Both the position numbers and the translations under genes were made by a program. The notes beneath the pieces were generated by a model. The model worked only from the letters and a program-made list of their open reading frames with translations, made no database searches and was not told where the DNA came from. Below, one piece after another: positions 1 to 64,000 of a stretch of 64,000 nt of DNA. The stretch lies in the sequence record AY587007.1. The stretch is one strand, 5' to 3'. Each line of letters starts with the position of its first letter. The first letter of the stretch is position 1. The stretch comes from Escherichia phage T5.

Positions 1-69
1 TGTCCACTGCCTCCGGCGAAAATACTTAGTCTGCTAACCGCCACCCCCGTTACTATTACCATGCTAACT

Positions 70-106
70 GTTTCACCCTGCAACCATTTTAATTGCAGGG
101 TGAAAC
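70..106. repeat. perfect hairpin, 14-bp arms GTTTCACCCTGCAA / TTGCAGGGTGAAAC with 9-nt loop, just 3' of dmp
   Basis: inverted repeat read directly from the sequence; no U-tract on either strand so not called a terminator. Confidence 0.6.
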
Positions 107-123
107 AATTTCAACTTTAATTA

Positions 124-858
124 TTACGCAACTTTTAATTTCTCAATATATTGTTGCGGGCTGCAACTATATTCTGCGCGTTCTTCTTCGGTCATACCTT
201 CCCAACATAATTGCAGGCGGTCGGCTAGGAACTGATAATCATTATCATCCTCAAGAGATTCATCAATAAAGGTTTCACCTATCAATGTCACGCCGATTGA
301 TAGAATATCATTAACGGCTTGTGCGTCCAGCGTTTTAAATCCGTATGACGCTGCCGCTGATAGCACGCCTTTATGATCATCAATCATTGTAAAATCAGCG
401 TTCGGATATAATTGTTTGAATAGCCCAAAATAGTAACTTTTATAAACTGCGTCTTTGCTGTGGTATATCTCGCTAACTTTATCAGCCTCAAAATATTTGT
501 GTAGTGTATCGCGGGAAAATACACGGATATTACTATCACCACGACCGCGCAACCCTTGTTTACGCAAATAATAATAGTCCGACTTGCTCATTAGTCGAGC
601 GGTGCAAATAATGTTTAAAGTATTTGCGTCATTCATGCACTGGCGCATATATGTAACAAGGGGCAATAGTGTATCTTGCATTATTAAATCATGTTTGCAG
701 GCTTCATTTTTATACTTATTTAAATCTAAATTGCCCTCGCTATCAAAGCAAGGCGCTACACGATGAAACGAATTAATGATAGTGCCGTCCAGATCCCAAA
801 TCATGACGCGGGAAATATGCGGGAAATTACGGGTAATATTCGTTTTAACTTGATTCAT
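124..858 (-). CDS. dmp: 5'-deoxyribonucleotidase (HAD-family phosphatase), T5 dmp-like
   Basis: 244-aa ORF with HAD motif I (WDLDGTIINS); length and position match the T5 pre-early dmp as I recall it. Confidence 0.65.
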   Translation of the reverse strand: MNQVKTNITRNFPHISRVMIWDLDGTIINSFHRVAPCFDSEGNLDLNKYKNEACKHDLIMQDTLLPLVTYMRQCMNDANTLNIICTARLMSKSDYYYLRKQGLRGRGDSNIRVFSRDTLHKYFEADKVSEIYHSKDAVYKSYYFGLFKQLYPNADFTMIDDHKGVLSAAASYGFKTLDAQAVNDILSIGVTLIGETFIDESLEDDNDYQFLADRLQLCWEGMTEEERAEYSCSPQQYIEKLKVA

Positions 859-938
859 TTTGTTACGTTCTCCATTTGAGGGATTAGATTAATTCAGCAT
901 TACCCGCTATTAAATAGCGGGTAATAATAAATTAACTA

Positions 939-1334
939 TTAAAGGCCATACGCTAGCGCATCAGCGATAAAACTAACATCCTCGCCCGATACGCTGGAAC
1001 GAATGCCAGCGCATGTATACACCTTTGCGCTCATTAGCTGATCATCAAGGCAAGCGGGGCAAGGTGCGACTACTGCGAAAGCTAAACCGGATTTTACCGC
1101 GTCAATAATGATTGTTTCCTGTTTCATAGTGTCAACATAAACACCTTTTGCTTTAATATGGCTTGTTAGTTTGCCCTGCATATATGCAAACGTTGTAACT
1201 TGCATCGCGTCATTGAAATCTAATAGCTCATCAATAACGTGACCGGCCTCGACGTGATAACGCTGACCATTAGAATAAACCAGAACAATAGAAGACTGAG
1301 CGCGATCGAATGGGATACGGTTAGATTTAGCCAT
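939..1334 (-). CDS. hypothetical pre-early protein
   Basis: 131-aa ORF co-oriented with dmp/A1, ATG start, no recognisable motif. Confidence 0.45.
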   Translation of the reverse strand: MAKSNRIPFDRAQSSIVLVYSNGQRYHVEAGHVIDELLDFNDAMQVTTFAYMQGKLTSHIKAKGVYVDTMKQETIIIDAVKSGLAFAVVAPCPACLDDQLMSAKVYTCAGIRSSVSGEDVSFIADALAYGL

Positions 1335-1370
1335 GTTTATAACTCCAATTAGTTTAATAAGGGATTTAAT

Positions 1371-1649
1371 TTATTTGCTAGCTTCAAGACTTACAACAAA
1401 AGCGAGATTTGTTTCTTTCCATACGTCAGGAATATCATTTTCCTGTAAATGGTCTTTCGCTTCATACTCATTTTCAAAAGAATAAAAATCGCCGGACTCA
1501 ATTATATAAATATGCCCGTTTAGTTCATTTTGATAAATATAACAATTATTATCTTTTAAATTGCGGTATACAGTACCATGCCGTAAAACATCAAGCGACC
1601 ATGTATCAGCGGTGTTTTTCATGCTGGGAAGATTAATTTTAATAGCCAT
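1371..1649 (-). CDS. hypothetical pre-early protein
   Basis: 92-aa ORF in tight minus-strand array. Confidence 0.4.
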   Translation of the reverse strand: MAIKINLPSMKNTADTWSLDVLRHGTVYRNLKDNNCYIYQNELNGHIYIIESGDFYSFENEYEAKDHLQENDIPDVWKETNLAFVVSLEASK

Positions 1650-1705
1650 TTAATTTAGCTCCTGTAATAGCGGCTATATCTCAAGCCGCTAGGGGAATAA
1701 TTTAA

Positions 1706-3289
1706 TTACGCAAAGAATTTACCATTCTTAAAGTCAATCAAAGTGCGTTGACCGTTTGCATAGGTAATAATATGCGTTTGAGTCCAGCTAGACGCGCCAA
1801 CGTTGTAACCCATGTCCAGACTACCAGTCACGCCAGCGGTATAAACGCCGCCGTAAATGCTGGCGGTGTGGGTGTGTCCGGTGTTTAATTTGCCCAATTT
1901 CTTAAACTGTTTCGGGTTGCCACGGCTCCCGTTAATGCCGTTGTGACCGTGTACGCCGCATTCAATGCCTGCAATCTTGAAAGATTGGTCAGTGGTCAGG
2001 AAAATGGCGTTAAATTCACAGCCTGCAACCTTGCGCAGCGCATAATCAAGCACGTTAAAAGTATCGTCTTTTTCTGCAATAGCTCCATAAATCGCAGCAT
2101 TCAGGCGGTGATATAGTTCCGCGTTTGCTGGGTCGTCTTTAATGTTAGCATTACGATCATCTAACCAGCGGGATAGCGCCAGATCATGATTAGATTCAAC
2201 AATGATTGTTTGAGAAAAATCACGCTCCATTGATTCCAGTACGCGCCCCGTATCGATAAGATCATCTAATACCTTATCACGTCCGGCGGCATATTGTTTC
2301 GCTAGGAATACGCCAGATGCGCGGTTGTGATGGTTGCGTGATGTAAAATCATGCACGTCGTGTACAAACTGATATTTTGGTTTAAGAATATCAACAAGCC
2401 CGTAGGTGTCACCATGCCCCCAAGACGCAGCGGCGCACTCCTCATCTAATTTTTCAGCGTGAATGTCGCCATATTGTAAACCTAAAACGTGCCCCGTTGT
2501 TTCATAACATCCGGCAGGAGTGGCGCAAGTATTCAAATCATAAAACACGCCGCTCTCGTCCATCGTTTCAAGCTGGCGCACAAAAAACTCACCGTCCTCG
2601 TCAAACTCAACAATAAGCGCACCGAAGTTATGCAGCGCCTCGGCCTTTTGTCCTGCTTTCTGCTGGATGTAATTTTTTAGCGTTGCCGTTCCGGTTGAAT
2701 ACATACGGCGCACAATTTCACCTTTTAAAGCTGGCACGCTTTCGGCGGTGATTTTAGCCGCTCCAATTGCTAGACCTTCAAGATTCAGCGCGGTTGCAGT
2801 TTCAGCGAATCCAGAAAGCGGATAATCTGCGGTGGGTAAAACGTTAATTTCAGCCATGAAAGCAAATCGGCGATTATTTAAAAACACGTTTTTATTGCAG
2901 ATATATTTGTCAAATGCGGAATCGTATCTGATACCGTCGGCGCCCTCGCCATTTTGAAAACCGTTTTTGTTATAGATAAACTTGCTAACCAGCAAATCAG
3001 CGCCGATAAATTGGGCGTATTGTTCAAGTGAGGCTAAAAAGTTTTTATGCGGGAACGTATTATTCTGAATCGATGTAATAATAAAGCGTTTACCTTGTTT
3101 TACTTCCCATTGCTCAACCGTGCTAGAAACAATCCCCGCCGCTTCTGGGCGCTCATCGTTTTTAATGGCTTTTGCTACTTTCGCCGCTTTCGGTTTCGCT
3201 GGTTTATTTGCTTCCAGCCAGTCACAAATTGCGGTAGAGTGTTTTGTTGTATCGTAAACCATTTTTGAAATATCGTCGCAAACTTCCAT
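1706..3289 (-). CDS. A1: A1-like pre-early protein with metallophosphoesterase-type motifs
   Basis: 527-aa ORF containing GDIH ... GHGD ... SNHD motifs typical of calcineurin-like phosphoesterases; position next to dmp and an A2-like gene. Confidence 0.55.
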   Translation of the reverse strand: MEVCDDISKMVYDTTKHSTAICDWLEANKPAKPKAAKVAKAIKNDERPEAAGIVSSTVEQWEVKQGKRFIITSIQNNTFPHKNFLASLEQYAQFIGADLLVSKFIYNKNGFQNGEGADGIRYDSAFDKYICNKNVFLNNRRFAFMAEINVLPTADYPLSGFAETATALNLEGLAIGAAKITAESVPALKGEIVRRMYSTGTATLKNYIQQKAGQKAEALHNFGALIVEFDEDGEFFVRQLETMDESGVFYDLNTCATPAGCYETTGHVLGLQYGDIHAEKLDEECAAASWGHGDTYGLVDILKPKYQFVHDVHDFTSRNHHNRASGVFLAKQYAAGRDKVLDDLIDTGRVLESMERDFSQTIIVESNHDLALSRWLDDRNANIKDDPANAELYHRLNAAIYGAIAEKDDTFNVLDYALRKVAGCEFNAIFLTTDQSFKIAGIECGVHGHNGINGSRGNPKQFKKLGKLNTGHTHTASIYGGVYTAGVTGSLDMGYNVGASSWTQTHIITYANGQRTLIDFKNGKFFA

Positions 3290-3471
3290 TTAGTAGCGCG
3301 CAGACGTTTACCGTAGAAATTAAAGTCAGCGGCCATTTTCAGGATAACGGTTTGTTTTTCTGCGGAAATAACCATAATAATAAAACTCCATTAAAGGGAT
3401 TAAAAAACGTTTGTTATTGGCAATATTGCCAAATATAACGCCTTGAATAATAGGCGTTATAATTTGCAACA

Positions 3472-3669
3472 TTAATTTAAAGGCATAAGGCTAGAACTAA
3501 CACCACAAGCAACGGCGGCAATAAAACAAATCAGACCTAAACGCTTTGCTAACTTAGATTTACGTTTAAAATAATACGAATCTAAATCATTTTGAAAATA
3601 AGCGAACAATAACGAGGCCGCCATAATAAACAAGCCTAGAATGAGGGATTCAGTAGGGTAAAAGATCAT
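3472..3669 (-). CDS. small membrane protein
   Basis: 65-aa ORF with two hydrophobic segments. Confidence 0.35.
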   Translation of the reverse strand: MIFYPTESLILGLFIMAASLLFAYFQNDLDSYYFKRKSKLAKRLGLICFIAAVACGVSSSLMPLN

Positions 3670-3725
3670 TTTAAAACTCCAGTCAAAGGGAAATTATAGT
3701 GGGGAATATTCCCCACTAATTAAAT

Positions 3726-4133
3726 TTATTCGCCTGCGGCTTGTTTTACTTCATCGGCAACGCCTAACAGTTGCGCCACGGCGTCCAGCGTTTCCAATTT
3801 TGCACTTTCCAGTGATGCCAGATCGTCAGCGTCTTTGATAATACCGGAATCGATGGCATGTTTTGCAATCACACGCACGTAGTGCGCTTTGCGGATAGAA
3901 CTGCCGCCGCCAACCTTGCGAGGTTTATCGCTTTTCTGATACGCTTTCGCGCTGGTCAATTTTGAGCGAACAGACACGGGAGAAGCCGCGCCAACTGCTT
4001 TTGCAATCTCTTTTAAACCGTCGCTATTTGCGAAATCTAAACCGTTTTCATTAATTAACTGCTGGTACATGGAAACAGCTTTCTGAGTGTTTTCTTCATT
4101 CCAAGCGAATTTTGCGGTTTTAGCGTTAGTCAT
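3726..4133 (-). CDS. A2-like small pre-early protein
   Basis: 135-aa ORF immediately upstream of A1 in transcription order; size fits T5 A2 (~15 kDa); identity is positional inference only. Confidence 0.4.
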   Translation of the reverse strand: MTNAKTAKFAWNEENTQKAVSMYQQLINENGLDFANSDGLKEIAKAVGAASPVSVRSKLTSAKAYQKSDKPRKVGGGSSIRKAHYVRVIAKHAIDSGIIKDADDLASLESAKLETLDAVAQLLGVADEVKQAAGE

Positions 4134-4228
4134 GATGTAACTCCTGTTTATTTAATTTAAGGGATAAGATTAACATAATGTTAATCGTTATATCCCCCGA
4201 ACTACTGGGGGATATAAAAGTAACACTA

Positions 4229-4480
4229 TTACGCTACGGCTTCCCATTTTTCGTTACGCTGGGCAACCTTTACAACGTCGCCGGATTTAACCCGAACGTT
4301 GTAAACAGTTTTTCCGTTGTTACTCCGTTCCGTTTCAGCGTATACCGCATCAATTACATCAAACGGCATAAGCGCCGCGCCTTTAATGCGTTCGGTTTTT
4401 CCGGTTACCTCATCCGTTTTAGTAACGAAAGGGATAAAAACGGATTGACCAATTTTTGGCGCAGTAGTAACGTTTTGCAT
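4229..4480 (-). CDS. hypothetical protein
   Basis: 83-aa ORF. Confidence 0.4.
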   Translation of the reverse strand: MQNVTTAPKIGQSVFIPFVTKTDEVTGKTERIKGAALMPFDVIDAVYAETERSNNGKTVYNVRVKSGDVVKVAQRNEKWEAVA

Positions 4481-4713
4481 AATATAAACTCCAGTTTATT
4501 AAGGGGGATTGTTCCGCATTACCTGCTGTAAAAGTAGTGGCAGGTAATAAGCAACAATCCGCTCGCCAATATAATCAATTTAAAGAACTCCACTCAGGCC
4601 GCTATATCCCAGTTAGGGGGCGGGACACATTATGGTAAGTGCCGACCGTCATATTTTATCAAGTTATCGCTCTCATCGAACTGGGTACATCTTAAAGCCT
4701 ATCGGCTAGGGTG

Positions 4714-4917
4714 TCAAACTATTTTTTGCAGTTTTTTATGATTTTCTTTCAAGTCAATCATAATGTTTCGCCAGATCATTTCCAGACCTTGCTGGCGGCC
4801 TTTCTTGTACTGCCTAAATCGATATTTTACCGATTGCTGGGCTATTGTCAACAATTTTTTAGTAGTACCATCTAATTTTTTAGCTGGTTTACCAGTGATC
4901 AATAAAGTTTGTTTCAT
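4714..4917 (-). CDS. hypothetical basic protein
   Basis: 67-aa lysine/arginine-rich ORF. Confidence 0.3.
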   Translation of the reverse strand: MKQTLLITGKPAKKLDGTTKKLLTIAQQSVKYRFRQYKKGRQQGLEMIWRNIMIDLKENHKKLQKIV

Positions 4918-5504
4918 ATCGTCGATTCCTTATAATATATAAGTTTACCGCCGATAGACTTTAAGATGTACCCAATTTTTAAAGAGCGTGGCGGTAAACT
5001 TCCCGCCGTGTAGTTCGTCATTGCCGCCCTACGAGATAAATAATAGGGGATACCCAAAAATGGCGCAACCTTATTTTTGTAAAGAAACGTAAAGAAGGCA
5101 ACACGTCCGGCGCTCACCTAAGTTTAAAGGAAACGGGCGCGCGAATACCATAAAACCTAGCAGGTTGGCAAGTAATTTTTTCCTTTATATTTGCCTTGCC
5201 CTAGTTGACAAATCTTAGAAAGCTCGTGGTGACGATAAACGGGTTATCCCCTTATGATGGGATGCCTGAAAAATTTACCGCGTCAGAAAGCGTTTTAGGC
5301 GGCTTATTTTCGATTTAACAAATATTTAACAAAAGCAAAATTGAAAAATAGTTGGAAAAGATATTGACTTTTAAAAATCAAGACTAAACGAGTTATTTTA
5401 TAAAATTAATTAATTGACAATTCCAAATTCAGCTTTTTTAGTTTCTACCCATAATAATAACTCTTGTAAATCATAACCTGATTTACTAACACTTTTGTTA
5501 CTAG

Positions 5505-5853
5505 TAGGATCTTTAACTATAGCGCGCAAATAGTTTCTTCCGGTTATTATCAACTCTAGAACCATTATAATAGATATGCTTAGGCAACTTATTAGCACGG
5601 TTACGATCATTATGATCGATTGTTAGATTGCTATCAATCTCACCATTAAATAATACCCATATTATTCTATGCACTGCGTATGTTCGCCTGCTAACTTTAC
5701 TCGATAGTAACCTGTGTTACTATAATGCCCTGCAATATCACCCACCTTACTATTACCTTTCTGTACTTTCCATCTTAGAAATGATGGGGATGTTTCATCA
5801 TAATAAAAGTTATCATTAGCAAGCGAATAATCTATATCTTTAAATAGACCCAT
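5505..5853 (-). pseudogene. frameshifted HNH homing-endonuclease gene
   Basis: N-terminal part (5662-5853) ends at a stop; the HNH core (HRIIW ... TIDHNDRNRANKL) continues in a different frame down to ~5505, so one indel near 5660-5690 splits the gene. Confidence 0.5.
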
Positions 5854-6042
5854 TGTTATAGTTTCCTTATGTTATTAATTTAATCTCTATTATATTATAT
5901 CAAAACCATTAGCAAACTACCTAATGAGTTTTTCAGGTTTAATTAGCAGACTCATAATCACTTTAAAATCCTATTAGCCAACTAACTATATTTTGTTATA
6001 TAATAACTGCATAAATTAGTTAGTGAGAAACACTATCATTTA

Positions 6043-6051
6043 AGTTATCCA
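6043..6051 (+). promoter_or_regulatory. DnaA-box consensus TTATCCACA
   Basis: exact 9-mer match; second exact copy at 6116-6124. Confidence 0.5.
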
Positions 6052-6115
6052 CAGCCTTATACATTTTGTAAATTAACTTGACACAATAGGAAGGCTTTAT
6101 AGCACTTTTACACAG

Positions 6116-6124
6116 ACTTATCCA
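6116..6124 (+). promoter_or_regulatory. DnaA-box consensus TTATCCACA
   Basis: exact 9-mer match. Confidence 0.5.
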
Positions 6125-6132
6125 CAGGTTAT

Positions 6133-6152
6133 TCCACTGTATAAATATACAG
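6133..6152. promoter_or_regulatory. LexA (SOS) box-like palindrome CACTGTATAAATATACAGGG
   Basis: core CTGT-N8-ACAG with AT-rich spacer; weaker flanks than the partner at 9330-9349. Confidence 0.4.
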
Positions 6153-6416
6153 GGTAAATGGAAGACATATTATAATGATGCCCAAAATAAGCGGCCTAAA
6201 ACGCTTTCTAACGAGCCAAACGCTATAGGGTAATATTAAAGTAAAGCCTCACGCGTCGCCTGGTGGCTTCGCCGTGTTTTGCTCTTTACTATACCGCTGC
6301 GCGGTTAGCATAAAACTAGGCGCTAGGCAAGGAAAATAAAAAGGTAAAATAATATTTGCCTATGCTAGAAAATTACCTTTATCATTCACTCACCGATTAA
6401 CGAGGGAGGCCAACAA

Positions 6417-7154
6417 ATGCGGCTATATAAACCAGATAACGCAACCGTCTTAAAGGGCGCCTTGCGCAACCTGCTGGATGGTAGCAGGACAACCAGCATT
6501 AAACATTTTATTAACAAGGCTGAAACTATTCACCAAAACTTTTTTAATGATTATGATGCCTATGATATGGATAGTTTTCTACCCCTATATAAGCAGGGGG
6601 CAACGATTATCTTATATAATCGTGATTGCCATATCTTTACGGGCAGGGGAGCGGGGCCGGATACTGATTTTATTGTTGCGCAGGGTAATAATATCGTTGC
6701 GTATCATAGCAATTCAGGCCGTCAATCATTTAATATAAATAATTTTGAGCTTGTTGGGCTTGAATTAATAAACGGACTTTCTAGCCTTGAGGGATTTTTA
6801 GATGTTATCTGGAAGTATTTATCTGCTGGATGGCATAGACCTGATAGTGATGGATCTCAATATACGGCTGTAATGGCTTTTGATGGCGACGGTAATTTTT
6901 TATTACCATCGGAATTATATCCGTATGTATATAATGAGCTAGTACAAGAAGCGGGTTTTATTTTCTGGAAAGATGAGAATCAGATCATTGACAACACGGA
7001 AAAACATGCTGTAAATTCTAACACTCAAAGCGTTAACACTCAAATCACTGAAAACAAAGGAAAAAATGCCATGACCAAGATCGCTAATATCGTTGCCGCT
7101 AATAAATCCGCCGTTGTAAATGCTGCAAAACTGGAAGCGGGCAAATTGCATTAA
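6417..7154 (+). CDS. hypothetical protein
   Basis: 245-aa ORF with strong RBS GAGGGAGG 7 nt upstream of ATG; first gene of the plus-strand block between the inverted repeats. Confidence 0.55.
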   Translation: MRLYKPDNATVLKGALRNLLDGSRTTSIKHFINKAETIHQNFFNDYDAYDMDSFLPLYKQGATIILYNRDCHIFTGRGAGPDTDFIVAQGNNIVAYHSNSGRQSFNINNFELVGLELINGLSSLEGFLDVIWKYLSAGWHRPDSDGSQYTAVMAFDGDGNFLLPSELYPYVYNELVQEAGFIFWKDENQIIDNTEKHAVNSNTQSVNTQITENKGKNAMTKIANIVAANKSAVVNAAKLEAGKLH

Positions 7155-7192
7155 CTCAAATCACGAAAGTAGCGGCTAAAAAAGCACCATTT

Positions 7193-7426
7193 ATGATTAA
7201 AGGTTATATTGATACGCCTATTGGTCGGGTAGTTATTGCTAACCTGCTGAGCGTAGCGGTTGACCAGTACGCCCCTAGCAACCAAAAGGCGAAAGCGGTA
7301 GCGGGTGCAGCTATGGAAGCGGCTATGCTAGAAATGGTGCAAAGTTTTAACATCGCTGAAATGATTGATGAAATGGTGAAAGGTATTGATATTTCTACTT
7401 TTACCGTTAACACCGAAAGCGAGTAA
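7193..7426 (+). CDS. hypothetical protein
   Basis: 77-aa ORF, weak RBS. Confidence 0.3.
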   Translation: MIKGYIDTPIGRVVIANLLSVAVDQYAPSNQKAKAVAGAAMEAAMLEMVQSFNIAEMIDEMVKGIDISTFTVNTESE

Positions 7427-7544
7427 TAATTAACCTAATGTAAAGTTTTGTAAAGGTCGCCATAATCGGCGGCCTTTTTTGTTATAATGCCTTTACACCG
7501 TTTGAGGACGGTTGAAAATTTTCCCAAAATTTTGGAGGCTTAAA

Positions 7545-7775
7545 ATGGTTGCTTATTCTTCTTCTGACGCTCTTTTCACTGGAAAAGGCTGGGTATCAAA
7601 TCGCTGGATCATTCAAGAAATGGTGCAGGAGTTCGGCATTGCTAAAACTTACACTACCATTCAGGCGCTTTATGATAATGATCAAATCGATCAGCAAACG
7701 GCGGGCTTTTTGCTGGATACCCTGAAAGCGGAACACTGTACTAAAAAACAAGCCGCCAAAATTGTTTTAATGTAA
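7545..7775 (+). CDS. hypothetical protein
   Basis: start moved to internal ATG preceded by GGAGG; 76 aa. Confidence 0.45.
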   Translation: MVAYSSSDALFTGKGWVSNRWIIQEMVQEFGIAKTYTTIQALYDNDQIDQQTAGFLLDTLKAEHCTKKQAAKIVLM

Positions 7776-7824
7776 TTAATAACGGGGCGTTACTTTCGCC
7801 CCACTAACTAGGGGAGTATTACAA

Positions 7825-8004
7825 ATGGTTATTTTTCGAGCTATTCTGGCAGGTATCTTGGGCGCTATTCTGACCCTTTTTGCTACCGCTTACGGTATTC
7901 AAGATTCTTATTGTGGTTTAGTAAATACTAAACCTATGGTTATTATTGGCGCGGGTATCGCTGTATTTTCTTATCTGCTGGGCTGCATGAATAAAGGAGA
8001 ATAA
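7825..8004 (+). CDS. small membrane protein (59 aa)
   Basis: ORF below the track size cut-off; RBS GGGGAG; two hydrophobic helices. Confidence 0.4.
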   Translation: MVIFRAILAGILGAILTLFATAYGIQDSYCGLVNTKPMVIIGAGIAVFSYLLGCMNKGE

Positions 8005-8006
8005 AA

Positions 8007-8219
8007 ATGATCCGCAACGTTTCTCTTGCTCGTTCAAAGGGTTTTAAGCTGGTGGATGTTAACACATTCGAGCGGGAAGATTGTAAAATCGAATATGTAG
8101 CACGTAATAAAAACGCCTTTCGTGTTACAGAAAAGAAATTTGATAAGCGCGGCAACGTGATAGCTGAAACGGTTAAACATTTTGCCACCTTTTACGCGGC
8201 TTTTCGTGGAGTGTTATAA
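8007..8219 (+). CDS. hypothetical protein
   Basis: 70-aa ORF with RBS AAGGAG. Confidence 0.45.
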   Translation: MIRNVSLARSKGFKLVDVNTFEREDCKIEYVARNKNAFRVTEKKFDKRGNVIAETVKHFATFYAAFRGVL

Positions 8220-8220
8220 A

Positions 8221-8565
8221 ATGGTAATTTATGAAGGCAATCGCTTTGTTGCTATTTGCCGACCGGGATTATTAGCAAACTACTTAAATCAGGTGTCACC
8301 TGAATATAAAGGCGTCATTAATATTTATGAGGGCAAGGCGCATTATAAGATTAATGCGGTCGTTGCCCGTGAATTAGCATTTCAATTTTTGACTTTCGCA
8401 TCTTGTGATATTCAGGTCATGGGTGAAGCGTTAATTGCAGAAAATGAAGATGATTTTATTAATATCTTCCGCAAGGTATACACCGAGCGCCTGATAATGA
8501 AAGGCGCATATATTCAGTCAACTGCGGAAAGTATTGAAACAGCTTTCAGAAAGGTGGCGCAATGA
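8221..8565 (+). CDS. hypothetical protein
   Basis: start moved to ATG at 8221 preceded by GGAG; 114 aa. Confidence 0.45.
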   Translation: MVIYEGNRFVAICRPGLLANYLNQVSPEYKGVINIYEGKAHYKINAVVARELAFQFLTFASCDIQVMGEALIAENEDDFINIFRKVYTERLIMKGAYIQSTAESIETAFRKVAQ

Positions 8566-8664
8566 AGCTATATATTTTCGTTGGTAATGTTGAGGCTGCG
8601 AATGATTCCGCTGGTGGCGATAACGTTCGCCACTATTGGCAAAAATATATTTACTAGGGTTATT

Positions 8665-8859
8665 ATGATTACACTGATTTGCGTTAAAGCCGAAGGCGAC
8701 ACGATAGCGCGAGAAGGGCAAAAATATAAAGCCCAAAAAGATCAATTACTCAAAACAATTGAGCGTTACAAAATACCCGATCTCAAGTATTCCGTAGTAG
8801 GACGCGATGGGATTCTAAGGGCGACACTTGAGAACGCTATCTTTGAGATAGTCAACTAA
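8665..8859 (+). CDS. hypothetical protein
   Basis: 64-aa ORF from internal ATG; weak RBS. Confidence 0.3.
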   Translation: MITLICVKAEGDTIAREGQKYKAQKDQLLKTIERYKIPDLKYSVVGRDGILRATLENAIFEIVN

Positions 8860-8874
8860 TAACGGGGCGTTATT

Positions 8875-9078
8875 ATGAGCAATAAAATTATTGTGACCAA
8901 AACTACCACAATGGTAGACGTTTTTTATGTGCCCGATACGCCGGAGAATCGGGGAGCGGTCGAGCGGGGCGAGTATGATAGCGTTATTTATGATGCCGAT
9001 GGTTATTATCAGCATTTGGTCGATTCCTACGGGGAAGAGGAGAAGATCACGCATCGATTACCCGAGGGGGATTTATGA
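8875..9078 (+). CDS. hypothetical protein
   Basis: 67-aa ORF. Confidence 0.3.
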   Translation: MSNKIIVTKTTTMVDVFYVPDTPENRGAVERGEYDSVIYDADGYYQHLVDSYGEEEKITHRLPEGDL

Positions 9079-9329
9079 AACGATGGTTTAATCACTGGTA
9101 TAAACGGTTTTTAGTACGGCATCGCAAGTCTAGACAGCAAGATGATTGGCGGGAAATGGCCAAGCGTAACAATTGCCCACTTCTCTGATAACCGACGGGG
9201 ATCAGCTCCCCGTTTTTCACGCCTCCAGTTAAATCCCCCTTTGTTTTAGTATCCCCATCAAAATTAAACGCGTTAGAATGCGATCTAGGACGTTTTAGGC
9301 ATATATTAGAATTATTCACTGCGTAGGAA

Positions 9330-9349
9330 TACTGTATAAATATACAGTA
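9330..9349. promoter_or_regulatory. near-consensus LexA (SOS) box TACTGTATAAATATACAGTA
   Basis: 19 of 20 positions match the E. coli consensus TACTGTATATATATACAGTA. Confidence 0.55.
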
Positions 9350-9430
9350 GGATAACCTGGGGATAAGTCTGTTGATAACGCTTCAAAATGGCTAGGATTT
9401 TGTCAAGGCGAATCGTGCTGTTGATAAGTC

Positions 9431-9439
9431 TGTGGATAA
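9431..9439 (-). promoter_or_regulatory. DnaA box (TGTGGATAA, reverse complement of TTATCCACA)
   Basis: exact 9-mer; two one-mismatch copies (TTATCAACA) nearby at about 9371 and 9421. Confidence 0.5.
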
Positions 9440-9466
9440 CTTAAATAACAGTGTTTCTCACTTCCG

Positions 9467-9620
9467 TTTTTAAATACGAATCATTATCATTCGTATTCCG
9501 CTTTTTAAATGAGAATCATTCCGCTTTTTAAATGAGAATCATTTCACTTCCTGAATAGTTCTCATTCCCTTTCTTAAATGAGAATCATTATCATTTGCAT
9601 TTCACTTTTTAAATGAGATT
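9467..9620. repeat. five tandem-ish direct repeats of TTTTTAAATGAGAATCATT (variants included)
   Basis: copies at about 9467, 9502, 9525, 9571 and 9596; interleaved with the palindromic unit GAATCATTATCATTCG. Confidence 0.65.
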
Positions 9621-9672
9621 GATTCTCATTATCATTCGCATTCAGGCGAGCAGGCAATTGCCCTGCGCTTTT

Positions 9673-10409
9673 GTGCAAATCCGACATTTGCCCCCATGGA
9701 TTACGCGTGGGCGTGTATGTGCAAATCCGACAATTTTTGGTAGTGTGCGAATCCGACCCGAAAAATTTTTATAGTGTGCAAATCCGACAATGAATTTTCC
9801 CAAAAACTCCAGCAATCACGAACTGCGTTCGAATCCTGTGGAATTAGCTAGAGTATGTGCAAATCCGACATGTGTTGAGATGTGCGAATCCGACAAGATT
9901 TTTGTGACTTCGATGGGAGGGTGTGTGATTGTATGGGTTTGAGGGGAAGATGAGAGAGCGAGAGAAATTTGGGAGGCTAGAAGGATATGGGCGCAGGATT
10001 GGTGCGGAGCACCTGATTTGCGGGGATTTTGGGGAAGAGTTGAGATAATTTGGGAAGATTTGAGATAGGTGCAGAAAAAGTAAAATTTTATTAGCTAAAG
10101 GGGGCAAAATAGCTTGACAAGTGAAAATTTCTGTGGATCTAAAAACTCAGGCAATCATGGGCCTTCGGCCCGAAATAATGCTGCTATTTTCAGGAGAGTA
10201 AGAGTTCCTAAAAACTTAGGCGTTTGTGCAAATCCGACCATAAATTTCTAGAAACACAATGTGCAAATCCGACAGTAATTTCTGGAAATGTGTTTTCAAA
10301 AAATGTCTTCTAGAAATAACCGCCCTCCCTATAACCGCCCTGTATTAAACCGCCTATTGCTGGAGTTTCTAGGAACATGAAAACTGCCCTAGAGTATGTG
10401 CAAATCCGA
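9673..10409. repeat. nine dispersed copies of the 15-mer TGTGCAAATCCGACA (variant TGTGCGAATCCGAC)
   Basis: copies start at 9673, 9718, 9744, 9775, 9856, 9881, 10225, 10260 and 10397, all same orientation with irregular spacing; tenth copy inside a CDS at 12073. Confidence 0.7.
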
Positions 10410-10855
10410 TGAATATTTTTGTGTGATCCCTAGAATTTATACTTATCAATTTCCTAGAAACTCAGGAGTCTAGAAGAAAGTGTTGTGCCATCCTAGCAGA
10501 TGAGCGGCAACAGGTGTATCATCTTGAATGTAAATTATATGGTCAAAAGTTTTACTTTTATTTTAAATATAAGATCCCCCAGGGTTCTCATATAGAGCTT
10601 TGCCCCCGCCAGAAGGTCTCGTGATGTTTCTAGTAATTTATATTAAATTACTTATTAACTTGTCCTATCGCTCCGTATCCTCCGCTACAAGTTAGTAATT
10701 TTAAATTACTGAACCACCACACCTTCTGTGTGGCAACTCTAAATGGTTAATTCTATTAACTCATAGAGTTATGATAACATACATTTAGCTATCTGTCAAC
10801 GAAAGTTTGTATTTGAGTCTCGGTACAGGTATTGTGCACCGAGATATGCAGAGTA

Positions 10856-11740
10856 TTATAATAATTCTTGGTATGCTTTTTGATACGCCTCAGTATCTGT
10901 AGGTGTATCTTTTGCTAACGCAATTAGTTCATCTGTTATCTGAACATTCGTACTATAACGTTGGTGGAACTCTTCTGGGATTTCTAGGTATCTATTTATG
11001 AACGCTGCAGCAAGCGGTGTAACTAACCCAATTTCTAGGGATAACTTAACTTGTTTCTCATAAATTAAATACTGAGAATCAGATGGGATTGGTGGGGTTA
11101 CATCAACTTTTTCTGGTTCTTTTTCTGGAAGCAATGGATTGTTATACAATGCTTCATCTGGAAGCACAGATTTACGCTCTTTAAATATATAAGTTTCTAG
11201 ATCCGATGCTTTAGATCCTGAGTAAACAGCGAAGATGCTAGCTTTACCTTGTGATGCCCTAACTGGTAAATAGTTAGTTGGGTAACTCCTTAATGCATCA
11301 TGGAATGGACTTCCTGAGTATTTGTATGTATCCCCATAGAGATCATCAATATTCATTCGTTCATCTTCAAAGATATGGAAAGAGCTAAATGATGGGATGG
11401 TGAAGTATTCCATCTGTAACCCATAAACTAAGAAACGATGTGCATATGCGCTAATCTTTAAGACTGTGAATGCTTTCTCACCTTCTTTATAAGAATTGCC
11501 CTTTGAAGTAACTTGATAACGCTTACAAAACATCTCTACTAAACGTTTCTCATTAATATTGAGTGAGGAATATAAACGTCCATTTAGCCCTAGAAGGGCA
11601 TCAAACATAAATGCTAACTTATCTTTTTCTTCTTGAGACAGTTCTGGAAATGGTAATACTTTGGCATTAGGAACATTATTGTTCTCTTTAGGTTTTGTTT
11701 TACCAGCATTTTGTCTTAGTTTATCTTTAAAGTTATACAT
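10856..11740 (-). CDS. hypothetical early protein
   Basis: 294-aa ORF. Confidence 0.5.
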   Translation of the reverse strand: MYNFKDKLRQNAGKTKPKENNNVPNAKVLPFPELSQEEKDKLAFMFDALLGLNGRLYSSLNINEKRLVEMFCKRYQVTSKGNSYKEGEKAFTVLKISAYAHRFLVYGLQMEYFTIPSFSSFHIFEDERMNIDDLYGDTYKYSGSPFHDALRSYPTNYLPVRASQGKASIFAVYSGSKASDLETYIFKERKSVLPDEALYNNPLLPEKEPEKVDVTPPIPSDSQYLIYEKQVKLSLEIGLVTPLAAAFINRYLEIPEEFHQRYSTNVQITDELIALAKDTPTDTEAYQKAYQELL

Positions 11741-11821
11741 TATTTATCTCTCATTTTTTAAGGTCTGGATGACCTTCTTTTTATTTTAGAGCCTCCGTAG
11801 AGGCTCATGTATTAGGAATTA

Positions 11822-12430
11822 TTAATCCTTTTTATTCTCATTAATAACAGCTCCTAGTGCTTCAAGGATAGTATCATTTATACTCCCAGGCCTAAGATTA
11901 TTAAAGTGAGTAACATAGATGGGACTTTTAAAACCTTCAGTATCCACAGGTGCTACGCTTTTCATGTCAGATTCAAAAGCTTCTTGAGTATGTTTCAATT
12001 GTGCAGAAGGTCCATAATCTTCACCAACTCGATATGAGGAATTATTTTCTATAACGCCACCGCATGGAACATTGTGCAAATCCGACGTTATTTTAGGACT
12101 GTTCCACATTGTAATTGGCCCCGATTGCCACGGATCTCGAATAGTCACAGGAGTACTAGGACGGTTAACCTCAGTCTTCACAAGCTTATAACCAGCATCG
12201 ATTAGTGTATTAATTAGATTATCAGCGGGAATACGAGCCTTGCCAAAAATCTTACGAGCGTTGTTGAGCCTACCTTCAAAATCTTTACATGCTTTAATAT
12301 TAGTGTGTGCAAAGGTTAGCTTCATAGATTTGAACTGTACGGTAGCAGTTAAATCTTTAAAAGCATAATCCCACGTATTCAGTTCATGATCTGGTACTAC
12401 TTGAATAGATTGCTGTGCATATAAAGTCAT
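11822..12430 (-). CDS. hypothetical early protein
   Basis: 202-aa ORF; contains one copy of TGTGCAAATCCGAC at 12073-12086. Confidence 0.5.
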   Translation of the reverse strand: MTLYAQQSIQVVPDHELNTWDYAFKDLTATVQFKSMKLTFAHTNIKACKDFEGRLNNARKIFGKARIPADNLINTLIDAGYKLVKTEVNRPSTPVTIRDPWQSGPITMWNSPKITSDLHNVPCGGVIENNSSYRVGEDYGPSAQLKHTQEAFESDMKSVAPVDTEGFKSPIYVTHFNNLRPGSINDTILEALGAVINENKKD

Positions 12431-12615
12431 TATTTATTCTCCAGTTTGTCTAACATCTTATGAGCTGCTAGGTTATATTGTTTAAGTTCACGATTAAGGA
12501 TTTGGTTCTCACATTTTAGTTCTAGGTTCTCCTTGTTAAGGAGATGGCAGATTAGTAGAAGTGCTAGTATAACTAGCAGAGAACCTACGAGCATTAAAAG
12601 AAAAAGAGTTTCCAT
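12430..12615 (-). CDS. small membrane / coiled-coil protein
   Basis: 61-aa ORF, N-terminal hydrophobic helix. Confidence 0.35.
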   Translation of the reverse strand: METLFLLMLVGSLLVILALLLICHLLNKENLELKCENQILNRELKQYNLAAHKMLDKLENK

Positions 12616-12848
12616 TATTTAATTCCCATGTAACGTTTGAGATACGTGATGAAGTCTTCTGTTGTATGTTCTACGCTACCCTGAACCACAAACAACTTTA
12701 AAGCCTCACGCTGTAATTTAAGAGCAGCTAACTCACCACGTAATTTTATTATATCTTCCGCTAGTTCTCTAGCTCTGCGCATAATAGCAAATGATACAAA
12801 TGTTACAATAAATAACATAACTGCTAAAATAATTACTATGATCTCCAT
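12615..12848 (-). CDS. small membrane protein
   Basis: 77-aa ORF, N-terminal transmembrane segment. Confidence 0.35.
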   Translation of the reverse strand: MEIIVIILAVMLFIVTFVSFAIMRRARELAEDIIKLRGELAALKLQREALKLFVVQGSVEHTTEDFITYLKRYMGIK

Positions 12849-13126
12849 ATTAACATCCAGCTCTTATCGTATATTTGGGCATGTTCTACTAATTCATTTA
12901 TCGATGTAGAATTATCGTAGATACCCTCTAGTAAACGTTTTCTGTCAAATTTATCAACCAAATACTCCGCGCCATTTATCACTACCCTATACAGCTCTGG
13001 AACTAAAGGATGTTTGTTTGGTATTGGGCGACTACCTAAGTCTATTTCGTTTTTACCCCACTCTGTTTTAAACAGTCTGTTGCTAAGTGCTGCTAGTGGG
13101 TTTGACCATACAATATAGCTACTCAC
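12836..13126 (-). CDS. hypothetical protein
   Basis: 96-aa ORF. Confidence 0.4.
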   Translation of the reverse strand: MSSYIVWSNPLAALSNRLFKTEWGKNEIDLGSRPIPNKHPLVPELYRVVINGAEYLVDKFDRKRLLEGIYDNSTSINELVEHAQIYDKSWMLIWRS

Positions 13127-13565
13127 TATTTATCTCCATTCTTAGCTTTGAAAACTTATTATACCAAACTATATGATTATCGTCAATTACAAATTTATGG
13201 TAACATGCTGGTACGGTATAAGTTCCATAATCCGTGACACGCTGCACAACCTTGTGTGCGCACAGTCGACATCCATGACCCTCTAAATGAGATCTAGCAG
13301 TTTGCCAGTAATAACCCTCATGGTCTGGACAATAAATCTCTACTTGTTGCTGCATTGTTTTATAGTTTACACGCTCATACCCAAAGAAAGCCCCGTGAGC
13401 TGCAATAGCTTTCTTGATAAATATAAGGTTTAGCGCTTCTTGTTGAAAGTCGGGGTGTAGTTGCTTAATCTTAGTTCTATTAATAGATCCATCCGATTTG
13501 ATGAACCTATTTATTGGAAAGTTGTTAGCTTCCTCGATTAATAGTTCATTTACTTTCTCTCTCAT
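13119..13565 (-). CDS. hypothetical protein
   Basis: start moved to ATG at 13565, which overlaps the upstream stop as TAATATG; 148 aa. Confidence 0.45.
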   Translation of the reverse strand: MREKVNELLIEEANNFPINRFIKSDGSINRTKIKQLHPDFQQEALNLIFIKKAIAAHGAFFGYERVNYKTMQQQVEIYCPDHEGYYWQTARSHLEGHGCRLCAHKVVQRVTDYGTYTVPACYHKFVIDDNHIVWYNKFSKLRMEINSE

Positions 13566-13566
13566 A

Positions 13567-13770
13567 TTAGATACTCTCACAGTTAAGGTAGAAACATTCG
13601 TAAACATCTCCAGTAAACTCTTTATCTTGTAGTAAACACTTAGCTTGGTCTTCCGGTACTCCAGCATCTAATAATTGTTGTTTACTTGGCTTTTCAGCGA
13701 ATACTTTTACAAAATACTCACCATCCTGATTATACTCATTTATATCTCTGGTAAGGACATATACTTGCAT
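13567..13770 (-). CDS. hypothetical protein
   Basis: 67-aa ORF from internal ATG with RBS AAGGA. Confidence 0.4.
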   Translation of the reverse strand: MQVYVLTRDINEYNQDGEYFVKVFAEKPSKQQLLDAGVPEDQAKCLLQDKEFTGDVYECFYLNCESI

Positions 13771-13827
13771 TTGAAGTTCCTTGAAAACATAAAAAGGCCA
13801 GAACAATTAAGTCCTGGCCTCCTAAAA

Positions 13828-14199
13828 TTAATGAAGTTGTTTACCACTTCGTAACATAGTGGCCGTTTCCATAAGACCTAGCGTAGTATCACGCTTATTG
13901 ATCTGTTTACCAAGTTCATCGGTACGTTTACCAATGTAAGCGTTAATAGCCATATTCATAGCTGTAGCGAGATCTTCTTTGGTTATCTCTTCATCATCTA
14001 AAGCTAATTTAGCCAAAGAATCAAATGTGCTAGAGAGTCCTATAAGATCTGAGGTTTCTCCAGCCAAAATAGGATTAATATTATCTACTGTTACTTCTAG
14101 CATGGAGTTGACAATATCTTCACCATCTATTAGACCAGTTTCAATATTACTCTCCCACTCCTTCATCTGCTCCAATAATGGATTTTTCTTTTCTGTCAT
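13828..14199 (-). CDS. hypothetical acidic protein
   Basis: start moved to ATG at 14199 with RBS AGGAAA; 123 aa. Confidence 0.45.
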   Translation of the reverse strand: MTEKKNPLLEQMKEWESNIETGLIDGEDIVNSMLEVTVDNINPILAGETSDLIGLSSTFDSLAKLALDDEEITKEDLATAMNMAINAYIGKRTDELGKQINKRDTTLGLMETATMLRSGKQLH

Positions 14200-14608
14200 G
14201 GTAGAGGTTTCCTGTGTCAGTCGGTAAGAAGGATGATTGCGTTTTAGGTGGATGTTGCTTAGCAATCCAGTTAAGAATCAGCACGCGACTAGGAACAATA
14301 TCGGTGTTATACCAAAAATCGTGAACCCATTGACGAGCATCTTCAAACTTACCAAATTTATATGCTTTCTTAAACAATTCAAATCCAAAACAATCTGGTG
14401 TAAAGTCTACTTCGCGATATTGAATTACTTTAGAACCAGTTAGGTCTTGGATCGCTGCATTAATTTCTGTATGCGAGAATTTTGTTTCATGAAACTTATT
14501 AAAGAATCGGTAGTTGAAGCGTCCGTTCGTTTCGACAAATAACTGGATGAAGAGATCGTTAAATTGGTTATCAAACCAGTAATTTTGTAGTTGTTGTAGT
14601 GCTGTCAT
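14147..14608 (-). CDS. hypothetical protein
   Basis: 153-aa ORF; 3' end overlaps the next gene in another frame. Confidence 0.45.
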   Translation of the reverse strand: MTALQQLQNYWFDNQFNDLFIQLFVETNGRFNYRFFNKFHETKFSHTEINAAIQDLTGSKVIQYREVDFTPDCFGFELFKKAYKFGKFEDARQWVHDFWYNTDIVPSRVLILNWIAKQHPPKTQSSFLPTDTGNLYHDRKEKSIIGADEGVGE

Positions 14609-14805
14609 TTACGAACCCCGTTAATTGCCATAATGATGCCTTCGTACATAAAAGGAAGTAACCCAGAAGTATAGAATATATTTTCCGTTATTCCTAGATG
14701 CCGAAAAAGTATATTAAACAATGCTGTTAGAAATACAATCTGAGGCAGTAATACAAAATACTCAGTTACAATCTTTGGTGCCTGATAAACAAGACGTTTT
14801 ACCAT
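14605..14805 (-). CDS. small membrane protein
   Basis: 66-aa hydrophobic ORF. Confidence 0.35.
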   Translation of the reverse strand: MVKRLVYQAPKIVTEYFVLLPQIVFLTALFNILFRHLGITENIFYTSGLLPFMYEGIIMAINGVRK

Positions 14806-14904
14806 TGTTTTTAAGTCTCCTTATTACTTTGGCCTGCTCCACAATAATGAAAACTGCGAGTACTAATAGTGCTATTAGTCCCGCAGTAATTGGTACTAGA
14901 TCAA

Positions 14905-15282
14905 TCATGGGAGACGCCATACGTAATTAGCTGTCTGTAGGACTTCGGAAACATCATCATGTTGCATCACTACAGACGTTGGAGAGTAACTATTCGCCAG
15001 TTCTGTACGAACCATCTCACGTTCTTCTCCAGTTTCAATATTTTTAACAACCACCTTCATTTTGAGAGGTGTCAGTTCAGAGAGCGGTTTCCAAGAGTCC
15101 TCAATTGCAATTCCTACCTTTTTCTCGATTACCATGAGAACTTCTAGTGTGTCATCTGGAATACTAATATTATTATTTACAAACTGTAACAGCTCATGCA
15201 AAGTATTTAATTCGTTAAAATTAAGTTTCATCTTTAAGAATATCCTCAACCATATCACAGGACTGTTGTAATTCGTCAGCAA
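14905..15282 (-). CDS. hypothetical protein
   Basis: 125-aa ORF. Confidence 0.45.
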   Translation of the reverse strand: MLTNYNSPVIWLRIFLKMKLNFNELNTLHELLQFVNNNISIPDDTLEVLMVIEKKVGIAIEDSWKPLSELTPLKMKVVVKNIETGEEREMVRTELANSYSPTSVVMQHDDVSEVLQTANYVWRLP

Positions 15283-15466
15283 TGCGCTTAATATCGGTCT
15301 TCGTCACTTTACCGATTAACATCACCAGTAACATAGAAAGTATAATAAGTGGGACTGGAATAACAAATAATGCTACCTTAGCTATATTCTTTGGTGTCCA
15401 TGTGTGATACTTAGTAACTAGAACTCCTACCACGATTAGGTAAAATGCTAGAATAAACATCATCAT
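15221..15466 (-). CDS. small membrane protein
   Basis: 81-aa ORF with two transmembrane segments. Confidence 0.4.
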   Translation of the reverse strand: MMMFILAFYLIVVGVLVTKYHTWTPKNIAKVALFVIPVPLIILSMLLVMLIGKVTKTDIKRIADELQQSCDMVEDILKDET

Positions 15467-15744
15467 TTTTTAATCTCCGTGATTATCTGTGTACGCATTA
15501 CTTTAGCAGGTAATTTACTATTCCCAACTATTGCTTCTATATTATTTAATTTTTCCTTAAGAATATCCGAGCGTCTTTGTGCTAATTCAATATCTTGCTC
15601 TTGCTCTAGTAACCGGTGATGTAGCCCATCATTAGTAATGAGCATACTTTCCATGTTTTTTCGTGCGTTTACCATCCCAATAACTCCACCCATCGCTACT
15701 AGCGTAGTAAGAATTAGTAATCCAATAAGAATTTCAACCAACAT
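15463..15744 (-). CDS. small membrane / coiled-coil protein
   Basis: 93-aa ORF. Confidence 0.4.
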   Translation of the reverse strand: MLVEILIGLLILTTLVAMGGVIGMVNARKNMESMLITNDGLHHRLLEQEQDIELAQRRSDILKEKLNNIEAIVGNSKLPAKVMRTQIITEIKK

Positions 15745-15907
15745 TAAATATCCTTACATTTTTCATTGTTTGGAACTAGTTTACACATCTCCACATTTAA
15801 CTCGTGGATAGAATTGTCTAGTTCTGCTAAACGTGTGTGAAGAGAAACTATACTATATATTAATACCCCTAAAAGGAATGATAGCATAAAAATGGATATT
15901 CTTTCCA

Positions 15908-16177
15908 TTATTTCTTACCTTTCAGTTGCTTAACTTCACGCTCAAAAGATGCTGCACGACGTTCGGCAGTCGCTTGATGCTCTTTAGCAAAACGTGCTTC
16001 TTGTTTCGCTAAGTTAAAGGCCATAGCGTTCTTGTTTAGAGAATCATACATCTTTTTCATTGCCGGAATAGACATCTTCATGAGCTGGCCCTCAAAACCC
16101 TGCATGTCGAGGAGAATTGCCAGAACGTTAGCCATTTCATTTTTAGTCATGTTTTCCATTAGAATTTCCTCTCTCAT
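15908..16177 (-). CDS. hypothetical protein
   Basis: 89-aa ORF directly downstream of promoter 16192-16220. Confidence 0.5.
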   Translation of the reverse strand: MREEILMENMTKNEMANVLAILLDMQGFEGQLMKMSIPAMKKMYDSLNKNAMAFNLAKQEARFAKEHQATAERRAASFEREVKQLKGKK

Positions 16178-16191
16178 TAATTTATGAACTT

Positions 16192-16220
16192 ATTATACAG
16201 AATTTTAAGGCTTAAAGCAA
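16192..16220 (-). promoter_or_regulatory. T5-type early promoter, -35 TTGCTT, 17 bp, -10 TATAAT
   Basis: hexamers read on the minus strand; conserved leader ATTTATAAATTAATGAGAG follows. Confidence 0.6.
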
Positions 16221-16237
16221 CTGAATTTTTTAATTAC

Positions 16238-16669
16238 TTACCAATCGTTAACAACACCAGAGAACTCAGAAGCAAAAACTTTCTCAAATTTTTCTGCAAT
16301 TTCAGGATGATCTTTACAGATTAACTCAATACATGCTTCTGGAGTCATTCCTTCGTCTTCAGGATCACCGTAATATTTGTCCCAAAGATCATCAGGGATG
16401 ATGTGCTCTGCCAAATCTTGGAAAGAAATTAACTGATAACGTTCTGCCTCCTCGGGGATAAGGATTTCACAAAGATCTTTATCTATATCACTACGGTAAT
16501 CAGCAATTAGCAAGGCATTGCAAGCATGGCACTCCCAGACCATCAAGCGTTCAGAAATAGGATTAGACTTATCCTGAACGTAGGACTGAAACAGGGTTCG
16601 GAAAGTAGCTTTAACTTGTTCAAACTTATCTGCTGCTGCGAAAACTAGAGCTTTATCAACTTTGTTCAT
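16238..16669 (-). CDS. hypothetical acidic protein
   Basis: 143-aa ORF. Confidence 0.5.
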   Translation of the reverse strand: MNKVDKALVFAAADKFEQVKATFRTLFQSYVQDKSNPISERLMVWECHACNALLIADYRSDIDKDLCEILIPEEAERYQLISFQDLAEHIIPDDLWDKYYGDPEDEGMTPEACIELICKDHPEIAEKFEKVFASEFSGVVNDW

Positions 16670-16699
16670 TTTGTTTCCTTCTCATCAATTTATAAAGTA

Positions 16700-16728
16700 A
16701 TTATACAGAAACTTAAGCATTTTAGCAA
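16700..16728 (-). promoter_or_regulatory. T5-type early promoter, -35 TTGCTA, 17 bp, -10 TATAAT
   Basis: hexamers on minus strand. Confidence 0.6.
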
Positions 16729-16836
16729 ATAAAACTTTTAATTAAAATACCTAGTCCTGTACCAATAGCAATACAAATGATTATAAGTATTGCTACTGCT
16801 TGTATGACTCGTTTAATAATAGCCTCAGCTATATAC

Positions 16837-17358
16837 TTAGACATTTAACATCCAGCTAGTTTTATCATGAGAAGTATACTTACCACTCATAATGTCTTCC
16901 AGTCGTACTGGTGATTTTGCATACTCTACACAAACGTTAATATAGCGAGAGTCTCCCATTAACTCAAAATGAGTATGCCCGTGTAAGTTCTTCTTGCCCC
17001 TTAACTCTTCTGGATGTACTGGAGCATGGGAAAGCCAAAAGTTTTTATACTTAACTAGGGATTGTACATTATCTACTACTCCTACTAAGTCTTTGAAAGA
17101 TAACCTTTCTCGTTCTAAGTCGTGGTTCCCCAAAACTAACGTAGTTCTAACATTACTAAAGAGTTTTTCGAATTTCTCCAAACCATCCCTAGATACAAAT
17201 GCATCCCCTAAAATATAGAATACTGTACGCTTATCTTTCATGGATATAATAGTATCCATAATAAATTCATCATGCTCTTCCATAGTAGAGAAGATTGGCC
17301 TGAATTTAGTAATATTTGCATGCCCTAAGTGGAGATCGCTCCAAAAGCAGACTTTCAT
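16837..17358 (-). CDS. metallophosphoesterase (calcineurin-like)
   Basis: 173 aa with SDLHLGH, GDAF and GNHD motifs. Confidence 0.55.
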   Translation of the reverse strand: MKVCFWSDLHLGHANITKFRPIFSTMEEHDEFIMDTIISMKDKRTVFYILGDAFVSRDGLEKFEKLFSNVRTTLVLGNHDLERERLSFKDLVGVVDNVQSLVKYKNFWLSHAPVHPEELRGKKNLHGHTHFELMGDSRYINVCVEYAKSPVRLEDIMSGKYTSHDKTSWMLNV

Positions 17359-18233
17359 TAAAGAATCCTCTGTATGCCACAGCTATCTTCTCGAAGCGTG
17401 GTAAATGTTGTGATTTTAACAGTTTCATCATTAACTTGCGCAACCGTCAACTGCCCGTTGAAAACACCGCCAGTATCTAGGTAAACACGATTCTGGTATA
17501 AAATAGGGTAAGGTACTCCGGTTTGTCCATGAAATACAAAGTTTACTCCATTAACTGGAGGTACTTCTACCATGTATTTTTCTTTAAACTCAGAATAACG
17601 CTGGAAATCCGGGTGTTCCTCACCATTTTTAGACAAATGGAGGCCTATTTCTTGGATTACATCTCGATCCCATAAGTATGGTTCCACATGGTACCCAGGA
17701 TGGTCATGTGGGTCTTCCTTAGCTGCTTCTACTTGTGCAATAAGGTTATCCCATACTGGGGTTTCTACTTCGTTACCACATTCTTTGTACGTAAAAGGTA
17801 CACCACCATGAACAACACCATACTTCTTGCCACGATGTTTAACAGTTAGGAATACTGGAAGTTTTTCAGCCATGTCTTCGGCAATATTTTTAATGGTATC
17901 TGCATCTAGTTCATTCATAGCCCATATACCACCGTTATACATCCAGTTAGCCCAATCTCCTACAATCATAAACTGGTCATGATTTCCACGAACGCTACAG
18001 AAACGTGGATTATATAAGAATTTAGCTAGAACTTGTAGATTCTGCGTGCCTCGGTCAATTAAATCCCCTACACATACAACGCAATCTTTCTTACCGTTAT
18101 AGCCAGCTAATTGTAGAGCATCTTCTAGCAAATCGTTGCACCCATGAATATCTCCAACAAAGAATAAGTTAACATCATCAGGTACTACTAGTGTTTTATG
18201 TACATTAAATTCTTTTTTCATAATTATTCCCAA
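17358..18233 (-). CDS. Ser/Thr protein phosphatase (PPP family)
   Basis: 291 aa with GDIHG, GDLIDRG and RGNHD signature motifs. Confidence 0.65.
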   Translation of the reverse strand: MGIIMKKEFNVHKTLVVPDDVNLFFVGDIHGCNDLLEDALQLAGYNGKKDCVVCVGDLIDRGTQNLQVLAKFLYNPRFCSVRGNHDQFMIVGDWANWMYNGGIWAMNELDADTIKNIAEDMAEKLPVFLTVKHRGKKYGVVHGGVPFTYKECGNEVETPVWDNLIAQVEAAKEDPHDHPGYHVEPYLWDRDVIQEIGLHLSKNGEEHPDFQRYSEFKEKYMVEVPPVNGVNFVFHGQTGVPYPILYQNRVYLDTGGVFNGQLTVAQVNDETVKITTFTTLREDSCGIQRIL

Positions 18234-18469
18234 ATAACATTTAAAATAGTTGTACCATAATTATTTGATAGTTTTAGAGTATAACCCTCTTTATTGAGGG
18301 CTTTTATAGCTTCATAACTAATTTCGTCACGATTAAGCTGTACAAAAGAACCTCCAATCTCTACAGAAGATACTATCCTCCGCTTAACCCATCTATACGT
18401 TTTCTTTCTGCTCTTGAGAAGAGCAGCTCTATTAACTCTAGATAAACGTTTTGCTTGCTCTGCTAACAT
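18224..18469 (-). CDS. hypothetical protein
   Basis: 81-aa ORF. Confidence 0.4.
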   Translation of the reverse strand: MLAEQAKRLSRVNRAALLKSRKKTYRWVKRRIVSSVEIGGSFVQLNRDEISYEAIKALNKEGYTLKLSNNYGTTILNVIWE

Positions 18470-18496
18470 TTAATCCTCCTATCAATCTATACAAAT

Positions 18497-18525
18497 ATTA
18501 TACCAAAATTTTTAGCTGAAAGCAA
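18497..18525 (-). promoter_or_regulatory. T5-type early promoter, -35 TTGCTT, 17 bp, -10 TATAAT
   Basis: hexamers on minus strand. Confidence 0.55.
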
Positions 18526-18566
18526 GTAAAATAAAAGCCTGATCCGCTAAGATCAGGCTTGGTTTA

Positions 18567-18857
18567 TTAATCCTCTGGATTATCATCCAGGAAATTTTTA
18601 ATGGCTTCGTGCATAGTTTCTTTACGAAGCTGACGTCCAATCAAAATATGATTAGCTTCTACTCGACCATTAGGTAATCGATCTGCCAGAACTACTACAG
18701 GAACTTGGCGTACACCAAATTTCTGCATTAATTCTGTATTATCAGTCTCTTTATGGATTTCCAAATTATAGTCATTGACTACTTTATCCAATACTGGGTC
18801 CAACCTTTTGCAAGGATTGCAAGTGGAACCTTTTAATAGGTATACTAATTTACTCAT
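18567..18857 (-). CDS. thioredoxin-fold protein (CxxC)
   Basis: 96 aa with CNPC active-site-like motif near the N-terminus. Confidence 0.4.
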   Translation of the reverse strand: MSKLVYLLKGSTCNPCKRLDPVLDKVVNDYNLEIHKETDNTELMQKFGVRQVPVVVLADRLPNGRVEANHILIGRQLRKETMHEAIKNFLDDNPED

Positions 18858-19281
18858 AGTTATTAATGGCCTCTAAAAAGTTTTTCATAGTTTTTACGGT
18901 TGCGGTGCTCAGATCAAGATTTACACCCAAACACTCGGTTAATGCTTCCTGATAAGGAGCCTTTAATCTGCCTTCTGGGACTTCTACCTTCTTATATTCT
19001 TTATTTTTGACCTTTTTAATCATAGTCTCTAGTACAAGAAGCGGTAATTTAGCACCTTCAATATCAGTACCCAAAAGTTCAGTTAAAATTTTATTAAGAT
19101 CAAGACGAGTTAACTTTTTGCCCTTAGACATAGATGCACCTACCTTTGTATCAATAGATTTTTCCGCTTTCTTTTCGAGCTTTTTGTACTCAGGAGAGTC
19201 ATGATCACGGAGTGCAATGTTTAGCTCGTAATGTGGTATACGAAAATGTTCCGCCATTTGAGTGTAGAAACGATCAGACAT
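18850..19281 (-). CDS. hypothetical protein
   Basis: 143-aa ORF. Confidence 0.45.
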   Translation of the reverse strand: MSDRFYTQMAEHFRIPHYELNIALRDHDSPEYKKLEKKAEKSIDTKVGASMSKGKKLTRLDLNKILTELLGTDIEGAKLPLLVLETMIKKVKNKEYKKVEVPEGRLKAPYQEALTECLGVNLDLSTATVKTMKNFLEAINNYE

Positions 19282-19314
19282 AATATATACCTCTCTTAAC
19301 TAATTTATGTATAT

Positions 19315-19343
19315 ATTATATAATAACTAGGGCTAAAAGTCAA
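19315..19343 (-). promoter_or_regulatory. T5-type early promoter, -35 TTGACT, 17 bp, -10 TATAAT
   Basis: hexamers on minus strand. Confidence 0.55.
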
Positions 19344-19356
19344 CTACTTTTTTATC

Positions 19357-19773
19357 TTAATCTACTACATGTATAAATCTTTTCCTAACTAGATACATAG
19401 TTATTGGATAAATTGAGTACATAAGTATCGGGGAGAAAAGGGTGAAATACGCTGTAACTCCCCCAGCTAACATCAAAGGTATTAATGCTAGAGTAAGGGC
19501 CATAAGAACCATACCGAATGAAACAGCCAAAGCTATGGATATAGGATTCTCTAGTTCCATCCATAACCAACAATATTTCGTATCTCTATGGCAATTGCAT
19601 TTACAAACACCGAATGAACCCATAATTATATACTCTAGTACGTGAATAACCTTTATTAATAAGCTATTTCTAGTAGTTAATGCAAGGATAGTAAAGACTA
19701 TCATTAAAACGAATACCACTAGACTTATTTTCCAGATACCTAGCAGCATCATAGTGAATAGTTCTGCAAACAT
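19357..19773 (-). CDS. integral membrane protein
   Basis: 138 aa with multiple hydrophobic helices. Confidence 0.4.
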   Translation of the reverse strand: MFAELFTMMLLGIWKISLVVFVLMIVFTILALTTRNSLLIKVIHVLEYIIMGSFGVCKCNCHRDTKYCWLWMELENPISIALAVSFGMVLMALTLALIPLMLAGGVTAYFTLFSPILMYSIYPITMYLVRKRFIHVVD

Positions 19774-19851
19774 GGCTTTCTCCTATCTTCAAAAAATTAT
19801 TAAAGCCCCCTTTGCCTAAAAAGGCGGGAGTACTCCCGCCTAAGTTATTAA

Positions 19852-20265
19852 TTAAACTAGTTCGACATGACCGCCATCATAGGTACCACGTTTTATTTCA
19901 TCGTGATAGTCTCCCGAAGCATTCCAATCAGCACCAAAACGAAGTTTAATGCCTAGTTCTTTACCAGCTTGTTCAAAAGCCTTTTTAACTGCCCAAAATG
20001 CTTCCAAGTCATTCCAATCAATTTTGCCATTAATATACGGAGCAAAATCAATAGCATCCCCAGTAATATGTTTGCTTTTACTAGGATCTTTTAGAAATGA
20101 AGTGCCATTAGCAATGTTCTGGGCACTTTGTGCTACTGTACGAATACCTTGCACGATTGTGAAATCATACGGAGATAATTCTAAAGCCCTACGAGCTACT
20201 TTTTGTAGTTCGGGCTTAACGGTGGCTAATTGTTTTTCGCTATTTTTACCAAATTTAAAACTCAT
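19852..20265 (-). CDS. endolysin, L-alanyl-D-glutamate peptidase type (T5 Lys-like)
   Basis: 137 aa, same length as T5 endolysin as I recall; His/Asp residues in a metallopeptidase-like arrangement; immediately downstream of a holin-like gene. Confidence 0.55.
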   Translation of the reverse strand: MSFKFGKNSEKQLATVKPELQKVARRALELSPYDFTIVQGIRTVAQSAQNIANGTSFLKDPSKSKHITGDAIDFAPYINGKIDWNDLEAFWAVKKAFEQAGKELGIKLRFGADWNASGDYHDEIKRGTYDGGHVELV

Positions 20266-20918
20266 ATTGACCTACCTAAAGATCTCTGTTGTGGGGAACA
20301 GAGCTTTGTTAAGTATTCCTTAAATTGTTCTGAATCGGCAATATCTACTGGTTTATCTCTCCAAGCAATACCAATATACCCAGCATAGATATTGTTTAGA
20401 TTGAAATACGGACACGTGTAAATATAATTAAATATTACGTTTTTAAACGAAGGGATATTTTTCCCCATATATTTATTAACCTTTACAGTTAAATCCGAAG
20501 CATAGTTAAAGCCTTCTAGGTGACGTCTGTATAATTCAGACGTTTTATTTACTGCTTTATCGGCCAAGTCAGCCCTATCTAATTGCGCATTGCTTTCCCA
20601 TGCAATAATGTTAGAGTAATCATTAATGGCATCGGGTTTATACTTGACGACAAAAACAGCATCCGCACCCGTTTGAGAAAAGAGTACCATGCTCTTTTCT
20701 CTAGCTACATTAGGAAAGTTATCTATCCTTTGAGTTTGAACATCCTGTAGAACCGCAGACGTGGAGAAAGTCTTTAAGAATGACATCACCTCACTAGTAT
20801 TACTAACAAATAAGAAAATAATGACAGCAACTAAGATAGTTAGCAGACGTTTAAGAAGCGATGCTGGGTCTTTCGCTTCTTGGAGCAGTACTGTTAATAA
20901 TTGTAAGAACTTTTCCAA
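20262..20918 (-). CDS. holin-like membrane protein
   Basis: 218 aa when started at TTG 20918, preceded by RBS AGAGGAGG; one transmembrane segment; overlaps endolysin start. Confidence 0.45.
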   Translation of the reverse strand: MEKFLQLLTVLLQEAKDPASLLKRLLTILVAVIIFLFVSNTSEVMSFLKTFSTSAVLQDVQTQRIDNFPNVAREKSMVLFSQTGADAVFVVKYKPDAINDYSNIIAWESNAQLDRADLADKAVNKTSELYRRHLEGFNYASDLTVKVNKYMGKNIPSFKNVIFNYIYTCPYFNLNNIYAGYIGIAWRDKPVDIADSEQFKEYLTKLCSPQQRSLGRSI

Positions 20919-20943
20919 TTTGTAACCTCCTCTAACCAGTACC

Positions 20944-20972
20944 ATTATACTAATTTTGGAGGAAAATTTCAA
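20944..20972 (-). promoter_or_regulatory. promoter, -35 TTGAAA, 17 bp, -10 TATAAT
   Basis: hexamers on minus strand upstream of the lysis genes. Confidence 0.5.
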
Positions 20973-21074
20973 TGGGTTTTTAAATGTTACACTTGGAGCA
21001 TAAAATTATGTCGTTGTCAAGAAGAATTTTAGATAAAAGAAAAGCCAGGGTACTTAACCCTGGCTTAAAATTAC

Positions 21075-21674
21075 TTACTCTTCATTGTGCTCCCCGGAAT
21101 GAGGTAACTGCGCTTTATTGTATTGCTCAGATCGATATTTTGCCAAGATTTCGATACGCTTATGAATTTCCCTGCTATCTAGATAGATATTTTTGGTGTC
21201 TTTTACCATCTCGTCGATTTCATCTATTGAGAAGAACGGATAGTAGACATCTAGCATCATATTTTTTACGAACTTGTTGTAAGATTCATAGGCTTTCTTG
21301 ATTTCTTGACCTTTCTCACAGAACCCGCCAGAGAACGTGTGTCCCATTAACGTAGCATGTGGATGTACTACCCATCCATGACAAGATAGGAAAATTGTGC
21401 AGTAAGCAGAAGCACTAGGACCAATCAGGTGTCCTATAACTGTTCCACGGCAATTAGCAATTAAGTTAGATAACTGTGCAGCAGTATCAACATAACCACC
21501 GGGGCCATTAATCATCAGATTAATTTCGTCGTCCTCATTTGCCTGCATAAGTACCATTGATAAATCACGGTATTCATCCGGCGGACCAAGTTCTTCATCA
21601 AAGAAAAAGGTATACTCATTAGATTGGCGAATGGAGTGGAACAGGTTAGTCTTTTCTTCTTTTTTATTAGTCAT
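21075..21674 (-). CDS. ClpP-like serine protease
   Basis: 199 aa; INGPGG and GPSASA segments resemble ClpP motifs. Confidence 0.4.
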   Translation of the reverse strand: MTNKKEEKTNLFHSIRQSNEYTFFFDEELGPPDEYRDLSMVLMQANEDDEINLMINGPGGYVDTAAQLSNLIANCRGTVIGHLIGPSASAYCTIFLSCHGWVVHPHATLMGHTFSGGFCEKGQEIKKAYESYNKFVKNMMLDVYYPFFSIDEIDEMVKDTKNIYLDSREIHKRIEILAKYRSEQYNKAQLPHSGEHNEE

Positions 21675-21686
21675 AGCGATCCTTGA

Positions 21687-22439
21687 TTATCCAACTAGTG
21701 GTTCTAGCTCTAAGTCACAGAAGTTATACACTTCTAGTTTAAGGTTATTGATACCATCGAATTTATTAACTAATTCGTGAGTGATATATTTTGCAGGAAT
21801 ACCACTTTCAGATGGATGATCTGATTTAATAGTGAACTTCTGCTCAGCGGGCACTACATTTACTAGTAAAGAATCCATATCTAAATGGTTCGTCTCTCTG
21901 AGTAACTCTCCTTCATTGGGGAATCTCACATCTGTTATTACGGCGACATCTGGGTCGTCTTTAGCGATGGATTGCTCCAGAATTATGAGCCAAATGCGTT
22001 CATGTACCAGCTGCCTTCCTAGCTCCGTTCCTACGAGCTGTAACATTTTTCTCGGAGAAATAAATAAACTATAAAGTCCGTCTTCTTTATTCTCTGAGAT
22101 AAGTTGTTGAGGATTAAGATATTTTTCCTCAAAAATCGGCCAAACGTACGAGAAGTCTTCAAACTTATCGATACCGTATTTAAACCATACGTCTCTAGCT
22201 CGCTCCAATTGAGATTGTGTGACCGTAAACCATTGGTCAATCTCTTTCCCCCTGCGCTCTCCTAGAAACTCTGGAGTTACGCCGAGGATTACGGATGCAA
22301 GTTCATAAACGGGCTTAGCAAAACTGTAACGACGGGATAAACACGTTGGATACGTGTCATTACACCAATCGATAATTAATTTTGCAACGGTATCTTTTCC
22401 CGAACCAGCTTCACCATGTAAACCGACTAATACTGACAT
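21687..22439 (-). CDS. deoxynucleoside monophosphate kinase
   Basis: 250 aa with P-loop GEAGSGKDT; size matches T5 dNMP kinase as recalled. Confidence 0.55.
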   Translation of the reverse strand: MSVLVGLHGEAGSGKDTVAKLIIDWCNDTYPTCLSRRYSFAKPVYELASVILGVTPEFLGERRGKEIDQWFTVTQSQLERARDVWFKYGIDKFEDFSYVWPIFEEKYLNPQQLISENKEDGLYSLFISPRKMLQLVGTELGRQLVHERIWLIILEQSIAKDDPDVAVITDVRFPNEGELLRETNHLDMDSLLVNVVPAEQKFTIKSDHPSESGIPAKYITHELVNKFDGINNLKLEVYNFCDLELEPLVG

Positions 22440-22792
22440 TAATCTTTCCTATTGTTAATTGGTGGATAATATACTAAACAACGTTTTTCTTGCAAATCTT
22501 GGCGGTAGAAGCAAACCATACTTGTCAGTCGTGAGATATAAGAATATTCTGCCTCACGGCATTTTGCCAACATATTCCAATCTTTATATGGTACAACAAC
22601 TACTACGCCATCTTCCCCATTTGTAGCTAATTTCTTTTCAAACTTAAAGTCAAAGCTACAAGGTTGAAGCCCTTTAGGCCAATCTACGTGAGCTGTTGGT
22701 AGCTCATGTGTAGGTTCTGGCTTTATTTCTTGTGCACAGCCTGTGATTGTGATTGCGGCTGCGAGCAGTATTCCAAGTTTCCAGTTAAACAT
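22439..22792 (-). CDS. putative lipoprotein (possible o-spanin)
   Basis: 117 aa with signal peptide and lipobox ITGC; overlaps the 3' end of the upstream gene. Confidence 0.3.
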   Translation of the reverse strand: MFNWKLGILLAAAITITGCAQEIKPEPTHELPTAHVDWPKGLQPCSFDFKFEKKLATNGEDGVVVVVPYKDWNMLAKCREAEYSYISRLTSMVCFYRQDLQEKRCLVYYPPINNRKD

Positions 22793-23166
22793 GCTAATCT
22801 TTCCTCGAACTCCTTACTCTGCTTTTTAGCAATTAATGTAACCAATCCAGGCTTTGCAGCTATAATATCTTGACGACTAAGTGCCTTATCAAGCTGATTA
22901 ATTTTCTTGTCTAGATCTGCTTGCGAAACATTATTCATTGTGAAATACTGATTCATTCGAGTCTCACGAAGTTCACTCTCAGCCCTCACATTATTAAGGG
23001 AGGTTTCTAGAGAAGAGATCTTTTTAGTAGCTACTGCAAGATCGCCTGCTAGAGTCTCAACCTTATTAACTAAGTGATAAGCACCGAATCCTATGCCTAT
23101 CGCTAGACCTGCTCCCAGGATATACATCTTGTTATTCCAAACTAAGTCTACAAACCATTTCCGCAT
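22723..23166 (-). CDS. membrane-anchored coiled-coil protein (possible i-spanin)
   Basis: 147 aa, N-terminal transmembrane helix then coiled coil. Confidence 0.3.
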   Translation of the reverse strand: MRKWFVDLVWNNKMYILGAGLAIGIGFGAYHLVNKVETLAGDLAVATKKISSLETSLNNVRAESELRETRMNQYFTMNNVSQADLDKKINQLDKALSRQDIIAAKPGLVTLIAKKQSKEFEERLACLTGNLEYCSQPQSQSQAVHKK

Positions 23167-23615
23167 TAGCCTGTACTCGCAAACTCACCGTGGAGTTCTT
23201 TGAGTTTGGTATCCCGCCATTTTATAGCCTCTTCCAAACTCTTAAGTGTTTTCGAAACTTGCTTACCATGTTTGGTAATTCTTACTTGGTAAGTCCCATT
23301 TGTTTTTCTATGGATATTTTTAACGCCTAAATGGTTATCGCTTCTTACTTTTTGGTTACAAGCGTTATCAGATCTTGTAGCAGGCCTTAGATTCTCAAAT
23401 CTATCATTAGTTGAGTCTTTGTCCTTGTGATCAACTATTTCAGGCCATTCTCCAGTATGCCATGCATAGATTAATCTATGTGCCCCTATAGCTAGGGAAC
23501 CATTATATAGGTCAACTACTCTATGCCTGTACTTGCTAGATCCTGCTACTGTCCCGGCGAATATCTTATGAAAAGGTTCGTCCCCTTCCCGGGGTTTCCA
23601 GATAAGGATTACCAT
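23166..23615 (-). CDS. HNH homing endonuclease
   Basis: 149 aa with HRLIYAW ... VDHKDKDSTNDRFENL motif. Confidence 0.6.
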   Translation of the reverse strand: MVILIWKPREGDEPFHKIFAGTVAGSSKYRHRVVDLYNGSLAIGAHRLIYAWHTGEWPEIVDHKDKDSTNDRFENLRPATRSDNACNQKVRSDNHLGVKNIHRKTNGTYQVRITKHGKQVSKTLKSLEEAIKWRDTKLKELHGEFASTG

Positions 23616-23657
23616 CTTCTGGGTAATCGAACATTCTTCTTAGCTCTTCCTTACGGA

Positions 23658-23942
23658 TCATCTTTTCATATTCCTAAAAGAAGTAACAGTATCAAATCCA
23701 GGTGCAGCTAAGCGATCCTTATCGGAAATCGTAATAGTATTGGGTTCACCGGTTCCTAACACGCCCCAGATATATGGCTCGATCATCGGGTGCAAACGGT
23801 ATAAGTTACTTTCAATTTCTGGCCACGGAATACCTGACTGATGGAAACGAATGTTAGTCTGAATCACGAAGTTACGAACATCATCGTTATCGTCCTTCTT
23901 GATACCTTTCACATACGCAATCGGTACACGCAGTTCGGACAA
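23658..23942 (-). CDS. hypothetical protein
   Basis: 94 aa, TTG start. Confidence 0.35.
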   Translation of the reverse strand: MSELRVPIAYVKGIKKDDNDDVRNFVIQTNIRFHQSGIPWPEIESNLYRLHPMIEPYIWGVLGTGEPNTITISDKDRLAAPGFDTVTSFRNMKR

Positions 23943-23954
23943 GATACGTTCTGC

Positions 23955-24356
23955 TTAAGGTTTGGCTTCAACGAGCAAATCACGCATGGTTTCACGAACA
24001 TCTCCACGACTCTTATCCATTAAGTAGGAGCGAGCATGCAACCCCATCTCTTCCATTTTATCGAACATAGTGTCGAGGTCGAACGTTTTGAAGCTAAATG
24101 CTGGATGCCAGCAGTACAGCTCGTGCAGCCAGTAAACTTCACCTGCAACAAACAGTGGGTTTACAAAGTATTCGAAGTCGCCACGGAAAGATAGTGAACC
24201 CTCACGAAATACTTGGCGAGTATGCACAATGTTCTTTTCTGCATCATCAGTTACCTTAACCAGTAACTCTTCAGTTTTACGCTCCCAAACACGATCGGGG
24301 TCAAACAAACTGTTCTGCAAATCATACACATCTGCAAATTTAGAAATGATTCTCAT
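23955..24356 (-). CDS. hypothetical protein
   Basis: 133-aa ORF downstream of promoter 24388-24416. Confidence 0.5.
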   Translation of the reverse strand: MRIISKFADVYDLQNSLFDPDRVWERKTEELLVKVTDDAEKNIVHTRQVFREGSLSFRGDFEYFVNPLFVAGEVYWLHELYCWHPAFSFKTFDLDTMFDKMEEMGLHARSYLMDKSRGDVRETMRDLLVEAKP

Positions 24357-24387
24357 ATTTAATCCTCTTGCCTCAATCTATGAATAT

Positions 24388-24416
24388 ATTATACAAAAGT
24401 TTGGGCATCTATGCAA
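24388..24416 (-). promoter_or_regulatory. T5-type early promoter, -35 TTGCAT, 17 bp, -10 TATAAT
   Basis: hexamers on minus strand. Confidence 0.55.
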
Positions 24417-24485
24417 CTAAAATTTTATTACAAAAATAGCCCAGTCGCAAAAGTGCAGGCTGGGCTTTGTCATTATTTGCTTTTG

Positions 24486-24890
24486 CTAGTAAGTTGACTT
24501 AGTGTCAATCTTATGTAATATTAGTTTCTCTAGCTTTGCGTAGTACCCCTGCATTTCTCCATAGCTTAATATCGTCCACGTTTCTTTATAAGGAGCTATG
24601 GTAAAACCTAGCGGGCCAGCACTAAATAATCCTAAGAATCCTATTGCACGCATATAGAATAAACATTCTTCACCTGTCATTTCTTCAACTGCTTTTCTTT
24701 GTTTTTCGTTTTCAAACTCGTGCTCCTTGTTGTCTATACGAAGGTGTTTAATGAACCATTCAGCAGAATATTCATCTAAGTGTCTAAGTATAGCTACTGC
24801 ATACCCGGCGCCAATTAAAAACCAAGTGGTAACAAGAATTAGTACTATGGTCATATCATCTCCAGTTAAGGTCAGCGACCAACTCACCAC
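24486..24890 (-). CDS. membrane protein
   Basis: 134 aa with hydrophobic segments. Confidence 0.4.
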   Translation of the reverse strand: MVSWSLTLTGDDMTIVLILVTTWFLIGAGYAVAILRHLDEYSAEWFIKHLRIDNKEHEFENEKQRKAVEEMTGEECLFYMRAIGFLGLFSAGPLGFTIAPYKETWTILSYGEMQGYYAKLEKLILHKIDTKSTY

Positions 24891-24964
24891 TTACCGCACT
24901 AAGGGGCACGACTCCCTTATCCGTAACAGTTGCAGGTGACGCAACTCGGTCCTACGCGAGTTCT

Positions 24965-25249
24965 TTAGTTATTCTGCATTTCTGCTTTAAATTTTTTCAT
25001 ATTACGAGTTTTTCTGTAATAGAAAAATACAGATGCTGGTCCTAGCAGAATATCCATAATAAATATTGCAGCTCTAGCACATCTTAGCAGCGTTTTATCG
25101 TCAAGAGGTGGCAGGTCTGATGGACGTGTTTTATGCGCAACATACAAGAGCACATCTTTATTCTTAGAGATGAATAAATCATCTATTAGGCTGTAGATAG
25201 CAACTACAGACCCGATAACAAACCAAAGAGCAAATGGAGAGATAATCAT
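24965..25249 (-). CDS. membrane protein
   Basis: 94-aa ORF. Confidence 0.4.
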   Translation of the reverse strand: MIISPFALWFVIGSVVAIYSLIDDLFISKNKDVLLYVAHKTRPSDLPPLDDKTLLRCARAAIFIMDILLGPASVFFYYRKTRNMKKFKAEMQNN

Positions 25250-25575
25250 TTCAGATCCTTTTCACTAATTAAAATATTTGTAAATAGTGGAGTATTTCCT
25301 AAACTCATGGCTGGTCCAAATGTATTCATGGCTACCCATAACTGCACGGTTATCATACCGTCTTTAATCGCCGGATCTTTATACTCCTCGATACGTTTCT
25401 TGGCAAAAGCAACTATGTCTGGATTATTTTTATTTTCCTGAATATAGTCATGCCAAAACTGGGTATTCTCACTACGTAGGAATGTTAAAATATCCTTAGT
25501 TGCTGGAATCTGCACTGTGCTGTTGATGTTTAGTCTTTTCACGTTCTTCTCTCTGTTATTCTTTAGGAAACCCAT
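25246..25575 (-). CDS. hypothetical protein
   Basis: 109-aa ORF. Confidence 0.45.
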   Translation of the reverse strand: MGFLKNNREKNVKRLNINSTVQIPATKDILTFLRSENTQFWHDYIQENKNNPDIVAFAKKRIEEYKDPAIKDGMITVQLWVAMNTFGPAMSLGNTPLFTNILISEKDLK

Positions 25576-26068
25576 TAAACTCTTCGATGACTGCTAGAGT
25601 TCCGTGCAATTCTAATCGTAATCCATTAGCTTTGTATACTGCAGATTCTAAGTCTTCATAGTTAAAATAACCACCAAATATATTATTTCCCGTGGAATTT
25701 CGCACCATTACTTGCCATTTCTGTGCCTTTGTACTCCAAGACACACCTAAGTATCCAGAGTTACTAGTGGATTTACGATTTCTACTATTTTCTTGTCTGT
25801 TAGATTCTCTAAGATTAACCCATCTGTTATCCGACCTAATCCTATTAATGTGATCAACTTCCTCTGGAAGTTTACCTGTCATATATAGGAAAGCTAGTTG
25901 TTGTGCATAATATGCTTTTTTATCAAGCCTTATTTGGATATACCCATCAGACCTTAACGTGCCTGCAAATGCACCTACCTTTAGTCTACCTCTTAGGATT
26001 TTATTAGTAAATTGTCCTGTCTCAGGATTATATTCTAGCAGTTCTTTTAACCTTTCTTGAGTAATCAT
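25556..26068 (-). CDS. HNH homing endonuclease
   Basis: 170 aa with AQQLAFLYMTG ... VDHINRIRSDNRWVNL motif. Confidence 0.6.
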   Translation of the reverse strand: MITQERLKELLEYNPETGQFTNKILRGRLKVGAFAGTLRSDGYIQIRLDKKAYYAQQLAFLYMTGKLPEEVDHINRIRSDNRWVNLRESNRQENSRNRKSTSNSGYLGVSWSTKAQKWQVMVRNSTGNNIFGGYFNYEDLESAVYKANGLRLELHGTLAVIEEFNGFPKE

Positions 26069-26472
26069 TCTTCTACTTCCACATCACAATCATAACGACA
26101 AGTAAACGAGTCAGAATTGTTGGAACGTTGGGTAGTAATATTACCGTTACGCTGAATGGTAATAGCTGGAGTAGAGAAGTTTTTATTGGTCATAATTTCT
26201 ATATTACCATTACGCTCCCTTACTAATCTGACTTTACCATATTCAGTAATGATGCCATTTTGTTGGACTTTAACATTACCGTTTTTCATAAAAACTTTGG
26301 TAGATGCTAGAGAACCGAAACTAACTGCCGAAACCATCAGTGCAACAATAAACTTATTCATCATGGTCTTCCTCACTACAGTCACGGCATACATCATAAT
26401 CGTTGAAGGAATGTTCGTGAGCTTCACACCACCAAGAACAAGAATCACAGAGGAATATTTCGGTTTTCTCAA
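26065..26472 (-). CDS. secreted hypothetical protein
   Basis: signal-peptide-like segment MMNKFIVALMVSAVSFGSLAS; true start probably internal. Confidence 0.4.
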   Translation of the reverse strand: MRKPKYSSVILVLGGVKLTNIPSTIMMYAVTVVRKTMMNKFIVALMVSAVSFGSLASTKVFMKNGNVKVQQNGIITEYGKVRLVRERNGNIEIMTNKNFSTPAITIQRNGNITTQRSNNSDSFTCRYDCDVEVEE

Positions 26473-26635
26473 GTGCTTGGCCTAAAAGATCATCAGCTTC
26501 CCCAGCAGTAATCTTCAATCCACATACATCTGCCACACGTTCTTTAATTAAGCGACCTGCCCCATGATAAGACATGCAGGTTCCAACAACACTATGCTCG
26601 ACAACGTGAATGGCACAGTCTAGACGAGTTTTCAT
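26354..26635 (-). CDS. Cys-rich small protein
   Basis: 93 aa with CDSCSWWC and CRDC motifs; downstream of promoter 26666-26694. Confidence 0.4.
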   Translation of the reverse strand: MKTRLDCAIHVVEHSVVGTCMSYHGAGRLIKERVADVCGLKITAGEADDLLGQALEKTEIFLCDSCSWWCEAHEHSFNDYDVCRDCSEEDHDE

Positions 26636-26665
26636 TTCAAACCTCCCTCATCAATTTATATAAAT

Positions 26666-26694
26666 ATTATAACAAGAAAAGAGAGGTTTAGCAA
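26666..26694 (-). promoter_or_regulatory. T5-type early promoter, -35 TTGCTA, 17 bp, -10 TATAAT
   Basis: hexamers on minus strand. Confidence 0.6.
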
Positions 26695-26711
26695 ATGAAT
26701 TATTTCAGAAA

Positions 26712-27059
26712 TTAGTCGTAGCACCACCATAACCCACGCTTACGCATGTCATGATCGCGATTATAGTCGTAATTTTCTGGATCTTTCATCACGCGGTGGA
26801 GTTCTTGACGATTACCTTGACGAACCATTTTATTAGAATGCCACTTAACACTCTTACTAACAGAACTCCAGCTATAACCATCCTTTTTCTCATTACGAAT
26901 GGTTGCTTCTTCCATTTCTTGTTCTACCTTATCCCAGGATTTAGCATAAGTAACACGAATCCAGTAGCCACCCGCTTTGAGGAAAGTATATTCCTGGGTG
27001 TAATTAGCTTTAGACTTCCACCACTGATCACCAGATTGTTTACGATAAGTACGGCTCAT
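26712..27059 (-). CDS. hypothetical protein
   Basis: 115-aa ORF. Confidence 0.45.
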   Translation of the reverse strand: MSRTYRKQSGDQWWKSKANYTQEYTFLKAGGYWIRVTYAKSWDKVEQEMEEATIRNEKKDGYSWSSVSKSVKWHSNKMVRQGNRQELHRVMKDPENYDYNRDHDMRKRGLWWCYD

Positions 27060-27180
27060 ATTACCTCCATTAAGTCTTTTAAATTAACCTAATGTGGATG
27101 AATTTTATTATACATAAATTATTTACCTATATACAGAAAAACCCCAGACTACTTATTCAATAGCTGGGGTTTGTTATTAA

Positions 27181-27495
27181 TCACAGATCGGGGTGCTTAT
27201 CTTCTAAACTGTCCGAGCTAATATATTCTCCGGATCCTACGAAGCCATCAAATTCATCATTTGAAATATCCGTAATCATTGCTTCCATTTTCCTAATCTC
27301 CGAGGTTTTCATCCCTGCTTTACTATTCTTAAAGTGTTTGCGAGGATTCCCGCACATCCAACAAGAACAGATACAAGGAGTAGTAGTGATAATACCTAAC
27401 CGTTTAGGGCTTTCTTCATGTGGGAAGACTGTCCAGTATTTCTTGCGGTTGTTCTTCACACGTTGCCGGTGATGACGTCTTAATGCTCGATCCAC
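27181..27495 (-). CDS. hypothetical Cys-containing protein
   Basis: 104-aa ORF with CICSCWMC segment. Confidence 0.4.
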   Translation of the reverse strand: MDRALRRHHRQRVKNNRKKYWTVFPHEESPKRLGIITTTPCICSCWMCGNPRKHFKNSKAGMKTSEIRKMEAMITDISNDEFDGFVGSGEYISSDSLEDKHPDL

Positions 27496-27576
27496 ACATT
27501 TCTCCTAAAACTTGGGAGATAAATGGAGTTTGCTCGACTACCTTACGTAGTTCGTAGAAACTGTATCCAAGCCCCA

Positions 27577-27945
27577 TTACATCGCCTGAGTAAATGTACG
27601 ACTAATAACGTCGTTCTGCTGTTCACGCGTCAGTGCGTTAAAACGCACAGCGTACCCTGAAACACGGATAGTTAATTGAGGGTATTTTTCAGGATGTTTC
27701 TGTGCATCCAAAAGCTGATCACGACTTAACACATTGACATTTAGGTGTTGACCACCTTCAATTTGAGGGGCGACTTCCACTTTGACTTCACGAAAGGATT
27801 CGGGGTCAAAATGAGGTGTAATACCTTCTAGATCTTCAACTAGAACTTTTTGTTTAAGTTCACCATCTTTAGAATATAATTGAATAATCTGATTATTATG
27901 AACAATATTAATTACGCCAGATTTAAGATTTTGATACGCTTTCAT
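27577..27945 (-). CDS. grcA: autonomous glycyl-radical cofactor, GrcA/YfiD-like
   Basis: C-terminal ~60 aa ([11 protein letters not shown] ... [23 protein letters not shown]) match E. coli GrcA as recalled, including the RVSGY glycine-radical motif; start set at ATG 27945 with RBS AGGAG, giving 122 aa. Confidence 0.7.
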
Positions 27946-28130
27946 TAGATCTCCTGGTTGGTAGTTAGTAGTGGATTTGAACCACTGTAGTCGCTCCGTA
28001 TGAAGGAGGTGCATAACCACTCTGCCAACTAACTATTATGTTTTACTAGGCTAAGTAAGTATTCTTTGTACTCCTTAGACCAACTAGCTTTTTTAAACTT
28101 TCCTGGACGCATAGTCTTAATTCCTAGATT

Positions 28131-28207
28131 TGGTACTCCGGGAGGGATTTAAACCCCCGATCTCTCGGTTATCAGCCGAGTGCTTTAGATCGCTAAGCTA
28201 CCGAAGT
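28131..28207 (-). tRNA. tRNA-Ile (anticodon GAT)
   Basis: hand-folded cloverleaf, 7-bp acceptor, CCA encoded. Confidence 0.65.
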
Positions 28208-28222
28208 ATTAAAATATTTACA

Positions 28223-28513
28223 TCACACACTGTCTAAGTAAGAAGTATAATGGAACTTAGTTTCTCCAGCCTTATCTACTTCTACCTCAGTTCGAGGTAC
28301 TTGACGAACCACACCATAAATCATCTTATATCGGATGCCTCTAGCTGGTTCATGATCTTTTGGAAATACTTGTTTGACCGTTACTACTTTATACCCTTCA
28401 CGCGGTGTTAACACAACTACTTGATCACCCTCTTTGATTTTCCAAGAAGATGGAAATTCATAGGTGTATCTTTGGCCACCAGTTTGGAATACTACAGAAA
28501 GATAACGTTTCAT
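28223..28513 (-). CDS. hypothetical protein
   Basis: 96-aa ORF. Confidence 0.45.
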   Translation of the reverse strand: MKRYLSVVFQTGGQRYTYEFPSSWKIKEGDQVVVLTPREGYKVVTVKQVFPKDHEPARGIRYKMIYGVVRQVPRTEVEVDKAGETKFHYTSYLDSV

Positions 28514-28543
28514 TTGGTTTCCCTCTCATTAACTTATATAAAT

Positions 28544-28572
28544 ATTATAGCAATAAATAAGAGAGAAAGCAA
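28544..28572 (-). promoter_or_regulatory. T5-type early promoter, -35 TTGCTT, 17 bp, -10 TATAAT
   Basis: hexamers on minus strand. Confidence 0.6.
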
Positions 28573-28587
28573 ATGAATTTTTAAGTT

Positions 28588-28662
28588 TGGTGCTCCCACT
28601 AGGAATCGAACCCGGTTCAGATGCTTACAAGGCAACTGCATCACCAACAATGCTTTAGGAGC
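28588..28662 (-). tRNA. tRNA-Thr (anticodon TGT)
   Basis: cloverleaf with perfect D-stem; one mismatch in anticodon stem and one in T-stem. Confidence 0.5.
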
Positions 28663-28672
28663 GATGATCCCG

Positions 28673-28837
28673 TTATTTCAACGGGATTTCTTTTTCAAAT
28701 ACAGGGGATTTATCTGACATTACTGTCATTGCCAACTGCTGAAGAAACTCGAAAGTTAGCTTTAAACGTTCTTCGCCTAATTCAATCTCAACGTATTTCT
28801 TTTGTTTGTCAACCTTTAATTTTAGGTTATCAGCCAT
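28673..28837 (-). CDS. small hypothetical protein (54 aa)
   Basis: ORF below track cut-off, starts directly after the stop of 28830-29081. Confidence 0.25.
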   Translation of the reverse strand: MADNLKLKVDKQKKYVEIELGEERLKLTFEFLQQLAMTVMSDKSPVFEKEIPLK

Positions 28838-29081
28838 TAGAGAGTACAGTACTGGTAGTTGGCAATACTACAGATGAAGCAACAGTGTTTAAATGCTTTC
28901 TCCAGTCTAGGTTAAATTGTTTTCGAAACTCTTCATAAGGTTCTTCTGGATAAAAGCTAAAACCTCCTTTCTCATCATTCAGGATAACAGAGCCGTCAGT
29001 TTGTTCATATGCTCGATATGTTTCTCCAATAATGATAACTCGCTTATCAGTACTTTTATTACGAAACTCAAAAACGTGCAT
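28830..29081 (-). CDS. hypothetical protein
   Basis: 83-aa ORF. Confidence 0.4.
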   Translation of the reverse strand: MHVFEFRNKSTDKRVIIIGETYRAYEQTDGSVILNDEKGGFSFYPEEPYEEFRKQFNLDWRKHLNTVASSVVLPTTSTVLSNG

Positions 29082-29097
29082 AGTGTTTCCTTAAAGT

Positions 29098-29173
29098 TGG
29101 AGCGGCTAGAGGGAATCGAACCCTACTCAGCGAGGCTTGGAAGGCCTGCGACACAACCCGTGTGCTTAACCGC
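29098..29173 (-). tRNA. tRNA-Gly (anticodon TCC), unusual D-arm
   Basis: good acceptor and T-arm; anticodon loop CTTCCAA; D-arm folds only with a 5-nt loop. Confidence 0.4.
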
Positions 29174-29180
29174 GATTATT

Positions 29181-29258
29181 TGGCAGGGGATATTGGATTT
29201 GAACCAATGATCTCGACTTCAAAGGCCGAAGCTTTAGGCCAAGCTAAGCTAATCCCCA
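29181..29258 (-). tRNA. tRNA-Gln (anticodon TTG)
   Basis: full cloverleaf; discriminator G; position 1:72 is U-U. Confidence 0.65.
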
Positions 29259-29264
29259 ATTGTT

Positions 29265-29340
29265 TGGCAGAAGGTAGTGGGTTCGAACCACGATCAGTGG
29301 TTTCAGAGATCCCAGCCTTAACCGACTTGGCTAACCTTCT
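29265..29340 (-). tRNA. tRNA-like, possible degenerate tRNA-Gln (CTG)
   Basis: perfect acceptor stem and T-loop but two mismatches in anticodon stem; 5' 23 nt also encode the C-terminus of the HNH ORF 29318-29899. Confidence 0.3.
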
Positions 29341-29899
29341 TCTTAATACTTTTTGGATCTTTACCTGTTAAGGATTTATAACGTTTACGTAGTCCGTTAT
29401 CAGATAATCCTAACTCTTTTGATGCTTTAACCCATGAATAGTTTATTACCCAATATTCTATTTGCTCTGCTGTAATATCAGGGCTACTCTTAGGTTTACA
29501 ATCAAAACAAGTTTTAGATGAAGAATTTATTTGTTTATTACAGTAAGGGCATTTATTACCACCTATTGTATGTCCTCTTTCAACTGTAGTTTTTATTCTA
29601 TGATCTTGCTTGGTCATGACTACTAGATTATCTAAGGAAAAATTCAATTTATTCCTATCTTTGTGATCCACTTCTAGCTCAGATTCTAGTGAAGGTAAAT
29701 CTTTAAATACTCTAGCTAGTAATCTATGTAATACGATAGAGACATTCTTGCCCTGTTCATAGAATGTTACAAACGGATATCCTGCACTACCTAAATGATG
29801 TGTGAGTAATTTATTACTCTTGGTAGAGTAAACTTCTCCATATGGAGAGATTAAGTATTCGGGATATTCCGGAATTACTTTGAAATTTTCTAATTTCAT
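29318..29899 (-). CDS. HNH homing endonuclease (paralog family A)
   Basis: 193 aa; HRLLARVF ... EVDHKDRNKLNFSLDNL motif; C-terminal domain shared with 30943-31527 and 36304-36984. Confidence 0.6.
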   Translation of the reverse strand: MKLENFKVIPEYPEYLISPYGEVYSTKSNKLLTHHLGSAGYPFVTFYEQGKNVSIVLHRLLARVFKDLPSLESELEVDHKDRNKLNFSLDNLVVMTKQDHRIKTTVERGHTIGGNKCPYCNKQINSSSKTCFDCKPKSSPDITAEQIEYWVINYSWVKASKELGLSDNGLRKRYKSLTGKDPKSIKKKVSQVG

Positions 29900-29900
29900 C

Positions 29901-30101
29901 TTATTCTACAGGAACCGTGGCGATTGGCTCAGGTTCTTCAAGGCGCTTACCTTCATGATCTACTCGAATGACTCCGCATCCTTCGCAAACCACAACTGCA
30001 CCATAACCTTCTTTGACTTCGGCTTCTGTAATCAGACCAGATAAGTCACCAGTATCTCTGCCCCACATATCAATGGAGCATTGTTTGCAGAAATCAGCCA
30101 T
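29901..30101 (-). CDS. small zinc-ribbon-like protein
   Basis: 66 aa with CKQC ... CEGC. Confidence 0.4.
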   Translation of the reverse strand: MADFCKQCSIDMWGRDTGDLSGLITEAEVKEGYGAVVVCEGCGVIRVDHEGKRLEEPEPIATVPVE

Positions 30102-30126
30102 ATTTTATTTCCTATTTAAGTTAATT

Positions 30127-30203
30127 TGGGGTGGCTAGTGGAATTCGAATCCACATAGGCCTGATTCACAATCAGGATCATTAACCAATTATGATATAGC
30201 CAC
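30127..30203 (-). tRNA. tRNA-His (anticodon GTG)
   Basis: clean cloverleaf, discriminator C, CCA encoded. Confidence 0.75.
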
Positions 30204-30432
30204 AATTGAAAACTCGCAGGGTTAGCGAAACCATCCTCAATTAGCATGTTCTAGAATACTAATCAAGTTATCTCCTATTGCACGCAGCTCAAGACGAGTA
30301 CGAATTTTCAATTGTGGCGGCTCTCAGAAACTCTTCTATTCTAGCCCCAGAAGCTTACCCCCGAACGCATGTCGGGAAAGTCTTTCCAAGCGCATCAAAT
30401 AGCACCGTTACACTTTGAGCCATTGATATATC

Positions 30433-30517
30433 AAGGAACAGAAGGAGTTGAACCTTCACGAGATAGACCATTTATCTCAACCGCTTTTAAGGTATATTTC
30501 TAGGAGTGGATGTTCCT
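30433..30517 (-). other. tRNA-like element without encoded CCA, core not foldable as a cloverleaf
   Basis: perfect 7-bp acceptor pairing and perfect T-arm (GAAGG TTCAACT CCTTC) but no canonical anticodon or D arm. Confidence 0.3.
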
Positions 30518-30568
30518 AGTAAACCTATTCGGCAGTCCCGTCTACCAATTCCGGCATATTCCAAGAAT

Positions 30569-30745
30569 TTTTTATAAACCAGCAGAAGCCTCATTTAAAG
30601 CATCAACAATAGCTTCACGCTGGGTCATTCCATACCCAGTGGAGTCTAGGTGAGGCAAATAGGCTGCCCATCCATTATCTGTTTCATGAAGGCATGCTTT
30701 AAATTTTTTACCGTCCTTCATTGTTACAGTAACTGTTTTGCTCAT
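30569..30745 (-). CDS. small protein (58 aa) with HicB/UPF0150-like pattern
   Basis: ORF below track cut-off with RBS AAGGA; sequence GWAAYLPHLDSTGYGMTQREAIVDALNEA resembles the HicB antitoxin-fold family. Confidence 0.3.
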
Positions 30746-30765
30746 AAGGATTCCTTATAGTTAAT

Positions 30766-30855
30766 TGGAGGAAGGTAATGGAGTCGAACCATCACCGTAT
30801 CACTACAGCGGGCTAGTTTTCAAGACTAGTTGCGTACCACTACGCCCTACCTTCC
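30766..30855 (-). tRNA. tRNA-Ser (anticodon TGA), type II
   Basis: 90 nt, long variable arm, anticodon loop CTTGAAA. Confidence 0.6.
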
Positions 30856-30862
30856 ATTTGTT

Positions 30863-30956
30863 TGGCGGAAAAGATGGGAGTTGAACCCATAAGGCAATAT
30901 TGCTATTACTCAACCGATTTCCAATCGGGTTTAGTCGCCAGTCTATTTGCTTTTCC
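30863..30956 (-). tRNA. type-II-like tRNA, possibly Ser (GGA); fold uncertain
   Basis: 94 nt; perfect acceptor and T-arm; candidate anticodon loop TTGGAAA; D-arm ambiguous; 5' 14 nt overlap the HNH ORF 30943-31527. Confidence 0.3.
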
Positions 30957-31527
30957 GTTGTTCTGTTAATACTTTTGGGCTTAATCCAGTTAGTTTAGTA
31001 TACCTCCTGCGCAAAGTGGACTCTGATACTTCTAACTCTTTAGCTGCCTTAACCCACCCCATTAATAAAACCTTTTCAGTTATGTCGTCTAAAGACAATT
31101 CTGGTTTTATCAACCTTCCTGTAGGTTTTGGCTTACAATTTGTACATGTTACAGATCTCTGAAGCATTAGACTCCCACATAGGGGGCAAGGTACTCTACT
31201 GTCAGACCACCCATTATCTTTATTAGTTTTCCTCTGATGTTCTATTTTTGATAGGACTTGAAGATTATCTTTAGATAGATTCAGTCTATCTCTATCCTTA
31301 TGATCTACCTCTAATTCAGGGTCAAATAGATTATATAAGTCCCCAAATACATGAGAAATAATTCGGTGTATAAGTACAGAGGTTTGTTTACCATTTATCT
31401 GTAATTTTACAGCAGGGTATCCATCAACTATATATCTTGATAAAACTTTATTAGTAAATGTAGAGAACACATCCCCCGCCTCATTTACTAAATACCCTGG
31501 TGCATCTTTTATTGGTACAAACTGCAT
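30943..31527 (-). CDS. HNH homing endonuclease (paralog family A)
   Basis: 194 aa; HRIISHVF ... EVDHKDRDRLNLSKDNL motif. Confidence 0.6.
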   Translation of the reverse strand: MQFVPIKDAPGYLVNEAGDVFSTFTNKVLSRYIVDGYPAVKLQINGKQTSVLIHRIISHVFGDLYNLFDPELEVDHKDRDRLNLSKDNLQVLSKIEHQRKTNKDNGWSDSRVPCPLCGSLMLQRSVTCTNCKPKPTGRLIKPELSLDDITEKVLLMGWVKAAKELEVSESTLRRRYTKLTGLSPKVLTEQRKSK

Positions 31528-31544
31528 ACATAAATCCTATGAGT

Positions 31545-31629
31545 TGGTGGGGCTAGGGAGACTCGAACTCCCACGCATTTAAGCTACGGAATCTAAGGCC
31601 GTATTGTCTACCAGTTCCAGCATAGCCCC
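31545..31629 (-). tRNA. tRNA-Leu (anticodon TAG), type II
   Basis: 85 nt, variable arm present, anticodon loop CTTAGAT. Confidence 0.55.
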
Positions 31630-31634
31630 GAATT

Positions 31635-31709
31635 TGGTGGACAAAGAGGGACTCGAACCCTCCCTACCAGATTGCAAGTCTGGTGTGCTCCCGCTGACAC
31701 TATTCGCCC
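31635..31709 (-). tRNA. tRNA-Ala (anticodon TGC)
   Basis: clean cloverleaf, two G-U pairs in acceptor stem. Confidence 0.65.
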
Positions 31710-31947
31710 AAATTATTTAGTTTACTAAGGCTATTAGCTCGGCGTAACTACAGCACCTTCGCTTCAAGCGGAAGGAACCGCGTCATCTCGCAAACCCAAT
31801 ACACTATTCAGTTGCCGCTGAATCTAGTGGACTAATCTAGAACTTCTCCCAAATCGTAGGGATCGTGCTTTTTGGCAGCCAGTCCTAGGTCGAGCTAATA
31901 CCTTAGTGAACTATGATGGGGATTTCTCCTCATCAATTTATATAAAT

Positions 31948-31976
31948 ATTATAACAAGAAATTAAGCATTAAGCAA
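31948..31976 (-). promoter_or_regulatory. T5-type early promoter, -35 TTGCTT, 17 bp, -10 TATAAT
   Basis: hexamers on minus strand; would transcribe the downstream tRNA block. Confidence 0.55.
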
Positions 31977-32001
31977 CTGCGTTTTTGAAATTTCTTGGAC
32001 T

Positions 32002-32075
32002 TGGTACTCGGTGATAGAATCGAACTATCACAACCGCCGTGTAAAGGCGGGGTTCTCCCATTATACTAACCGAGC
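32002..32075 (-). tRNA. tRNA-Val (anticodon TAC)
   Basis: cloverleaf with perfect anticodon stem CCGCC/GGCGG. Confidence 0.6.
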
Positions 32076-32082
32076 AAAAATT

Positions 32083-32160
32083 TGGTGGGTTGCACAGGAC
32101 TCGAACCTGTAACCTATGGTTTAAAAGACCAGTGCTCTAAACCAGTTGAGCTAGCAACCC
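32083..32160 (-). tRNA. tRNA-Lys (anticodon TTT)
   Basis: clean cloverleaf, one mismatch closing the anticodon stem. Confidence 0.65.
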
Positions 32161-32328
32161 TTAGTAACCATTATATACTTCTTTAATAGTATGGACTTTC
32201 AAATAAAGGTGATTAGTACTAAACTCCGCCATTACTTCTTTTTCATTTTTTCCATAATGTGCAAGTAAGGATTTTGATGTATTCTTACCTAAACGTTTGT
32301 CACTTACTACTAATCGAAATACTTTCAT
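32161..32328 (-). CDS. small hypothetical protein (55 aa)
   Basis: ORF below track cut-off with RBS AGAGGA, wedged between two tRNA genes. Confidence 0.3.
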   Translation of the reverse strand: MKVFRLVVSDKRLGKNTSKSLLAHYGKNEKEVMAEFSTNHLYLKVHTIKEVYNGY

Positions 32329-32348
32329 TTCGAAATCCTCTATTAAAA

Positions 32349-32426
32349 TGGAAGCGGGTGCAGGAATCGAACCTACCTCTTTCTAGCTTATGAGACTAGC
32401 GATCTCTACCAGAGATCTAACCCGCA
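32349..32426 (-). tRNA. tRNA with anticodon CAT (Met, or Ile if lysidine-modified)
   Basis: cloverleaf with palindromic D-stem GATC; position 1:72 is U-U. Confidence 0.55.
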
Positions 32427-32432
32427 ATTGTT

Positions 32433-32509
32433 TGGTCTCCAATGAAGGACTCGAACCTTCAACCCCACCGCCCCAAACGGTGTACTCTAGCCAATTGAGC
32501 TAATCGGAG
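32433..32509 (-). tRNA. tRNA-Pro (anticodon TGG)
   Basis: clean cloverleaf. Confidence 0.7.
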
Positions 32510-32704
32510 AAAATTATTTCTTCAGCCACAACATGCTTAATCCTAGCATTGTAAAGCCTGTACTTAATCCTATTACCTTTTCTATCATAGAAAAGTTATC
32601 TATGTTAAATCCTACTATTACTATAGGGATAACCCAAGTACACATGAATACTGATGCAATTTTATACTTCACTTAGCTTTCCTTCTCTTCACTTTATAAG
32701 ATAT

Positions 32705-32733
32705 ATTATACAGAGAATTAAGCATAATAGCAA
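32705..32733 (-). promoter_or_regulatory. T5-type early promoter, -35 TTGCTA, 17 bp, -10 TATAAT
   Basis: hexamers on minus strand. Confidence 0.55.
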
Positions 32734-32863
32734 CTACATTTTTCATAAATTTACTTATTGTGTAGGCCACCTGGAGGCTACCAACCCCACGGCTGACAAA
32801 GAAGTTTGCGAGACTTCTCTTAAAAGCCAGAATAGACCCGCCGATCTATCGGAACCTACATAA

Positions 32864-33125
32864 TAAGTAAACTTTATAGTGTCATCCTAGACAGGATTCG
32901 AACCTGCTATCACTTGTGCGGACTTACGAGAACCATTCTTTCACTCGAATCGAACGAGCTTCTGCCCTCGCCAAGTTGGTTTCCCCATCAACCACGCTAG
33001 AATGTTAGATTGTTTTCAGTGCAAGAGTCCGAGTCTTGGACACGACCGCTTCGCAAGTACATAGGCAGCTTATCATGAGTCAGCACTTCCGAATTGCTAG
33101 CTCCGTGTTCTGCACTGAAATTTTA
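32864..33125 (-). other. non-coding stretch with two tRNA T-arm-like motifs but no foldable tRNA
   Basis: RNA-sense GCAGG TTCGAAT CCTGT and GCTCG TTCGATT CGAGT present; no matching acceptor or anticodon arms found. Confidence 0.3.
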
Positions 33126-33473
33126 TTAGTTTAACCGTAAAGTATTATCTACTTCACCATTAATTGTTCGGCACTCCTCTGGGATTGCCGGAGTGGCCTT
33201 GTATTCCCACCACTCAGCACCATCATATTCCCCACGTTCTAGCCAAGTTCCGTCGGCAAACCATACATTACCATAAAGTAATTGTCCACCGTATCCAGAA
33301 TCATATTCAAAGTCTAGGTTATCAAGAAAATCCTCAATATCTTCTTCTGTATAACCTAAAGGTAATACCCAAACTTTTTTATCCCCATAATACCCGAATT
33401 CTATTTTAATACACTTAACTTCAGAATTAGTATTTTTTAAGGCAAGTAACAGCTCTTCTTTGGCATTACGCAT
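33126..33473 (-). CDS. hypothetical acidic protein
   Basis: start trimmed to ATG 33473 so the CDS does not run through tRNA-Asp; 115 aa. Confidence 0.45.
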   Translation of the reverse strand: MRNAKEELLLALKNTNSEVKCIKIEFGYYGDKKVWVLPLGYTEEDIEDFLDNLDFEYDSGYGGQLLYGNVWFADGTWLERGEYDGAEWWEYKATPAIPEECRTINGEVDNTLRLN

Positions 33474-33498
33474 AGTATATTCCCATACTGAATTAATT

Positions 33499-33575
33499 TG
33501 GCGCGACCGATGGGATTTGAACCCACATTCTCTCCCGTGACAGGGGAGTACCATTACCAAGCCAGCCCCGGTCGC
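33499..33575 (-). tRNA. tRNA-Asp (anticodon GTC)
   Basis: cloverleaf with anticodon stem CTCCC/GGGAG. Confidence 0.65.
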
Positions 33576-33584
33576 ATAATTTAT

Positions 33585-33770
33585 TTACTCAGCTTTGAGT
33601 TTTTCAATAGCTGCATTAAGTTCTTTAAGAAACTCTTTTCGTACATTAAGACGATTGAGACTTACTAGTATATCATGTTTAAGCTCTTCGATGTATTTCT
33701 TCTCAACTTCAATATTGTTGATAGTGCTATCACGATGAACTTCTAGCTGCGCAATCACATTCTTGGACAT
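33585..33770 (-). CDS. small coiled-coil protein
   Basis: 61-aa ORF. Confidence 0.35.
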   Translation of the reverse strand: MSKNVIAQLEVHRDSTINNIEVEKKYIEELKHDILVSLNRLNVRKEFLKELNAAIEKLKAE

Positions 33771-33872
33771 GCTTGTTTCCTCAGTTATTAATGAAAATGG
33801 TATCTGTGGCTGAATTCGATGTCAGCAATGATAGCTGGTTGGCTACCGGTTTACTTAACTCTACACAGAATT

Positions 33873-33950
33873 TGGCGGTTCCTGCTGGATTCGAACCAGC
33901 AACCCTCAACTTAACAAGATGCCGCTCTAACCAATTAGAGCTAAGGAACC
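33873..33950 (-). tRNA. tRNA-Asn (anticodon GTT)
   Basis: perfect acceptor, D- and T-arms; anticodon stem has two non-canonical pairs. Confidence 0.5.
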
Positions 33951-34445
33951 ATATAAGTCAGAACTAGAGTTAATACGTTCTAGATATTTACTAAGATCTC
34001 TAGAATTTATACTAAACCACTCATGTTCTTTTAAATCTTTGAAATACTGGTGAATTAGTTTTTCACCTTTTCGTTTGTCAAACCAAAAAGACCAATGCTC
34101 TAACTTATAATCCCTATAAGGGGAATAAGTCTGATATTGAGCTAATCTCTCCTTTGGATTTTGACTCATACCTATTTTATACTGATTTTTCCATGCAGGA
34201 TTACTAATACAGTATACAAAACCTTCAGAAATAGGAAGTTTATTTTCCTGCTTAAACTTTATAAAGGAAAGTGCAGCAAGTTTTCTCGAATACATAGTAT
34301 TTGTATTCTTTTTGGTATTACCATTGGTTCCTGAAAGATTTATATATTCTTCCATAAATCTTTGGATTAGTTCTGCGGTTATATAGAAGGGCTCATTAGT
34401 AACAACGCCTTTCTTTACCAAACTATCAAAAACTTTTGTATGCAC
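33927..34445 (-). CDS. GIY-YIG-like homing endonuclease
   Basis: 172 aa with GFVYCISNP ... YKIGMS ... R motif; last 8 codons lie inside tRNA-Asn. Confidence 0.45.
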   Translation of the reverse strand: MHTKVFDSLVKKGVVTNEPFYITAELIQRFMEEYINLSGTNGNTKKNTNTMYSRKLAALSFIKFKQENKLPISEGFVYCISNPAWKNQYKIGMSQNPKERLAQYQTYSPYRDYKLEHWSFWFDKRKGEKLIHQYFKDLKEHEWFSINSRDLSKYLERINSSSDLYGSLALIG

Positions 34446-34466
34446 TACTTCTTTCCTTTAGTAATT

Positions 34467-34542
34467 TGGACGACCGCATGAGATTTGAACTCACATAAAA
34501 AGGATTTGCAATCCTTCGCCTAAGCCATTCAGCCAACGGTCG
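34467..34542 (-). tRNA. tRNA-Cys (anticodon GCA)
   Basis: cloverleaf with perfect anticodon stem AAGGA/TCCTT. Confidence 0.6.
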
Positions 34543-34547
34543 ATTTA

Positions 34548-34676
34548 TTATCTTTCATAATATGTAGCTACATGGTCGGAACCACAATTACCACACACTT
34601 TCTTACCTGTTTTAGAGTAGTAATCTTGATCACCACATTCATAACAGATACATAATTCTTTTTCTTGTTCTGTCAT
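34548..34676 (-). CDS. small zinc-ribbon protein (42 aa)
   Basis: ORF below track cut-off with RBS GGAGAA and CICYEC ... CGNC motifs. Confidence 0.35.
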   Translation of the reverse strand: MTEQEKELCICYECGDQDYYSKTGKKVCGNCGSDHVATYYER

Positions 34677-34705
34677 ATTGCTTCTCCAGTTCAATTTATG
34701 TAATT

Positions 34706-34734
34706 ATTATATAGAACTTTTGGAAACTAAGCAA
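34706..34734 (-). promoter_or_regulatory. T5-type early promoter, -35 TTGCTT, 17 bp, -10 TATAAT
   Basis: hexamers on minus strand. Confidence 0.5.
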
Positions 34735-34999
34735 CTACATTTTTTAAGAATTTGATGCCTTTCTTTTTCTTCTTATATTTCCACGTTAATGGATTCTGTC
34801 GATTATAAACGCTTGAGATCTTTGTCTCGTCAAAGTTCTTCAATATCATGTAATCACAGGATAATTGTTCTAGTGGAATGTGGTCACCGCCAAAAGCGTA
34901 TATATAAGGCCGTTGACTAACACGATAATGATAGACTTTGTTAATTCTACGTTTCAGCGATTTATCCGCACAGTAAATAAAGAAGTTTTCAGGATGCAT
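34727..34999 (-). CDS. hypothetical protein
   Basis: start moved to ATG 34999 with RBS AAGGAG; 90 aa. Confidence 0.4.
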   Translation of the reverse strand: MHPENFFIYCADKSLKRRINKVYHYRVSQRPYIYAFGGDHIPLEQLSCDYMILKNFDETKISSVYNRQNPLTWKYKKKKKGIKFLKNVVA

Positions 35000-35016
35000 C
35001 AGCATCTCCTTCAATT

Positions 35017-35091
35017 TGGTGCACCCTGTTCGAATTGAACGAACCTCTCAAGCTCTTCAGGCAAGCGCTAATCCATCTCAGCTAAAGGTGC
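35017..35091 (-). tRNA. tRNA-Phe (anticodon GAA)
   Basis: good acceptor, D- and T-arms; anticodon loop CTGAAGA; two U-U pairs in anticodon stem. Confidence 0.45.
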
Positions 35092-35097
35092 AAATTT

Positions 35098-35168
35098 TGG
35101 CAGAGGTAAAGGTATTCGAAACCTTTTCATGGGTTTTGGAGGCCCATTTGCAACCTATGCGTACCCCA
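35098..35168 (-). tRNA. tRNA-Trp (anticodon CCA), truncated D-arm
   Basis: 71 nt; anticodon loop CTCCAAA; perfect T-arm; D-arm folds as 3-bp stem with 5-nt loop; 1:72 is U-U. Confidence 0.4.
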
Positions 35169-35177
35169 ATTGTTAAT

Positions 35178-35254
35178 TGGCGTCCTGTGTGGGGATCGAA
35201 CCCGCAAACCCTACCTTGAAAGGGTAGTGACTTTACCAGTTTGTCTAACAGGAC
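35178..35254 (-). tRNA. tRNA-Glu (anticodon TTC)
   Basis: perfect acceptor and anticodon stems. Confidence 0.65.
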
Positions 35255-35260
35255 TTAAAT

Positions 35261-35348
35261 TGGTAGGGGAGGATGGAGTCGAACCACCCGAGTCGCAATG
35301 ACAACTAATTTACAGTCAGCTCTGCTACCACTTACAGAATACTCCCCC
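35261..35348 (-). tRNA. tRNA-Tyr (anticodon GTA), type II
   Basis: 88 nt with variable stem-loop; anticodon loop CTGTAAA. Confidence 0.6.
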
Positions 35349-35472
35349 ATATTTGAATGAAAAGTAAGTCGGTTAAACTCAAGGTGGAATATTTCAGGAT
35401 TTCCTGACTTTACCCCTCAAAGTAACTCGCTTAGTTACTTCTCATTCAGATATGTTTCCAAATTAGATAACT

Positions 35473-35501
35473 ATTATACCAAGTTTTAAGGCACTGAGCA
35501 A
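35473..35501 (-). promoter_or_regulatory. T5-type early promoter, -35 TTGCTC, 17 bp, -10 TATAAT
   Basis: hexamers on minus strand; -35 sits inside an 11-bp-stem hairpin (35492-35533). Confidence 0.5.
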
Positions 35502-35537
35502 GTCAAATTTTGAAGAACTTGCTCAGTGCTGTATTAG

Positions 35538-35813
35538 TTAGTCGAACTTAGGAGTGACAGATAAGGAGAACGGAAGTTCAAAAACTTCTTCACCCTCATT
35601 ACTAACAGTAACTACACGACCTTTAAGTTCAGACATTGAAATATCAATATCAGCTTTTGCATCTGGAGCCATGCCAGCTTCAACACATTTAGCTTTAACT
35701 TCCGGCAAGAGTTCTACATCGTAGAAATAAAGCCATTCAATCTCACCTTCCCAGCCTTCCCAGGATTTACAGATTGCACTTTCAATACCAGTTGCTACAA
35801 CACTATTTTGCAT
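35538..35813 (-). CDS. hypothetical acidic protein
   Basis: 91-aa ORF. Confidence 0.45.
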   Translation of the reverse strand: MQNSVVATGIESAICKSWEGWEGEIEWLYFYDVELLPEVKAKCVEAGMAPDAKADIDISMSELKGRVVTVSNEGEEVFELPFSLSVTPKFD

Positions 35814-35843
35814 TCGTTAACTCCTTCATCAATTTATACAACT

Positions 35844-35873
35844 ATTATATCAGAAATTTAAAGCAAAAGGCAA
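35844..35873 (-). promoter_or_regulatory. T5-type early promoter, -35 TTGCCT, 18 bp, -10 TATAAT
   Basis: hexamers on minus strand. Confidence 0.45.
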
Positions 35874-35903
35874 GTACATTTTTAAAAATTCTATTCGGAG
35901 GAG

Positions 35904-36110
35904 CTAAACTCCAGATTCTTCTGCCAAGTCTAGGCTAATAAGAGTTATAGCCATAATTGCTGCACCGTGTTCTTTTTCTCCGGTGTTTTTAGCAGAGTCT
36001 ATAATATCCTTAATCTGTTCGTAATAACTTTTTACTTCTTGTTCAATGCCTGCCTCGGCTATCATGCCTTTAGCCATGAATCGTTGCATGGTAATTTCAG
36101 GATTAGCCAT
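35904..36110 (-). CDS. hypothetical protein
   Basis: 68-aa ORF; start overlaps upstream stop as ATGGCTAA. Confidence 0.45.
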   Translation of the reverse strand: MANPEITMQRFMAKGMIAEAGIEQEVKSYYEQIKDIIDSAKNTGEKEHGAAIMAITLISLDLAEESGV

Positions 36111-36270
36111 GTTGTTTCTCCAGTTTCATTTTTAATAGTTTACAGATGAAATCAACGTCTTCATCCGTGCCTAAGTCTCTATCCTCAAGGGTCGCCTTGA
36201 AGTTTTTCGTCAATTCCATGAGGATGACTTCCCTAGAACGACGTGTTGGGGGCGGAGGAGGTCTATACAT
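36103..36270 (-). CDS. small proline-rich protein (55 aa)
   Basis: ORF below track cut-off with RBS AAGGA; stop overlaps downstream start. Confidence 0.3.
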   Translation of the reverse strand: MYRPPPPPTRRSREVILMELTKNFKATLEDRDLGTDEDVDFICKLLKMKLEKQHG

Positions 36271-36303
36271 CTTAATTCCTTAATTTGGTAGGAACTATAT
36301 CAT

Positions 36304-36984
36304 CTATGTTTTCTTAATACTTTTAGGATCTTTCCCCGTCAGGGACTTATACCTTTTCCTTAATCCAGTATCAGACAATCCTAGTTCTTTAGAGGCACGA
36401 ATCCAGGAATATTTAGATACCCAGTACTCTATTTGCTCCACAGTAATATCTGGATTTATAGTTATCCCTTTAGGAGTACATGATTTACAGTGTGTTGCTC
36501 TTGAGCTAATTTCGCAGTGACAAATAGCACACGTATTTACAGTCCTTTCTGTATACCTGCCAATATTTTTGCCTGCATGAGTAGGCGTTAGTGCATGGCA
36601 ATTTGGACATAGGAGGGCTAAGTTATCCCATTCATTATTATAGTGGTTTCCATCCTTGTGTTCGAGTTCTAAAGGAATTGGTTTGTCTAACCAACTTTCT
36701 AAGCCGCAACTCTCACACTTATGTGGTTTTAGCCCCTCGTTAAGAATTTTATTCTTTAGTTTATAGGAAGAAATAGGGCTGCCGTTATATAAATATTCTG
36801 TTGCAGACTTATATTTATTATCATACTGCCTATTCGTAGGAATAACTACTATTCCTAGTTTTCCTAAATATGCTTCCAAAGTGTTCGAGGAGCAGGATAG
36901 CATTCTTGCTATCTCTGCCTTAGATTTTCCCTGAGCTATCCACTGAGCTATTTCTTCCTTTCTATCTAGTATATCAGTTCTCAT
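36304..36984 (-). CDS. HNH homing endonuclease with N-terminal HTH-like region
   Basis: 226 aa; LELEHKDGNHYNNEWDNLALLCPNCH motif; C-terminus shared with paralogs. Confidence 0.6.
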   Translation of the reverse strand: MRTDILDRKEEIAQWIAQGKSKAEIARMLSCSSNTLEAYLGKLGIVVIPTNRQYDNKYKSATEYLYNGSPISSYKLKNKILNEGLKPHKCESCGLESWLDKPIPLELEHKDGNHYNNEWDNLALLCPNCHALTPTHAGKNIGRYTERTVNTCAICHCEISSRATHCKSCTPKGITINPDITVEQIEYWVSKYSWIRASKELGLSDTGLRKRYKSLTGKDPKSIKKT

Positions 36985-36997
36985 AATTTATGACTTT

Positions 36998-37075
36998 CTA
37001 CTTAAGTTGGTGGCTCCCCGAGGATTCGAACCTACGTACCTTCCAGTTATGAGCTGGGTGCTCATACCATATGAG
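36998..37075 (-). tRNA. tRNA with anticodon CAT (Met/fMet/Ile2 not resolved)
   Basis: good acceptor, D- and anticodon arms; T-stem only 3 bp. Confidence 0.5.
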
Positions 37076-37081
37076 CTTGAG

Positions 37082-37170
37082 AACCAGAATTTGGCGGAAG
37101 AAGTGGGAATCGAACCCACAAGGCTATATTTCAAACCGACAGATTAGCAATCTGCTGCAATACCGTTATG
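37082..37170 (-). tRNA. tRNA-Ser (anticodon GCT), type II
   Basis: 89 nt; anticodon loop TTGCTAA; long variable arm; perfect T-arm. Confidence 0.6.
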
Positions 37171-37184
37171 CTATTCTTCCGAAT

Positions 37185-37213
37185 TTATAAATATATTATA
37201 TTAGAAATTTAGC
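37185..37213 (-). promoter_or_regulatory. T5-type early promoter, -35 TTGCTA, 17 bp, -10 TATAAT
   Basis: hexamers on minus strand, positioned to transcribe the Ser/Met tRNAs. Confidence 0.55.
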
Positions 37214-37719
37214 TTCATAGCAAGAAAATTTTTCAAGTTTTCGGTAGACATCTCATCCACATCTACAGGGGAAACAAACCCATTTAACTGTCTAGCAAAC
37301 TTTTCGCCAGCAGGATCATTATCCCCAACAGCTACCAATTTAAAAGGTAGTAATTTCAATTGCTTTAATAGCGCTTTTCCTGGAGAAGAACCCAACATTG
37401 CCAGGGCTGGATAACCAGCGTTATGTAACGCAACTGCCTTAAATACAGATTCAGCAATCAATACTACTTTTTCATCTCCATTGAGAGTTTCTAGTCCCCA
37501 TACACACTGTGTAGTAGAATAAGTAAAATATCTAGCTTCAAGGGGGCACTTACCATGACCTTTTGGAGCAGAAGGATTATAAGTCTGATAGCCTCTCAAC
37601 ATCCCAGAGAAGTCATACAAGGGGACTGTTAGCCATCCTTCCGGGCTTAACCAGCAATGATATTTATCTGTATCAAACCCTCTAGATAAGAGATGTTCTG
37701 TTAGTTCATCAACAGTCAT
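37201..37719 (-). CDS. Toprim-domain protein
   Basis: 172 aa from ATG 37719 (RBS GAGAGAGGA); conserved Glu in VVLIAESVF and DxD in AVGDNDPAG as in Toprim folds. Confidence 0.4.
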   Translation of the reverse strand: MTVDELTEHLLSRGFDTDKYHCWLSPEGWLTVPLYDFSGMLRGYQTYNPSAPKGHGKCPLEARYFTYSTTQCVWGLETLNGDEKVVLIAESVFKAVALHNAGYPALAMLGSSPGKALLKQLKLLPFKLVAVGDNDPAGEKFARQLNGFVSPVDVDEMSTENLKNFLAMKLNF

Positions 37720-37749
37720 ATTAGATTCCTCTCTCAAATTTATAAATAT

Positions 37750-37778
37750 ATTATACAGAGAATTTAGCATTCAAGCAA
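37750..37778 (-). promoter_or_regulatory. T5-type early promoter, -35 TTGCTT, 17 bp, -10 TATAAT
   Basis: hexamers on minus strand. Confidence 0.55.
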
Positions 37779-37894
37779 TTGAATTTTTTAACTTTTTAGA
37801 GGAAAATCACAGGATGCTTACAGGTAGCAGGTAAGTGGTCAGGACCGAAATTTGTGACCCCACTAAAAATCTGGGGGCAATTTTTAAAGACCCC

Positions 37895-37923
37895 TTGACA
37901 TTTTCTCCTGGGTAGTGTAAAGT
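37895..37923 (+). promoter_or_regulatory. plus-strand sigma70-like promoter, -35 TTGACA, 17 bp, -10 TAAAGT
   Basis: consensus -35; -10 keeps the T, A and final T positions; lies upstream of the plus-strand island. Confidence 0.4.
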
Positions 37924-37985
37924 ATATGTTATGGATGAGTGATCAAAGAGACACACATTTTCTATATACTAGGAGGTGTCAAAAA

Positions 37986-38393
37986 ATGACAGAAGAAGTA
38001 GCTAATAGTCCTGAGACCGTCGCTAGCGTTGCAGCAGAACTGCACCGTCACGAGGAATCAGATAAGAAAAAGTGGGAGAAGGTCAGAGCCTACGAAGAAG
38101 AACATTGTGAACACGATGATAAAGATGATGAACATTGTCATAAATATGGAAAACATAAAATGCAAGAACCAGTAAACGTATTTACTAACGGCTTCCCTGG
38201 CATGGGTGCATTCCCGGCTAACGCAGGTGCTTTCGGTGGTGAAGGTATGGGCCTATTCGGAGCTATCCTAATCGGTGCTCTATTAACAGGCGGATTTGGT
38301 GGTTTTGGTAGTTTTGTCGCGGTGCTGGCGTTGCCGCTGAAGGAACTGCTGTGGACGCGATCCTTTCTAACCAAGATACTGCAAGTATTCTAG
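37986..38393 (+). CDS. His/acidic N-terminus, Gly-rich hydrophobic C-terminus protein
   Basis: start at ATG 37986 with RBS AGGAGGT; segments HCEHDDKDDEHCH and GFPGMGAFPANAGAFGGEGMGLFGAILIGALLTGGFGGFG. Confidence 0.5.
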   Translation: MTEEVANSPETVASVAAELHRHEESDKKKWEKVRAYEEEHCEHDDKDDEHCHKYGKHKMQEPVNVFTNGFPGMGAFPANAGAFGGEGMGLFGAILIGALLTGGFGGFGSFVAVLALPLKELLWTRSFLTKILQVF

Positions 38394-38950
38394 CTGCAAT
38401 CAACACTACTCGTACAGAAGCTAACCAGGACACTGGGGCTGTTCTAAGCGCAGTAAACGGTGTGGGAGCTGCTCAAGCTGCTAGCACTCAGCAAGTTCTG
38501 ACTACTATCTACGGTACAGGTGCTAATCTGTCAAACCAGATCTGTGCTGAAACTCGTAACGTTATTCAGGGTCAGTTCGATCTTTCTCGTCAGATGGATC
38601 AATCTTTCGCTGCTAACCAGATCGCACGTGCTCAAGATAAGTTTGACTCTGCTCAGATTGCTTTCCAGCAGTCTATTCAGACTAACAACCAGTTTGCCGC
38701 TGTTCAGGCTCAGATGTGTGCTAACCAGAATGCTATAGAACGTCAGCTTGCTGAATGTTGCTGTGAGCTTCAGACTGCGATCGCCGGTGTAACTACTGCG
38801 CGTATCCAGGACGAACTGAATGAATGCCGTCTGCGCGAAGCAATCGCTGCAGGTAGCGGTGCAAATGGTCAGGTAATCAACCAAATCGCTGTAAGTCTTG
38901 GTGCTATCACTCAGACTCTGGCTGGTCTGCAGGCTAAACTGCCGGCTTAA
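38351..38950 (+). CDS. Ala/Gln-rich low-complexity protein
   Basis: GTG start with RBS AAGGA; overlaps the previous gene by 43 nt in the -1 frame; contains CCC triplet AECCCE. Confidence 0.4.
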   Translation: MDAILSNQDTASILAAINTTRTEANQDTGAVLSAVNGVGAAQAASTQQVLTTIYGTGANLSNQICAETRNVIQGQFDLSRQMDQSFAANQIARAQDKFDSAQIAFQQSIQTNNQFAAVQAQMCANQNAIERQLAECCCELQTAIAGVTTARIQDELNECRLREAIAAGSGANGQVINQIAVSLGAITQTLAGLQAKLPA

Positions 38951-38971
38951 AATTAAGGGGAGGAGTCCATT

Positions 38972-39388
38972 ATGAGTAAATATGGTTTTGTAAACAACGG
39001 ATTTAATCAACAAATGGGCTCCCAGCAGCCCGTTCCGGGTCTGGATAATCCTTACCTACAACAGTTGCAACAGCGTTTAGCAGAAGCGCAACAGATGCAG
39101 CAACAACTCCAGCAAAACCCTGGAAGTGTGAGTCCTATGCAAATGATGCAGCAAATGAGCGGGCAGTCGCAAATGCCTCAACAAATGCAGCAACAGGTGC
39201 CTCAGCAGCAAGTTCAGCAACAAACCCAACAACCGCAGGTTTCTGCGGAAGGACAGGCAGTACTAGCCCTTTTCGAAGATTTCGCAAAGACAGAGGATGG
39301 GAAACAGCTTGTATCACTTATGGGTAAGTTTAATAGCTTCTGCCAAAGCCAAGTTGCAAAAGCTCAAAATGGTGATAATAGCTCCTAA
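38972..39388 (+). CDS. Gln-rich low-complexity protein
   Basis: 138 aa with strong RBS AAGGGGAGGAG; long Q-rich runs. Confidence 0.5.
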   Translation: MSKYGFVNNGFNQQMGSQQPVPGLDNPYLQQLQQRLAEAQQMQQQLQQNPGSVSPMQMMQQMSGQSQMPQQMQQQVPQQQVQQQTQQPQVSAEGQAVLALFEDFAKTEDGKQLVSLMGKFNSFCQSQVAKAQNGDNSS

Positions 39389-39397
39389 GGAGGAATT

Positions 39398-39592
39398 ATG
39401 TGTTGCAGAAAATCTGTTTCGTGCTGCCCAATGCCTGTAGCACGTTGTTGCTCTCCAGCAATGTTTACACAAATACCGGCGTTCAATCCCTTTGCCTTTA
39501 AGCCTACTCTTATCCTGCCCCCTAGAGTAGATTTTCAGTCAAGATTGGCCTCCCGTATGGGTGGTTGCTGTAATAAGAGTATATGGTTCTAA
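39398..39592 (+). CDS. Cys-rich small protein
   Basis: 64 aa with RBS AAGGAGG; CC doublets (MCC, SCC, RCC, GCC). Confidence 0.5.
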   Translation: MCCRKSVSCCPMPVARCCSPAMFTQIPAFNPFAFKPTLILPPRVDFQSRLASRMGGCCNKSIWF

Positions 39593-39609
39593 AGAACCAA
39601 TAATAAAAA

Positions 39610-39641
39610 CCCCTAGTCGAAAGACTTAGGGGTTTTCTTTT
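39610..39641 (+). terminator. rho-independent terminator
   Basis: hairpin CCCCTAGTC-GAAA-GACTTAGGGG followed by TTTTCTTTT. Confidence 0.6.
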
Positions 39642-39688
39642 ATCTTAAATACAGAAAAGCCCTGCGCTCTCCAGGGAACACAGGGCTT
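39641..39688 (-). terminator. probable rho-independent terminator for the SPFH gene
   Basis: 8-bp stem AAGCCCTG/CAGGGCTT, then U-rich run on the minus-strand RNA. Confidence 0.4.
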
Positions 39689-39711
39689 ACTTCGAATATT
39701 ACATGTGGGTA

Positions 39712-40659
39712 TTACTTGTTACGCATATCCATAATCATCTGGCCATCGTAACCAGTGCCAACTACTGTTTGCGGTACACCACCTTGATATTTCTGAGCAC
39801 GAATCATTTCAACTTCTAGTTGTTTCCAGCGAATCATCTCAGGAGTAATAGTACGTTGCAGAGCGGCGTTAGCTTCGGCTTCTTTCTTAGCTGCGTACAG
39901 TTTAGCATCTGCATCACGTTCGTTTGCAATAGCCTGGTTGTTACGAGCTTCACGATCTGCTTCTGCTTGTTTAACCTTCTGCTGTGCTTCTTGTTCAACA
40001 CGAGCCAATTCAGCTTTCGCAGCATTAACTTGTTCTTCACGAACTTTGGTATTCTGTACCTGTTCCATGATTACAGGCGGCAAAGTAATATCCTGAAGGA
40101 ACACTTGCTTAACTGTGTAACCATAAGGGCGTGCGTACTCTTCAACTTCCTGCTGAATTGCAGTTTGCAATTGTGCTTGAATTTTAGCATCAAACAAATC
40201 TTGTGCTTTAGGTACAGACTTACCAAACTCACGAATAGTAGATAGTAATTTCTCAGTTACATACTTATCTAGAGCCTGATCCTGAGTACCTGCGTTAATA
40301 CGGTTAATCGGTGCCTTAGAACCATCAAACTGCAACATAACAGTCAGGTCAACAGTGGATTTAAACTTATCCTGGCTGGGAACCTGAAGTTTATCTAATT
40401 TTACAGCAATATCTTTTGTACTAAAAGTATCGAAAGATGCAAATGGGTTTACAAGATGGAAACCAGGTAATACTGGGTTAGGATCTACTTTACCCAGAAA
40501 TGTTTGGGTTTTAACCGTACCATCAGAAACAATAGTATATGAATTAAAAGCTAGGATTAAACCTGCTAAACCAACCACAGCACCAATACCCCAACGTTTA
40601 ATAGTGCGAACTACTTTTTGCTCAGAAGTCAGTTCTTTCATATTTTTAGTATTAAACAT
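39712..40659 (-). CDS. SPFH / band-7 (prohibitin-stomatin-like) membrane protein
   Basis: 315 aa; N-terminal transmembrane helix, SPFH-like core, long Ala/Glu/Gln-rich coiled-coil tail; RBS AAGGAA. Confidence 0.6.
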   Translation of the reverse strand: MFNTKNMKELTSEQKVVRTIKRWGIGAVVGLAGLILAFNSYTIVSDGTVKTQTFLGKVDPNPVLPGFHLVNPFASFDTFSTKDIAVKLDKLQVPSQDKFKSTVDLTVMLQFDGSKAPINRINAGTQDQALDKYVTEKLLSTIREFGKSVPKAQDLFDAKIQAQLQTAIQQEVEEYARPYGYTVKQVFLQDITLPPVIMEQVQNTKVREEQVNAAKAELARVEQEAQQKVKQAEADREARNNQAIANERDADAKLYAAKKEAEANAALQRTITPEMIRWKQLEVEMIRAQKYQGGVPQTVVGTGYDGQMIMDMRNK

Positions 40660-40693
40660 ATATTTCCTTTGTTTTAGTTACAGTTAATAAAGT

Positions 40694-40768
40694 TGGCCGA
40701 GGTGACAGGATTCGAACCTGCATAAAGGAATTTAGAAGACTCCTGCCTCTCCCTTAGACTACACCCCG
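40694..40768 (-). tRNA. tRNA-Arg (anticodon TCT)
   Basis: clean cloverleaf; anticodon stem GGAGT/ATTCC; CCA encoded. Confidence 0.65.
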
Positions 40769-40885
40769 TTTAAGTATTTTTAAGAACTCTCGTAAAAACT
40801 CTTAAAAATACAGACGATACCGGGAGAGTCATAAGTCTCACTCATTAAGTATTTCAAGACAAAATACAGTAACGTCTATTATTTT

Positions 40886-40996
40886 CCAGTTTATGTCAAG
40901 GTGACTATACTTACTTATGCATATAAGGTCGCCATCTGGCAGATTACTCATAAGTCTTATAAAGTAAGTATTCCAGTTTAAGTCAAGGTGACTTAG
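40886..40996. repeat. two copies of CCAGTTTA(T/A)GTCAAGGTGACT ~87 bp apart in a non-coding stretch
   Basis: direct repeat read from sequence at about 40886-40908 and 40973-40995. Confidence 0.5.
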
Positions 40997-41352
40997 TGGT
41001 TATACACTGCATATACGAGTGCTCGGTTAGGTTAGGGTCATGACTCCCTACCTTTTGCTGCCCTCAACAGGAGTTATCGCGCGTTTACCTGTATGTTGTG
41101 CACCATTAGTCACGACTTTCACGTGATCCTTTCCCACTTTGTTGGTAGCTTGAAAAACTACTCCGATATGGAGGAAAAACTTCACTACCTAGAATACCTT
41201 CTAAAGTTCTTCTTTAGCCTGGACATAGTTAAATCGTAATAAAACTATTCAGCAGACTGGTTGGTTAGTCTGGAACCAACTACCGCGTGGTTTAGGCAGT
41301 GCGCAACTAACCTCGGAAGCTTTTACGTTAAAAGCACCAGTTATCCAGTTCT

Positions 41353-41424
41353 TACCGACCGTAGGATTCGAACCTACATCTTCCACCAGTTACGGCTTGA
41401 TAATACCGTTTATACTAGGTCGGC
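41353..41424 (-). other. tRNA-like element without CCA, no canonical anticodon arm
   Basis: good acceptor pairing and perfect T-arm (GTAGG TTCGAAT CCTAC); middle does not fold as D plus anticodon arms. Confidence 0.3.
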
Positions 41425-41500
41425 AGTGTTACTACATAAGTGATTTCCACACCCCACTATCAATAAATTAGAGAAGAATTACTCTCTAATTTATGAATAT

Positions 41501-41529
41501 ATTATACAGAATTTATAAGCATTTAGCAA
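41501..41529 (-). promoter_or_regulatory. T5-type early promoter, -35 TTGCTA, 17 bp, -10 TATAAT
   Basis: hexamers on minus strand. Confidence 0.6.
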
Positions 41530-41537
41530 ATGAATTT

Positions 41538-41972
41538 TTAGAAAAACTCGCTAGCAATCAAGGCGGCTGTTTTACCATCATAACGCCCTGAAAACTCTGC
41601 CTTAATAGTTTTCATTAAGAGAGCTTTGGTAATACCTGGGTTTAGCTTAACCAATTCTGCAAAATATTTACGAATTTCAGTTTCAGTTAGCTGTTGTAGT
41701 GCATAATCATGCTCTAAACGCGCTAAAAGATCTAAGTATTCAGCATCAGGAGTATAGTCAACATTCGATTTTTCAGCGGCAATCCGTGTATTCTCAATTG
41801 CTTTGAGTTGTGATTTCAACCAGTTAGTAAACCCCAGCTCAGTTACGCAATCTTTATCAATACGTTGCAGGTCTCCTAGAACCGTACTTAGATGCTTAAC
41901 TGATACAGCGTCACCACTTTTGCGAGCAGCTTCAATCAACTCTCGCAGTACATAAAGCATATTCATGCCCAT
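41538..41972 (-). CDS. hypothetical protein
   Basis: 144-aa ORF. Confidence 0.45.
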   Translation of the reverse strand: MGMNMLYVLRELIEAARKSGDAVSVKHLSTVLGDLQRIDKDCVTELGFTNWLKSQLKAIENTRIAAEKSNVDYTPDAEYLDLLARLEHDYALQQLTETEIRKYFAELVKLNPGITKALLMKTIKAEFSGRYDGKTAALIASEFF

Positions 41973-42142
41973 TATTTCATCCCCAATGCTTGGTTAAAAG
42001 ATTGTTCTGTCATAACTGCTGAAACTTTGGCGAAATCAAACTTTTTAGGGTTCGTAGTGATCTCAGCAACGTTGGAAGTTTTAACAGTTTTCGTAGTACG
42101 AATACCGCGAGTGTTAACACCAATGACGATCAAGTTTTTCAT
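41971..42142 (-). CDS. small hypothetical protein (56 aa)
   Basis: ORF below track cut-off with RBS GAGGAAG; stop overlaps next start as TAATG. Confidence 0.3.
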
Positions 42143-42173
42143 ATTTCGCTTCCTCTCATTAATTTATGAAAGT

Positions 42174-42202
42174 ATTATACAGAAGTTTAAGTATTTAAGC
42201 AA
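42174..42202 (-). promoter_or_regulatory. T5-type early promoter, -35 TTGCTT, 17 bp, -10 TATAAT
   Basis: hexamers on minus strand. Confidence 0.6.
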
Positions 42203-42210
42203 ATAAATTT

Positions 42211-42678
42211 TTAAGTTTTAGTGACAGCAGGCTTATAAAATGTATGTCCCTTAATCTTAGTTGTTTTCTTAAACTTCTTTGTCCAGTATGGTTTATCTTT
42301 ACCACTATGGAAGTATAAAGCTCCATGTGTAGGATCTTGTGGTAAATCAACGTAGTATATCACTCTAGCTAAATTCTTGGCGGTTTGCCAAGCCTCATCG
42401 GTTTTATCGACTTTTGGTCTCTTAGATACCCAAGAGAACTGGTTAGACTGATATACTACTTTACAGTAGGAATCTGGAAATTTGCCGGAGTTTACACGGT
42501 TTTTAGTAACCTGTGCAACCGCCATCATTCCCTTTATGCCCTCACCACGACTCTCGAAATAGATATTTTTAGCAATGCAATCTATTTCTTTTGCATCGTG
42601 CGATGCTTGACTACTAAAGCTGAAGGTAAGGGCAGCTACTAAAAGCCAAGCTGCCTTCATTCTTTTTACTCCTGCCAA
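42211..42678 (-). CDS. secreted cell-wall hydrolase (SleB-like fold)
   Basis: 155 aa with signal peptide; NIYFESRGEG ... MMAVAQVTKNRV resembles the cell-wall hydrolase family. Confidence 0.5.
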   Translation of the reverse strand: MAGVKRMKAAWLLVAALTFSFSSQASHDAKEIDCIAKNIYFESRGEGIKGMMAVAQVTKNRVNSGKFPDSYCKVVYQSNQFSWVSKRPKVDKTDEAWQTAKNLARVIYYVDLPQDPTHGALYFHSGKDKPYWTKKFKKTTKIKGHTFYKPAVTKT

Positions 42679-42983
42679 TCGTATTCAATACGATTGGGGT
42701 TTTCTTTGTATCCCAAGTCAAGCAAATCATTACGCATAGTTTGCTTAGCTACGGGATTCGAGGTTACTAGTACCACTTTCTTTGGTCTCTGCCCAAATTC
42801 TAAAAGTAAACGAAGAATTTGATAACCTTCCATACCATCTACAGCCAAATCGTTATCGAAATAAACAAAATGGCCAGTGGTATCAGTTTTATTCAGAAAC
42901 TCGATAGCGGCTTCTGGGGTTCGAATGATAATGTCCATTCCGTGAAGATTACGCACATCATCAATCAAAATATGAAAAGTCAT
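42666..42983 (-). CDS. hypothetical protein
   Basis: 105-aa ORF. Confidence 0.45.
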   Translation of the reverse strand: MTFHILIDDVRNLHGMDIIIRTPEAAIEFLNKTDTTGHFVYFDNDLAVDGMEGYQILRLLLEFGQRPKKVVLVTSNPVAKQTMRNDLLDLGYKENPNRIEYDWQE

Positions 42984-43013
42984 AATAGCCTCGTTTCATC
43001 AATTTAAAAATAT

Positions 43014-43042
43014 ATTATACAGAAAACTTAATAAATTAGCAA
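43014..43042 (-). promoter_or_regulatory. T5-type early promoter, -35 TTGCTA, 17 bp, -10 TATAAT
   Basis: hexamers on minus strand. Confidence 0.6.
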
Positions 43043-43425
43043 ATACATTTTTAAATTGTGAAACTAGTAAACCGATAAACAGCCTAGAGGCGCCACAGGC
43101 CATATCTTACGAGCCATGTACCTTTGATCTAGGGTTTGAATCATCAACGAATACTTTGCATCTTTTAGCTTTAGAAGTTTAGAAGTTTGAGTTCTTTAAA
43201 CTTTTCAGCTTTCATACTTAAATGTTGATCTTTGAAGTTGTGTCGGTAATATCAACGACTTTTTGTTTTTACGTGTCAGATTAAATGTCTGATGTAATAA
43301 ACATAATCTCCAATAGATTATACTTTATAGTATGGTCAGCGGTCTTATTTAACCTCGTATTTCAACCGCTGCTGCGAGGTAAGATGCTTGGGCTTTCGTC
43401 TACCGATTTACTAGCTTTTAAATTA

Positions 43426-44064
43426 TTACTCTACTTCAATGAAGGTAGAGGCATTAGACTCGGACAGAACAAAGTCAACATTTGTTGCAAAGTCCTGGTA
43501 TTCCTCGTCATGCTGTTTAATCAGCTTCTCCAGTCCCAGCGGATCAATCAAGAATGGAGTATTCTTGAGTTCCAACAGGTTGAGCTGCATTTTAACTTCA
43601 TCTTCGGAAGTTTTCTTATCGCGGGTAGCCATGCTATCCTGCAAACGCTCATATTTAGCATCAAACTGTGCTTTCTGCGTATTAAACTTAACCGTAGCGG
43701 CATGGAACTGCTTACGCATATTAGCCAGCAACTGAGCTTTAAGCTCCATAGAACGCTTAGCTTCAATTGCTTCTGCAACAGTCATTTTACGAGAACCGAT
43801 CTCAACGATCGTTTCTGCGTTGCTCTTAATCAGAGCAGCTTTGATACGATCACGCTGGGACATCATATCCAGCAGAGACTGGAAATCAGTCTTAATACGA
43901 GTAGACAGGGCATCTACTTCGATTGCGGCGCCAACTACAACCTGGTTTTTATCCTTACCTTCACCAACAGCGATCAGAAGCTGTTGTTCAGTAGCTTTAC
44001 GGATTTTAGCTTCCAGAGATTTGATGGTTGCCAGAGCACGAGTTTTAGAAATACGAGTGGTCAT
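43426..44064 (-). CDS. hypothetical coiled-coil protein
   Basis: 212-aa ORF co-oriented with neighbours; the antisense ORF 43285-44082 is low-complexity. Confidence 0.5.
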   Translation of the reverse strand: MTTRISKTRALATIKSLEAKIRKATEQQLLIAVGEGKDKNQVVVGAAIEVDALSTRIKTDFQSLLDMMSQRDRIKAALIKSNAETIVEIGSRKMTVAEAIEAKRSMELKAQLLANMRKQFHAATVKFNTQKAQFDAKYERLQDSMATRDKKTSEDEVKMQLNLLELKNTPFLIDPLGLEKLIKQHDEEYQDFATNVDFVLSESNASTFIEVE

Positions 44065-44116
44065 TGTTTCTTCCTTATATGAAGTTTAAGATTTGAATTT
44101 GTTTAAAGTTGGTCTA

Positions 44117-44299
44117 TTACAGACCAATTGCCAGTAGGGTACGCAGAACAGTATCTTTACTGTTATCAATTTTAGGATTAGCACGATTTAGCAGATCAAA
44201 GATTTTCTGGACACCTGATTGACGTTCAGCCATACGACGGATACCCAGATTACGAGTAGCTTTCTTACCATTTTTACGAACATTTTTAGATACTGGCAT
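44117..44299 (-). CDS. small basic protein
   Basis: 60-aa Arg/Lys-rich ORF. Confidence 0.35.
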   Translation of the reverse strand: MPVSKNVRKNGKKATRNLGIRRMAERQSGVQKIFDLLNRANPKIDNSKDTVLRTLLAIGL

Positions 44300-44323
44300 A
44301 TCTGTTTTCCTTGTGTTGTTTTC

Positions 44324-45070
44324 TCAAATTGATGAATATATTATACAGAATTTTGAAGCTGGAAGCAAATCAAATTTGATTTTTTCGACCATAGCTGCAA
44401 CACAATAGCTCTCAACTAAGGCATCGAATGCTGGGTCATGTTTAACTGGGTAGATTCCATAACGAATGGTGTCCATCTTCTCCATCTTAGCTTTTGCCCA
44501 GCTAATCCCCTCTGCTTCTAGGTCTTTGTAGCTATAACCAGCCTGCATCCAGAGATTGCGGAGAGATCGAACATTGCCCAAGTTCCAGAATTTCCACGGA
44601 ACTATTTCTTCATTGGTTCCAGCATGAAACGTATTTGCAGAATAGATAGTCATATCAAATTCTGGGCCGTTGCCATAATACAAAGCATTCTCACCTAGAG
44701 CCAACTCCATAATATTTTGGGCCATAGAGTAAGCAGCATAGTTAGAGCCGAGTTTATTAGTACAACGATGTTTACCCTTTTGGAATGCCATCAGCTTTGG
44801 ATTACGATCGTTCATAGCTTCCATAATATGGAGAGCTGATGGACTATTTTTAGCTTGATCCATCCAGAATGCTAGAGTAGATGCCGTAACTTTAGCTCCA
44901 GAATTAAGCTGATCTTGTACATCCAAAGTAACAAACACTAGATCGGGGTCTTTATCAATTCCATGCATAGCCACAAAAGCGAAAGAAGGCATTGCGATAT
45001 GAGTAGTACCGCAATCTCCTGGAGTTCCTAGAGATTCAATATCTAGCATACCAAATGGTTTTACTTTCAT
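44324..45070 (-). CDS. putative 3'-5' exonuclease (DEDD-like)
   Basis: 248 aa; LDIESLG resembles Exo I motif and HDPAFDALV resembles Exo III motif; tentative. Confidence 0.4.
   Translation of the reverse strand: MKVKPFGMLDIESLGTPGDCGTTHIAMPSFAFVAMHGIDKDPDLVFVTLDVQDQLNSGAKVTASTLAFWMDQAKNSPSALHIMEAMNDRNPKLMAFQKGKHRCTNKLGSNYAAYSMAQNIMELALGENALYYGNGPEFDMTIYSANTFHAGTNEEIVPWKFWNLGNVRSLRNLWMQAGYSYKDLEAEGISWAKAKMEKMDTIRYGIYPVKHDPAFDALVESYCVAAMVEKIKFDLLPASKFCIIYSSI
44340..44368 (-). promoter_or_regulatory. T5-type early promoter, -35 TTGCTT, 17 bp, -10 TATAAT
   Basis: hexamers on minus strand; lies within the 3' end of the upstream ORF. Confidence 0.5.
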
Positions 45071-45098
45071 AACTTATCCTTTATTGCGTAGAAAACTA

Positions 45099-45335
45099 TT
45101 AAAGAGCTGTCTCTTTAATAGACTCCCACTTCTTGAGGTCTTTAGAACCAGGAAGCATATCCTCACTGACATCCCAGTTCTCTTCCATAGAGAAGTCAGG
45201 CCATTCATTCCAGCTACCTTCCAGCTCTTCATAACAGGTATTCATTACCTCATGACTAGAAAGTCGTGTATAATCTCTAGCGGATTTATGGGTGCTAGCA
45301 CGGTTAAAATCATTCTTTGCTACAAAATTACGCAT
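45099..45335 (-). CDS. hypothetical acidic protein
   Basis: 78-aa ORF with RBS GGAGAA; preferred over the plus-strand ORF 45084-45353. Confidence 0.45.
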   Translation of the reverse strand: MRNFVAKNDFNRASTHKSARDYTRLSSHEVMNTCYEELEGSWNEWPDFSMEENWDVSEDMLPGSKDLKKWESIKETAL

Positions 45336-45377
45336 AGTTTCTCCAAAATATGAGGGGCTTTCGCCCCTATTTATCTA

Positions 45378-45893
45378 TTACTTCGCTTTACGCTTGCGAG
45401 CTGGTTTAGCAGATTTACGAGCAGAATCGCCCGTGAATTTAATCCCTACACCGTAGCACAGAGCACGAACGTTATCTTTGCTATACTCTACACCGAAGAT
45501 ATTTGGCTTAACAGAACCAAACTGTCCACGAGCATCACGCAGTACATCTGCCGTTGGTTTACGCTTCTGGTTAACTGCTTTCTCATAATCTTTCATGGCC
45601 ATGCCATTACGAGAGAACAATTCAGCTCCAGCATTGAAACTCAGTGTTACTGGAACAGATTTGTGACCATAACCCTGTACATAGGTCACAAGGCGGGCTA
45701 CAGAACGAGTAGCATTCTTAGCCTTCGGCTTTTGACGAATCGGAGCCGGACGATTCAGTGCCTGTGCAGCTTGAGCATCAGTAGGATGCTTGCGCAGGTG
45801 GCGTTCCAGACGAGCTTTGCGGTTAGCCTCAGTCTGCGGGAAAGTTTTAACTGTAGTAGCTGCTTGAGTTTTTGCGTTTTTCTGCTTAGCCAT
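45378..45893 (-). CDS. basic protein, possibly DNA-binding
   Basis: 171-aa Lys/Arg/Ala-rich ORF. Confidence 0.5.
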   Translation of the reverse strand: MAKQKNAKTQAATTVKTFPQTEANRKARLERHLRKHPTDAQAAQALNRPAPIRQKPKAKNATRSVARLVTYVQGYGHKSVPVTLSFNAGAELFSRNGMAMKDYEKAVNQKRKPTADVLRDARGQFGSVKPNIFGVEYSKDNVRALCYGVGIKFTGDSARKSAKPARKRKAK

Positions 45894-45931
45894 TATTTGT
45901 TTTCCTTTTTGTTTATCAATTTATGAAGTAT

Positions 45932-45960
45932 ATTATACGAGAATTTGAAGCGTTTAGCAA
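45932..45960 (-). promoter_or_regulatory. T5-type early promoter, -35 TTGCTA, 17 bp, -10 TATAAT
   Basis: hexamers on minus strand. Confidence 0.6.
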
Positions 45961-45976
45961 ATGAATTTTTTAAAAA

Positions 45977-46255
45977 TTATCTGCCGACCATCTTAGCTTG
46001 TTCTTCATCAGAAACGTATTGATATGCACCCTTGTTATACGCCGGAGCAGTGCACATCTTCTTACGCTCAATTTCTTCTTGAGCTTTACGTTCACGTTCT
46101 GCCAATTCCTCATCCAGATAAACTAAACGTTGTTCTGGAGGAGGTGGAAGACGTGTTTCTGGCTCACCAATATTAGCCTTTCTTATTTGACGAGGTGATT
46201 GTGCACGTTTTCTCAACGGTTTAAATCCTAATGAATTTGAGTTATAAATTCGCAT
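45977..46255 (-). CDS. hypothetical protein
   Basis: 92-aa ORF. Confidence 0.45.
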   Translation of the reverse strand: MRIYNSNSLGFKPLRKRAQSPRQIRKANIGEPETRLPPPPEQRLVYLDEELAERERKAQEEIERKKMCTAPAYNKGAYQYVSDEEQAKMVGR

Positions 46256-46282
46256 AAAGCCCTCCTCACTTTCAATACGAAT

Positions 46283-46311
46283 ATTATACTAAATTAGAGG
46301 GCTTTAAGCAA
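46283..46311 (-). promoter_or_regulatory. T5-type early promoter, -35 TTGCTT, 17 bp, -10 TATAAT
   Basis: hexamers on minus strand. Confidence 0.55.
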
Positions 46312-46331
46312 GAAGATTTTTAATTTATTTA

Positions 46332-46820
46332 TCACATCTCGGCCATTTCAGCTTCAGTAATAACTGTGTTACACAATGCATCTACAGCTTCATTACCACT
46401 AATACCAGAATGTCCTTTAACCTTAATAAAGGTAGGATTAGTATTGTGGAAGTTAATGTATTGCTGGGTTAATTTAAATGCTTCTTGCCCAAGTTCTAGA
46501 TTAAGAGGAACTTCACCATCTGCTTTCTTCCAGCCTTTCCTTTGCCAAGAGAACATCCAGCTTTCCATACCATTTTTGCAATAAGCAGAATCAGTATAGA
46601 TAACAATTGGTCTATTATCTTTTTTAACTGACCAACGTAGAGCTTCTACAATAGCTGTGAGTTCCATCTCATTATTTGTAGTTTTAGGACTATAACCAGA
46701 TTTAGAGCCTAAACGATCGTCGTTATCATCATAGACAATAAAACCCCAAGCACCCGGGCCAGGGTTGGACTTACAAGCGCCATCTGTATAAACATGGAAA
46801 ACTGACATTATTTGCTCCAA
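46332..46820 (-). CDS. rnh: ribonuclease H
   Basis: 162 aa with VYTDGACKSNPGPGAWGF and YTDSAYC motifs; true start may be the ATG 4 codons in. Confidence 0.65.
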   Translation of the reverse strand: MEQIMSVFHVYTDGACKSNPGPGAWGFIVYDDNDDRLGSKSGYSPKTTNNEMELTAIVEALRWSVKKDNRPIVIYTDSAYCKNGMESWMFSWQRKGWKKADGEVPLNLELGQEAFKLTQQYINFHNTNPTFIKVKGHSGISGNEAVDALCNTVITEAEMAEM

Positions 46821-46869
46821 TTAATAGTTACCCAATAGCCTTCACGCTAATTATGATCAAGTAAAATAT

Positions 46870-46899
46870 ATTATATTTGAAATTATACCTAATAAGCAA
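46870..46899 (-). promoter_or_regulatory. T5-type early promoter, -35 TTGCTT, 18 bp, -10 TATAAT
   Basis: hexamers on minus strand upstream of RNase H. Confidence 0.5.
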
Positions 46900-46941
46900 G
46901 TACAATTTCAAATATAATAGCCCCCGAAAGGGCTATTTGAG

Positions 46942-47781
46942 TTAAGAAGACATCTTAGCTTTAAGAGCTGGGTGAGGATCGTACCCCTCTAAATGGAATG
47001 ACCAAGCTGCCGTATTATTTTCTAGTAAGTCGTAAAGATCTACAAATTCTGGCATTACTAGAGTCGGTAGAGGGCGTGGCTTGCGTTTTACCTGTTCTTC
47101 TACCTGTTCCATGTGGTCATTATAGATATGAGTATCACCGCCACTAAAGATAAGATAACGAGGTTTTAATCCTGTCAGTTTTGCTAATATATGCGTTAGC
47201 AAAGCATAGCTAGCAATATTGAAAGGTAAACCGAGGAAACAATCCACAGAGCGTTGTGTCCATTTAAGATCTAGGTATCCATCGTTACTTACATAGCACT
47301 GGAAGCCGTAGTGGCAAGGGGGTAATGCCATTTTATCAAGTTCAGCTACGTTCCATGCAGAAACTAGATGTCTGCGGCCATGAGGATTATTCTTGAGTCC
47401 TTCAATAAGTTCTAGAATCTGATCTCGCCCACCAAAGTTACGCCACTGTTTACCATATACTGGTCCTAGATTACCCTTATCATACCCCATACTTATAGCT
47501 TGGTCTTCATAATTTGGAGTCCAGATGGTCCACTGTCCTTCGTCACGACCAAATGTGAATACACGTAGATCATGAAGATTTGTGGAACCAGACAAGAACC
47601 ATAAAAGTTCTCCTACTACTGATTTCCAGGCTAGGCGTTTAGTAGTTACAGCCGGGAACCCTTCACGTAGGTCAAACTTAGCATAGGAATCAAAAATTGA
47701 AACTGTGCCCGTTCCTGTACGGTCATTACGGGGTTCACCTAGTAAAATTACATCTGTCAAAATTTTTAAGTATTGTTGCAT
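46942..47781 (-). CDS. thyA: thymidylate synthase
   Basis: 279 aa with conserved ThyA segments (RTGTGT, LPPCH). Confidence 0.7.
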   Translation of the reverse strand: MQQYLKILTDVILLGEPRNDRTGTGTVSIFDSYAKFDLREGFPAVTTKRLAWKSVVGELLWFLSGSTNLHDLRVFTFGRDEGQWTIWTPNYEDQAISMGYDKGNLGPVYGKQWRNFGGRDQILELIEGLKNNPHGRRHLVSAWNVAELDKMALPPCHYGFQCYVSNDGYLDLKWTQRSVDCFLGLPFNIASYALLTHILAKLTGLKPRYLIFSGGDTHIYNDHMEQVEEQVKRKPRPLPTLVMPEFVDLYDLLENNTAAWSFHLEGYDPHPALKAKMSS

Positions 47782-48314
47782 TAATAAGTAACCAATTCCT
47801 GTACAAATCGCAGGCTGTTATCACTGTTTGCGCCAACTGCATAGACTAATCGAGTGGATTCATAGTTATAATCCAGTATCATACTATCTAGGTGTGTATC
47901 TGCCTCTAGTTTCTGCTCGCTAAAGATTGTAGATACAAAAGCACTTTCAATATGCCCATGTTGGTACATTTCTAGAAGAAGATTAGCTCCACCTAGAACT
48001 ACTGTTTGCTGATCTTTTAGAAAAGTAGGTAATGTATCACCTATCATTGATATGGGAGTGTAAATATCGTGTGTAATATCATCTGGCAGTGGACGATCAG
48101 CACGAATAAATAGGTCAGAAGCCCCAATCATACGTTCCCTAACGGCATATGGAAGAGCTAAATAAGTACCTGCCCCAATAATAATATTATCAGGATTTAG
48201 TACATCTAATTGTGAATAAAAAGCATCTAGTTCTTCTTTAAAAGAACCCCAGGGAAGCTTACCTCGGAGGCCGAACTCCCCATTCGGCCCAACTGCATAC
48301 ATTGCTGTAATCAT
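47781..48314 (-). CDS. frd: dihydrofolate reductase
   Basis: 177 aa; N-terminal MITAMYAVGPNGEFGLRGKLPW is DHFR-like; stop/start overlap with thyA. Confidence 0.65.
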   Translation of the reverse strand: MITAMYAVGPNGEFGLRGKLPWGSFKEELDAFYSQLDVLNPDNIIIGAGTYLALPYAVRERMIGASDLFIRADRPLPDDITHDIYTPISMIGDTLPTFLKDQQTVVLGGANLLLEMYQHGHIESAFVSTIFSEQKLEADTHLDSMILDYNYESTRLVYAVGANSDNSLRFVQELVTY

Positions 48315-49456
48315 AGGAAATCTCCAAATTCATTGCCCAGATCTTTCAGAGTATCAGTAGAGGTCTCAGTTACCTGACCTACACGGTAGGCTGCACCAAT
48401 CTGGATTTCTTGTGGAGCAGGCTGTAGAGAAGTAGTATCCAACCAGTTCATGATCCACGGAATAGGGTTTTTAGTGATTACTGGTAAGTGACTAGGCCAT
48501 TCTACACCAATGTGCATAAATGCATTACGCCCCACAAAGTACAAGTATTCTTCTAGAAGTTCTGCATTCAAACCAATCAGACTACGACCTTTGAAGATGA
48601 AATGACCCCATTCAATTTCAGTTTTCAGAGTTTTCAGGAGCTGTGCTGGTGCTTTAGCCACTGCTTCGTCTACCAGATCTTTGTCAAACTGCTGGAACAT
48701 AATCTGGATGATTGCTTTAGACATCTGGGTGTGCAGAGCCTCATCTTTAGCAATTAATTGCAGATTTTTAGCAATACCTTGCAGAATATCGTTCTCTGCT
48801 AGAGCAAAAGTACATGCAAAGGATGCGTAGAACTGCATTGCTTCCAGACCGTAGATTGCAAAATAAGCGTCTAATAACTTAGCCTGAGTTTCACGTTTAA
48901 CTTCAGGGAACTCAGTTTCTGGATATGTATTGTCACCACGATGATCACGTACTGCGATGAAATACTGACCTAATTGGTACAGTTCATCGAACAGTTCAAC
49001 AGAATCTGCGATACGTGCAAATGCTTCTTGGTTTTTAGTTACAGAATCAATAAATTCTGCTGGATCAGTCAGCACATTACGAATAATATTACTATAAGCA
49101 CGACTATGCAGGTCTTCAAAATAGCTCCACTGCTTGAGCATACCTTCCAATTCTGGACGGCTTACAAGCGGCATAATAGCTGCTTCAGGCGCGCGACTAA
49201 TGAAAGAATCTGTTTGAGTCTGCCATGCTAAGTTCAGGAGTGTGATTTCCTGGATTTCACGTGGGAGATTGGGCCATTGTTTCTTATCTGCTTCCAGACT
49301 GATTTCAGTTTCAGTCCAAAATTGAGAGCGAGCTAATAACGCCAGCCTTTCTAGCTCTGGATGGGCTACTCGTACATAATCTGCAATACCAAGAGAATCA
49401 CCGAGAAATAGATCTTTATTGGTATGATCCCAGTTTAAGTTAAGTAAAGTTGTCAT
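48311..49456 (-). CDS. nrdB: ribonucleotide reductase small subunit (class Ia)
   Basis: 381 aa ferritin-like protein adjacent to nrdA. Confidence 0.7.
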   Translation of the reverse strand: MTTLLNLNWDHTNKDLFLGDSLGIADYVRVAHPELERLALLARSQFWTETEISLEADKKQWPNLPREIQEITLLNLAWQTQTDSFISRAPEAAIMPLVSRPELEGMLKQWSYFEDLHSRAYSNIIRNVLTDPAEFIDSVTKNQEAFARIADSVELFDELYQLGQYFIAVRDHRGDNTYPETEFPEVKRETQAKLLDAYFAIYGLEAMQFYASFACTFALAENDILQGIAKNLQLIAKDEALHTQMSKAIIQIMFQQFDKDLVDEAVAKAPAQLLKTLKTEIEWGHFIFKGRSLIGLNAELLEEYLYFVGRNAFMHIGVEWPSHLPVITKNPIPWIMNWLDTTSLQPAPQEIQIGAAYRVGQVTETSTDTLKDLGNEFGDFL

Positions 49457-49980
49457 TAGTTCTCCTGTTTATCTGTGTTTCTAAGTAGTGTTGGGTCTTT
49501 GGTTATAGAGAGAATTAAAGAATCTCGATACTCTATCGCCTCTTCTAGAGTTGGGAGAGTTTTCACATATTCTTTTCCGTTAATGGATTTTCTAACTTGA
49601 AATCCAGACCCTTTCTTCCGAATATTCTTAGTACCCAATATATTGTTTTTACTGGTTTTTCTATTTTGACTATTTAACTGCCAGTCCGCTTCTCTTAGAT
49701 TAGTCCACTTATAGTTTAGTGAATCTCCATCTATATGGTCAACCATAACTTTAGGTAAGTTTCCTGTCATGTACAGGAAAGCAATATTTTGTGCGGGATA
49801 CTTCTTACCCTTGATTTGTATTACTAAGTCTTTTCGGTTAGGATCTACTGAGTGGGGTTTTAAACAGCCAGCAGGTAGTCCTCTTACTTTATTGTGTACT
49901 TCCTGGTTATTTAACCAAGTAAATGTTCCTTCATCTGGATTATACTCCAGAATCCTTTTTAATTCATCTTGTGTTATCAA
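49456..49980 (-). CDS. HNH homing endonuclease between nrdA and nrdB
   Basis: 174 aa; AQNIAFLYMTG ... VDHIDGDSLNYKWTNL motif. Confidence 0.6.
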   Translation of the reverse strand: MITQDELKRILEYNPDEGTFTWLNNQEVHNKVRGLPAGCLKPHSVDPNRKDLVIQIKGKKYPAQNIAFLYMTGNLPKVMVDHIDGDSLNYKWTNLREADWQLNSQNRKTSKNNILGTKNIRKKGSGFQVRKSINGKEYVKTLPTLEEAIEYRDSLILSITKDPTLLRNTDKQEN

Positions 49981-50006
49981 AACTAATCTCCTTAACTAAT
50001 GGAGAT

Positions 50007-50035
50007 ATTATAGCAAATCAGGTAGCGATTAGCAA
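50007..50035 (-). promoter_or_regulatory. T5-type early promoter, -35 TTGCTA, 17 bp, -10 TATAAT
   Basis: hexamers on minus strand upstream of the HNH gene. Confidence 0.55.
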
Positions 50036-50043
50036 GTAAAATT

Positions 50044-50078
50044 TCAAAGAAAAAGGAGACCCGAAGATCTCCTTGTTT
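50044..50078 (-). terminator. rho-independent terminator after nrdA
   Basis: hairpin AAGGAGA/TCTCCTT followed by U-rich tract on the minus-strand RNA. Confidence 0.5.
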
Positions 50079-50082
50079 TTTA

Positions 50083-52413
50083 TTATAACTGGCAACCACC
50101 AGAAGCACAACCCGCTGCTTCTTCACCAGCTCCTCCACCATTCGCAGTGTTGAAGTTTGCGTAGTACCAAGTCTTCCAACCATATTTAACAGCAGTCATG
50201 AAATCACGAACTACTACCGGGCCAGGAATGATTTCATTCTCAAACTTGGTGTAGTCATAGTACATATTAGTACTGATAGACTGGCTGAAGAATTTCTGCA
50301 TAGTTGCTACCCATTTGATCCATTCAATACGATCTACATCATAAGCCAGTTTATAGCTCATTAACGTTTCCCAGTCGGTTGCACCTGGAGCAATTGCAAT
50401 TACTTTATTCACTGCACTACCCTTGATAGATACAATCTTACGGGGTGGTTCAATAGAGTTAGTAACCCCTAACAGAACGGAAGAACTTTCTCCCGGCATC
50501 TGCGCAGTCAGAACAGAATTACGCATACCGTACTTCAGAATGTCTGCACGCAGAGATTCCCAATCCATTTCTAGACCTACGGATACCAACTCATCAACAG
50601 TTTTCTTATACGTGTCGATTACCAGGATTCCTTTGGATGGTTTAGTACGATTAAACCATTCACATGCACCTTGCTCTTTGGCTAGACGTACAGAGGCTTT
50701 ATGCAGGAAGTAGGACAATTTTTCAGCTTCACGATGAATCCAGTTACGAGCCTCAATACCTTCATAAGCCAGACCTTCTGCTGCCATTGCACCTGCTGCG
50801 TTCATAAGGCCAATACCAACGTTACGACGTTTCTTAGCTGTATATTCCATGGTCGGGAACGGATAGTCCTGAATTTCAATAATTGTATCAACGAATTTCA
50901 GGAGGATGTAGCAAGTTTTTTCCCACTCAGCCAGAGATTCCATGCGTCCAAGTACAACACCACCTAAGTTACACAGAGATACTTCACCAATATCCTCCGG
51001 CTTCATTTGATCAAGTTGTTCTTTTGTTTTATACAGTTCCGTGATATGATGGAACGGGCGTGTAGGTTGAGTAATTTCAACACAAAGGTTTGTCATACGG
51101 ATCGGATCAAGGAAGTTACCGTGACGATTAGATTCCCCGATGTGGTGAGCATACATACGTCCTGTTTCCATTCGGATACGTAGCCAAGTATCTAGGATTT
51201 CTTTTGCAGAGACTTTAGGAGCTGCTGGAACTGTTTTTCCTTCGTGGTCGATCTTTGTAAGAGATGCCACACGTTTCTCCGCTGCCACATAGATTTCTTC
51301 AAATTTAGCCTCGTCATCACTATAAAACGCTTCATGAACTTCTGGAGCATAGAAGTATGACATTAGCGTAATATCTTCATTTTTCAGATAACGTTTTAAC
51401 AAAAGATTGTTGAAGCTCAGGGAATAATCCATCTTATCGATTTTATTCTCATCTGTAGCACGTTGTTGCTTAACCTGCATCAATTGAATGATTTCAGGGT
51501 CAAAGTATGGATAAGATACTGTAGCAGAACCACCACGAGTTTGCTGAGTATTAGCCTTTACTGATCGGTCAATGTGTCGATAATATGGCAGTTTTCCGGA
51601 ATGCGGGAATGCCCCATTTCGCACCGGATCAGCAATTGATCGGCTTTCAAGATGATACCCGATTCCCGCTCTGGCTGCGACCATTTTGAAAACGATGTGC
51701 TCGGCTGTGTCGATTGAATCCAATGTGTCAGTGGAATCCACGAGGCAGCAACTAGCAAATCCACGGTCACTAGAGCGCAAGCCAACCAATGGCGGCGTAG
51801 GAACGTTGATTTTGTGGAGCGACATTGCATTGTAGAGATCGATTGCATCTAGAATTGTCCAGTTGGGTTGAGATAACATCGCCATTGCCATACCCATATA
51901 GGCAAATTGCGGAGTTTCGTAAATTTCGCCAGTTGCGATATTACGACGGGAATACTTATCAAAGAATTGTTTCAATCCTCCGCTAGTGAAAAGACGGTCA
52001 CGATCATGGTCAATAACCTGATTCAAAGCCTCAAACTGCTCATCGGTAATCCATGCACTCATGTCTTCCCATGCACCTACACTAACCATATGATCGTGGA
52101 AGAAGCGTAGAGAAGGTGGTTCGAAGGAATCATAAAGACGTTTACGCATCTGCGCAAGACGTAATTCCTTTGCTGGCACGTCGTATGCTGGATTATCTTT
52201 AATAAGACTTTCAGCAGCCTTAATTAAAGCATCCATCAGAGTATCGGAATCTACAACCCCTTTAGGCAGAGTTTTTTGAGCAGCCATAGTAATGGCAGAC
52301 CAACTTACATCAACTGTTTTACAACCATACTCTGCCCAACCATTGAGTTTTTCAGGAGCAAAGTCTTCTACAGTACCGTCACGTTTAATTACTTTTTCAA
52401 TGCGATGGCTCAT
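50083..52413 (-). CDS. nrdA: ribonucleotide reductase large subunit (class Ia)
   Basis: start trimmed to ATG 52413 (RBS AGGAAA) so the protein begins with an ATP-cone-like segment; 776 aa. Confidence 0.75.
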   Translation of the reverse strand: MSHRIEKVIKRDGTVEDFAPEKLNGWAEYGCKTVDVSWSAITMAAQKTLPKGVVDSDTLMDALIKAAESLIKDNPAYDVPAKELRLAQMRKRLYDSFEPPSLRFFHDHMVSVGAWEDMSAWITDEQFEALNQVIDHDRDRLFTSGGLKQFFDKYSRRNIATGEIYETPQFAYMGMAMAMLSQPNWTILDAIDLYNAMSLHKINVPTPPLVGLRSSDRGFASCCLVDSTDTLDSIDTAEHIVFKMVAARAGIGYHLESRSIADPVRNGAFPHSGKLPYYRHIDRSVKANTQQTRGGSATVSYPYFDPEIIQLMQVKQQRATDENKIDKMDYSLSFNNLLLKRYLKNEDITLMSYFYAPEVHEAFYSDDEAKFEEIYVAAEKRVASLTKIDHEGKTVPAAPKVSAKEILDTWLRIRMETGRMYAHHIGESNRHGNFLDPIRMTNLCVEITQPTRPFHHITELYKTKEQLDQMKPEDIGEVSLCNLGGVVLGRMESLAEWEKTCYILLKFVDTIIEIQDYPFPTMEYTAKKRRNVGIGLMNAAGAMAAEGLAYEGIEARNWIHREAEKLSYFLHKASVRLAKEQGACEWFNRTKPSKGILVIDTYKKTVDELVSVGLEMDWESLRADILKYGMRNSVLTAQMPGESSSVLLGVTNSIEPPRKIVSIKGSAVNKVIAIAPGATDWETLMSYKLAYDVDRIEWIKWVATMQKFFSQSISTNMYYDYTKFENEIIPGPVVVRDFMTAVKYGWKTWYYANFNTANGGGAGEEAAGCASGGCQL

Positions 52414-52451
52414 TTGGTTTTCCTTTTTATAGTTATCAAGATTTAGGAAAT

Positions 52452-52480
52452 AGTTTACTTTATTCTCAGTCATTTGGCAA
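52452..52480 (-). promoter_or_regulatory. promoter, -35 TTGCCA, 17 bp, -10 TAAACT
   Basis: hexamers on minus strand upstream of nrdA. Confidence 0.4.
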
Positions 52481-52557
52481 ATAAAATTTTCTGATAGAAA
52501 AGGCCCGAGTATTTTCATACCCAGGCCTTCTGTGTTGTCAGTCTAGTTTTTGGCCAC

Positions 52558-52755
52558 TTAAGTTCTCAGCAGAATATCTATTGAGGTACTTAGTTCATTA
52601 TAATTGAAGGGCCGATTTGGATTTGAGGTTACAATTTTCCACGCTAGGGTAGTCTTAGGACTTTCTTCCCCTTCCTTACGTGTAATCATATTAGCAGCAC
52701 TCAATGAGGTACGGTGAATTTTAGTTTTTCGGTGTAGATGTACAACGTTTCCCAT
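52558..52755 (-). CDS. small basic protein
   Basis: 65 aa from ATG 52755, 1 nt after the phoH stop. Confidence 0.3.
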   Translation of the reverse strand: MGNVVHLHRKTKIHRTSLSAANMITRKEGEESPKTTLAWKIVTSNPNRPFNYNELSTSIDILLRT

Positions 52756-52756
52756 A

Positions 52757-53518
52757 TTACACCTTCCCCATGTCTTTAAAAATATCGTAGAATGCTTTAG
52801 ACTCAGCAGAACGAACGTTATCAATTAATTCGATCATTGAGAATGGAGCATTTTCATATTTCTCATAAACTTCCATAAGAAGTGCTAGACCTGAGTCACC
52901 TTTAATGTCTTTCTGAGCTATATCTCCGCAGATAATTAAACGGCAGTCTTGTCCTACACGAGTTAGTAGACAAACCATTGCCTCAACGGAAATATTCTGA
53001 GCTTCATCGACAATTACATAGGAGTTGTTGAAAGTTCTGCCACGAGCATGTTCTATAGCCAAAAATTTAATTTTCTGACGTTCGACATATCCCTTATAGG
53101 CATGATCACCGATGGCCCATTTCATACCATCAGCTATTGGCTCCAACCAAGGCTCTAGCTTTTCTGCTAGATCACCAGGAAGCATACCAAGAGACTTACC
53201 TAGAGGTTCATTAGGACGTACGAGAATCACTTGCTCAATATCTGAGTGAATGTCTACGAGTTCCTGAGCTGCAAGAACAGACGGGATAAAGGTTTTACCA
53301 GTACCCGGCTCACCAATACCCACAGTCACTGTATTGTTCTTGATCATATTGATATATGATTTTTGCTCTCGGTTTTTACCTACTAGGGATTTAGCAACTG
53401 GATTAGCGTAATCATTAGAAAAATCAGCCTGAATTACGTTATTCTCATATTTGTTGCCACGCTTTCTTGAACCATTACGGTTCTCTCTTTTTTGACGTGC
53501 TTTTCCCATAAATAACAC
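52757..53518 (-). CDS. phoH: PhoH-like ATPase
   Basis: 253 aa with Walker A GEPGTGKT and PhoH-like downstream segments. Confidence 0.65.
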   Translation of the reverse strand: MLFMGKARQKRENRNGSRKRGNKYENNVIQADFSNDYANPVAKSLVGKNREQKSYINMIKNNTVTVGIGEPGTGKTFIPSVLAAQELVDIHSDIEQVILVRPNEPLGKSLGMLPGDLAEKLEPWLEPIADGMKWAIGDHAYKGYVERQKIKFLAIEHARGRTFNNSYVIVDEAQNISVEAMVCLLTRVGQDCRLIICGDIAQKDIKGDSGLALLMEVYEKYENAPFSMIELIDNVRSAESKAFYDIFKDMGKV

Positions 53519-53582
53519 TCCTATAGTGTACTTCGCTAACAGAGGATCAACAAAAAGATCTTGTTTATCAACTTACAAATAT

Positions 53583-53611
53583 ATTATACCAATATATACA
53601 GTAAAAAGCAA
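53583..53611 (-). promoter_or_regulatory. T5-type early promoter, -35 TTGCTT, 17 bp, -10 TATAAT
   Basis: hexamers on minus strand upstream of phoH. Confidence 0.6.
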
Positions 53612-53723
53612 CTACAATTTTAAATAAGCCTATGATATGGCATTTAAATAAAAAATTTGCTTGCTTTTAATGGGAAATGTGTGGTATTAGATAATCATTT
53701 TATACCGCGTACATAGGCGCAGG

Positions 53724-53752
53724 ATTATACTATTTTAAGTACAAAATAGCAA
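53724..53752 (-). promoter_or_regulatory. second T5-type promoter, -35 TTGCTA, 17 bp, -10 TATAAT
   Basis: hexamers on minus strand, ~140 bp upstream of the previous one. Confidence 0.5.
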
Positions 53753-53821
53753 ATAAATTTTTTAACAATTTGCTAACCTTTTAGCACAGATCAAAATACA
53801 ACATCTAAGAGAAAAATTATA

Positions 53822-53850
53822 TTGACATCTGCCCTTGAATAAGCTATAAT
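53822..53850 (+). promoter_or_regulatory. consensus sigma70 promoter, -35 TTGACA, 17 bp, -10 TATAAT
   Basis: both hexamers perfect; RBS GAAGGAGGG and nrdD ATG follow. Confidence 0.7.
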
Positions 53851-53879
53851 AGTAGTCTTAGTTAGAGAAGGAGGGTATA

Positions 53880-55754
53880 ATGAATCGCAATGATGAACTA
53901 AAATACAAGGAAATCCAGTCCTTGATTAGAAACTGCAAAGAAATTATTGAGGGTTCTGCTGATGAAGAGCTTCTCTTTAATAATGCGAATAAACCCTCTG
54001 AGCGTTTCCCTACACAAAGGGATATGCTTGCAGGGGAATTGAGTAAATATCTGATTCTAGAAGAAATGCCAGTTCAGATTCGAAATGCTCATATGATTGG
54101 AGATATTCATTTCCATGATGCTGACTACGCTGCATTAGGCATGACTAACTGTTGCCTAGTAGCTCTAGAAGATATGTTGAAAAATGGTATGAAAGTTGGT
54201 AATGCTGAAATTAGTACACCAAATTCTATTACTACTGCGGCGGCTATTACAGCTCAAATTATCACACAGGTTAGCTCCCATCAGTATGGTGGTACTTCTG
54301 TAGACCGATTAGATGAAGTATTGGCCCCTTATGTTCGTAAGTCTTATGATAAGAATCATGCGTTTGCAAAACGTTGGACTAAGGATGAAGCCAAAGCATC
54401 AGTAATGGCTACGGAGATGACTGAAAAAGAAGTCTATGATGCTTGTCAGGGTCTAGAGTATGAGATCAATACGATGTTCAACTCTAATGGTCAGAGTCCA
54501 TTTATTACTTTTGGTTTTGGTCTAGGAACTTCTTGGGAAGCACGTCTAATACAGAAAGCAATACTGAAAGTACGTATGGATGGCTTAGGCATCAATAAAC
54601 GTACAGCTATCTTTCCGAAACTGGTGTTTGTTCTGCGTGATGGCGTAAATATGAAGCCTGGAGATGTTAATTATGACATCAAGAAGTTAGCTATGAAATG
54701 TACTGCTGAACGTATGTATCCAGACTATATCAGCTATGATAAGGTTGTGGAAGTTACTGGTGACTATAAAGTTTCTATGGGCTGCCGTTCATTCTTAGCT
54801 GCTACAGAAGATGGTGAAACTGCCGGTCGTAATAACTTGGGTGTTGTTTCTGTAAACTTGCCTAGAATTGCTATCGAAGCTGAAGGGAATATTGATCTAT
54901 TCTTTGATTTGCTTGAGCTACGTGTGGATACAGCGTTAAAAGCATTGGAGTGGAGAGTTGATCGCTTAAAATACATTCAAGCTAAAGCCGCACCCATCCT
55001 CTATATGTCAGGGGCCTTTGGATTACGCTTAGGGCCTGATGAATATGTATTCGATCATTTCTATAACCGTGCTTCTGTATCTCTGGGGTATATTGGTTGC
55101 CATGAAATGCTACAGTTCATGTTTGGCAAAGATGTAGATACAATGTCTGAGACCTGCATCAAGTTTGTTCAGCGTGTATTGCAGTACATGCGGGATAGGG
55201 TCGATCAGAAGAAGGAAGAGACTAAGTTAGGTTATAGCCTGTATGCTACACCATCAGAGTCCCTATGTGATCGCTTCTGTCGTCTAGACCGTGAATATTT
55301 TCCGGAGCATGAAGATATTCTGTCCAAAGGATACTACACTAACTCTCACCACCTTGATGTGGAACGTAAAGTTGCTCCTAACGTGAAATTTGATTACGAA
55401 TCTAACTTTACTCCGATTGCTTCTGGTGGGTGTATCTCTTATGTAGAACTACCAGATATGAAACGATTCCCAGATGCACTGGAATGGGTTATTAATTATG
55501 CTGCTAGTAAGGTTCATTACTTCGGTATTAATACTCCAGTGGATTCCTGTGGTAAATGTGGATTCTTAGGTGAAACAGTAGCATCCGAAGATGGATTTAA
55601 GTGCCCTATCTGTGGTAATCATGACCCTGAAACTCTTGAAGTAACTCGTCGAGTTTGTGGGTATCTTGGAAATCCAGGTGCTCGTCCGTTTAACCCAGGA
55701 AAACAACATGAGGTTATGGGCAGGGTGAAACATCAGGATATTCGAGCTAAATAA
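53880..55754 (+). CDS. nrdD: anaerobic ribonucleoside-triphosphate reductase
   Basis: 624 aa; C-terminal CxxC ... CxxC zinc ribbon followed by glycyl-radical motif RRVCGYLG. Confidence 0.7.
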   Translation: MNRNDELKYKEIQSLIRNCKEIIEGSADEELLFNNANKPSERFPTQRDMLAGELSKYLILEEMPVQIRNAHMIGDIHFHDADYAALGMTNCCLVALEDMLKNGMKVGNAEISTPNSITTAAAITAQIITQVSSHQYGGTSVDRLDEVLAPYVRKSYDKNHAFAKRWTKDEAKASVMATEMTEKEVYDACQGLEYEINTMFNSNGQSPFITFGFGLGTSWEARLIQKAILKVRMDGLGINKRTAIFPKLVFVLRDGVNMKPGDVNYDIKKLAMKCTAERMYPDYISYDKVVEVTGDYKVSMGCRSFLAATEDGETAGRNNLGVVSVNLPRIAIEAEGNIDLFFDLLELRVDTALKALEWRVDRLKYIQAKAAPILYMSGAFGLRLGPDEYVFDHFYNRASVSLGYIGCHEMLQFMFGKDVDTMSETCIKFVQRVLQYMRDRVDQKKEETKLGYSLYATPSESLCDRFCRLDREYFPEHEDILSKGYYTNSHHLDVERKVAPNVKFDYESNFTPIASGGCISYVELPDMKRFPDALEWVINYAASKVHYFGINTPVDSCGKCGFLGETVASEDGFKCPICGNHDPETLEVTRRVCGYLGNPGARPFNPGKQHEVMGRVKHQDIRAK

Positions 55755-55765
55755 GCTAATCAGCC

Positions 55766-55800
55766 CGGTTGCTAGTCGACCTGGCTTTTATTTTATTTGC
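55766..55800 (+). terminator. possible rho-independent terminator after nrdD
   Basis: short GC-containing hairpin then CTTTTATTTTATTTG; stem is weak. Confidence 0.3.
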
Positions 55801-55825
55801 TTTCAGCTAAAAATATATGTATAAT
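55797..55825 (+). promoter_or_regulatory. T5-type promoter, -35 TTGCTT, 17 bp, -10 TATAAT
   Basis: hexamers on plus strand; ~50-bp cassette nearly identical to the one at 63133-63161. Confidence 0.6.
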
Positions 55826-55854
55826 AGATTTATAAATTTGAGGAGGTAGGAATT

Positions 55855-56235
55855 ATGACTTTAAAACCGTATATAGTGGAGTCTACGTGTGGTGGTTTCC
55901 ACCTGGGTGTGGATGATATTGCTGAGGCTGTCTTTGCTGCCCCCGGTGATTACTCTCATATAGAGGGTGCTGGATACCCCCCCGTTATTGGTGATTGGGT
56001 GGAAACCAATCTAGATGTATCCCCTTATAACCCGTATTGCTTGTTTGATGAAGATAGAGATGAGGTAAAGTGTAATCTTGAATTTGTGTATAATAGAGTA
56101 TTAAAAGTATACCAACGTAGTCCCGATGGGTACGAAGATATTACTTGTAGTATTAAACAGTATCTTAAAGATGTATACTCTAGTTTTTCTGACGAAGACC
56201 TAGAAACAGTTGCAGTGGAGTTTAATAATGACTAA
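55855..56235 (+). CDS. hypothetical acidic protein
   Basis: 126 aa with RBS GAGGAGG. Confidence 0.5.
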   Translation: MTLKPYIVESTCGGFHLGVDDIAEAVFAAPGDYSHIEGAGYPPVIGDWVETNLDVSPYNPYCLFDEDRDEVKCNLEFVYNRVLKVYQRSPDGYEDITCSIKQYLKDVYSSFSDEDLETVAVEFNND

Positions 56236-56461
56236 GAATGTGAAACACCTTAAATATCGCTTAATCTATAACGGACGTATGGAAACGGAAGAGCTAGCTC
56301 AATTAGCTATTAATTCTAATGAGGTTATGGTGCGTGCGCTAGCAATTGAAAAGTTGCGGGCTTCTTATGAAAGTCGTATTATGGAATTAGAGGAGAAACT
56401 TTATGGACTTCTTGAATCAGAAGCTAAAAGTAGTCCAGAGGGCGAGACTTCTAATCAGTAG
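56210..56461 (+). CDS. hypothetical protein
   Basis: 83-aa ORF overlapping the previous stop. Confidence 0.4.
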   Translation: MQWSLIMTKNVKHLKYRLIYNGRMETEELAQLAINSNEVMVRALAIEKLRASYESRIMELEEKLYGLLESEAKSSPEGETSNQ

Positions 56462-56515
56462 TGGAGTAATTTTACTCCAAAATATTATCTAGGGGTTCAA
56501 GAGAGGAATCATATA

Positions 56516-57334
56516 ATGCGTAGGCTAATTATTATTAGTGGTGCAGGTTTGAGTGTTGAAAGTGGTGTACGAGCCTTCCGTACGGATACTGCTAGTGGTA
56601 AAGCATTGTGGGATGATTATGATCTAGAAGAGGTATGTAATATTCATGCCTTTCGTGGTAACTTTTATCATAAAACCCATATGTTTTACAACAAGCGACG
56701 TGAAGAGCTAAAAACTGTTGAACCTAATCTTGCGCATCTTCGTATTGGTGAATGGTATAAGAAATATCCGGGTCAAGTAGTAAATTTGACTACTAACGTT
56801 GATGACCTTATTGAGCGTGCTGGTGTTCCGCATAGTGACATTCTGCATATTCATGGGTATTTAAAAGAGGTTGTTGTAGCTGACAGCTACAATAGTAGCC
56901 ATAAACGAGTTATTGATGTAGGGTACCATTCTATTGACCCAGATGATTATAAATGGGTTAAACCTAATGTAATCTTCTTTGGTGAGCATGCTCCAGCGTA
57001 CACAGAAATGTATAATATTTTTGATGGTATTACCAGTCAAGATATGATCGTTGTAGTTGGTTGCTCTAACCAAGTAATTAACTTCTACTGGGAATTATTC
57101 CCTATTCTTAACCGTACTGCTGCGAAACTTATGGTAGTTAACTACTATGATAGTGCCCTAGCATCGAAACCAGGCTATCAAGGTATGACTCGTAGTGATA
57201 TGTACCAACTGGAAGATCGTGGTATTCCTTACTGGAGTAAAGGTGCGGTAGATGCTTTCAGTGATCCTGGTTTTATTGCTCGTGTAGAAGCTCATCTAGA
57301 GGGTAGACCTTATGTGTCAGGAAGTAAGAAATAA
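56516..57334 (+). CDS. Sir2-like (sirtuin-family) protein
   Basis: 272 aa; N-terminal GAGLSVESGVRAFR matches the Sir2 NAD-binding motif; later VVVGCSNQV resembles the second Rossmann strand. Confidence 0.45.
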   Translation: MRRLIIISGAGLSVESGVRAFRTDTASGKALWDDYDLEEVCNIHAFRGNFYHKTHMFYNKRREELKTVEPNLAHLRIGEWYKKYPGQVVNLTTNVDDLIERAGVPHSDILHIHGYLKEVVVADSYNSSHKRVIDVGYHSIDPDDYKWVKPNVIFFGEHAPAYTEMYNIFDGITSQDMIVVVGCSNQVINFYWELFPILNRTAAKLMVVNYYDSALASKPGYQGMTRSDMYQLEDRGIPYWSKGAVDAFSDPGFIARVEAHLEGRPYVSGSKK

Positions 57335-57497
57335 TGAATGGGATATTTTCATAACTGAGTCTGGCACTTGGTGCTATAGATTTGCCTATAGGTTTCCTAG
57401 TGTAAGAAAACGGCTGGGATACACATATAAAATTATCTACACTACAGATAATATATGGTTATCCTCTGGAGATGAGGGGAAACAGATATGTCCATAG
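57312..57497 (+). CDS. small protein, paralog of 57488-57670
   Basis: 61 aa; shares DIF-x-G-[ST]-WCYR with the next ORF. Confidence 0.35.
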   Translation: MCQEVRNNEWDIFITESGTWCYRFAYRFPSVRKRLGYTYKIIYTTDNIWLSSGDEGKQICP

Positions 57498-57670
57498 TTA
57501 AATCTGTGTATACACATCCCGATGATATATTTGTATGGGCGGATGGTAGTTGGTGCTATCGATGTGAGCTATGGGAAATGGACTATAAATCCGATGACTA
57601 TGGTGTCATATATGTTGATACAGTTGAGTATGATACGTTCTTAGAAAGGGACAAAAATGGAAATAAGTAA
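57488..57670 (+). CDS. small protein, paralog of 57312-57497
   Basis: 60 aa; same motif. Confidence 0.35.
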   Translation: MSIVKSVYTHPDDIFVWADGSWCYRCELWEMDYKSDDYGVIYVDTVEYDTFLERDKNGNK

Positions 57671-58163
57671 TACTCCAATTATTTTTCTAGACATTGATGG
57701 GGTGCTCAATTCGAGCATCTCCCACCATCATGCACCTGATGATGAAAAGATTTTCTTTGGAAGTGACTGGGTTTTTAAACCGCTTCTCAAGGCTTTTCAG
57801 GACTTTATTCGTCCTTCTCCAATAATGATTGTTGGGGTATCTTCATGGTTCTCTGTCAGGAATGAGATGGAGAACGTTCAGATTATGACCGGGTTAGGTC
57901 TTATAGACCGTTTTCTTGGTACAACGGATTTTACTGGTGGTGGGCTATCTAGGGGTAATTCTGTTCTTCGCTTCGTTGAAAAGCATAAGCTCAAACATTG
58001 GTGTGTGCTGGATGATGCTGGTGCTATGATGTATCAGTATCCAACGGTTATAGTCAATGGTAGAACTGGAATAAATCTTCAAGATTTAAGAGCTGTTAGC
58101 TATATGTTAGAATTTAGTCCAGATCTTGAAATGTGTAAAGCCCTACAACAATTTAAGGTGTAA
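57657..58163 (+). CDS. HAD-like hydrolase
   Basis: 168 aa; IIFLDIDGVLN matches HAD motif I. Confidence 0.4.
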   Translation: MEISNTPIIFLDIDGVLNSSISHHHAPDDEKIFFGSDWVFKPLLKAFQDFIRPSPIMIVGVSSWFSVRNEMENVQIMTGLGLIDRFLGTTDFTGGGLSRGNSVLRFVEKHKLKHWCVLDDAGAMMYQYPTVIVNGRTGINLQDLRAVSYMLEFSPDLEMCKALQQFKV

Positions 58164-58175
58164 ATATGTTTAATA

Positions 58176-58595
58176 ATGTATTCTCTAAAGAAGCTAATCC
58201 AATATTGGTTAATTTTTGGCGTACTGCTTCCAGCCAACCTGTACAATGAGGCTATTAATGCTCTAAAAATATGGTGTGAGAATAATGAAATCTCCTTTGC
58301 TTTTAAAGGCGAGATTGAAGAAGCTCCCTGTATTGGTTTAATTGTGCAGGTAGAGGATGGTCTTGAAGAGATTGTCGGCTGGAAAGAGTTAGATGAAATG
58401 GGCTTGGTTTTTGCATTAAACTATAAGCTGTTTATGCCTAATAAACACCGTATTGTTGTTAACTATAAAACCAGTGAATCTCCTGGCTTTCAAGTTAATG
58501 AACATTACGGTTGGTCTTACTCACCGGAAGAAGTAAATGATGGTATCCAAAAACTTCGTCGTTTTGGTTATCAAATTCCGGGTTTAACTGCCTAA
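58176..58595 (+). CDS. hypothetical protein, paralog A
   Basis: 139 aa; aligns with 58605-58997. Confidence 0.45.
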   Translation: MYSLKKLIQYWLIFGVLLPANLYNEAINALKIWCENNEISFAFKGEIEEAPCIGLIVQVEDGLEEIVGWKELDEMGLVFALNYKLFMPNKHRIVVNYKTSESPGFQVNEHYGWSYSPEEVNDGIQKLRRFGYQIPGLTA

Positions 58596-58604
58596 GGAGG
58601 CACA

Positions 58605-58997
58605 ATGGAACAAATATATTGGCGTCAGATTGATCCTAGTTTGGTGAAGTGTGCAGAGAAGCTGCTACAACGTTGGTTGGGGGTAAGACAAGCCTCCTTC
58701 ACTTTTCCGGAGCAGCAAATAGACGATCCCTGTATTGGTGTTTTCCTATCAGGCTACGCTGGGGAATGGGAATTGGATTGGAATGAATTGTCTGCTATGG
58801 GTTTAATTGTTGCACTAAATTTCTCTTTGTTCCATCCACGTGGTTTGGCTATATGTCGTGTGCCTGATGATGGTTGTTCGCCCCATCTTTTACGGGTGGA
58901 AGATGATATTTGGGAGTACACTCCAGATACTCTCAAAGAAGCTAAAGAACAGTTAAACCGTGTTGGGATCTATGTTCCAGGCCTGAATGATGAATGA
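58605..58997 (+). CDS. hypothetical protein, paralog B
   Basis: 130 aa with RBS AAGGAGG; tandem duplicate of the previous gene. Confidence 0.45.
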   Translation: MEQIYWRQIDPSLVKCAEKLLQRWLGVRQASFTFPEQQIDDPCIGVFLSGYAGEWELDWNELSAMGLIVALNFSLFHPRGLAICRVPDDGCSPHLLRVEDDIWEYTPDTLKEAKEQLNRVGIYVPGLNDE

Positions 58998-59088
58998 TTT
59001 TTATTAGCTGAACTCTGATTACCGAGTCATTTTGGCTCGGTTTTCTCTGTACTCAAAGACACTGATAGCACCATCCGGAAAATTTTAC

Positions 59089-59117
59089 TTGCAGGATGCC
59101 CCAAATCTTGATATAAT
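59089..59117 (+). promoter_or_regulatory. promoter, -35 TTGCAG, 17 bp, -10 TATAAT
   Basis: hexamers on plus strand ~500 nt upstream of the 928-aa gene. Confidence 0.45.
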
Positions 59118-59614
59118 ATTTATATTGAATTGAGAGACATTAGTAAAAATTGATTTTGCTAATTTTTCTTGTTTACAATCCGCGATACGGAACAGTTAGG
59201 CTGCCCCATTAAGGGTTGTTTTAACTGTTACTAGTGTTTATATTGCATTAGTTAATATTCAATTAAGTGATCTGTGTACCCTGAATTCGGAAAGGTAAAT
59301 CCAAACCGTGCATATTTAGCTCGTTATATAGGCAGAGTTTTATATGGGGGTGCGAACGAAAAGAGCAGCGAATGGCGGCACGTACAGTAGTCACCTACCA
59401 ATAGGATAGTGAGGACAAATAGAATCGGCTTAGCGGCCAATGACCTAGGTTCTATTCTGTATATGAGCGAAGAGAGCACAGCACTGAGATATGATAACTT
59501 ATTCATATTGTTTGATGATAATTGATGTTTACGTAAATAGTAGTAATAGTTGTTCTATTCTTTCTGAATAGTCCTAAAGAAAAGATTTCGATTAACCAAC
59601 ACAGGAGTATTGTT

Positions 59615-62401
59615 GTGTTTTCTATCCTCCAAGGTCACGCCGGATTTTCTCGTGATTTAGCAACAGGTATTTGGCGAGAAATCAAAGCGGAAGATTATAC
59701 CTTTGCCAAGCGATTCTCGAAAGAGCATCCAGAAGGTAAACCAGCTTCTATGCCCTTCAAATTTGATGTAATAGAAGAGCACGACCCACAAAGCCTTGCC
59801 GAAATGTTACCCCTCATGAGACGTTTAACGTCTGACCCTCATATCGTTGCGGTGCGAGGTCGATGTCTCGCACCTAAAAATAATGTGCGACGTAAGAAAG
59901 GTAACTTTAATGTATCTAATCCTAGTAATATTATTGCTATGGACGTGGATGGTATCCTAGATACCGGTGGGTATGACAAATTTAATCTTGTTGGTATGGC
60001 CCGCCACATTATTAAGATGTTGAATAGTATTAGTGAGGATATGTTTCCTCTTGATGCAGGGTTTATTGCTCATGCATCGTCTTCGGCTGGGCTAAAACCA
60101 GGTATCCGAATGCACTTAATGCTAGAATCTAACGTCAAGGTAACTCAGGGTCAGCTAAAGTTCTTATTTACATCTATCAACGATAGTAGTAAGCAAAAAT
60201 TTGGTTTTGATATTGCCGACCTAGCTTATTATTCATCTGTCCAGCTCCACTATTTTGCCGACCCCTTATTTAGCGATGGTATTGTTGATCCGTTTAAAGC
60301 GGAGAGTAAGCCACGTCTGGTGTATGTTAAAGGTTCGAAAGTAAATTTGCCCAATAATCTGGTTGACTATGAAACAACTAGAGGGGAGTTTAAGGAAGAG
60401 TTTTATTCTTTACTTGATCAAATTAAAGGCAAAAAGATTGCTTCTGATAAAGTAGAAGAAACCATCAGCGAGTTAGAAGAGGCTGATGATGGAGTGTATT
60501 TGCGTATTATCCCCAAACTATACCATAGAGCATTAGAGGATGGTGTTGATTTTGCATGGCTAGAACGTGAGATTAAACCAGCTTTATCTGAATATATTGC
60601 AACTAAAGATAACAGTCGTAATATTCAAGATTACTTTAATAACGGTCGTAAGCAGGCTCTCAAAGCGTTTGTTAATAATTCTAAACGTGAGATTCCATTA
60701 AATCTGAAAGGTGTTCCACTTAAGAAATTAGAAGTGGATTCTCCACCAGAAGTTCCATACCTGAAGATTAACATTGTGCCCCCAAAAGGCCATATAACAT
60801 TTGTTAAGGCAAGTCTTGGTACTGGTAAAACTACGGCAGTAACTAAATGGCTGGACGCAGGTGTTCTTCCAGGCAACTTTTTAGCAGTTACAAATACTAG
60901 AGCACTGGTATCTTCAAATGCCAAGAAATTTAGTGCAGGACAATACGATAAGTCTGTAGATATGCTCAACTTTAAACGTGGAGCTATCGATCGTATGTCC
61001 ACAACTATTCACTCTTTGCATAAGTTCAAAAGTTTTATTGGGCAAATAGACACCATTTTTATTGATGAATGTGACGCTGTAATGAATGACCTATTATTCG
61101 CCCCTGTTGTTAAACAACGTCGCGAGTGTATTCAAGTTCTACGTGACATCCTTATGACAGCTAAGACTGTAATCTTATCCGATGGTGATATTAGTGCTGA
61201 GACGATTGAAGCATATGGTTCTCTAATTGATTTTGATAAACCAGTAGCATTTTATAATCATCACCGTAAAATGCTGTCAAAAGCACACGCTTATGAGTTT
61301 CCTGATGAATCCAGTATTTGGGTTGCACTTCAGACTTCTCTAGAGATGGGTGAGAAATCTATTCTAGTATCTGATTGTGGCCCGGATGAGCTGAATGAGA
61401 AGGGTATGGCACTGCGTCGTAATACGGGTGCGTTAGTTAAGGAAATCCATTCAAACTCCACCTCAGATGTGGATATTCGACGTATTCTGGATTATACAAC
61501 TAATGAGCTAATTGATCAACAAATTGATTGCTTATTATGTAGTCCATCCGTAACGAGTGGCGTTGACTTTAACTATTTCGATAATGTGTTTGTTATTACT
61601 AGAACCAGTAATCAAGCGCCAAACATGCGTTTCCAAGCAATCAGGCGCGACCGTGGTGCCCAGAACATCTATTATTTTATTGATAAATCTACGAGTGGAT
61701 TCTCTGCAGGTTCTGAGCAATATAATATTGATGAAGGTTGGCTGGAGTTAGCACAGCAATTATACGCACGTCGTAGAGAGCTGGAATCTAGAAACTATAC
61801 TAGTACCTTACGTTATTATTTGCTTGATCAGGGTGCAACTATTGATATTTTCAGCGAAAGCTGGGGAACTATTGAAGGTGCTGGTAAAGAATATACAGAA
61901 GAGCGAATCAAAGCTATTCTGCATTCAACTCCAGATTATTGTGCCCCACGTCATGCAGATGCATATGAAGCTAAACTACTTCTTGTTCGCTATTATCATC
62001 TTGAGTCTATTAAAGATGTAACAGTTGAGCATGTCGAACAATATATCAAAGATAAACCGAATGATCGAGCTGCATTCTTCCATAAGATGCACGAGATGTT
62101 CTGGGAAGATATTAAGAAGTGTTCAAATGTGACCATTAAACCATTCATAGAGGCTCTGAAAGGTAAGAAGAAAGACTTCTTCCTTAAAACAGGTCAGAGT
62201 GCCAACCCAAAATATGCTAGAATGTATCTTGGTATGATGGGTATTGGTAAGGATATGAACACTGAAAATATTGTAGACTGGTACAGAACCTATTGTAAAA
62301 TCGAGTGTATGCCAATTCCTTTCAAATTCATGACAGAGGAAGAGAGGGCTATGGCAGAAGAAGTAATGTCCGAACTTGGAGCAACTAATGAAGATGCATA
62401 A
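59615..62401 (+). CDS. large Walker A/B NTPase, putative helicase / replication protein
   Basis: 928 aa, GTG start with RBS AGGAG; Walker A SLGTGKTTAV and Walker B IFIDECDAV. Confidence 0.55.
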   Translation: MFSILQGHAGFSRDLATGIWREIKAEDYTFAKRFSKEHPEGKPASMPFKFDVIEEHDPQSLAEMLPLMRRLTSDPHIVAVRGRCLAPKNNVRRKKGNFNVSNPSNIIAMDVDGILDTGGYDKFNLVGMARHIIKMLNSISEDMFPLDAGFIAHASSSAGLKPGIRMHLMLESNVKVTQGQLKFLFTSINDSSKQKFGFDIADLAYYSSVQLHYFADPLFSDGIVDPFKAESKPRLVYVKGSKVNLPNNLVDYETTRGEFKEEFYSLLDQIKGKKIASDKVEETISELEEADDGVYLRIIPKLYHRALEDGVDFAWLEREIKPALSEYIATKDNSRNIQDYFNNGRKQALKAFVNNSKREIPLNLKGVPLKKLEVDSPPEVPYLKINIVPPKGHITFVKASLGTGKTTAVTKWLDAGVLPGNFLAVTNTRALVSSNAKKFSAGQYDKSVDMLNFKRGAIDRMSTTIHSLHKFKSFIGQIDTIFIDECDAVMNDLLFAPVVKQRRECIQVLRDILMTAKTVILSDGDISAETIEAYGSLIDFDKPVAFYNHHRKMLSKAHAYEFPDESSIWVALQTSLEMGEKSILVSDCGPDELNEKGMALRRNTGALVKEIHSNSTSDVDIRRILDYTTNELIDQQIDCLLCSPSVTSGVDFNYFDNVFVITRTSNQAPNMRFQAIRRDRGAQNIYYFIDKSTSGFSAGSEQYNIDEGWLELAQQLYARRRELESRNYTSTLRYYLLDQGATIDIFSESWGTIEGAGKEYTEERIKAILHSTPDYCAPRHADAYEAKLLLVRYYHLESIKDVTVEHVEQYIKDKPNDRAAFFHKMHEMFWEDIKKCSNVTIKPFIEALKGKKKDFFLKTGQSANPKYARMYLGMMGIGKDMNTENIVDWYRTYCKIECMPIPFKFMTEEERAMAEEVMSELGATNEDA

Positions 62402-62906
62402 ACCAATGCCTCCTATGGCATTTATCCTAGAAAAGCTTAGGTATGACGAAAGTACCGGGGACTTAATTTGGTTATCTGGCCCAAGGAAGGGAAAGGTGGC
62501 GGGCTCCAAAATGAAAACTGGAAGACAGTTAGAGTTTACGATAAATGGGGAGCGGACAGCTTACTTAGCCCATAGAATAATCTGGTTTATAAAGACAGGC
62601 GAAGATCCTGGGGATAAAACTATCGACCACAAAGACGGTGATAGTTTAAACAACTTGTGGGATAATTTACGTAAGGCTACCTATTCCGAAAATGGAAAGA
62701 ATAAGAAGTGTTCTACTAATTCTACCGGATTCACTGGAGTTGTAAAACGAGGTAATAGATATATGGCCTACGCTTACTGCGAGGGAAAGCAGCATATTTT
62801 TGGTAGACGAGATACCCCGGAAGAAGCCCATCAGCTATACCTTAGGGGAGTTAAAGAACTGTTTGGTGAATTTAATCCCTCGGAGAGATATGACAGTGAA
62901 GAATAA
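62376..62906 (+). CDS. HNH homing endonuclease
   Basis: 176 aa; AHRIIWFIKTG ... IDHKDGDSLNNLWDNL motif; overlaps the end of the NTPase gene. Confidence 0.6.
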   Translation: MEQLMKMHKPMPPMAFILEKLRYDESTGDLIWLSGPRKGKVAGSKMKTGRQLEFTINGERTAYLAHRIIWFIKTGEDPGDKTIDHKDGDSLNNLWDNLRKATYSENGKNKKCSTNSTGFTGVVKRGNRYMAYAYCEGKQHIFGRRDTPEEAHQLYLRGVKELFGEFNPSERYDSEE

Positions 62907-63123
62907 AAAATGGGAAACAAGGAAGTTTCCAGTAAAAGAACGTAAAGTTCCTGTTTATGATACTTCGGAGAAGCTATGTAGGGTGGTACCGCACAGATTA
63001 GCTGGCATCCCTAACATATCCGAATGGTTACTTAAACAACGGAGGACTAGCGTATCCCTTCGCATAGGGTTTGAGTTAGATAAAGTATATGCTGAACTTT
63101 CTTCTTTGCTCAAAGAATCATAA
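62890..63123 (+). CDS. hypothetical protein
   Basis: 77 aa from internal ATG. Confidence 0.3.
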   Translation: MTVKNKKWETRKFPVKERKVPVYDTSEKLCRVVPHRLAGIPNISEWLLKQRRTSVSLRIGFELDKVYAELSSLLKES

Positions 63124-63132
63124 AAAATTTAT

Positions 63133-63161
63133 TTGCTTTCAGGAAAATTTTTCTGTATAAT
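63133..63161 (+). promoter_or_regulatory. T5-type promoter, -35 TTGCTT, 17 bp, -10 TATAAT
   Basis: hexamers on plus strand; same cassette as 55797-55825. Confidence 0.6.
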
Positions 63162-63192
63162 AGATTCATAAATTTGAGAGAGGAGTTTAAAT

Positions 63193-63897
63193 ATGGCTGG
63201 TTCTCGCAGAAAGAAACATATCCATGAAATCCCGGATGAAGTCTTTAAAAAAGTTATAGAGCATCTGGAAAACGGTGGTACTAAGAAAGCAGCATGTGAA
63301 ATGCTCGGCGTATCATCCAATCCAACTATGGAAAGGATGATTGAAGAGTGGCAAGACCGCCAGATTCAAGTTGCCGAAATGAAGAAAAAGAAACGTGGTA
63401 CACTCATTGAAGGTATTGAGTTGGCCAACGTTATTGAACAGTATCTATCTGGCGATTCTTTCGAAGAGATTGCCGATCGTAATTACCGCTCTGTAGCAAT
63501 GGTTAAATCTGTTCTGGAACGCTATGGTGCTCTGCTTCGTTTGAACGATATTGTAGATCCATTGAATCCACCAATTATTCCTGATGATGCTGTAGCAGAA
63601 GAATTTGAGGTAGGTGAGCTTGTTTGGGTTCCTGGATACCAGTGTATTGGTGAAATCAAAAAAGCAATGGATAACCCTGTTGGTTGTTACCGTGTTTGGC
63701 TTCTATCAGAAGGCAAACAACAGAACGTTCATTATATGAATTATGAGCTGGCCTCTGTTAAACACCTGGAAAAGTTAGGGGTTGATGTAAAATCTCTGGG
63801 GTATAAATGGACTCGGGAAGAAGTCATTACGTTGATTAACGAAGCTGTTAAGGCCGCCTTGAAACTTGATAAAGAAAAAGGAAAACGCCGTGAGTAG
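63193..63897 (+). CDS. hypothetical protein
   Basis: 234 aa with RBS GAGAGGAG. Confidence 0.5.
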   Translation: MAGSRRKKHIHEIPDEVFKKVIEHLENGGTKKAACEMLGVSSNPTMERMIEEWQDRQIQVAEMKKKKRGTLIEGIELANVIEQYLSGDSFEEIADRNYRSVAMVKSVLERYGALLRLNDIVDPLNPPIIPDDAVAEEFEVGELVWVPGYQCIGEIKKAMDNPVGCYRVWLLSEGKQQNVHYMNYELASVKHLEKLGVDVKSLGYKWTREEVITLINEAVKAALKLDKEKGKRRE

Positions 63898-64000
63898 ACT
63901 AACTGATTTACTTAAAGATGGGGAAGTAAAAACACTATATCGTAGAAGCTGGGATAACGATAATAACGGCTTAGTGTTGCTAACTTTAGATGCTGACTCG
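63890..64000 (+). CDS. hypothetical protein, 3' end beyond window
   Basis: GTG start with RBS AAGGA overlapping the previous stop; open to the window edge. Confidence 0.3.
   Translation, partial: MSRLTDLLKDGEVKTLYRRSWDNDNNGLVLLTLDADS

Follow-up and report, generated by a model that had tools for sequence, protein, structure and literature searches.

The palindrome that closes the inner end of each of the two inverted repeats around the accessory gene block of phage T5 is, apparently, a near-perfect operator-like site for the host SOS repressor LexA, a detail which seems to have gone unreported. On the grounds of sequence it is roughly an even bet (probability about 0.5) that these repeat arms are docking platforms for host proteins, and that a complex on the right arm is part of the injection-stop apparatus or of an apparatus organising the first-step-transfer (FST) DNA. 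The best explanation of the arms is that they neither delimit a mobile or invertible cassette nor serve as its promoter-operators. With the LexA-operator-like palindrome, the pause in T5 DNA injection gains a new candidate mechanism that can be tested.

The window (the whole stretch of 64,000 nucleotides that was analysed) was 99.8% identical to the records of phage T5. The repeats are the IRC-spacer-IRD and IRD'-spacer-IRC' elements of T5 Repeat Regions 2 and 3, situated at exactly the published coordinates (6022-6152 and 9332-9462; Davison 2020) and shifted by 1-2 nt from those of the original prediction. Compared with the published T5 repeats and injection stop signal the feature is the same in its coordinates, DnaA boxes, 52-nt spacer and variable block, and no structural difference was found. 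The DnaA boxes of the arms have been in the literature since 1987 (Heusterspreute 1987; Wang 2005; Davison 2015, 2020, with the elements IRC, IRD, IRD', IRC' and palD), both arms were named as candidates for the injection stop signal, iss (Davison 2020), and the literature up to 2026 ties the injection stop to this region, possibly also to host components. The supposed overlap with the injection-stop region was borne out as well, the right arm being contained in the annotated iss (record 9140-10149). The observation is real, yet most of it (the repeats, the DnaA boxes and the variable block) was already in print. For the LexA reading of the palindrome the literature search returned no publication; LexA or SOS occurs 0 times in the accessible published accounts of the T5 repeats, where the function of the palindrome is given as unknown, and the published repeat comparisons covered Enterobacterales phages only.

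Coordinates of the repeat arms, their candidate protein-binding sites and the enclosed gene block in the window
Feature	Position	Strand	Basis
Left arm, IRC-spacer-IRD of Repeat Region 2	6022-6152	+	inverted-repeat search; global alignment with right arm; Davison 2020
Exact DnaA box TTATCCACA	6045-6053	+	motif search
TTGACA in the 52-nt spacer	6078-6083	+	TTGACR kept in both arms of T5, Klebsiella and Pectobacterium phages
DnaA-box pair TTTTACACA-gac-TTATCCACA, 3 bp apart; TTTTACACA consensus-class at 6106	6106-6126	+	motif search
Left LexA-operator-like 20-mer CACTGTATAAATATACAGGG, core 6137-6152	6135-6154		motif search
Inner-flank motifs CCTAAAACG and TTCTAACG, left arm	6195-6213	+	sequence inspection; mirrored at 9271-9299
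Promoter of gene 011	6333-6411 (record 6411-6489)	+	annotation
Accessory gene block T5.011-T5.017	6417-9078	+	records; ORFs
Intrinsic terminator after T5.017	9193-9217 (record 9275-9296)	+	annotation; stem plus T-run
Inner-flank motifs CGTTAGAA ... CGTTTTAGG, right arm	9271-9299	-	reverse complement of TTCTAACG ... CCTAAAACG
Right LexA-operator-like 20-mer TACTGTATAAATATACAGTA, core 9332-9347	9330-9349		motif search
Right arm, IRD'-spacer-IRC' of Repeat Region 3, in annotated iss	9332-9462	-	inverted-repeat search; annotation; Davison 2020
DnaA-box-variant pair TTATCAACA-gac-TTATCCCCA, 3 bp apart	9358-9378	-	sequence inspection; described by Davison
DnaA-box pair, 3 bp apart: exact TTATCCACA (9431-9439) and TTATCAACA (9419-9427)	9419-9439	-	motif search

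Both arms are 131 nt long and their ends are the conserved parts: the outer ends (6022-6060 and 9424-9462, 39 nt) are 92% complementary and the inner ends (6112-6152 and 9332-9372, 41 nt) 88%, while the full arms match at only ~74% because the 52-nt spacer has diverged. From the outside to the inside each arm presents a conserved AGTGAGAAACACT motif, a first pair of DnaA boxes separated by 3 bp, the spacer with TTGACR, a second DnaA-box pair, the LexA-operator-like site 9-11 nt further on, and CTARAACG-type motifs. These inner-flank motifs lengthen the inverted repeat inward, and in every lineage a YCTARAACG-type motif stands again inward of the palindromes. The TTGACA of the spacer has no -10 hexamer at 16-18 nt, thus it does not form a canonical promoter.

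The claim of exact DnaA boxes in each arm could be upheld, with two in the left and one in the right: in 64 kb the exact box occurs three times (6045 and 6118 on the plus strand, 9431 on the minus strand) against 0.72 expected, always in the arms, where four of the eight consensus-class boxes (TTWTNCACA) of the 64 kb are also situated. One-off variants stand at 9358-9366, 9370-9378 and 9419-9427, and the 3-bp-spaced partner of the box at 6045 is damaged in T5 by a 2-bp deletion, visible in the arm alignment and also noted by Davison. By their sequence these boxes are very good candidate sites for DnaA. Since the T5 origins lie mid-genome and the replication genes have not yet entered the cell at this stage (Davison 2020), no origin function is expected of them, and neither an AT-rich unwinding element nor iterons were identified at the arms. 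Several high-affinity R-type boxes in close pairs are likewise found in DnaA-box clusters outside replication initiation (datA, transcription blocks, the flanks of P1 oriR), but unlike the datA and P1 oriR type of cluster, that of T5 is coupled to a LexA-like box.

It was also confirmed that each arm carries a CTGT-N8-ACAG palindrome and that the right one is a single base off the E. coli SOS-box consensus: its 20-mer agrees with TACTGTATATATATACAGTA in 19 of 20 positions. CTGT-N8-ACAG has three matches in 64 kb (0.63 expected), and the two AT-rich cores in the arms share the sequence CTGTATAAATATACAG. On a heterology-type index (lower is better), whose values are approximate as its matrix was built from 25 E. 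coli SOS boxes known from the literature, the right site scored 0.92 and the left 5.0, against 1.9-11.7 for those 25 boxes; the right site outscores all of them and the left is about level with the recA box. The next best site in the 64 kb reached 11.45 and the best among 200 shuffles 4.13, and the 16-mer would be expected by chance ~4e-5 times per locus. In prophage-like contigs an identical 18-mer precedes UmuD-like genes and genes resembling Tum-type anti-repressors by 6-21 nt, and is probably used there as SOS operator. As LexA sites the palindromes match very well, with scores inside the range of proven operators. With E. coli-type SOS boxes (e.g. umuDC, dinD) and with the umuD-like and tum-like operators of prophages the T5 arms share the CTGT-N8-ACAG core, the AT-rich centre and the flanking TA; unlike SOS boxes, they occur without demonstrable promoter overlap, in a strictly virulent phage, paired with DnaA boxes, in two mirrored copies and with AA/TT in the centre.

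Alignment with related phages revealed both arms in all 39 related loci compared, i.e. a conserved structural feature, an outcome which the original prediction had itself taken to speak against LexA/DnaA regulation. The right arm is the better conserved (88-97% identity, mean column conservation 0.95, against 76-92% for the left), and left and right always agree at 72-79%. All 39 loci retain CTGT...(A/C)CAG in the right arm, the CAG of the left core is intact in 34 and reads ACAA in the other 5, and one My1 arm has CTGG instead of CTGT. The 16-mer core also adjoins DnaA-box pairs in phages of Klebsiella, Pectobacterium, Proteus and Vibrio with an A1 of only 31-42% identity, and the module could thus be traced beyond Enterobacterales, to Vibrio phages. 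Sites of index 0.9-5.7, over a background of at least 11, occur in phages of these four groups at A1 identities of 31-72%; as non-coding DNA would be randomised at that distance, the persistence of the palindrome counts in favour of a LexA operator. The order of DnaA pair, 9-11 nt and palindrome is preserved in T5, Stubb and AG74, and a second palindrome, this one without DnaA boxes, is present in the 'Type 4' phage Stubb, published as having no left arm. The centre is AA or TT, interchanging freely from arm to arm and from phage to phage, as is expected of the site of a symmetric dimer; the TA of a perfect LexA consensus never occurs there. Vibrio phage L051 has kept the DnaA pair and lost the outer palindrome, consequently the phages can do without the palindrome. 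In the phages with an annotated terminal repeat (T5, My1, Stubb) the right arm lies ~0.1-1 kb inside the inner end of that repeat.

The enclosed genes behave differently. All ORFs between the arms are on the plus strand and the flanking dmp, A1, A2, hegG and T5.018 on the minus strand, so the strand switch described originally stands, whereas its eight small ORFs are seven genes in the records (T5.011-T5.017), and T5.011, with 336 aa in other sequence versions, is not small; the count of eight arose because a 1-nt difference at 7142 splits T5.011 in this version. The gene content of the block is hypervariable among relatives, as already published; My1 and the Klebsiella phage have differently directed genes between the arms, and the My1, Klebsiella and L041 lineages carry the homologue of T5.011 on the opposite strand. 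T5 remains viable when a deletion from hegG to 017 takes away left arm and block, thus both are dispensable for viability.

The better conservation of the right arm, its position near the inner end of the terminal repeat, the variable gene orientation and the deletability of left arm and block suggest an architectural rather than a cassette-regulatory role. In the model that we favour, FST DNA would enter an uninduced cell, where resident DnaA and LexA would fill the high-affinity sites within seconds. The right arm would lie just inside the transfer-pause point, and the nucleoprotein complex formed there might belong to the apparatus that stops injection or organises the FST DNA, to be overcome later by the A1 and A2 proteins. 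The left arm would be an auxiliary copy, dispensable in the laboratory, and the variable accessory genes would merely fill the interval between the two platforms. Against such a role it must be said that LexA is cytoplasmic, and it is hard to see how LexA on DNA already inside would halt the DNA trailing behind. In recA1 strains LexA cannot be cleaved, yet T5 grows on such hosts (DH5alpha, for instance), so cleavage of LexA is not needed. Host-factor screens including T5 reported only receptor-related genes.

A more far-reaching form of the docking model, to which we give a low probability, would make host global regulators the brake itself: LexA and DnaA, perhaps with a Fur-family protein on the adjacent TGAGAAT-N-ATTCTCA repeats, would load on the entering right arm and form the pause block, and A1/A2 would remove it or cut past it. 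As the SOS response destroys LexA, how strong the pause is, or how long it lasts, would then vary with the state of DNA damage in the host. If true, the two-step DNA delivery of the T5 family would use host global regulators as a brake.

Alternatively, a conserved phage protein may bind the palindrome and restart the stalled transfer, most plausibly dimeric DNA-binding A2 (alone or with A1), the likeness of the site to LexA boxes being incidental or reflecting competition with LexA; we regard this as unlikely. A2 is conserved in every lineage with the palindrome. At the inner ATA..TAT positions the palindrome varies less than host SOS boxes do, and less than LexA is known to require, the centre never takes the consensus TA, and a variant with one broken half-site (ATGT), ATGTATAAATATACAGTA, recurs in two distant lineages, in My1 and in Vibrio phages; this recurrence and invariance suggest an additional or different reader of the palindrome. 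Agreement with the LexA consensus in 19 of 20 positions, the flanking TA included, would, however, hardly arise by accident, the same 18-mer stands as SOS operator in prophages, and LexA would occupy such a site regardless. The predicted model of A2 (pLDDT 85) is all-helical, resembles neither LexA nor any solved DNA-binding protein to a significant degree (best E = 0.46), and speaks neither for nor against specific binding.

It is improbable, too, that each palindrome is the operator of a promoter directed into the block, through which LexA (and DnaA) would silence the cassette or an antisense RNA until SOS induction; the host LexA/DnaA control proposed at the outset was not sustained. The palindrome does hold -10-like TATAAA/TATATT, with TTAYCC in the adjacent DnaA box 15-17 nt upstream (T5, Stubb, AG74; by inspection), mirror-image 9/12 promoter-like matches lie at 6146-6173 (plus) and 9338-9311 (minus) with similar ones in Stubb and L054, and a promoter directed inward from the outer arm of Klebsiella phage Roth37 would point at the main operon of its block. 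Any consensus LexA box, however, has a TATA-like core, and the matches over the palindromes are weak (8-9/12) and at background frequency (25 found, 18.6 +/- 4.2 expected). The promoter of gene 011, experimentally characterised (Annor et al. 2026) and containing a promoter-like TTGCCT-18-TATCAT at 6356-6385, is situated ~180-260 bp (about 200 bp) downstream of the left palindrome. The right arm follows after the block and its intrinsic terminator, and a promoter in it would be antisense in T5; gene orientation differs among lineages, block and left arm can be deleted, and growth in recA1 hosts argues against SOS-dependent control as well. In coliphage 186 (tum), CTXphi, the Bacillus phage GIL01 (gp7-LexA) and the colicin operons a mobile element likewise carries a host LexA operator, through which the SOS repressor is sensed or exploited, as may hold for the operator-like sites of T5. 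Those systems are temperate or plasmid-borne, and LexA represses a defined promoter in them; T5, unlike them, is virulent and has no regulated promoter evident.

Quite improbable is the possibility that the arms are mirror-symmetric transcription barriers, where bound DnaA and LexA would stop RNA polymerase leaving the block and thereby shield the control region of the essential A2-A1 operon to one side and, to the other, the DNA not yet released from the tail or membrane channel. In both arms it is the palindrome that faces the block, the polarity of the DnaA boxes is mirrored, and every lineage has at least one transcription unit running toward the outer arm; complexes on DnaA boxes of E. 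coli are said, from the work of Schaefer and Messer in 1988-89, to stop RNA polymerase in an orientation-dependent manner. Nevertheless, the intrinsic terminator of T5 already precedes the right palindrome by ~115 nt, no transcription is known to run leftward into the T5 left arm, and the near-uniform conservation of the 52-nt spacer of the right arm would be left unexplained.

The idea of an invertible or transposon-like module with its own terminal inverted repeats, raised originally for its strand-switched block between such repeats, is already largely refuted and hardly credible: no block protein has a recombinase or transposase domain (Pfam and PHROGs), inspection found no target-site duplication and differing outer flanks, every one of the 239 matches to block genes in 36 close relatives has the same strand, and left arms cluster with left and right with right, i.e. 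without exchange between them. Arms conserved around varying content are the opposite of a mobile element. Acquisition from elsewhere fared no better, as the GC of the block (0.39-0.44) is like that of the rest of the FST DNA and the sequence search returned no arm homologue in E. coli genomes or plasmids. A composite transposon or island was rejected for the lack of transposase, target-site duplication, foreign composition and donor homologue, and a site-specific invertible segment because no invertase is encoded in the block and only one gene is in opposite orientation, in distant lineages. The Hin, Gin, Cin and Fim segments likewise have inverted repeats around a few kb, but T5 has no invertase gene, its arms are 5x the length of hix/gix, and close relatives have a single orientation. 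The opposite orientation of the T5.011 homologue in the distant lineages indicates that inversion or rearrangement took place at least once in deep evolution.

The arms, i.e. the two inverted repeats flanking the plus-strand accessory genes T5.011-T5.017 (the block), are, together with their DnaA boxes, an already known structure, and their identity with the published T5 repeats is practically certain. The sequence matches phage T5 at 99.8-99.9% over positions 1-9700, from the left genome end (AY543070, NC_005859, AY692264), and its numbering is that of the AY587007 version used by the T5 repeat literature. According to the Davison 2020 preprint the 52-bp spacer of the arms is invariant, the DnaA boxes (first noted in 1987) are paired at 3-bp spacing, 25 T5-like phages conserve the IRC/IRD repeats and the boxes, the arm-to-arm distance varies, and some lineages read the ORFs of the block in the opposite direction. 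It was proposed there that membrane-bound DnaA grips the DNA at the boxes and constitutes the injection stop, and that both arms possibly form a 'knot'. Later papers on T5 restate the repeats, palindromes and DnaA boxes of the region and say that experiments do not exist. LexA and SOS are not mentioned in the preprint, and no link between them and T5-like phages was found in the literature searched, the older Davison 2015, Wang 2005 and Heusterspreute 1987 being outside its reach; neither the reading of the palindrome as a LexA operator nor its conservation throughout the phage family appears to have been reported.

Positions of the arms and neighbouring features in the T5 window and in related phage loci (L-numbers)
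Feature	Strand	Window position	Related loci	Source or remark
Pre-early genes dmp, A1, A2 ... hegG	minus			T5 record annotation
boxA-like element	minus	4976-4987	L046 10911, 11086; L054 9859; L048 648	
IRB/IRB'		5274-5310 / 6184-6220		37-nt inverted repeat, 86%
hegG differences		5542-5680		75-bp deletion, two 1-nt indels
Left arm		6022-6152		IRC-spacer-IRD (Davison 2020)
Right arm		9332-9462		IRD'-spacer-IRC' (Davison 2020)
Outer complementary ends		6022-6060 / 9424-9462		39 nt, 92%
Inner complementary ends		6112-6152 / 9332-9372		41 nt, 88%
Outermost motif		6022-6034, 9450-9462	L046 about 5375; L045 about 8700	AGTGAGAAACACT
YCTARAACG-type motif		6195-6213, 9271-9299	L044-L048, L054	inner palindrome side
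Hypervariable block		6209-9194		Davison 2020
Promoter		upstream of T5.011		T5 record annotation
T5.011-T5.017, then terminator	plus			T5 record annotation
T5.011 split		7142		1-nt deletion
Reversed T5.011 homologue			L041-L043 about 7600-8900; L045 5909-6871; L044 7191-8156	
Injection stop signal (iss)		about 9061-10070		T5 record annotation (record 9140-10149)
Major nick, end of left terminal repeat		after iss		T5 record annotation
Fur-box-like sites		9574-9598, 9615-9633, 228-252 (inside dmp)	L045 4060; L046 5287	
DRD direct repeats		9669-10418		eight copies
sigma-54-type motifs			L047 376; L048 42, 376; L051 5895, 9289, 9614; L053 6244, 6491; L054 6675, 6922, 9427	
GC-rich motif			L046 10770-10800; L054 9600-9625; L048 385-410	

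Every structural part of the original prediction (repeats, palindromes and DnaA boxes) proved to be real. Alignment of the left with the right arm revealed that both are 131 nt long, with conserved ends, also detected by a repeat finder, around a diverged 52-nt spacer. All three exact TTATCCACA DnaA boxes in the 64 kb fall within the arms (0.72 expected), CTGT-N8-ACAG occurs three times against 0.63 expected, the arms holding both AT-rich copies, and the right-arm 20-mer differs from the SOS-box consensus TACTGTATATATATACAGTA by the single base that had been claimed. The outermost arm motif, itself AGTG-N5-CACT, is kept from T5 to Proteus phage Stubb and to My1, and a sigma-54-like motif stands in its place in Vibrio phages. 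Every palindrome, in all lineages, is accompanied on the side facing the block by two to four YCTARAACG-type motifs (CCTAAAACG, TTCTAACG, TCTAGAACG), for which no matching host-factor site was recognised; with them the inverted repeat reaches beyond the published 131 bp. Relative to AY543070, the HNH endonuclease gene hegG is fragmented and T5.011 (DUF7566) is split into ORFs of 245 and 77 aa; these are strain or sequencing differences. A search of 5800-10500 gave no credible known RNA family.

The palindromes at the inner ends of the arms were scored with a LexA matrix derived from a literature set of 25 E. coli SOS boxes; the index values are approximate. On this scale the right palindrome reached a heterology-type index of 0.92, surpassing all 25 natural boxes (1.9-11.7), and the left one 5.0, about equal to that of recA; the runner-up site in the 64 kb had 11.45 and the best among 200 shuffles 4.13. 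Among IMG/VR contigs the exact 18-mer was found in over 120 stretches, many of them prophage-like, where it lies 6-21 nt 5' of UmuD-like and Tum-type anti-repressor-like genes. Such positions are classic for SOS regulation, and this use of the 18-mer is independent support for the palindrome as a putative LexA operator.

Alignment to relatives, the check suggested originally, showed conservation of the arms, which are present in constant order and orientation in 39 of 39 related IMG/VR loci, but not of the block content. CTGT...(A/C)CAG of the right arm is retained in all 39 loci and the left palindrome core is intact in 34, while the central AA/TT flips freely. Among close relatives conservation is almost uniform over the whole right arm (0.95), and the variable spacer of the left arm contrasts with its well-kept palindrome (0.97), DnaA boxes and TTGAC.

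The distant relatives are the decisive comparison for the predicted LexA operator. Two perfect sites are present in Klebsiella phage Roth37, TACTGTATAAATACACAGTA and one CTGG variant in Pectobacterium phage My1, TACTGTATAAATATACAGTG and TACTGTATATAATTACAGGG in Stubb (A1 42% identical), TACTGTATATTTATACAGTG in Vibrio phage AG74 (A1 31% identical), 9 nt after TTATCCACA-acc-TTATCCACC, two sites 2.8 kb apart in a pVp-1-like Vibrio phage, and one in Vibrio phage 70E35.5a; their indices are 0.9-5.7 against a background of at least 11 in each phage. Stubb, belonging to Davison's 'Type 4' phages described as having no left arm, and the pVp-1-like phage carry a second palindrome without DnaA boxes at the left-arm position, consequently the palindrome pair is more widespread than the DnaA-box pair.

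We propose, with a probability of about 0.5, that the arms serve host proteins as docking platforms tied to the injection pause or to the organisation of first-step-transfer (FST) DNA. LexA and DnaA would occupy the arm sites, as their well-established affinities imply, and the right arm would contribute to the pause or to the organisation of the first-injected DNA; LexA would thereby be added to Davison's DnaA injection-stop model. Such a role is favoured since the right arm is better conserved than the left and, in the phages with an annotated terminal repeat (T5, My1, Stubb), lies just inside that repeat's inner end, next to the shear point. LexA probably occupies the palindromes in vivo, and a brake role in injection is a tentative and rather doubtful prediction. 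Host-factor screens that include T5 report nothing for dnaA or lexA. Domain searches of A1 found nothing in Pfam or PDB sequences, therefore its metallophosphatase label rests on literature and database annotation. The halt of T5 after 8% of its DNA has been injected is a question more than 50 years old, and papers from 2023 and 2026 call its mechanism unknown. The palindrome as a predicted top-affinity LexA operator provides a second concrete host candidate for this pause, testable with existing lexA(Def), lexA(Ind-) and recA strains and current T5 genome-engineering methods, and together with its conservation turns part of the old question into simple experiments. Should LexA be inactive there, the strict conservation would still point to some conserved factor binding there, worth identifying.

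Three features count against a purely LexA-driven element: the palindrome centre is never TA, the outer palindrome is absent from a Vibrio phage (L051) keeping the DnaA pair, and a half-site-broken variant, ATGTATAAATATACAGTA, recurs in My1 and Vibrio phages. A phage protein such as A2 might be the true reader of the palindrome, which we consider unlikely. The AlphaFold model of A2 (pLDDT 85), checked for LexA-likeness, had no significant structural neighbour in a Foldseek search of the PDB, a result that weighs neither for nor against this reading. An SOS-controlled inward promoter at the palindromes is quite unlikely, and LexA/DnaA control of the cassette, the main functional reading of the original prediction, was not supported. 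Between the left palindrome and the characterised promoter of 011 there are about 200 bp, and the right arm comes after the terminator; when T5, Stubb and a Vibrio phage were scanned for promoters, the palindromes gave weak matches of background frequency, and the strong promoter-like sites were 250-290 bp away. Gene directions also vary: the genes between the arms point outward from the centre in My1, and the majority is reversed in Roth37. That the arms form a transcription barrier is improbable. A T5 mutant with a hegG-to-017 deletion is viable with smaller plaques; because of this span the left arm is necessarily lost, and judging from the gene names the right arm is presumably retained.

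A mobile or invertible module is extremely improbable. Domain searches revealed no recombinase among the block proteins, all 239 block-gene matches from 36 close relatives share one strand, and left and right arms are separate evolutionary lines; the strand check, made in 39 loci, left one ancient rearrangement as the exception. As to acquisition, the GC composition is ordinary and a similarity search of E. coli genomes and plasmids found no counterpart. Reversal of the T5.011 homologue, still between the arms, is confined to the distant My1, Klebsiella-phage and L041 lineages and is the only sign of an inversion-like rearrangement in the block.

Several other elements were observed nearby. 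In every lineage an rrn-type boxA-like element, GCTCTTTAAAAA in T5 and CACCGCTCTTTAACAATTTGG in a Vibrio phage, precedes the A2-A1-dmp operon in sense orientation; it stands about 850 nt before A2 in all T5-like loci, and about 25 nt 3' of a strong promoter-like site in Stubb and L054. The E. coli rrn leader with GCTCTTTAACAA gave 100% matches, the median being 7 places per genome. The element, for which no T5 literature was found, suggests that pre-early transcripts may recruit the host Nus antitermination complex. The direct repeats immediately to the right of the right arm harbour Fur-box-like 7-1-7 palindromes (AATGAGAATCATTATC, TGAGAAT-N-ATTCTCA); allowing up to 3 mismatches to the Fur consensus, the 64 kb has 3 sites where 0.04 are expected, and in 39 relatives the 400 nt beyond the arm on that side show a 23-fold enrichment. 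My1 and Stubb carry them, the Vibrio phages do not, and since they depart from the Fur box by a symmetric G/C change, a different protein may read them. In Vibrio phages of this family the non-coding part of the first-injected DNA has sigma-54-type promoter motifs (TGGCAY-N5-TTGCW), absent from the T5 window, beside the DnaA boxes and palindromes, at 1-3 per locus against about 0.03 expected. A GC-rich motif (TACACGCATACGC / TACACGCGCGC) follows the inner palindrome in Proteus and Vibrio phages. The 25-nt direct repeats published as DRD, with core TGTGCAAATCCGACA, lie on both sides of the point where the left terminal repeat ends, a position that would suit terminal-repeat formation or packaging rather than injection stop. 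Finally, IRB/IRB' pairs DNA immediately inward of the left arm with Repeat Region 1 on the left side of hegG, which supports a presumed insertion of hegG into a formerly continuous repeat region.

Follow-up and report, generated by a model that had tools for sequence, protein, structure and literature searches.

A conserved repeat array in the injection stop signal of bacteriophage T5 resembles a cluster of Fur operators and is a candidate binding region for the host Fur repressor

Results

We found that the tandem repeat array at positions 9467 to 9620 of a 64,000-nt stretch of the Escherichia phage T5 genome (AY587007.1; hereafter, the window) bears a strong resemblance to a cluster of operators of the host repressor Fur. 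The array is almost certainly the known set of DRC/DRE repeats, with palE and the later palindromes of Repeat Region 3, that forms the core of the annotated injection stop signal (iss). The sequence feature itself is therefore already known and annotated and is not novel. What is new, and unreported as far as we checked, is the strong and conserved resemblance of its sequence to a Fur operator array beside a LexA box. The reading that we prefer is that this known iss module binds protein and that its ligand would be the iron-loaded Fur repressor of the host; we give this statement as a whole a probability of roughly 0.55. Its parts differ in strength. Judged from the sequence, the array is very likely a protein-binding module, and Fur is its probable ligand; that Fur binding is a selected function that contributes to the pause in DNA entry is a tentative proposal, with the odds against it.

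Position of the array in the injection stop signal

Positions 8000 to 12000 of the window are 99.9% identical to Escherichia phage T5 over their full length (megablast against the phage collection). The numbering is that of AY587007, and the published 131-bp inverted repeat (6022-6152/9332-9462) falls at exactly these positions; relative to AY543070, the offset at the array is 79, so that window position 9467 corresponds to 9546. The array lies inside the annotated iss, in a left terminal repeat that ends at ~ 10140 and that is, according to the GenBank record, the first-step-transfer DNA, the first to enter the host cell. The right terminal repeat carries the element as well, ~ 500-700 bp from its right end. 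The coordinates of all features are presented in Table 1.

Table 1 Features of the T5 injection stop signal in window coordinates
Feature	Position	Strand	Basis and remarks
Injection stop signal (iss), non-coding, left terminal repeat	9061..10070	.	misc_feature, AY543070 9140-10149; also AY692264
palD, TACTGTATAAATATACAGTA, LexA (SOS) box-like (predicted)	9330..9349	.	19/20 consensus matches
131-bp inverted repeat, right copy (IRD'-spacer-IRC')	9332..9462	.	Partner 6022-6152; arms 88-92% complementary; in Davison 2020
DnaA/DnaA-like boxes within the right arm	TGGGGATAA 9358; TGTTGATAA 9370 and 9419; TGTGGATAA 9431	.	Sequence positions; Davison 2020
DRE1, first copy of the 67-nt direct repeat	9455..9521	+	Repeat finding; name from Davison 2020
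DRC repeats, five copies of TTTTTAAATGAGAATCATT	9467..9624	+	Pattern search and repeat finding
Fur-box-like cluster 1 (palE), predicted	9473..9497	.	19-mers at 9473 (19.1 bits) and 9479 (12.8 bits), 6-bp offset
Two weaker Fur-like sites, mainly one half-site and centre, predicted	9508..9549	.	9508 (13.1 bits), 9531 (10.2 bits)
DRE2, second copy of the 67-nt direct repeat	9559..9625	+	Repeat finding; 82% identical; contains the shear-point estimate ~ 9618 (Davison 2020)
Fur-box-like cluster 2, predicted	9577..9601	.	AATGAGAATCATTATCATT at 9577 (23.7 bits, best in the whole T5 genome), 9583 (14.1 bits), 6-bp offset
Fur-box-like cluster 3, predicted	9612..9642	.	9612 (19.5 bits), 9618 (16.7 bits), 9624 (8.7 bits), 6-bp offsets
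Major single-strand interruption (7.9% nick)	9669..9670	-	GenBank AY543070 9748/9749; sequence verified
DRD repeats, TGTGCAAATCCGACA-like units	9669..10418	+	Repeat finding, core pattern; Davison 2020

This region was named Repeat Region 3 in a preprint comparing 25 T5-like phages (Davison 2020), in which it comprises, from left to right, palD, IRD'-spacer-IRC' with paired DnaA boxes, the DREs and nine DRD repeats. Two 66-bp DRE repeats are described there as holding four DRC copies and the palindromes palE, H, G, I and J, and the IR-DRE cluster is considered the likely iss. The shear point of first-step DNA was estimated, in the same coordinates, at a position inside DRE2 (Davison 2020), and the array is thus located where first-step transfer DNA is estimated to give way to second-step transfer DNA. 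T5 entry pauses at 7.9% of the genome, and its resumption needs A1 and A2. The element in the window is the same one, with identical coordinates and no sequence difference: it is positioned at ~ 7.9% of the genome, with IRD'-spacer-IRC' and DnaA boxes to its left and DRD repeats to its right. Elements of the region are also said to have been described by Heusterspreute and coworkers in 1987, by Wang and coworkers in 2005 and by Davison in 2015.

The ~ 300 bp that precede the estimated shear point contain, in order, the LexA box, a first pair of DnaA boxes, a 52-bp spacer, a second pair of DnaA boxes and the Fur-like array. The array is followed by the major nick at 9669/9670, which lies ~ 27 bp to its right and adjoins the GCGC at 9665-9668, and then by the DRD repeats. 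The LexA-like sequence palD has the form CTGT-N8-ACAG with an A+T-rich centre, close to TACTGTATATATATACAGTA, and is thus a predicted LexA site; it is the only such match in 64 kb (none in shuffles), and it is kept at 19/20 in 12 of 14 T5-like phages. The array itself sits between two convergent transcription units. A scan of 9000-10700 against Rfam recognised no known RNA element and returned only two sub-threshold chance matches, to a miRNA and a CRISPR repeat family (E 0.35-0.64), and a promoter and terminator scan over the array found nothing above chance, the 9-of-12 promoter-like matches being no commoner than in shuffles. The DRD repeats (eight copies in one repeat family, nine in 9669-10418 with the core pattern) start at the nick and extend across the right end of the terminal repeat; they are neighbouring context and lie outside the array finding.

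This setting raises the question of whether the array could instead serve concatemer processing or packaging at the terminal-repeat boundary, through terminase recognition assisted by a host factor in the way that IHF assists at lambda cos. Such a role would suit the copy in the right terminal repeat, the Fur-like sites that Vibrio phage VF16 carries 18-83 bp from its left terminus, and the adjacent DRD repeats with their span across the boundary. However, the array lies ~ 500 bp from the boundary and the DRD repeats are better candidates, and we regard a packaging role as very improbable.

Another question concerns replication. The initial annotation had compared the repeats to iterons and proposed that, together with the DnaA boxes, they could mark a replication- or transfer-related cis element. 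As in oriC and iteron-type origins, direct repeats are found here beside paired DnaA boxes (four DnaA or DnaA-like boxes in total) in A+T-rich non-coding DNA, within a stretch of ~ 33% G+C, and one could imagine an initiator bound to the repeats of an origin or of a plasmid-like replication element. Unlike the array, however, those origins have an adjacent initiator gene and a regular spacing of ~ 22 bp. The ORFs that flank the array are small hypothetical pre-early and early genes, none of them for an initiator, in convergent units on either side, and the repeats are irregularly spaced, by 23-46 bp in T5 and by 17-58 bp in its relatives. A search of the plasmid collection with the 4-kb region gave no match, which counts against a plasmid origin. 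To our knowledge, the repeat motif matches a repressor operator and no iteron family. In addition, the T5 origins lie elsewhere, near the centre of the genome, and the replication genes are absent from first-step DNA and unexpressed while only that DNA is intracellular (Davison 2020). We therefore abandoned the iteron or origin interpretation, which is extremely improbable. The remainder of the original proposal fared better: the predicted protein sites and the conserved non-coding iss with its DnaA boxes agree with a protein-bound cis element in transfer, provided that transfer means injection of the phage genome and not conjugation.

Structure of the array

The unit TTTTTAAATGAGAATCATT occurs at 9467, 9502, 9525, 9571 and 9606, with 0-2 mismatches in each copy. 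In a search allowing at most 3 mismatches, no sixth match was found in the 64-kb window, and dinucleotide shuffles gave an expectation of 0.06 matches, which confirms the five copies reported initially. As also reported, the array directly follows the right arm of the inverted repeat: the arm ends at 9462 and the array begins 5 bp further on. Tandem Repeats Finder gave a period of 23 nt, and a repeat-family search a 23-nt unit in 5 copies at 9460-9621; nevertheless, the start-to-start spacings of the units are an irregular 35, 23, 46 and 35. At a higher level of organization, the array is built from the two 67-nt direct repeats DRE1 and DRE2 (Table 1), and the repeated region runs to ~ 9642, slightly past the end initially assigned to it. 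Interleaved with the TTTTTAAATGAGAATCATT copies is GAATCATTATCATTCG, at 9478 and 9582, with a variant, TCTCATTATCATTCG, at 9623-9638. The interleaving had thus been described correctly, but the palindromy ascribed to this unit is imperfect; the true palindrome is the 25-nt AATACGAATCAT-T-ATCATTCGTATT at 9473-9497.

Such an arrangement could also act through DNA structure, with hairpins or cruciforms of the nested palindromes, or T-tract bends, jamming or slowing the passage of the genome through the tail tube and the membrane channel. Single-stranded folding of 9455-9650 yields -29 kcal/mol compared with -12 +/- 2.5 kcal/mol for shuffles (z = -6.9), several palindromes and inverted repeats occur within the array, every unit contains a TTTTTAAA tract, and the strand nick lies only 27 bp to the right. 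However, palindromy follows automatically from a palindromic protein site present in both orientations, and unit spacings of 17-58 bp are out of helical phase. The relatives keep the 19-mers described below but not their order, spacing or pairing partners, and no particular hairpin is therefore conserved. Linear DNA leaving the capsid has no supercoiling to drive cruciform extrusion. Complete ejection in vitro through purified FhuA, reported in earlier work that is cited in the T5 literature, also counts against this explanation. A purely structural role is thus possible but is not favoured, and we consider it improbable. Helical phasing of the T-tracts, visible in T5 as multiples of ~ 11.6 bp, was discarded as a candidate feature, as it fails in the relatives (spacings of 29 and 41 bp).

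Similarity to Fur operators

To describe Fur sites, a matrix was built by palindromic expectation-maximisation from eight promoter regions of E. coli K-12 MG1655 (fepA-fes, fepD-entS, fepB-entC, fhuA, fecA, fecI, cirA and ryhB); the search was seeded from these promoter sequences alone and was given no consensus. The learned consensus, AATGATAATnATTATCATT, is the accepted 7-1-7 Fur motif. Under leave-one-out scoring, the real E. coli sites reached 13.6-20.4 bits, with the exception of fecA (2.2 bits), and in ~ 39 kb of E. coli control DNA matches of at least 14 bits were confined to the Fur-regulated promoter regions of the training set.

Applied to the 64-kb window, this matrix places seven of its eight best matches in the array, at 9577, 9612, 9473, 9618, 9583, 9508 and 9479 (12.8-23.7 bits; Table 1); the other one, fifth in rank, is at 231 (16.4 bits), and the ninth-best score in the window falls to 11.8 bits. 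All T5 matches of at least 12 bits therefore lie in the terminal repeat, seven of the eight inside 170 bp of array, and the remaining unique region of T5 contains no match above 11.0 bits. In 100 dinucleotide shuffles of the window, the best match averaged 13.4 bits and the overall maximum was 18.1. When the matrix columns were permuted so that the palindrome was preserved, 1 of 5000 permutations reached 23.7 bits in the array and none of the 5000 gave seven sites of at least 12 bits; the Fur match is therefore not an effect of composition. The density of weaker matches is likewise high, with eleven sites of at least 5 bits in 186 bp of array compared with 1.8 per kb across the window. The site at 231-249 was not used as independent support, since it lies inside the dmp coding sequence and is probably incidental.

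The same likeness can be seen in the repeat unit itself. It includes AATGAGAATCATT, which differs at one position from the core of the classical Fur box GATAATGATAATCATTATC; the long units extend as ...ATTATCATT, and within each of them a 19-bp element, AATGAnAATCATTnTCATT, conforms to the Fur 7-1-7 box. Allowing at most 1 mismatch, the 13-nt classical core AATGATAATCATT is found 6 times in the window (0.30 expected), and 5 of these 6 occurrences are in the array. This similarity to Fur boxes had been missed in the initial annotation.

Compared with the E. coli Fur operator clusters of ryhB, fhuA, fecI and fepB-entC, the 19-mers of the array score as high or higher, and the predicted sites are thus at the level of known operators. 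Half-sites such as ATTCTCATT are common to the T5 array, ryhB and fhuA, and GAGAAT is common to the array and fecI. Fur clusters are known to contain overlapping sites offset by 6 (or 3) bp, at which the dimers occupy different faces of the helix (Chen et al. 2007). The 6-bp offset recurs in T5 at 9473/9479, 9577/9583 and 9612/9618/9624, and an extended hexamer register is present in both the operator clusters and the array. We infer that Fur probably binds the array, because the array scores exceed those of ryhB and fecI and because Fur is abundant.

Some properties set the array apart from usual Fur operators. It belongs to a virulent phage, and its length and its number of strong sites (3-8 in ~ 170-400 bp across the phages studied) are unusual. 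It also lies off any promoter: no credible sigma-70 promoter overlaps or adjoins it, and it separates convergent operons. This speaks against the Fur reading in its simplest form, and the array is thus not a classical Fur operator. We also considered, and dropped, a Fur-regulated promoter or small RNA at the array, the promoter and terminator scan being at chance level. Among other regulators, the consensus sequences of IHF, ArgR, PurR, CytR, Zur and Lrp were compared by eye with the conserved 19-mer, and none of them fits.

Conservation of the array among T5-like phages

Is the Fur-like pattern a peculiarity of T5, or is it kept in related genomes? A 451-bp query from the region matches 541 phage records, as expected for an iss repeat region, which T5-like phages keep even when neighbouring genes differ. 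From the enterobacterial relatives, 13 phages were compared, namely four Tequintavirus, four Epseptimavirus (one of them a Yersinia phage), Eos, two Klebsiella phages, Erwinia phage KEY and Pectobacterium phage DU_PP_V. In all 13, the interval from the DnaA-box repeat to the DRD repeats contains 3-8 sites that score 17-24 bits. The initial annotation had named absence or scrambling of the repeats in close relatives as the outcome that would speak against it, and the motif is instead kept in every enterobacterial T5-like phage of the sample. What the relatives keep is the 19-mers, while site number, spacing (17-58 bp) and linker sequences vary. The information content is 1.29 bits per position within the 19-mer and 0.50 in the flanks, a difference that is partly circular because the sites were selected with the matrix. 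In taxonomic terms, the Klebsiella relatives belong to Sugarlandvirus, and DU_PP_V to a different subfamily.

To avoid this circularity, a motif was also derived solely from the phage arrays; its consensus is the hexamer-periodic AATCATTCTCATTCTCATT. Comparison of this motif with the E. coli Fur matrix gave r = 0.80 (19 columns) and r = 0.90 (13 columns), whereas none of 2000 column-permuted matrices exceeded 0.735. The phage sites depart from the Fur optimum in one systematic respect, in that they favour GAGAAT and GCGAAT hexamers over GATAAT.

Farther from T5 the picture changes. In Vibrio phage VF16, whose A1 is ~ 31% identical, the LexA-like box, the DnaA boxes and DRD-like repeats are all retained, but the position of the array is taken by unrelated repeats that are not Fur-like; the terminal repeat of VF16 has Fur-like sites at other places, namely 6656 (21.1 bits) and close to the left genome end. 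A further copy of the LexA-like box in VF16 matches at 18/20. A Proteus phage has three ~ 52-nt repeats, each of which retains only a TGATAAT half-site. These distant relatives weaken the generality of the Fur reading.

A phage protein as the possible ligand

The main and serious rival to Fur is a phage protein. Under this alternative, which we consider unlikely though more credible than the other alternatives to Fur, the array consists of sites for a pre-early protein, most likely an A2 dimer with or without A1, which would recognise the pause site and restart second-step transfer; the likeness to Fur boxes would then be a coincidence, or mimicry that lets A2 compete with Fur. A2 is a DNA-binding dimer, essential for second-step transfer, and a palindromic 19-mer would suit it. 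Where the iss architecture is present, A2 is conserved as well (66% identity in the Klebsiella phages and ~ 41% in the Vibrio and Proteus phages), and it is in just the Vibrio and Proteus phages that the array departs from the Fur pattern, as co-evolution with a diverging phage protein predicts. The Proteus half-sites fit such a protein at least as well as they fit Fur. The loss of the Fur-like pattern in VF16, where the LexA, DnaA and DRD elements are kept, counts against Fur, and the preference for GAGAAT and GCGAAT over GATAAT both counts against Fur and supports A2.

On the other side, the match to a matrix trained only on E. coli promoters is highly specific and better than those of real Fur sites, and Fur binding would therefore be expected whatever the role of A2. 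The neighbouring sites are boxes for host proteins (LexA and DnaA). Moreover, the pause precedes the synthesis of any phage protein, and a phage protein therefore cannot be the stop factor itself. The sequence of A2 gave no match in Pfam or PDB, and PHROGs labels it only as a DNA binding protein. Its single-sequence AlphaFold model is all-helical, at medium confidence (pLDDT 75.7, pTM 0.40), and a Foldseek search with this model returned nothing better than E = 0.45, only insignificant HTH-like matches. The predicted structure suggests that A2 is not Fur-like.

Discussion

If Fur is indeed the ligand, the array suggests how the first-step DNA might be organized at the pause. At sites 6 bp apart, two Fur dimers could sit on opposite faces of the helix, and Fur could polymerise further along the linkers, through which a degenerate ATTCnC hexamer register runs on. 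On emerging into the cell, the last ~ 300 bp of first-step DNA would then be coated by abundant host DNA-binding proteins, at the array as well as at the LexA box (9330-9349) and the four DnaA boxes (9358-9439). The resulting nucleoprotein complex might hold or mark the pause; A1 and A2, once synthesised, would release it, perhaps by displacing the host proteins. That Fur, LexA and DnaA coat the last-entering DNA and that their complex holds or times the pause until A1/A2 act is speculative, and we think it rather unlikely. The fuller version, in which the iss is a landing pad for LexA, DnaA and Fur in a row, with polymerised Fur on the DRC/DRE repeats helping to hold or time the pause until A1/A2 clear it, is if anything more doubtful.

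Several considerations oppose a central role of Fur in the pause. It is not obvious how a protein on DNA that has already entered could halt the DNA that follows. When iron is limiting, the T5 receptor FhuA reaches its highest abundance and holo-Fur its lowest activity, and fur mutants are commonly used for plating T5; an essential role of Fur is therefore unlikely.

The stop of T5 entry at 7.9% is a question that dates from the work of Lanni in the 1960s. In the model of Davison (2020), membrane-bound DnaA catches the DNA through the DnaA boxes alone, and the DRC/DRE repeats are given no role; the Fur-array and LexA (palD) readings name further specific host proteins and make this old question directly testable. 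Neither Fur nor LexA is mentioned in that preprint, and our literature search, with the T5 papers of 1987, 2005 and 2015 outside its scope, found no paper tying T5-like phages to Fur or LexA boxes. The reverse-genetics tools for T5 that were reported in 2026 make the array accessible to mutation. T5-like phages use iron- and vitamin-uptake receptors for entry, and, if the Fur reading is true, their genome entry would be sensitive to the iron state of the host and possibly to its SOS state. If it is wrong, the present finding amounts to a correct re-observation of a documented and annotated feature of a classic phage.

A programmed pause that exposes only early genes is shared with phage T7. 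There, entry halts after ~ 850 bp and resumes by RNA polymerase transcription. The two systems differ in that resumption in T7 is enzyme-driven, with no comparable repeat array at the stop, whereas T5 requires A1/A2 and has a conserved cis element.

LexA-like palindrome beside the array

A scan for the LexA/SOS box returned a single match in 64 kb, the palindrome palD, versus none in shuffled sequences. The palindrome is retained at 19/20 in 12 of the 14 T5-like phages, and a palD-like LexA box is present at 18/20 in Vibrio phage VF16; the Davison preprint makes no mention of LexA. In Proteus phage M4H10_20, a LexA-like box (TACTGTATATAATTACAGGG) scoring 15/20 lies beside the array of ~52-nt repeats, and so do two DnaA boxes. 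This phage thus retains the general arrangement seen in T5 but has a different repeat unit. The characteristics of these and the other elements are presented in the table.

Coordinates of the elements (window, T5 AY587007.1; L-numbers, fetched regions of T5-like relatives, where L022 is Vibrio phage VF16 and L023 is Proteus phage M4H10_20)
Element	Position	Characteristics
palD, TACTGTATAAATATACAGTA	window 9330-9349	19/20 vs LexA/SOS box consensus
Weaker second palD copy, left inverted-repeat arm	window 6135-6154	16/20 vs LexA consensus
Repeats of ~52 nt (three), ...GCAAGTGATTATCATTACTCTAGCTGAATGCGTCTAATTCGCG...	L023 2740-2900	replace T5-type array
DRD repeats, TGTGCAAATCCGACA	window 9669-10418	8 copies by repeat search, 9 by core pattern
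DRD-related repeated unit, GGTGCAAATCCGAT	L022:7105-7612	same place in Vibrio phage
Strongly purine-skewed, G-rich stretch, e.g. GGGAGGGTGTGTGATTGTATGGGTTTGAGGGGAAGATGAGAGAGCGAGAGAAATTTGGGAGG	window 9900-10099	GC skew +0.70
Fur-like site, ACTGATAATCATTATCATC	window 231-249	16.4 bits on Fur matrix
Extra Fur-like site of relatives	L003:567-585, L004:567, L006:567, L007:354, L008:355, L010:489, L011:401, L022:6656	Fur matrix
Three Fur-like sites, VF16	L022 18-83	18.2, 14.3, 13.3 bits
Protein A2	window 3726-4133	minus strand

DRD repeats and the end of the terminal repeat

To the right of the array, the DRD repeats begin precisely where the major 7.9% nick is located, with GCGC at 9665-9668, and extend across the terminal repeat's right-hand end, which lies near 10140. 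The G-rich stretch lies between two DRD groups, just inside that end. As to what might bind the DRD repeats, a terminase, a nickase or a tail protein can be named as guesses.

Fur-like sites outside the array

The Fur-like site near the left end of T5 includes a perfect 7-1-7 motif, TGATAATcATTATCA, and may be incidental because it is enclosed by dmp, a minus-strand coding sequence at AY543070 124-858. One additional strong Fur-like site (~17-23 bits; for example, AATGAGAATCATTCTCATT) was observed in most of the relatives. It is located a few tens of bp past the last rightward pre-early ORF and 360-660 bp upstream of the array, and its flanks are recognisably alike, even in VF16; this site is absent from the corresponding place in T5. 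The left genome terminus of VF16 lies within 83 bp of all three of its terminal Fur-like sites, which are outside dmp, and the Fur matrix scan detected no counterpart of them at the T5 left end. These VF16 sites are on the DNA that enters the cell first.

Protein A2 and record numbering

Protein A2 has no sequence relative in Pfam or PDB. A single-sequence AlphaFold model (pLDDT 75.7) displays two helical halves, and its only structural matches, to three-helix HTH, homeodomain or Myb-like domains, are weak and non-significant.

Window coordinates correspond to AY543070 coordinates minus 1 at A2 but minus 79 in the injection stop signal (iss) region; thus, the window lacks ~78 bp found in AY543070 and AY692264. 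The difference was placed at window ~5600 relative to AY543070, and the ~78 bp missing from the window matches the 75 bp by which the AY587007 record is reported to differ.

Follow-up and report, generated by a model that had tools for sequence, protein, structure and literature searches.

Co-oriented 15-bp repeats in two clusters straddle the terminal-repeat right end of phage T5 and of four relatives

In several well-described phages the packaging-initiation cut has short direct repeats beside it, on one flank or on both. At the pac site of SPP1 the cut is surrounded by three direct-repeat sets (boxA, boxB, boxC). The pac site of P1 has four plus three hexamers flanking the cut, and lambda cosB has the sites R3-R2-R1. 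The DRD repeats of phage T5, with which we are concerned here, resemble these sites in several respects: they are short direct repeats around the place where a packaging-initiation cut would be expected, they are non-coding and polar, where those sites are non-coding or overlap promoters, and, like them, they may go together with a small terminase that has an N-terminal helix-turn-helix domain. They differ in size, the array being far larger at 740 bp with a unit of 15 bp, and its nearest copies lie 86 and 244 bp from the presumed cut. A second group of comparable loci are the iteron-type replication origins, such as P1 oriR/incA, RK2 oriV and pSC101, and the ori/crr of phage P4, which is bound by the alpha primase-helicase. 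Here the likeness consists of DnaA boxes, an AT-rich block and co-oriented repeats in the classic order, and T5 encodes an initiator-like helicase. In contrast to iterons, which are phased at about 22 bp, the T5 copies are spaced irregularly at 25-344 bp, no rep gene is adjacent and the reported T5 origins are central. Finally, the core GTGCGAAT of the DRD motif may be compared with GTGCGAAC of HSV-1 OriS, and in a PDB search the modelled T5.108 protein was predicted to be closest in structure to the UL9 helicase; the OriS boxes, however, stand in inverted orientation about an AT spacer, and the T5 copies are all direct.

The repeat region of T5 was reportedly characterised in 1987 by Heusterspreute et al. 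Public records annotate it as an injection stop signal. Davison (bioRxiv 10.1101/866236) describes nine DRD copies in a 1.2 kb untranslated region at 9194-10409 of the Hangzhou T5 sequence, a region that extends 270 bp past the terminal repeat and that 25 T5-like phages have in conserved form; the preprint refers to 1987 work for the characterisation of the region and to Wang et al. 2005 for the repeat nomenclature. The 64-kb stretch of DNA that we analysed (the window) represents the left 64 kb of the T5 genome; it has the coordinates of the Hangzhou sequence and is 99.9% identical to T5, and its array is the already described "nine DRD repeats" of T5 Repeat Region 3. In the literature accessible to us the DRD repeats are given no function, and we found nothing there about the constant placing of the repeat end between the clusters, about a drift of the motif in Vibrio and Aeromonas phages, or about a role in packaging. 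New is that the motif, together with its arrangement in two clusters, is found again across the sampled Demerecviridae genera even where the flanks no longer align, that the motif drifts in Vibrio and Aeromonas phages beside consensus DnaA boxes, and that in five records the terminal repeat has its right end at one and the same conserved sequence.

When we searched the window for TGTGCAAATCCGACA with up to two mismatches, we obtained ten matches, all on the plus strand, against an expectation of 0.03 from 100 dinucleotide shuffles. Nine of them form the array at 9672-10411, and the tenth stands alone (Table 1). An earlier note, made from the letters of the window, had proposed just such a nine-copy array in one orientation with a further copy at 12073 in a coding region; both are borne out, and the location was right although the exact positions were off by 1-2 nt. 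Five of the nine array copies are exact, two carry one mismatch and two carry two; the 13-mer TGTGCRAATCCGA is common to all nine, giving the consensus form TGTGCRAATCCGA(C/T)N. The start-to-start spacings are 46, 26, 31, 81, 25, 344, 35 and 137 bp and hence as irregular as the note had said, with 25-344 bp replacing its range of 20-330 bp. Likewise, the non-coding zone, put there at 1.5 kb, measures 1777 bp (9079-10855) and lies between convergent genes. The motif has sharp edges and amounts to roughly 26 bits when summed from the position table. Because the copies start in all three reading frames, as read from their coordinates, no repeated peptide is encoded. All 12 independent copies lie on the same strand (two-sided p ~5e-4 by our own calculation), showing that the array has polarity.

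Extending the search to the whole T5 genome, we found the 12-mer core at no more than one mismatch 18 times, always on the plus strand, versus 0.84 expected. These matches are the nine array copies, the six that are repeated in the right terminal repeat, the copy at 12073 and a tandem pair in D13, from which we can conclude that the motif is not spread through the genome, in keeping with the rarity on which the note's proposal depended. The copy at 12073 lies in coding DNA, so that its conservation says little; several T5-like IMG/VR contigs have an exact 14-mer equally far from cluster 2, about 1.8 kb beyond it. The D13 pair is kept in Epseptimavirus, but within coding DNA that is itself 90-100% conserved, which makes its conservation uninformative. 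Cluster 1 is inside the left terminal repeat and is therefore also present in the right one, while cluster 2 lies in unique DNA just beyond the terminal repeat and occurs once per virion genome; in a concatemer, cluster 2 follows every terminal repeat. A CRISPR array, which the note had already set aside, was rejected, since a 15-nt unit spaced at 25-344 bp does not match repeats of 23-47 nt at near-constant spacing. The sole Rfam CRISPR match, DR34, reaches 21.6 bits against a gathering score of 35 and is located at another repeat (9558-9585).

Table 1. Features of the 1.8-kb spacer and candidate genes in the window (window coordinates).
Feature	Position	Strand	Basis or remark
Gene A2, candidate binder, essential pre-early DNA-binding protein	3726..4133	-	phrog_1725 'DNA binding protein'
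Paired DnaA boxes, TGTTGATAA and TGTGGATAA types	9357..9440	+	Davison's candidate stop signal
AT-rich repeat block: TTTTTAAATGAGAATCATT x5, TCATTATCATTCGCATTC x3	9455..9643	+	GC 0.29-0.33
GCGC of annotated major single-strand interruption (7.9% nick)	9665..9668	-	AY543070 9748/9749
Sequence carrying the DRD motif: TATGTGCAAATCCGACAATTTTT			invariant positions TGTGC, CCGA
DRD cluster 1: 9672-9686, 9718-9732, 9744-9758, 9775-9789, 9856-9870, 9881-9895	9672..9895	+	motif search
G-rich, purine-skewed tract, cluster 1 to terminus	9900..10075	+	GC skew
Conserved terminus block, candidate terminase cut site	10082..10180		column conservation 0.94-1.0
CTAAAAACTYAGG repeats at 10139, 10208 (exact) and 10454 (1 mismatch)	10139..10466	+	
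Hairpin GGGCCTTCGGCCC inside conserved terminus block	10160-10172		
DRD cluster 2: 10225-10239, 10260-10274, 10397-10411	10225..10411	+	motif search
Six TTCTAGAAA-like palindromes, interleaved with DRD cluster 2	10245..10636		
AACCGCCCT repeats, interleaved with DRD cluster 2	10316-10355		
Lone tenth DRD copy, 1 mismatch	12073..12087	+	antisense strand of early gene T5.019
T5.108, 'replication origin binding protein', UL9-like SF2 helicase, candidate binder	59615..62401	+	

When the final bases of the right repeat are compared with the window, the right end of the T5 terminal repeat comes to lie at 10139/10140, in the sequence ...TTGACAAGTGAAAATTTCTGTGGATC/TAAAAACTCAGG (the slash marks the end). 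The DRD array straddles this end, with six copies inside the repeat and three outside. The same junction, TGTGGMTC/TAAAAACTCAGG, is found in T5, BF23, Sepoy, MM-1 and Shivani, the ends of BF23 and Sepoy, two of these five records, coming from PhageTerm. In all five, cluster 1 precedes the repeat end by 242-278 bp (244 bp in T5), and the first copy of cluster 2 follows it at 86 bp. The repeat end of Stitch is within 4 nt of the common junction, and in chee24, saus132, Kenya-K20, T5 st0 and phi 3 it is annotated elsewhere within the array. The roughly 100 bp around the right end are the most conserved part of the region, and a TTGACA...CTGTGGCTC element in the gap between the clusters is seen in Sugarlandvirus and in Serratia phage Kamaji as well. 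The left genome ends, compared in Sepoy, MM-1 and Shivani, are not conserved; a conserved right end together with variable left ends is what one expects if the right end is the recognised one. Given the variable left ends we also rejected an inverted symmetry of the genome ends, which the T5 sequence might suggest with TCCAC 2 nt from each end.

Among the relatives, a six-copy cluster 1 with the spacing 46, 26, 31, 81, 25 is also present in chee24, Stitch and saus132. Sepoy has the same layout within 3 mismatches, and BF23 and MM-1 have six copies at slightly different spacing. Two co-oriented clusters with a G-rich gap are found in Tequintavirus, Epseptimavirus, Sugarlandvirus, Kamaji and Shenzhenvirus, thus in every genus examined with clear copies, and VCPH shows roughly this layout. 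Within the Markadamsvirinae the column conservation is 0.93 for the DRD copies versus 0.84 for the spacers; the whole region is too conserved there for a footprint to be informative, and our argument therefore rests on the distant genera. In every Demerecviridae genus examined the motif is kept while the spacers diverge, and it changes with the lineage from TGTGCAAATCCGACA to GGTGCAAAACCGA, AAGTGCGAAATCTA and AGTACTTATCCGACA. The Aeromonas phage AhSzw-1 has replaced the GTGC half and retained the CCGACA half. In VCPH, phi 3 and AhSzw-1, true DnaA boxes stay consensus in the same loci in which the DRD motif is altered. A motif that drifts with the lineage while the DnaA boxes do not points to a phage-encoded, co-evolving binding partner other than DnaA. 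In an IMG/VR scan with the 14-mer, multi-copy loci were confined to contigs of 108-122 kb and one of 96 kb, which is the T5-like range, and single matches elsewhere were at chance level; a search of a plasmid collection gave no match. A protein-binding array, as suggested in the earlier note, is the most reasonable reading of the sharp edges, the roughly 26 bits and the lineage drift, and we regard it as partly supported. Partition, one of the functions offered for it, has nothing to support it, T5 being strictly lytic.

The repeat families to which the note had drawn attention beside the array are real: CTAAAAACTYAGG occurs three times, its first copy beginning at the last base of the terminal repeat, and the TTCTAGAAA-like palindromes number six. 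The AT-rich repeat block sits between the DnaA boxes and the array. The GCGC of the 7.9% nick is 3 nt left of DRD copy 1, and its minus-strand 3'-OH faces leftwards into the repeat. A GCGC element directly precedes the first DRD copy in AmPh_EK80, Kamaji, VCPH, phi 3 and AhSzw-1 too, and these five phages have G-rich tracts matching that of T5, where the GC skew is +0.52 to +0.73 in windows spanning 9850-10149. In AmPh_EK80 and Kamaji, too, CTAG-containing elements lie beside DRD copies. A search of the zone for promoters, terminators, Rfam families and coding potential found nothing: a sigma-70 promoter scan gave 7 promoter-like sites versus 5.2 expected, 0 of them in DRD copies, and the Rfam search gave no family at threshold.

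Tentatively, and as something possible rather than probable, we read the DRD repeats as a small-terminase recognition array around the packaging-initiation cut. The 15-mers would be candidate sites for a co-evolving phage DNA-binding protein, most likely the small terminase T5.156, which is identified by its PHROG match (phrog_3802, E 6.5e-91) and encoded outside the 64-kb window. We infer binding itself, the identity of the binder and the direction of packaging. That the left end of T5 is injected first is documented; by the last-in-first-out rule of tailed phages the right end would then be packaged first, and the first cut of the concatemer would fall at the right edge of the terminal repeat, 10139/10140. 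If the initiation cut is so placed, as left-end-first injection suggests, the proximity of the array to the repeat end in five records would be of the pac/cos type. On the concatemer, six co-oriented copies would lie 244-467 bp left of the cut, on the side that enters the capsid first, and three further copies 86-272 bp right of it. An oligomeric small terminase seated on the array could position the large subunit on the conserved block and set the direction of packaging, and the DRD repeats would mark the packaging-initiation site of T5. Our literature search found no paper on a T5 pac site, and how long terminal repeats are made was stated as unknown in the literature of 2021. Against the terminase speaks that the small terminases of T5 and Sugarlandvirus are only 52% identical though the 15-mer is identical, compared with 66% for A2 and 79% for T5.108, that the nearest copies stand 86 and 244 bp away from the cut in an array larger than the known pac or cos sites, that several records put the repeat end at other places within the array, and that the copies at 12073 and in D13 have no adjacent cut site. 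[quoted passage not shown] Going further, one may speculate that the region is first of all a packaging and repeat-regeneration hub of long-terminal-repeat phages, in which the clusters and the terminus block form the packaging-initiation site and the 3'-OH of the GCGC nick primes duplication of the repeat. Strand-displacing synthesis by the T5 polymerase, leftwards from the nick, would duplicate the 10 kb repeat before cutting, and the array would meet the injection machinery of the next infection simply through being brought to the left end as part of the repeat. This larger scheme we consider unlikely.

The annotation of the region as an injection stop signal argues instead for a part in the two-step transfer of the DNA, and injection arrest was among the roles named in the earlier note. 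Here A2, with A1 at the membrane, would bind the 15-mers just past the stall and ratchet the DNA in or lift the block, so that the second step restarts; alternatively, the array would be part of the stop signal. We judge this somewhat unlikely. A2 is a DNA-binding, essential protein needed for second-step transfer, by a mechanism called unknown in the 2026 literature, and it is present in the examined array-bearing phages including phi 3, VCPH and AhSzw-1. The first DRD copy begins about 54 bp past the estimated first-step shear point at 9618, and co-oriented sites just downstream of a stall would suit a binding ratchet. But the position just right of the shear point also tells against such a role, because at the pause the copies would probably be in the tail or envelope channel, beyond the reach of a cytoplasmic protein. 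Purified A2 reportedly binds double-stranded DNA without known specificity, which likewise counts against it, and fewer Demerecviridae genomes are reported to carry A2 than A1. Davison, having compared 25 phages, prefers to see the stop signal in the DnaA boxes and the DRE repeats and gives the DRD repeats no role (10.1101/866236). Neither the fixed offset of 86 bp nor the placement of the repeat end between the clusters is accounted for by A2, and the straddled repeat end favours packaging at least as strongly as injection. Another conceivable binder is the host DnaA, with the 15-mers as low-affinity boxes that extend Davison's membrane-anchoring cluster. Read on the other strand, TGTGCAAAT becomes ATTTGCACA, an 8/9 match to TTWTNCACA, and the copies are oriented like the true DnaA boxes 230-315 bp upstream. 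Yet TCCGAC, the six bases beyond the 9-mer, vary no more than the 9-mer itself, and VCPH, phi 3 and AhSzw-1 retain TGTGGATAA at the true boxes while moving away from the DnaA consensus in the DRD motif, for example to AGTACTTATCCGACA. On the extent of the motif beyond the 9-mer and its drift in distant relatives we rejected a DnaA box cluster, which is very improbable.

A replication role for the array is possible. Its most explicit form, which appears improbable to us, takes the DRD copies as iterons of a theta-type origin that combines DnaA boxes, AT-rich repeats, the nick and co-oriented repeats, with T5.108 as the binder; leftward firing or extension of the nick could then duplicate the terminal repeat before packaging. 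The order of elements read from the sequence is origin-like, with the DnaA boxes and a block of 29-33% GC beside repeats that start at 9672, and the 3'-OH of the conserved nick faces leftwards through the repeat. Multiple origins of as yet unidentified sequence have been reported for T5, and T5.108 is annotated as an origin-binding protein; the best PDB matches of its model are HSV-1 UL9 bound to OriS (E 1.6e-14, versus ~2e-9 for generic helicases). Bases 2-9 of the DRD motif (GTGCGAAT) correspond at 7/8 to the reverse complement of UL9 Box 1 (GTGCGAAC). In Sugarlandvirus, where the motif is identical, T5.108 is conserved better than the other two candidates (79%), and its own divergence is greatest (38-46%) where the motif differs. 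The three proteins nevertheless diverge in parallel (terminase 52, A2 66 and T5.108 79% in Sugarlandvirus, about 40-46% in Vibrio phages), which favours T5.108 only weakly, and since homologues of all three are essentially confined to the Demerecviridae, their distribution outside that family does not discriminate among them. The lead from UL9 weakens on closer inspection. The C-terminal domain of T5.108, modelled alone (pLDDT 81.5), gave no significant fold match, to the UL9 DNA-binding domain or otherwise (best E 0.9), the similarity in sequence and profile is confined to the first RecA lobe (residues 389-533), and the RVKNL motif is absent, so that the resemblance to Box 1 is probably due to chance. 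In AhSzw-1, moreover, it is the GTGC half that is replaced and the CCGACA half that is kept. We therefore rejected UL9-type origin boxes GTTCGCAC, and with them the UL9 lead as evidence of a shared specificity, despite the best structural match and the 7/8 core. The array also lacks what typical iterons have, namely phased repeats of ~17-22 bp and an initiator gene in cis: its spacing is irregular with no helical phasing, and the T5.108 gene lies 50 kb away. The 8-mer forms no further clusters elsewhere in the T5 genome, and the electron microscopy cited in Davison's preprint places the origins near the genome centre (10.1101/866236).

In summary, the 1.8 kb spacer joins two questions of T5 biology, namely the stop of DNA transfer at 8% with its restart by A1/A2, and the making of exact 10 kb repeats. 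The DRD array is the most conspicuous conserved element at the spot where the transfer stops and the repeat ends. The bracketing of the repeat end at a fixed distance, together with the co-evolution of motif and lineage, leads to three binding hypotheses, for the small terminase, for A2 and for T5.108, and methods for the engineering of the T5 genome are now available. If the packaging reading is true, the public annotations of the whole region as an injection stop signal would need revision.

A motif search with TGTGCAAATCCGACA, allowing up to two mismatches, gave ten matches, all on the + strand, where shuffled sequences led us to expect 0.03. The nine 15-mers of one orientation and the extra copy at 12073 that the earlier note had reported are hence present. 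Five of the nine are exact and all nine share TGTGCRAATCCGA; their starts fall in all three frames and follow one another at irregular distances (46, 26, 31, 81, 25, 344, 35 and 137). With the 12-mer core at up to one mismatch, the whole T5 genome contains 18 sites where 0.84 would be expected, and again every one is on the + strand: the nine of the array, the six of cluster 1 once more in the right terminal repeat, the isolated copy at 12073 and two in tandem in the SbcC-like gene D13. The motif is thus confined rather than similarly frequent throughout the genome, and the array observation stands. The neighbouring repeat families CTAAAAACTYAGG and TTCTAGAAA-like are real as well. The zone is indeed non-coding, but it measures 1777 bp between convergent genes and not the 1.5 kb first estimated; scans of it showed neither a surplus of promoters nor an Rfam family. 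The D13 pair lies outside the window and consists of TGTGCAAATCCTACA followed head to tail by GGTGCAAATCCGACA on the + strand (AY543070 78935-78964; 16936-16965 of L009, the corresponding piece), with the nick annotated at 64.8% about 360 bp away. It is kept in the Epseptimavirus phages polluks and EscoHU1, but the surrounding coding DNA is 90-100% conserved anyway.

Features of the repeat zone and the candidate origin-binding protein (window coordinates)
Feature	Position	Strand	Basis or detail
TCATTATCATTCGCATTC, small element, three copies in T5	9626-9643		
GCGC, T5 nick consensus (7.9% nick), directly before DRD copy 1	9665-9668		
DRD copies 1-9	9672-10411	+	motif search TGTGCAAATCCGACA
G-rich, purine-skewed tract with GGGAAGATGAGAGA-type repeats	9850-10100	+	GC skew +0.6 to +0.73
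ATAACCGCCCT-type short repeats, just right of DRD cluster 2	10316-10355		
Near-consensus sigma-70-like promoter	10771-10799	minus	TTGACA, 17 nt spacer, TATCAT, upstream TG; 11/12
Tenth DRD copy	12073	+	motif search TGTGCAAATCCGACA
T5.108, 928-residue 'origin binding protein'	59615-62401		confident AlphaFold model

The array is the already described set of DRD repeats. The preprint bioRxiv 10.1101/866236 takes this nomenclature from Wang et al. 2005 and dates the first description of the region to 1987; it favours paired DnaA boxes together with DRE repeats as the stop signal. New are the family-wide two-cluster layout, the drift of the motif by lineage, and an exact repeat end that is bracketed at a fixed place. 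A protein-binding array is a reasonable but unproven interpretation. Positions 9200-10700 share 99.9% identity with Escherichia phage T5 (AY543070, AY692264, NC_005859), and a search of a plasmid collection with this stretch gave no match. Base 1 of the T5 genome is the window start, and the coordinates appear to be those of the Hangzhou record AY587007, with an offset of -79 to AY543070 at 9-10 kb. In these coordinates, the public annotation has the left terminal repeat ending at 10140 and a major single-strand interruption at 9669/9670; when the genome end is compared with the window sequence, the right repeat is seen to finish at 10139.

The 15-mer, its orientation and the two clusters (in T5, six copies inside the left terminal repeat and three outside) recur in Tequintavirus (chee24, DT57C, MM-1, Shivani, BF23, Kenya-K20) and Epseptimavirus (Stitch, Sepoy, saus132, ende). 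They are found also in Sugarlandvirus (Klebsiella phage AmPh_EK80) and Serratia phage Kamaji, where the DNA around the array is beyond blastn alignment. The logo of 38 distinct sites reads (T)A-TGTGC[A/G]AATCCGA[C/T]A with sharp edges, followed after about 5 nt by a weak T tract. More distant relatives keep the layout with a drifted motif: V. cholerae phage phi 3 has GGTGCAAAACCGA and AGTGCGAAACCGA (about 13 copies, manual count), V. harveyi phage VCPH has AAGTGCG(A/G)A(A/T)TCTA, and Aeromonas phage AhSzw-1 has AGTACTTATCCGACA and AGTAGAAATTCGACC. Because the layout persists and the motif drifts while the true DnaA boxes of these loci stay TGTGGATAA, the DRD motif is bipartite and co-evolves with the phage, which argues for a phage-encoded binder rather than DnaA. 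When IMG/VR was scanned with the 14-mer, every contig with a multi-copy locus was of T5-like size (about 96-122 kb).

The surroundings of the array are shared too. GCGC stands directly before copy 1 in every lineage examined (T5, AmPh_EK80, Kamaji, phi 3, VCPH, AhSzw-1), so the 7.9% nick and the array start are linked family-wide. The G-rich tract between cluster 1 and the terminus has equivalents in the Klebsiella, Serratia, Vibrio and Aeromonas relatives, and the ATAACCGCCCT-type repeats occur in AmPh_EK80, Kamaji and AhSzw-1. In the AhSzw-1 spacer, TCATTATCATTCGCATTC is nearly unchanged as ATTATTATCATTCGCATTC (L146 6960-6985); the remainder of the spacer differs. Packaging of T7 needs transcription through the junction. 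The T5 promoter of the table lies just beyond the end of T5.018, is directed leftwards into the repeat zone and is not annotated in AY543070.

The junction between ...TTGACAAGTGAAAATTYYTGTGGMTC and TAAAAACTCAGG is the annotated repeat end in BF23 and Sepoy (both PhageTerm), MM-1 and Shivani; the annotated end of Stitch is 4 nt off. In all five of T5, BF23, Sepoy, MM-1 and Shivani, cluster 2 starts 86 bp past the junction and cluster 1 ends 242-278 bp ahead of it. Conservation in the roughly 100 bp around the junction is the highest of the region (0.94-1.0), and no conservation is seen at the left genome ends of these phages. The TTGACA...CTGTGGCTC element of the junction block is found also in the inter-cluster gap of AmPh_EK80 and Kamaji. 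Other public records (L003, L007, L015, L002, L138) are at odds with this one exact junction: the repeat is annotated to end about 35 bp past copy 6 in chee24 and saus132, between copies 1 and 2 in Kenya-K20, at the nick in T5 st0 and inside the array in phi 3. We regard these divergent ends as less precise. In phi 3, a 107 bp tandem duplication of 99% identity (L138 7635-7848) sits exactly at the annotated left-repeat end (7769) and may have arisen there in the assembly. The right repeat of AY543070 ends ...TGTGGCTC and the left copy in the window ...TGTGGATC; where the two differ, some other phages have A and some C.

T5 injects its DNA left end first. In tailed phages (lambda, T7, SPP1, P22) the last-packaged end exits first, and by this rule T5 packaging would begin at the right genome end, where a terminal repeat has its right edge. 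This edge is flanked in the concatemer by exactly the sequence at 9.6-10.4 kb, so that a terminase recognition site would have to lie there. The DRD array is the most conspicuous conserved, polar and repeated element around the putative cut, and T5.156 is a small terminase; we propose the array as a candidate T5.156 recognition site, the likeliest of the readings although somewhat short of an even chance. In that role it would be analogous to the direct repeats around the cut in SPP1 pac; lambda cosB and the P1 pac hexamers would be further analogues. Against the proposal, the small terminases of T5 and Sugarlandvirus are only 52% identical, yet the motif is identical; the SF6/SPP1 small-terminase domain binds its own pac repeats non-specifically; and the conserved terminus block may be enough alone. 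Strand displacement from nicks by the T5 polymerase is noted in the T5 sequence record. To combine this with the proposed packaging role into a packaging and repeat-regeneration hub is speculation: the conserved nick by copy 1 would leave a minus-strand 3'-OH directed leftwards through the repeat, and displacement from it would duplicate the repeat. T5 mutants without nicks are viable, however, which counts against an essential role.

It is rather doubtful that A2, an essential pre-early DNA-binding protein, binds the array and serves second-step transfer. The array start about 54 bp beyond the estimated shear point would fit a binding ratchet, but during the pause the copies should sit outside the cytoplasm, and the fixed geometry about the repeat end is left unexplained. 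Origin iterons bound by T5.108, a UL9-like helicase, we consider unlikely. DnaA boxes, an AT-rich block and repeats do follow in textbook origin order, and T5.108 is annotated origin-binding and, with 79% identity, is better conserved than the other candidates where the motif stays the same; the best PDB matches of its model (pLDDT 86.8) are the 2025 HSV-1 UL9-OriS structures (E 1.6e-14 versus about 2e-9 for generic helicases). The DRD spacing is irregular, however, and electron-microscopy reports place origins centrally; it is the layout alone that carries the origin reading.

Read as its reverse complement, UL9 Box 1 agrees with DRD bases 2-9 at seven of eight positions. We rejected shared specificity: the T5.108 C-terminal domain modelled alone (pLDDT 81.5) gave no significant fold match and did not hit the UL9 DNA-binding domain, sequence and profile similarity to UL9 ends at the first RecA lobe, and the Aeromonas phages have other bases in place of the GTGC half. 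The resemblance is best treated as coincidence. A structure search with the all-helical C-terminal 230 residues matched no known fold; D110, D112 and H167 are invariant in the N-terminal 390 residues, and some records label the protein primase. The DRD bases 1-9 agree with the DnaA consensus at eight of nine positions, and it is very improbable that the copies are low-affinity DnaA boxes, as the motif drifts in phages whose true boxes do not.

Together, the conserved layout, the lineage-specific motif and the bracketed repeat end give the historical "injection stop" label an alternative that can be tested.
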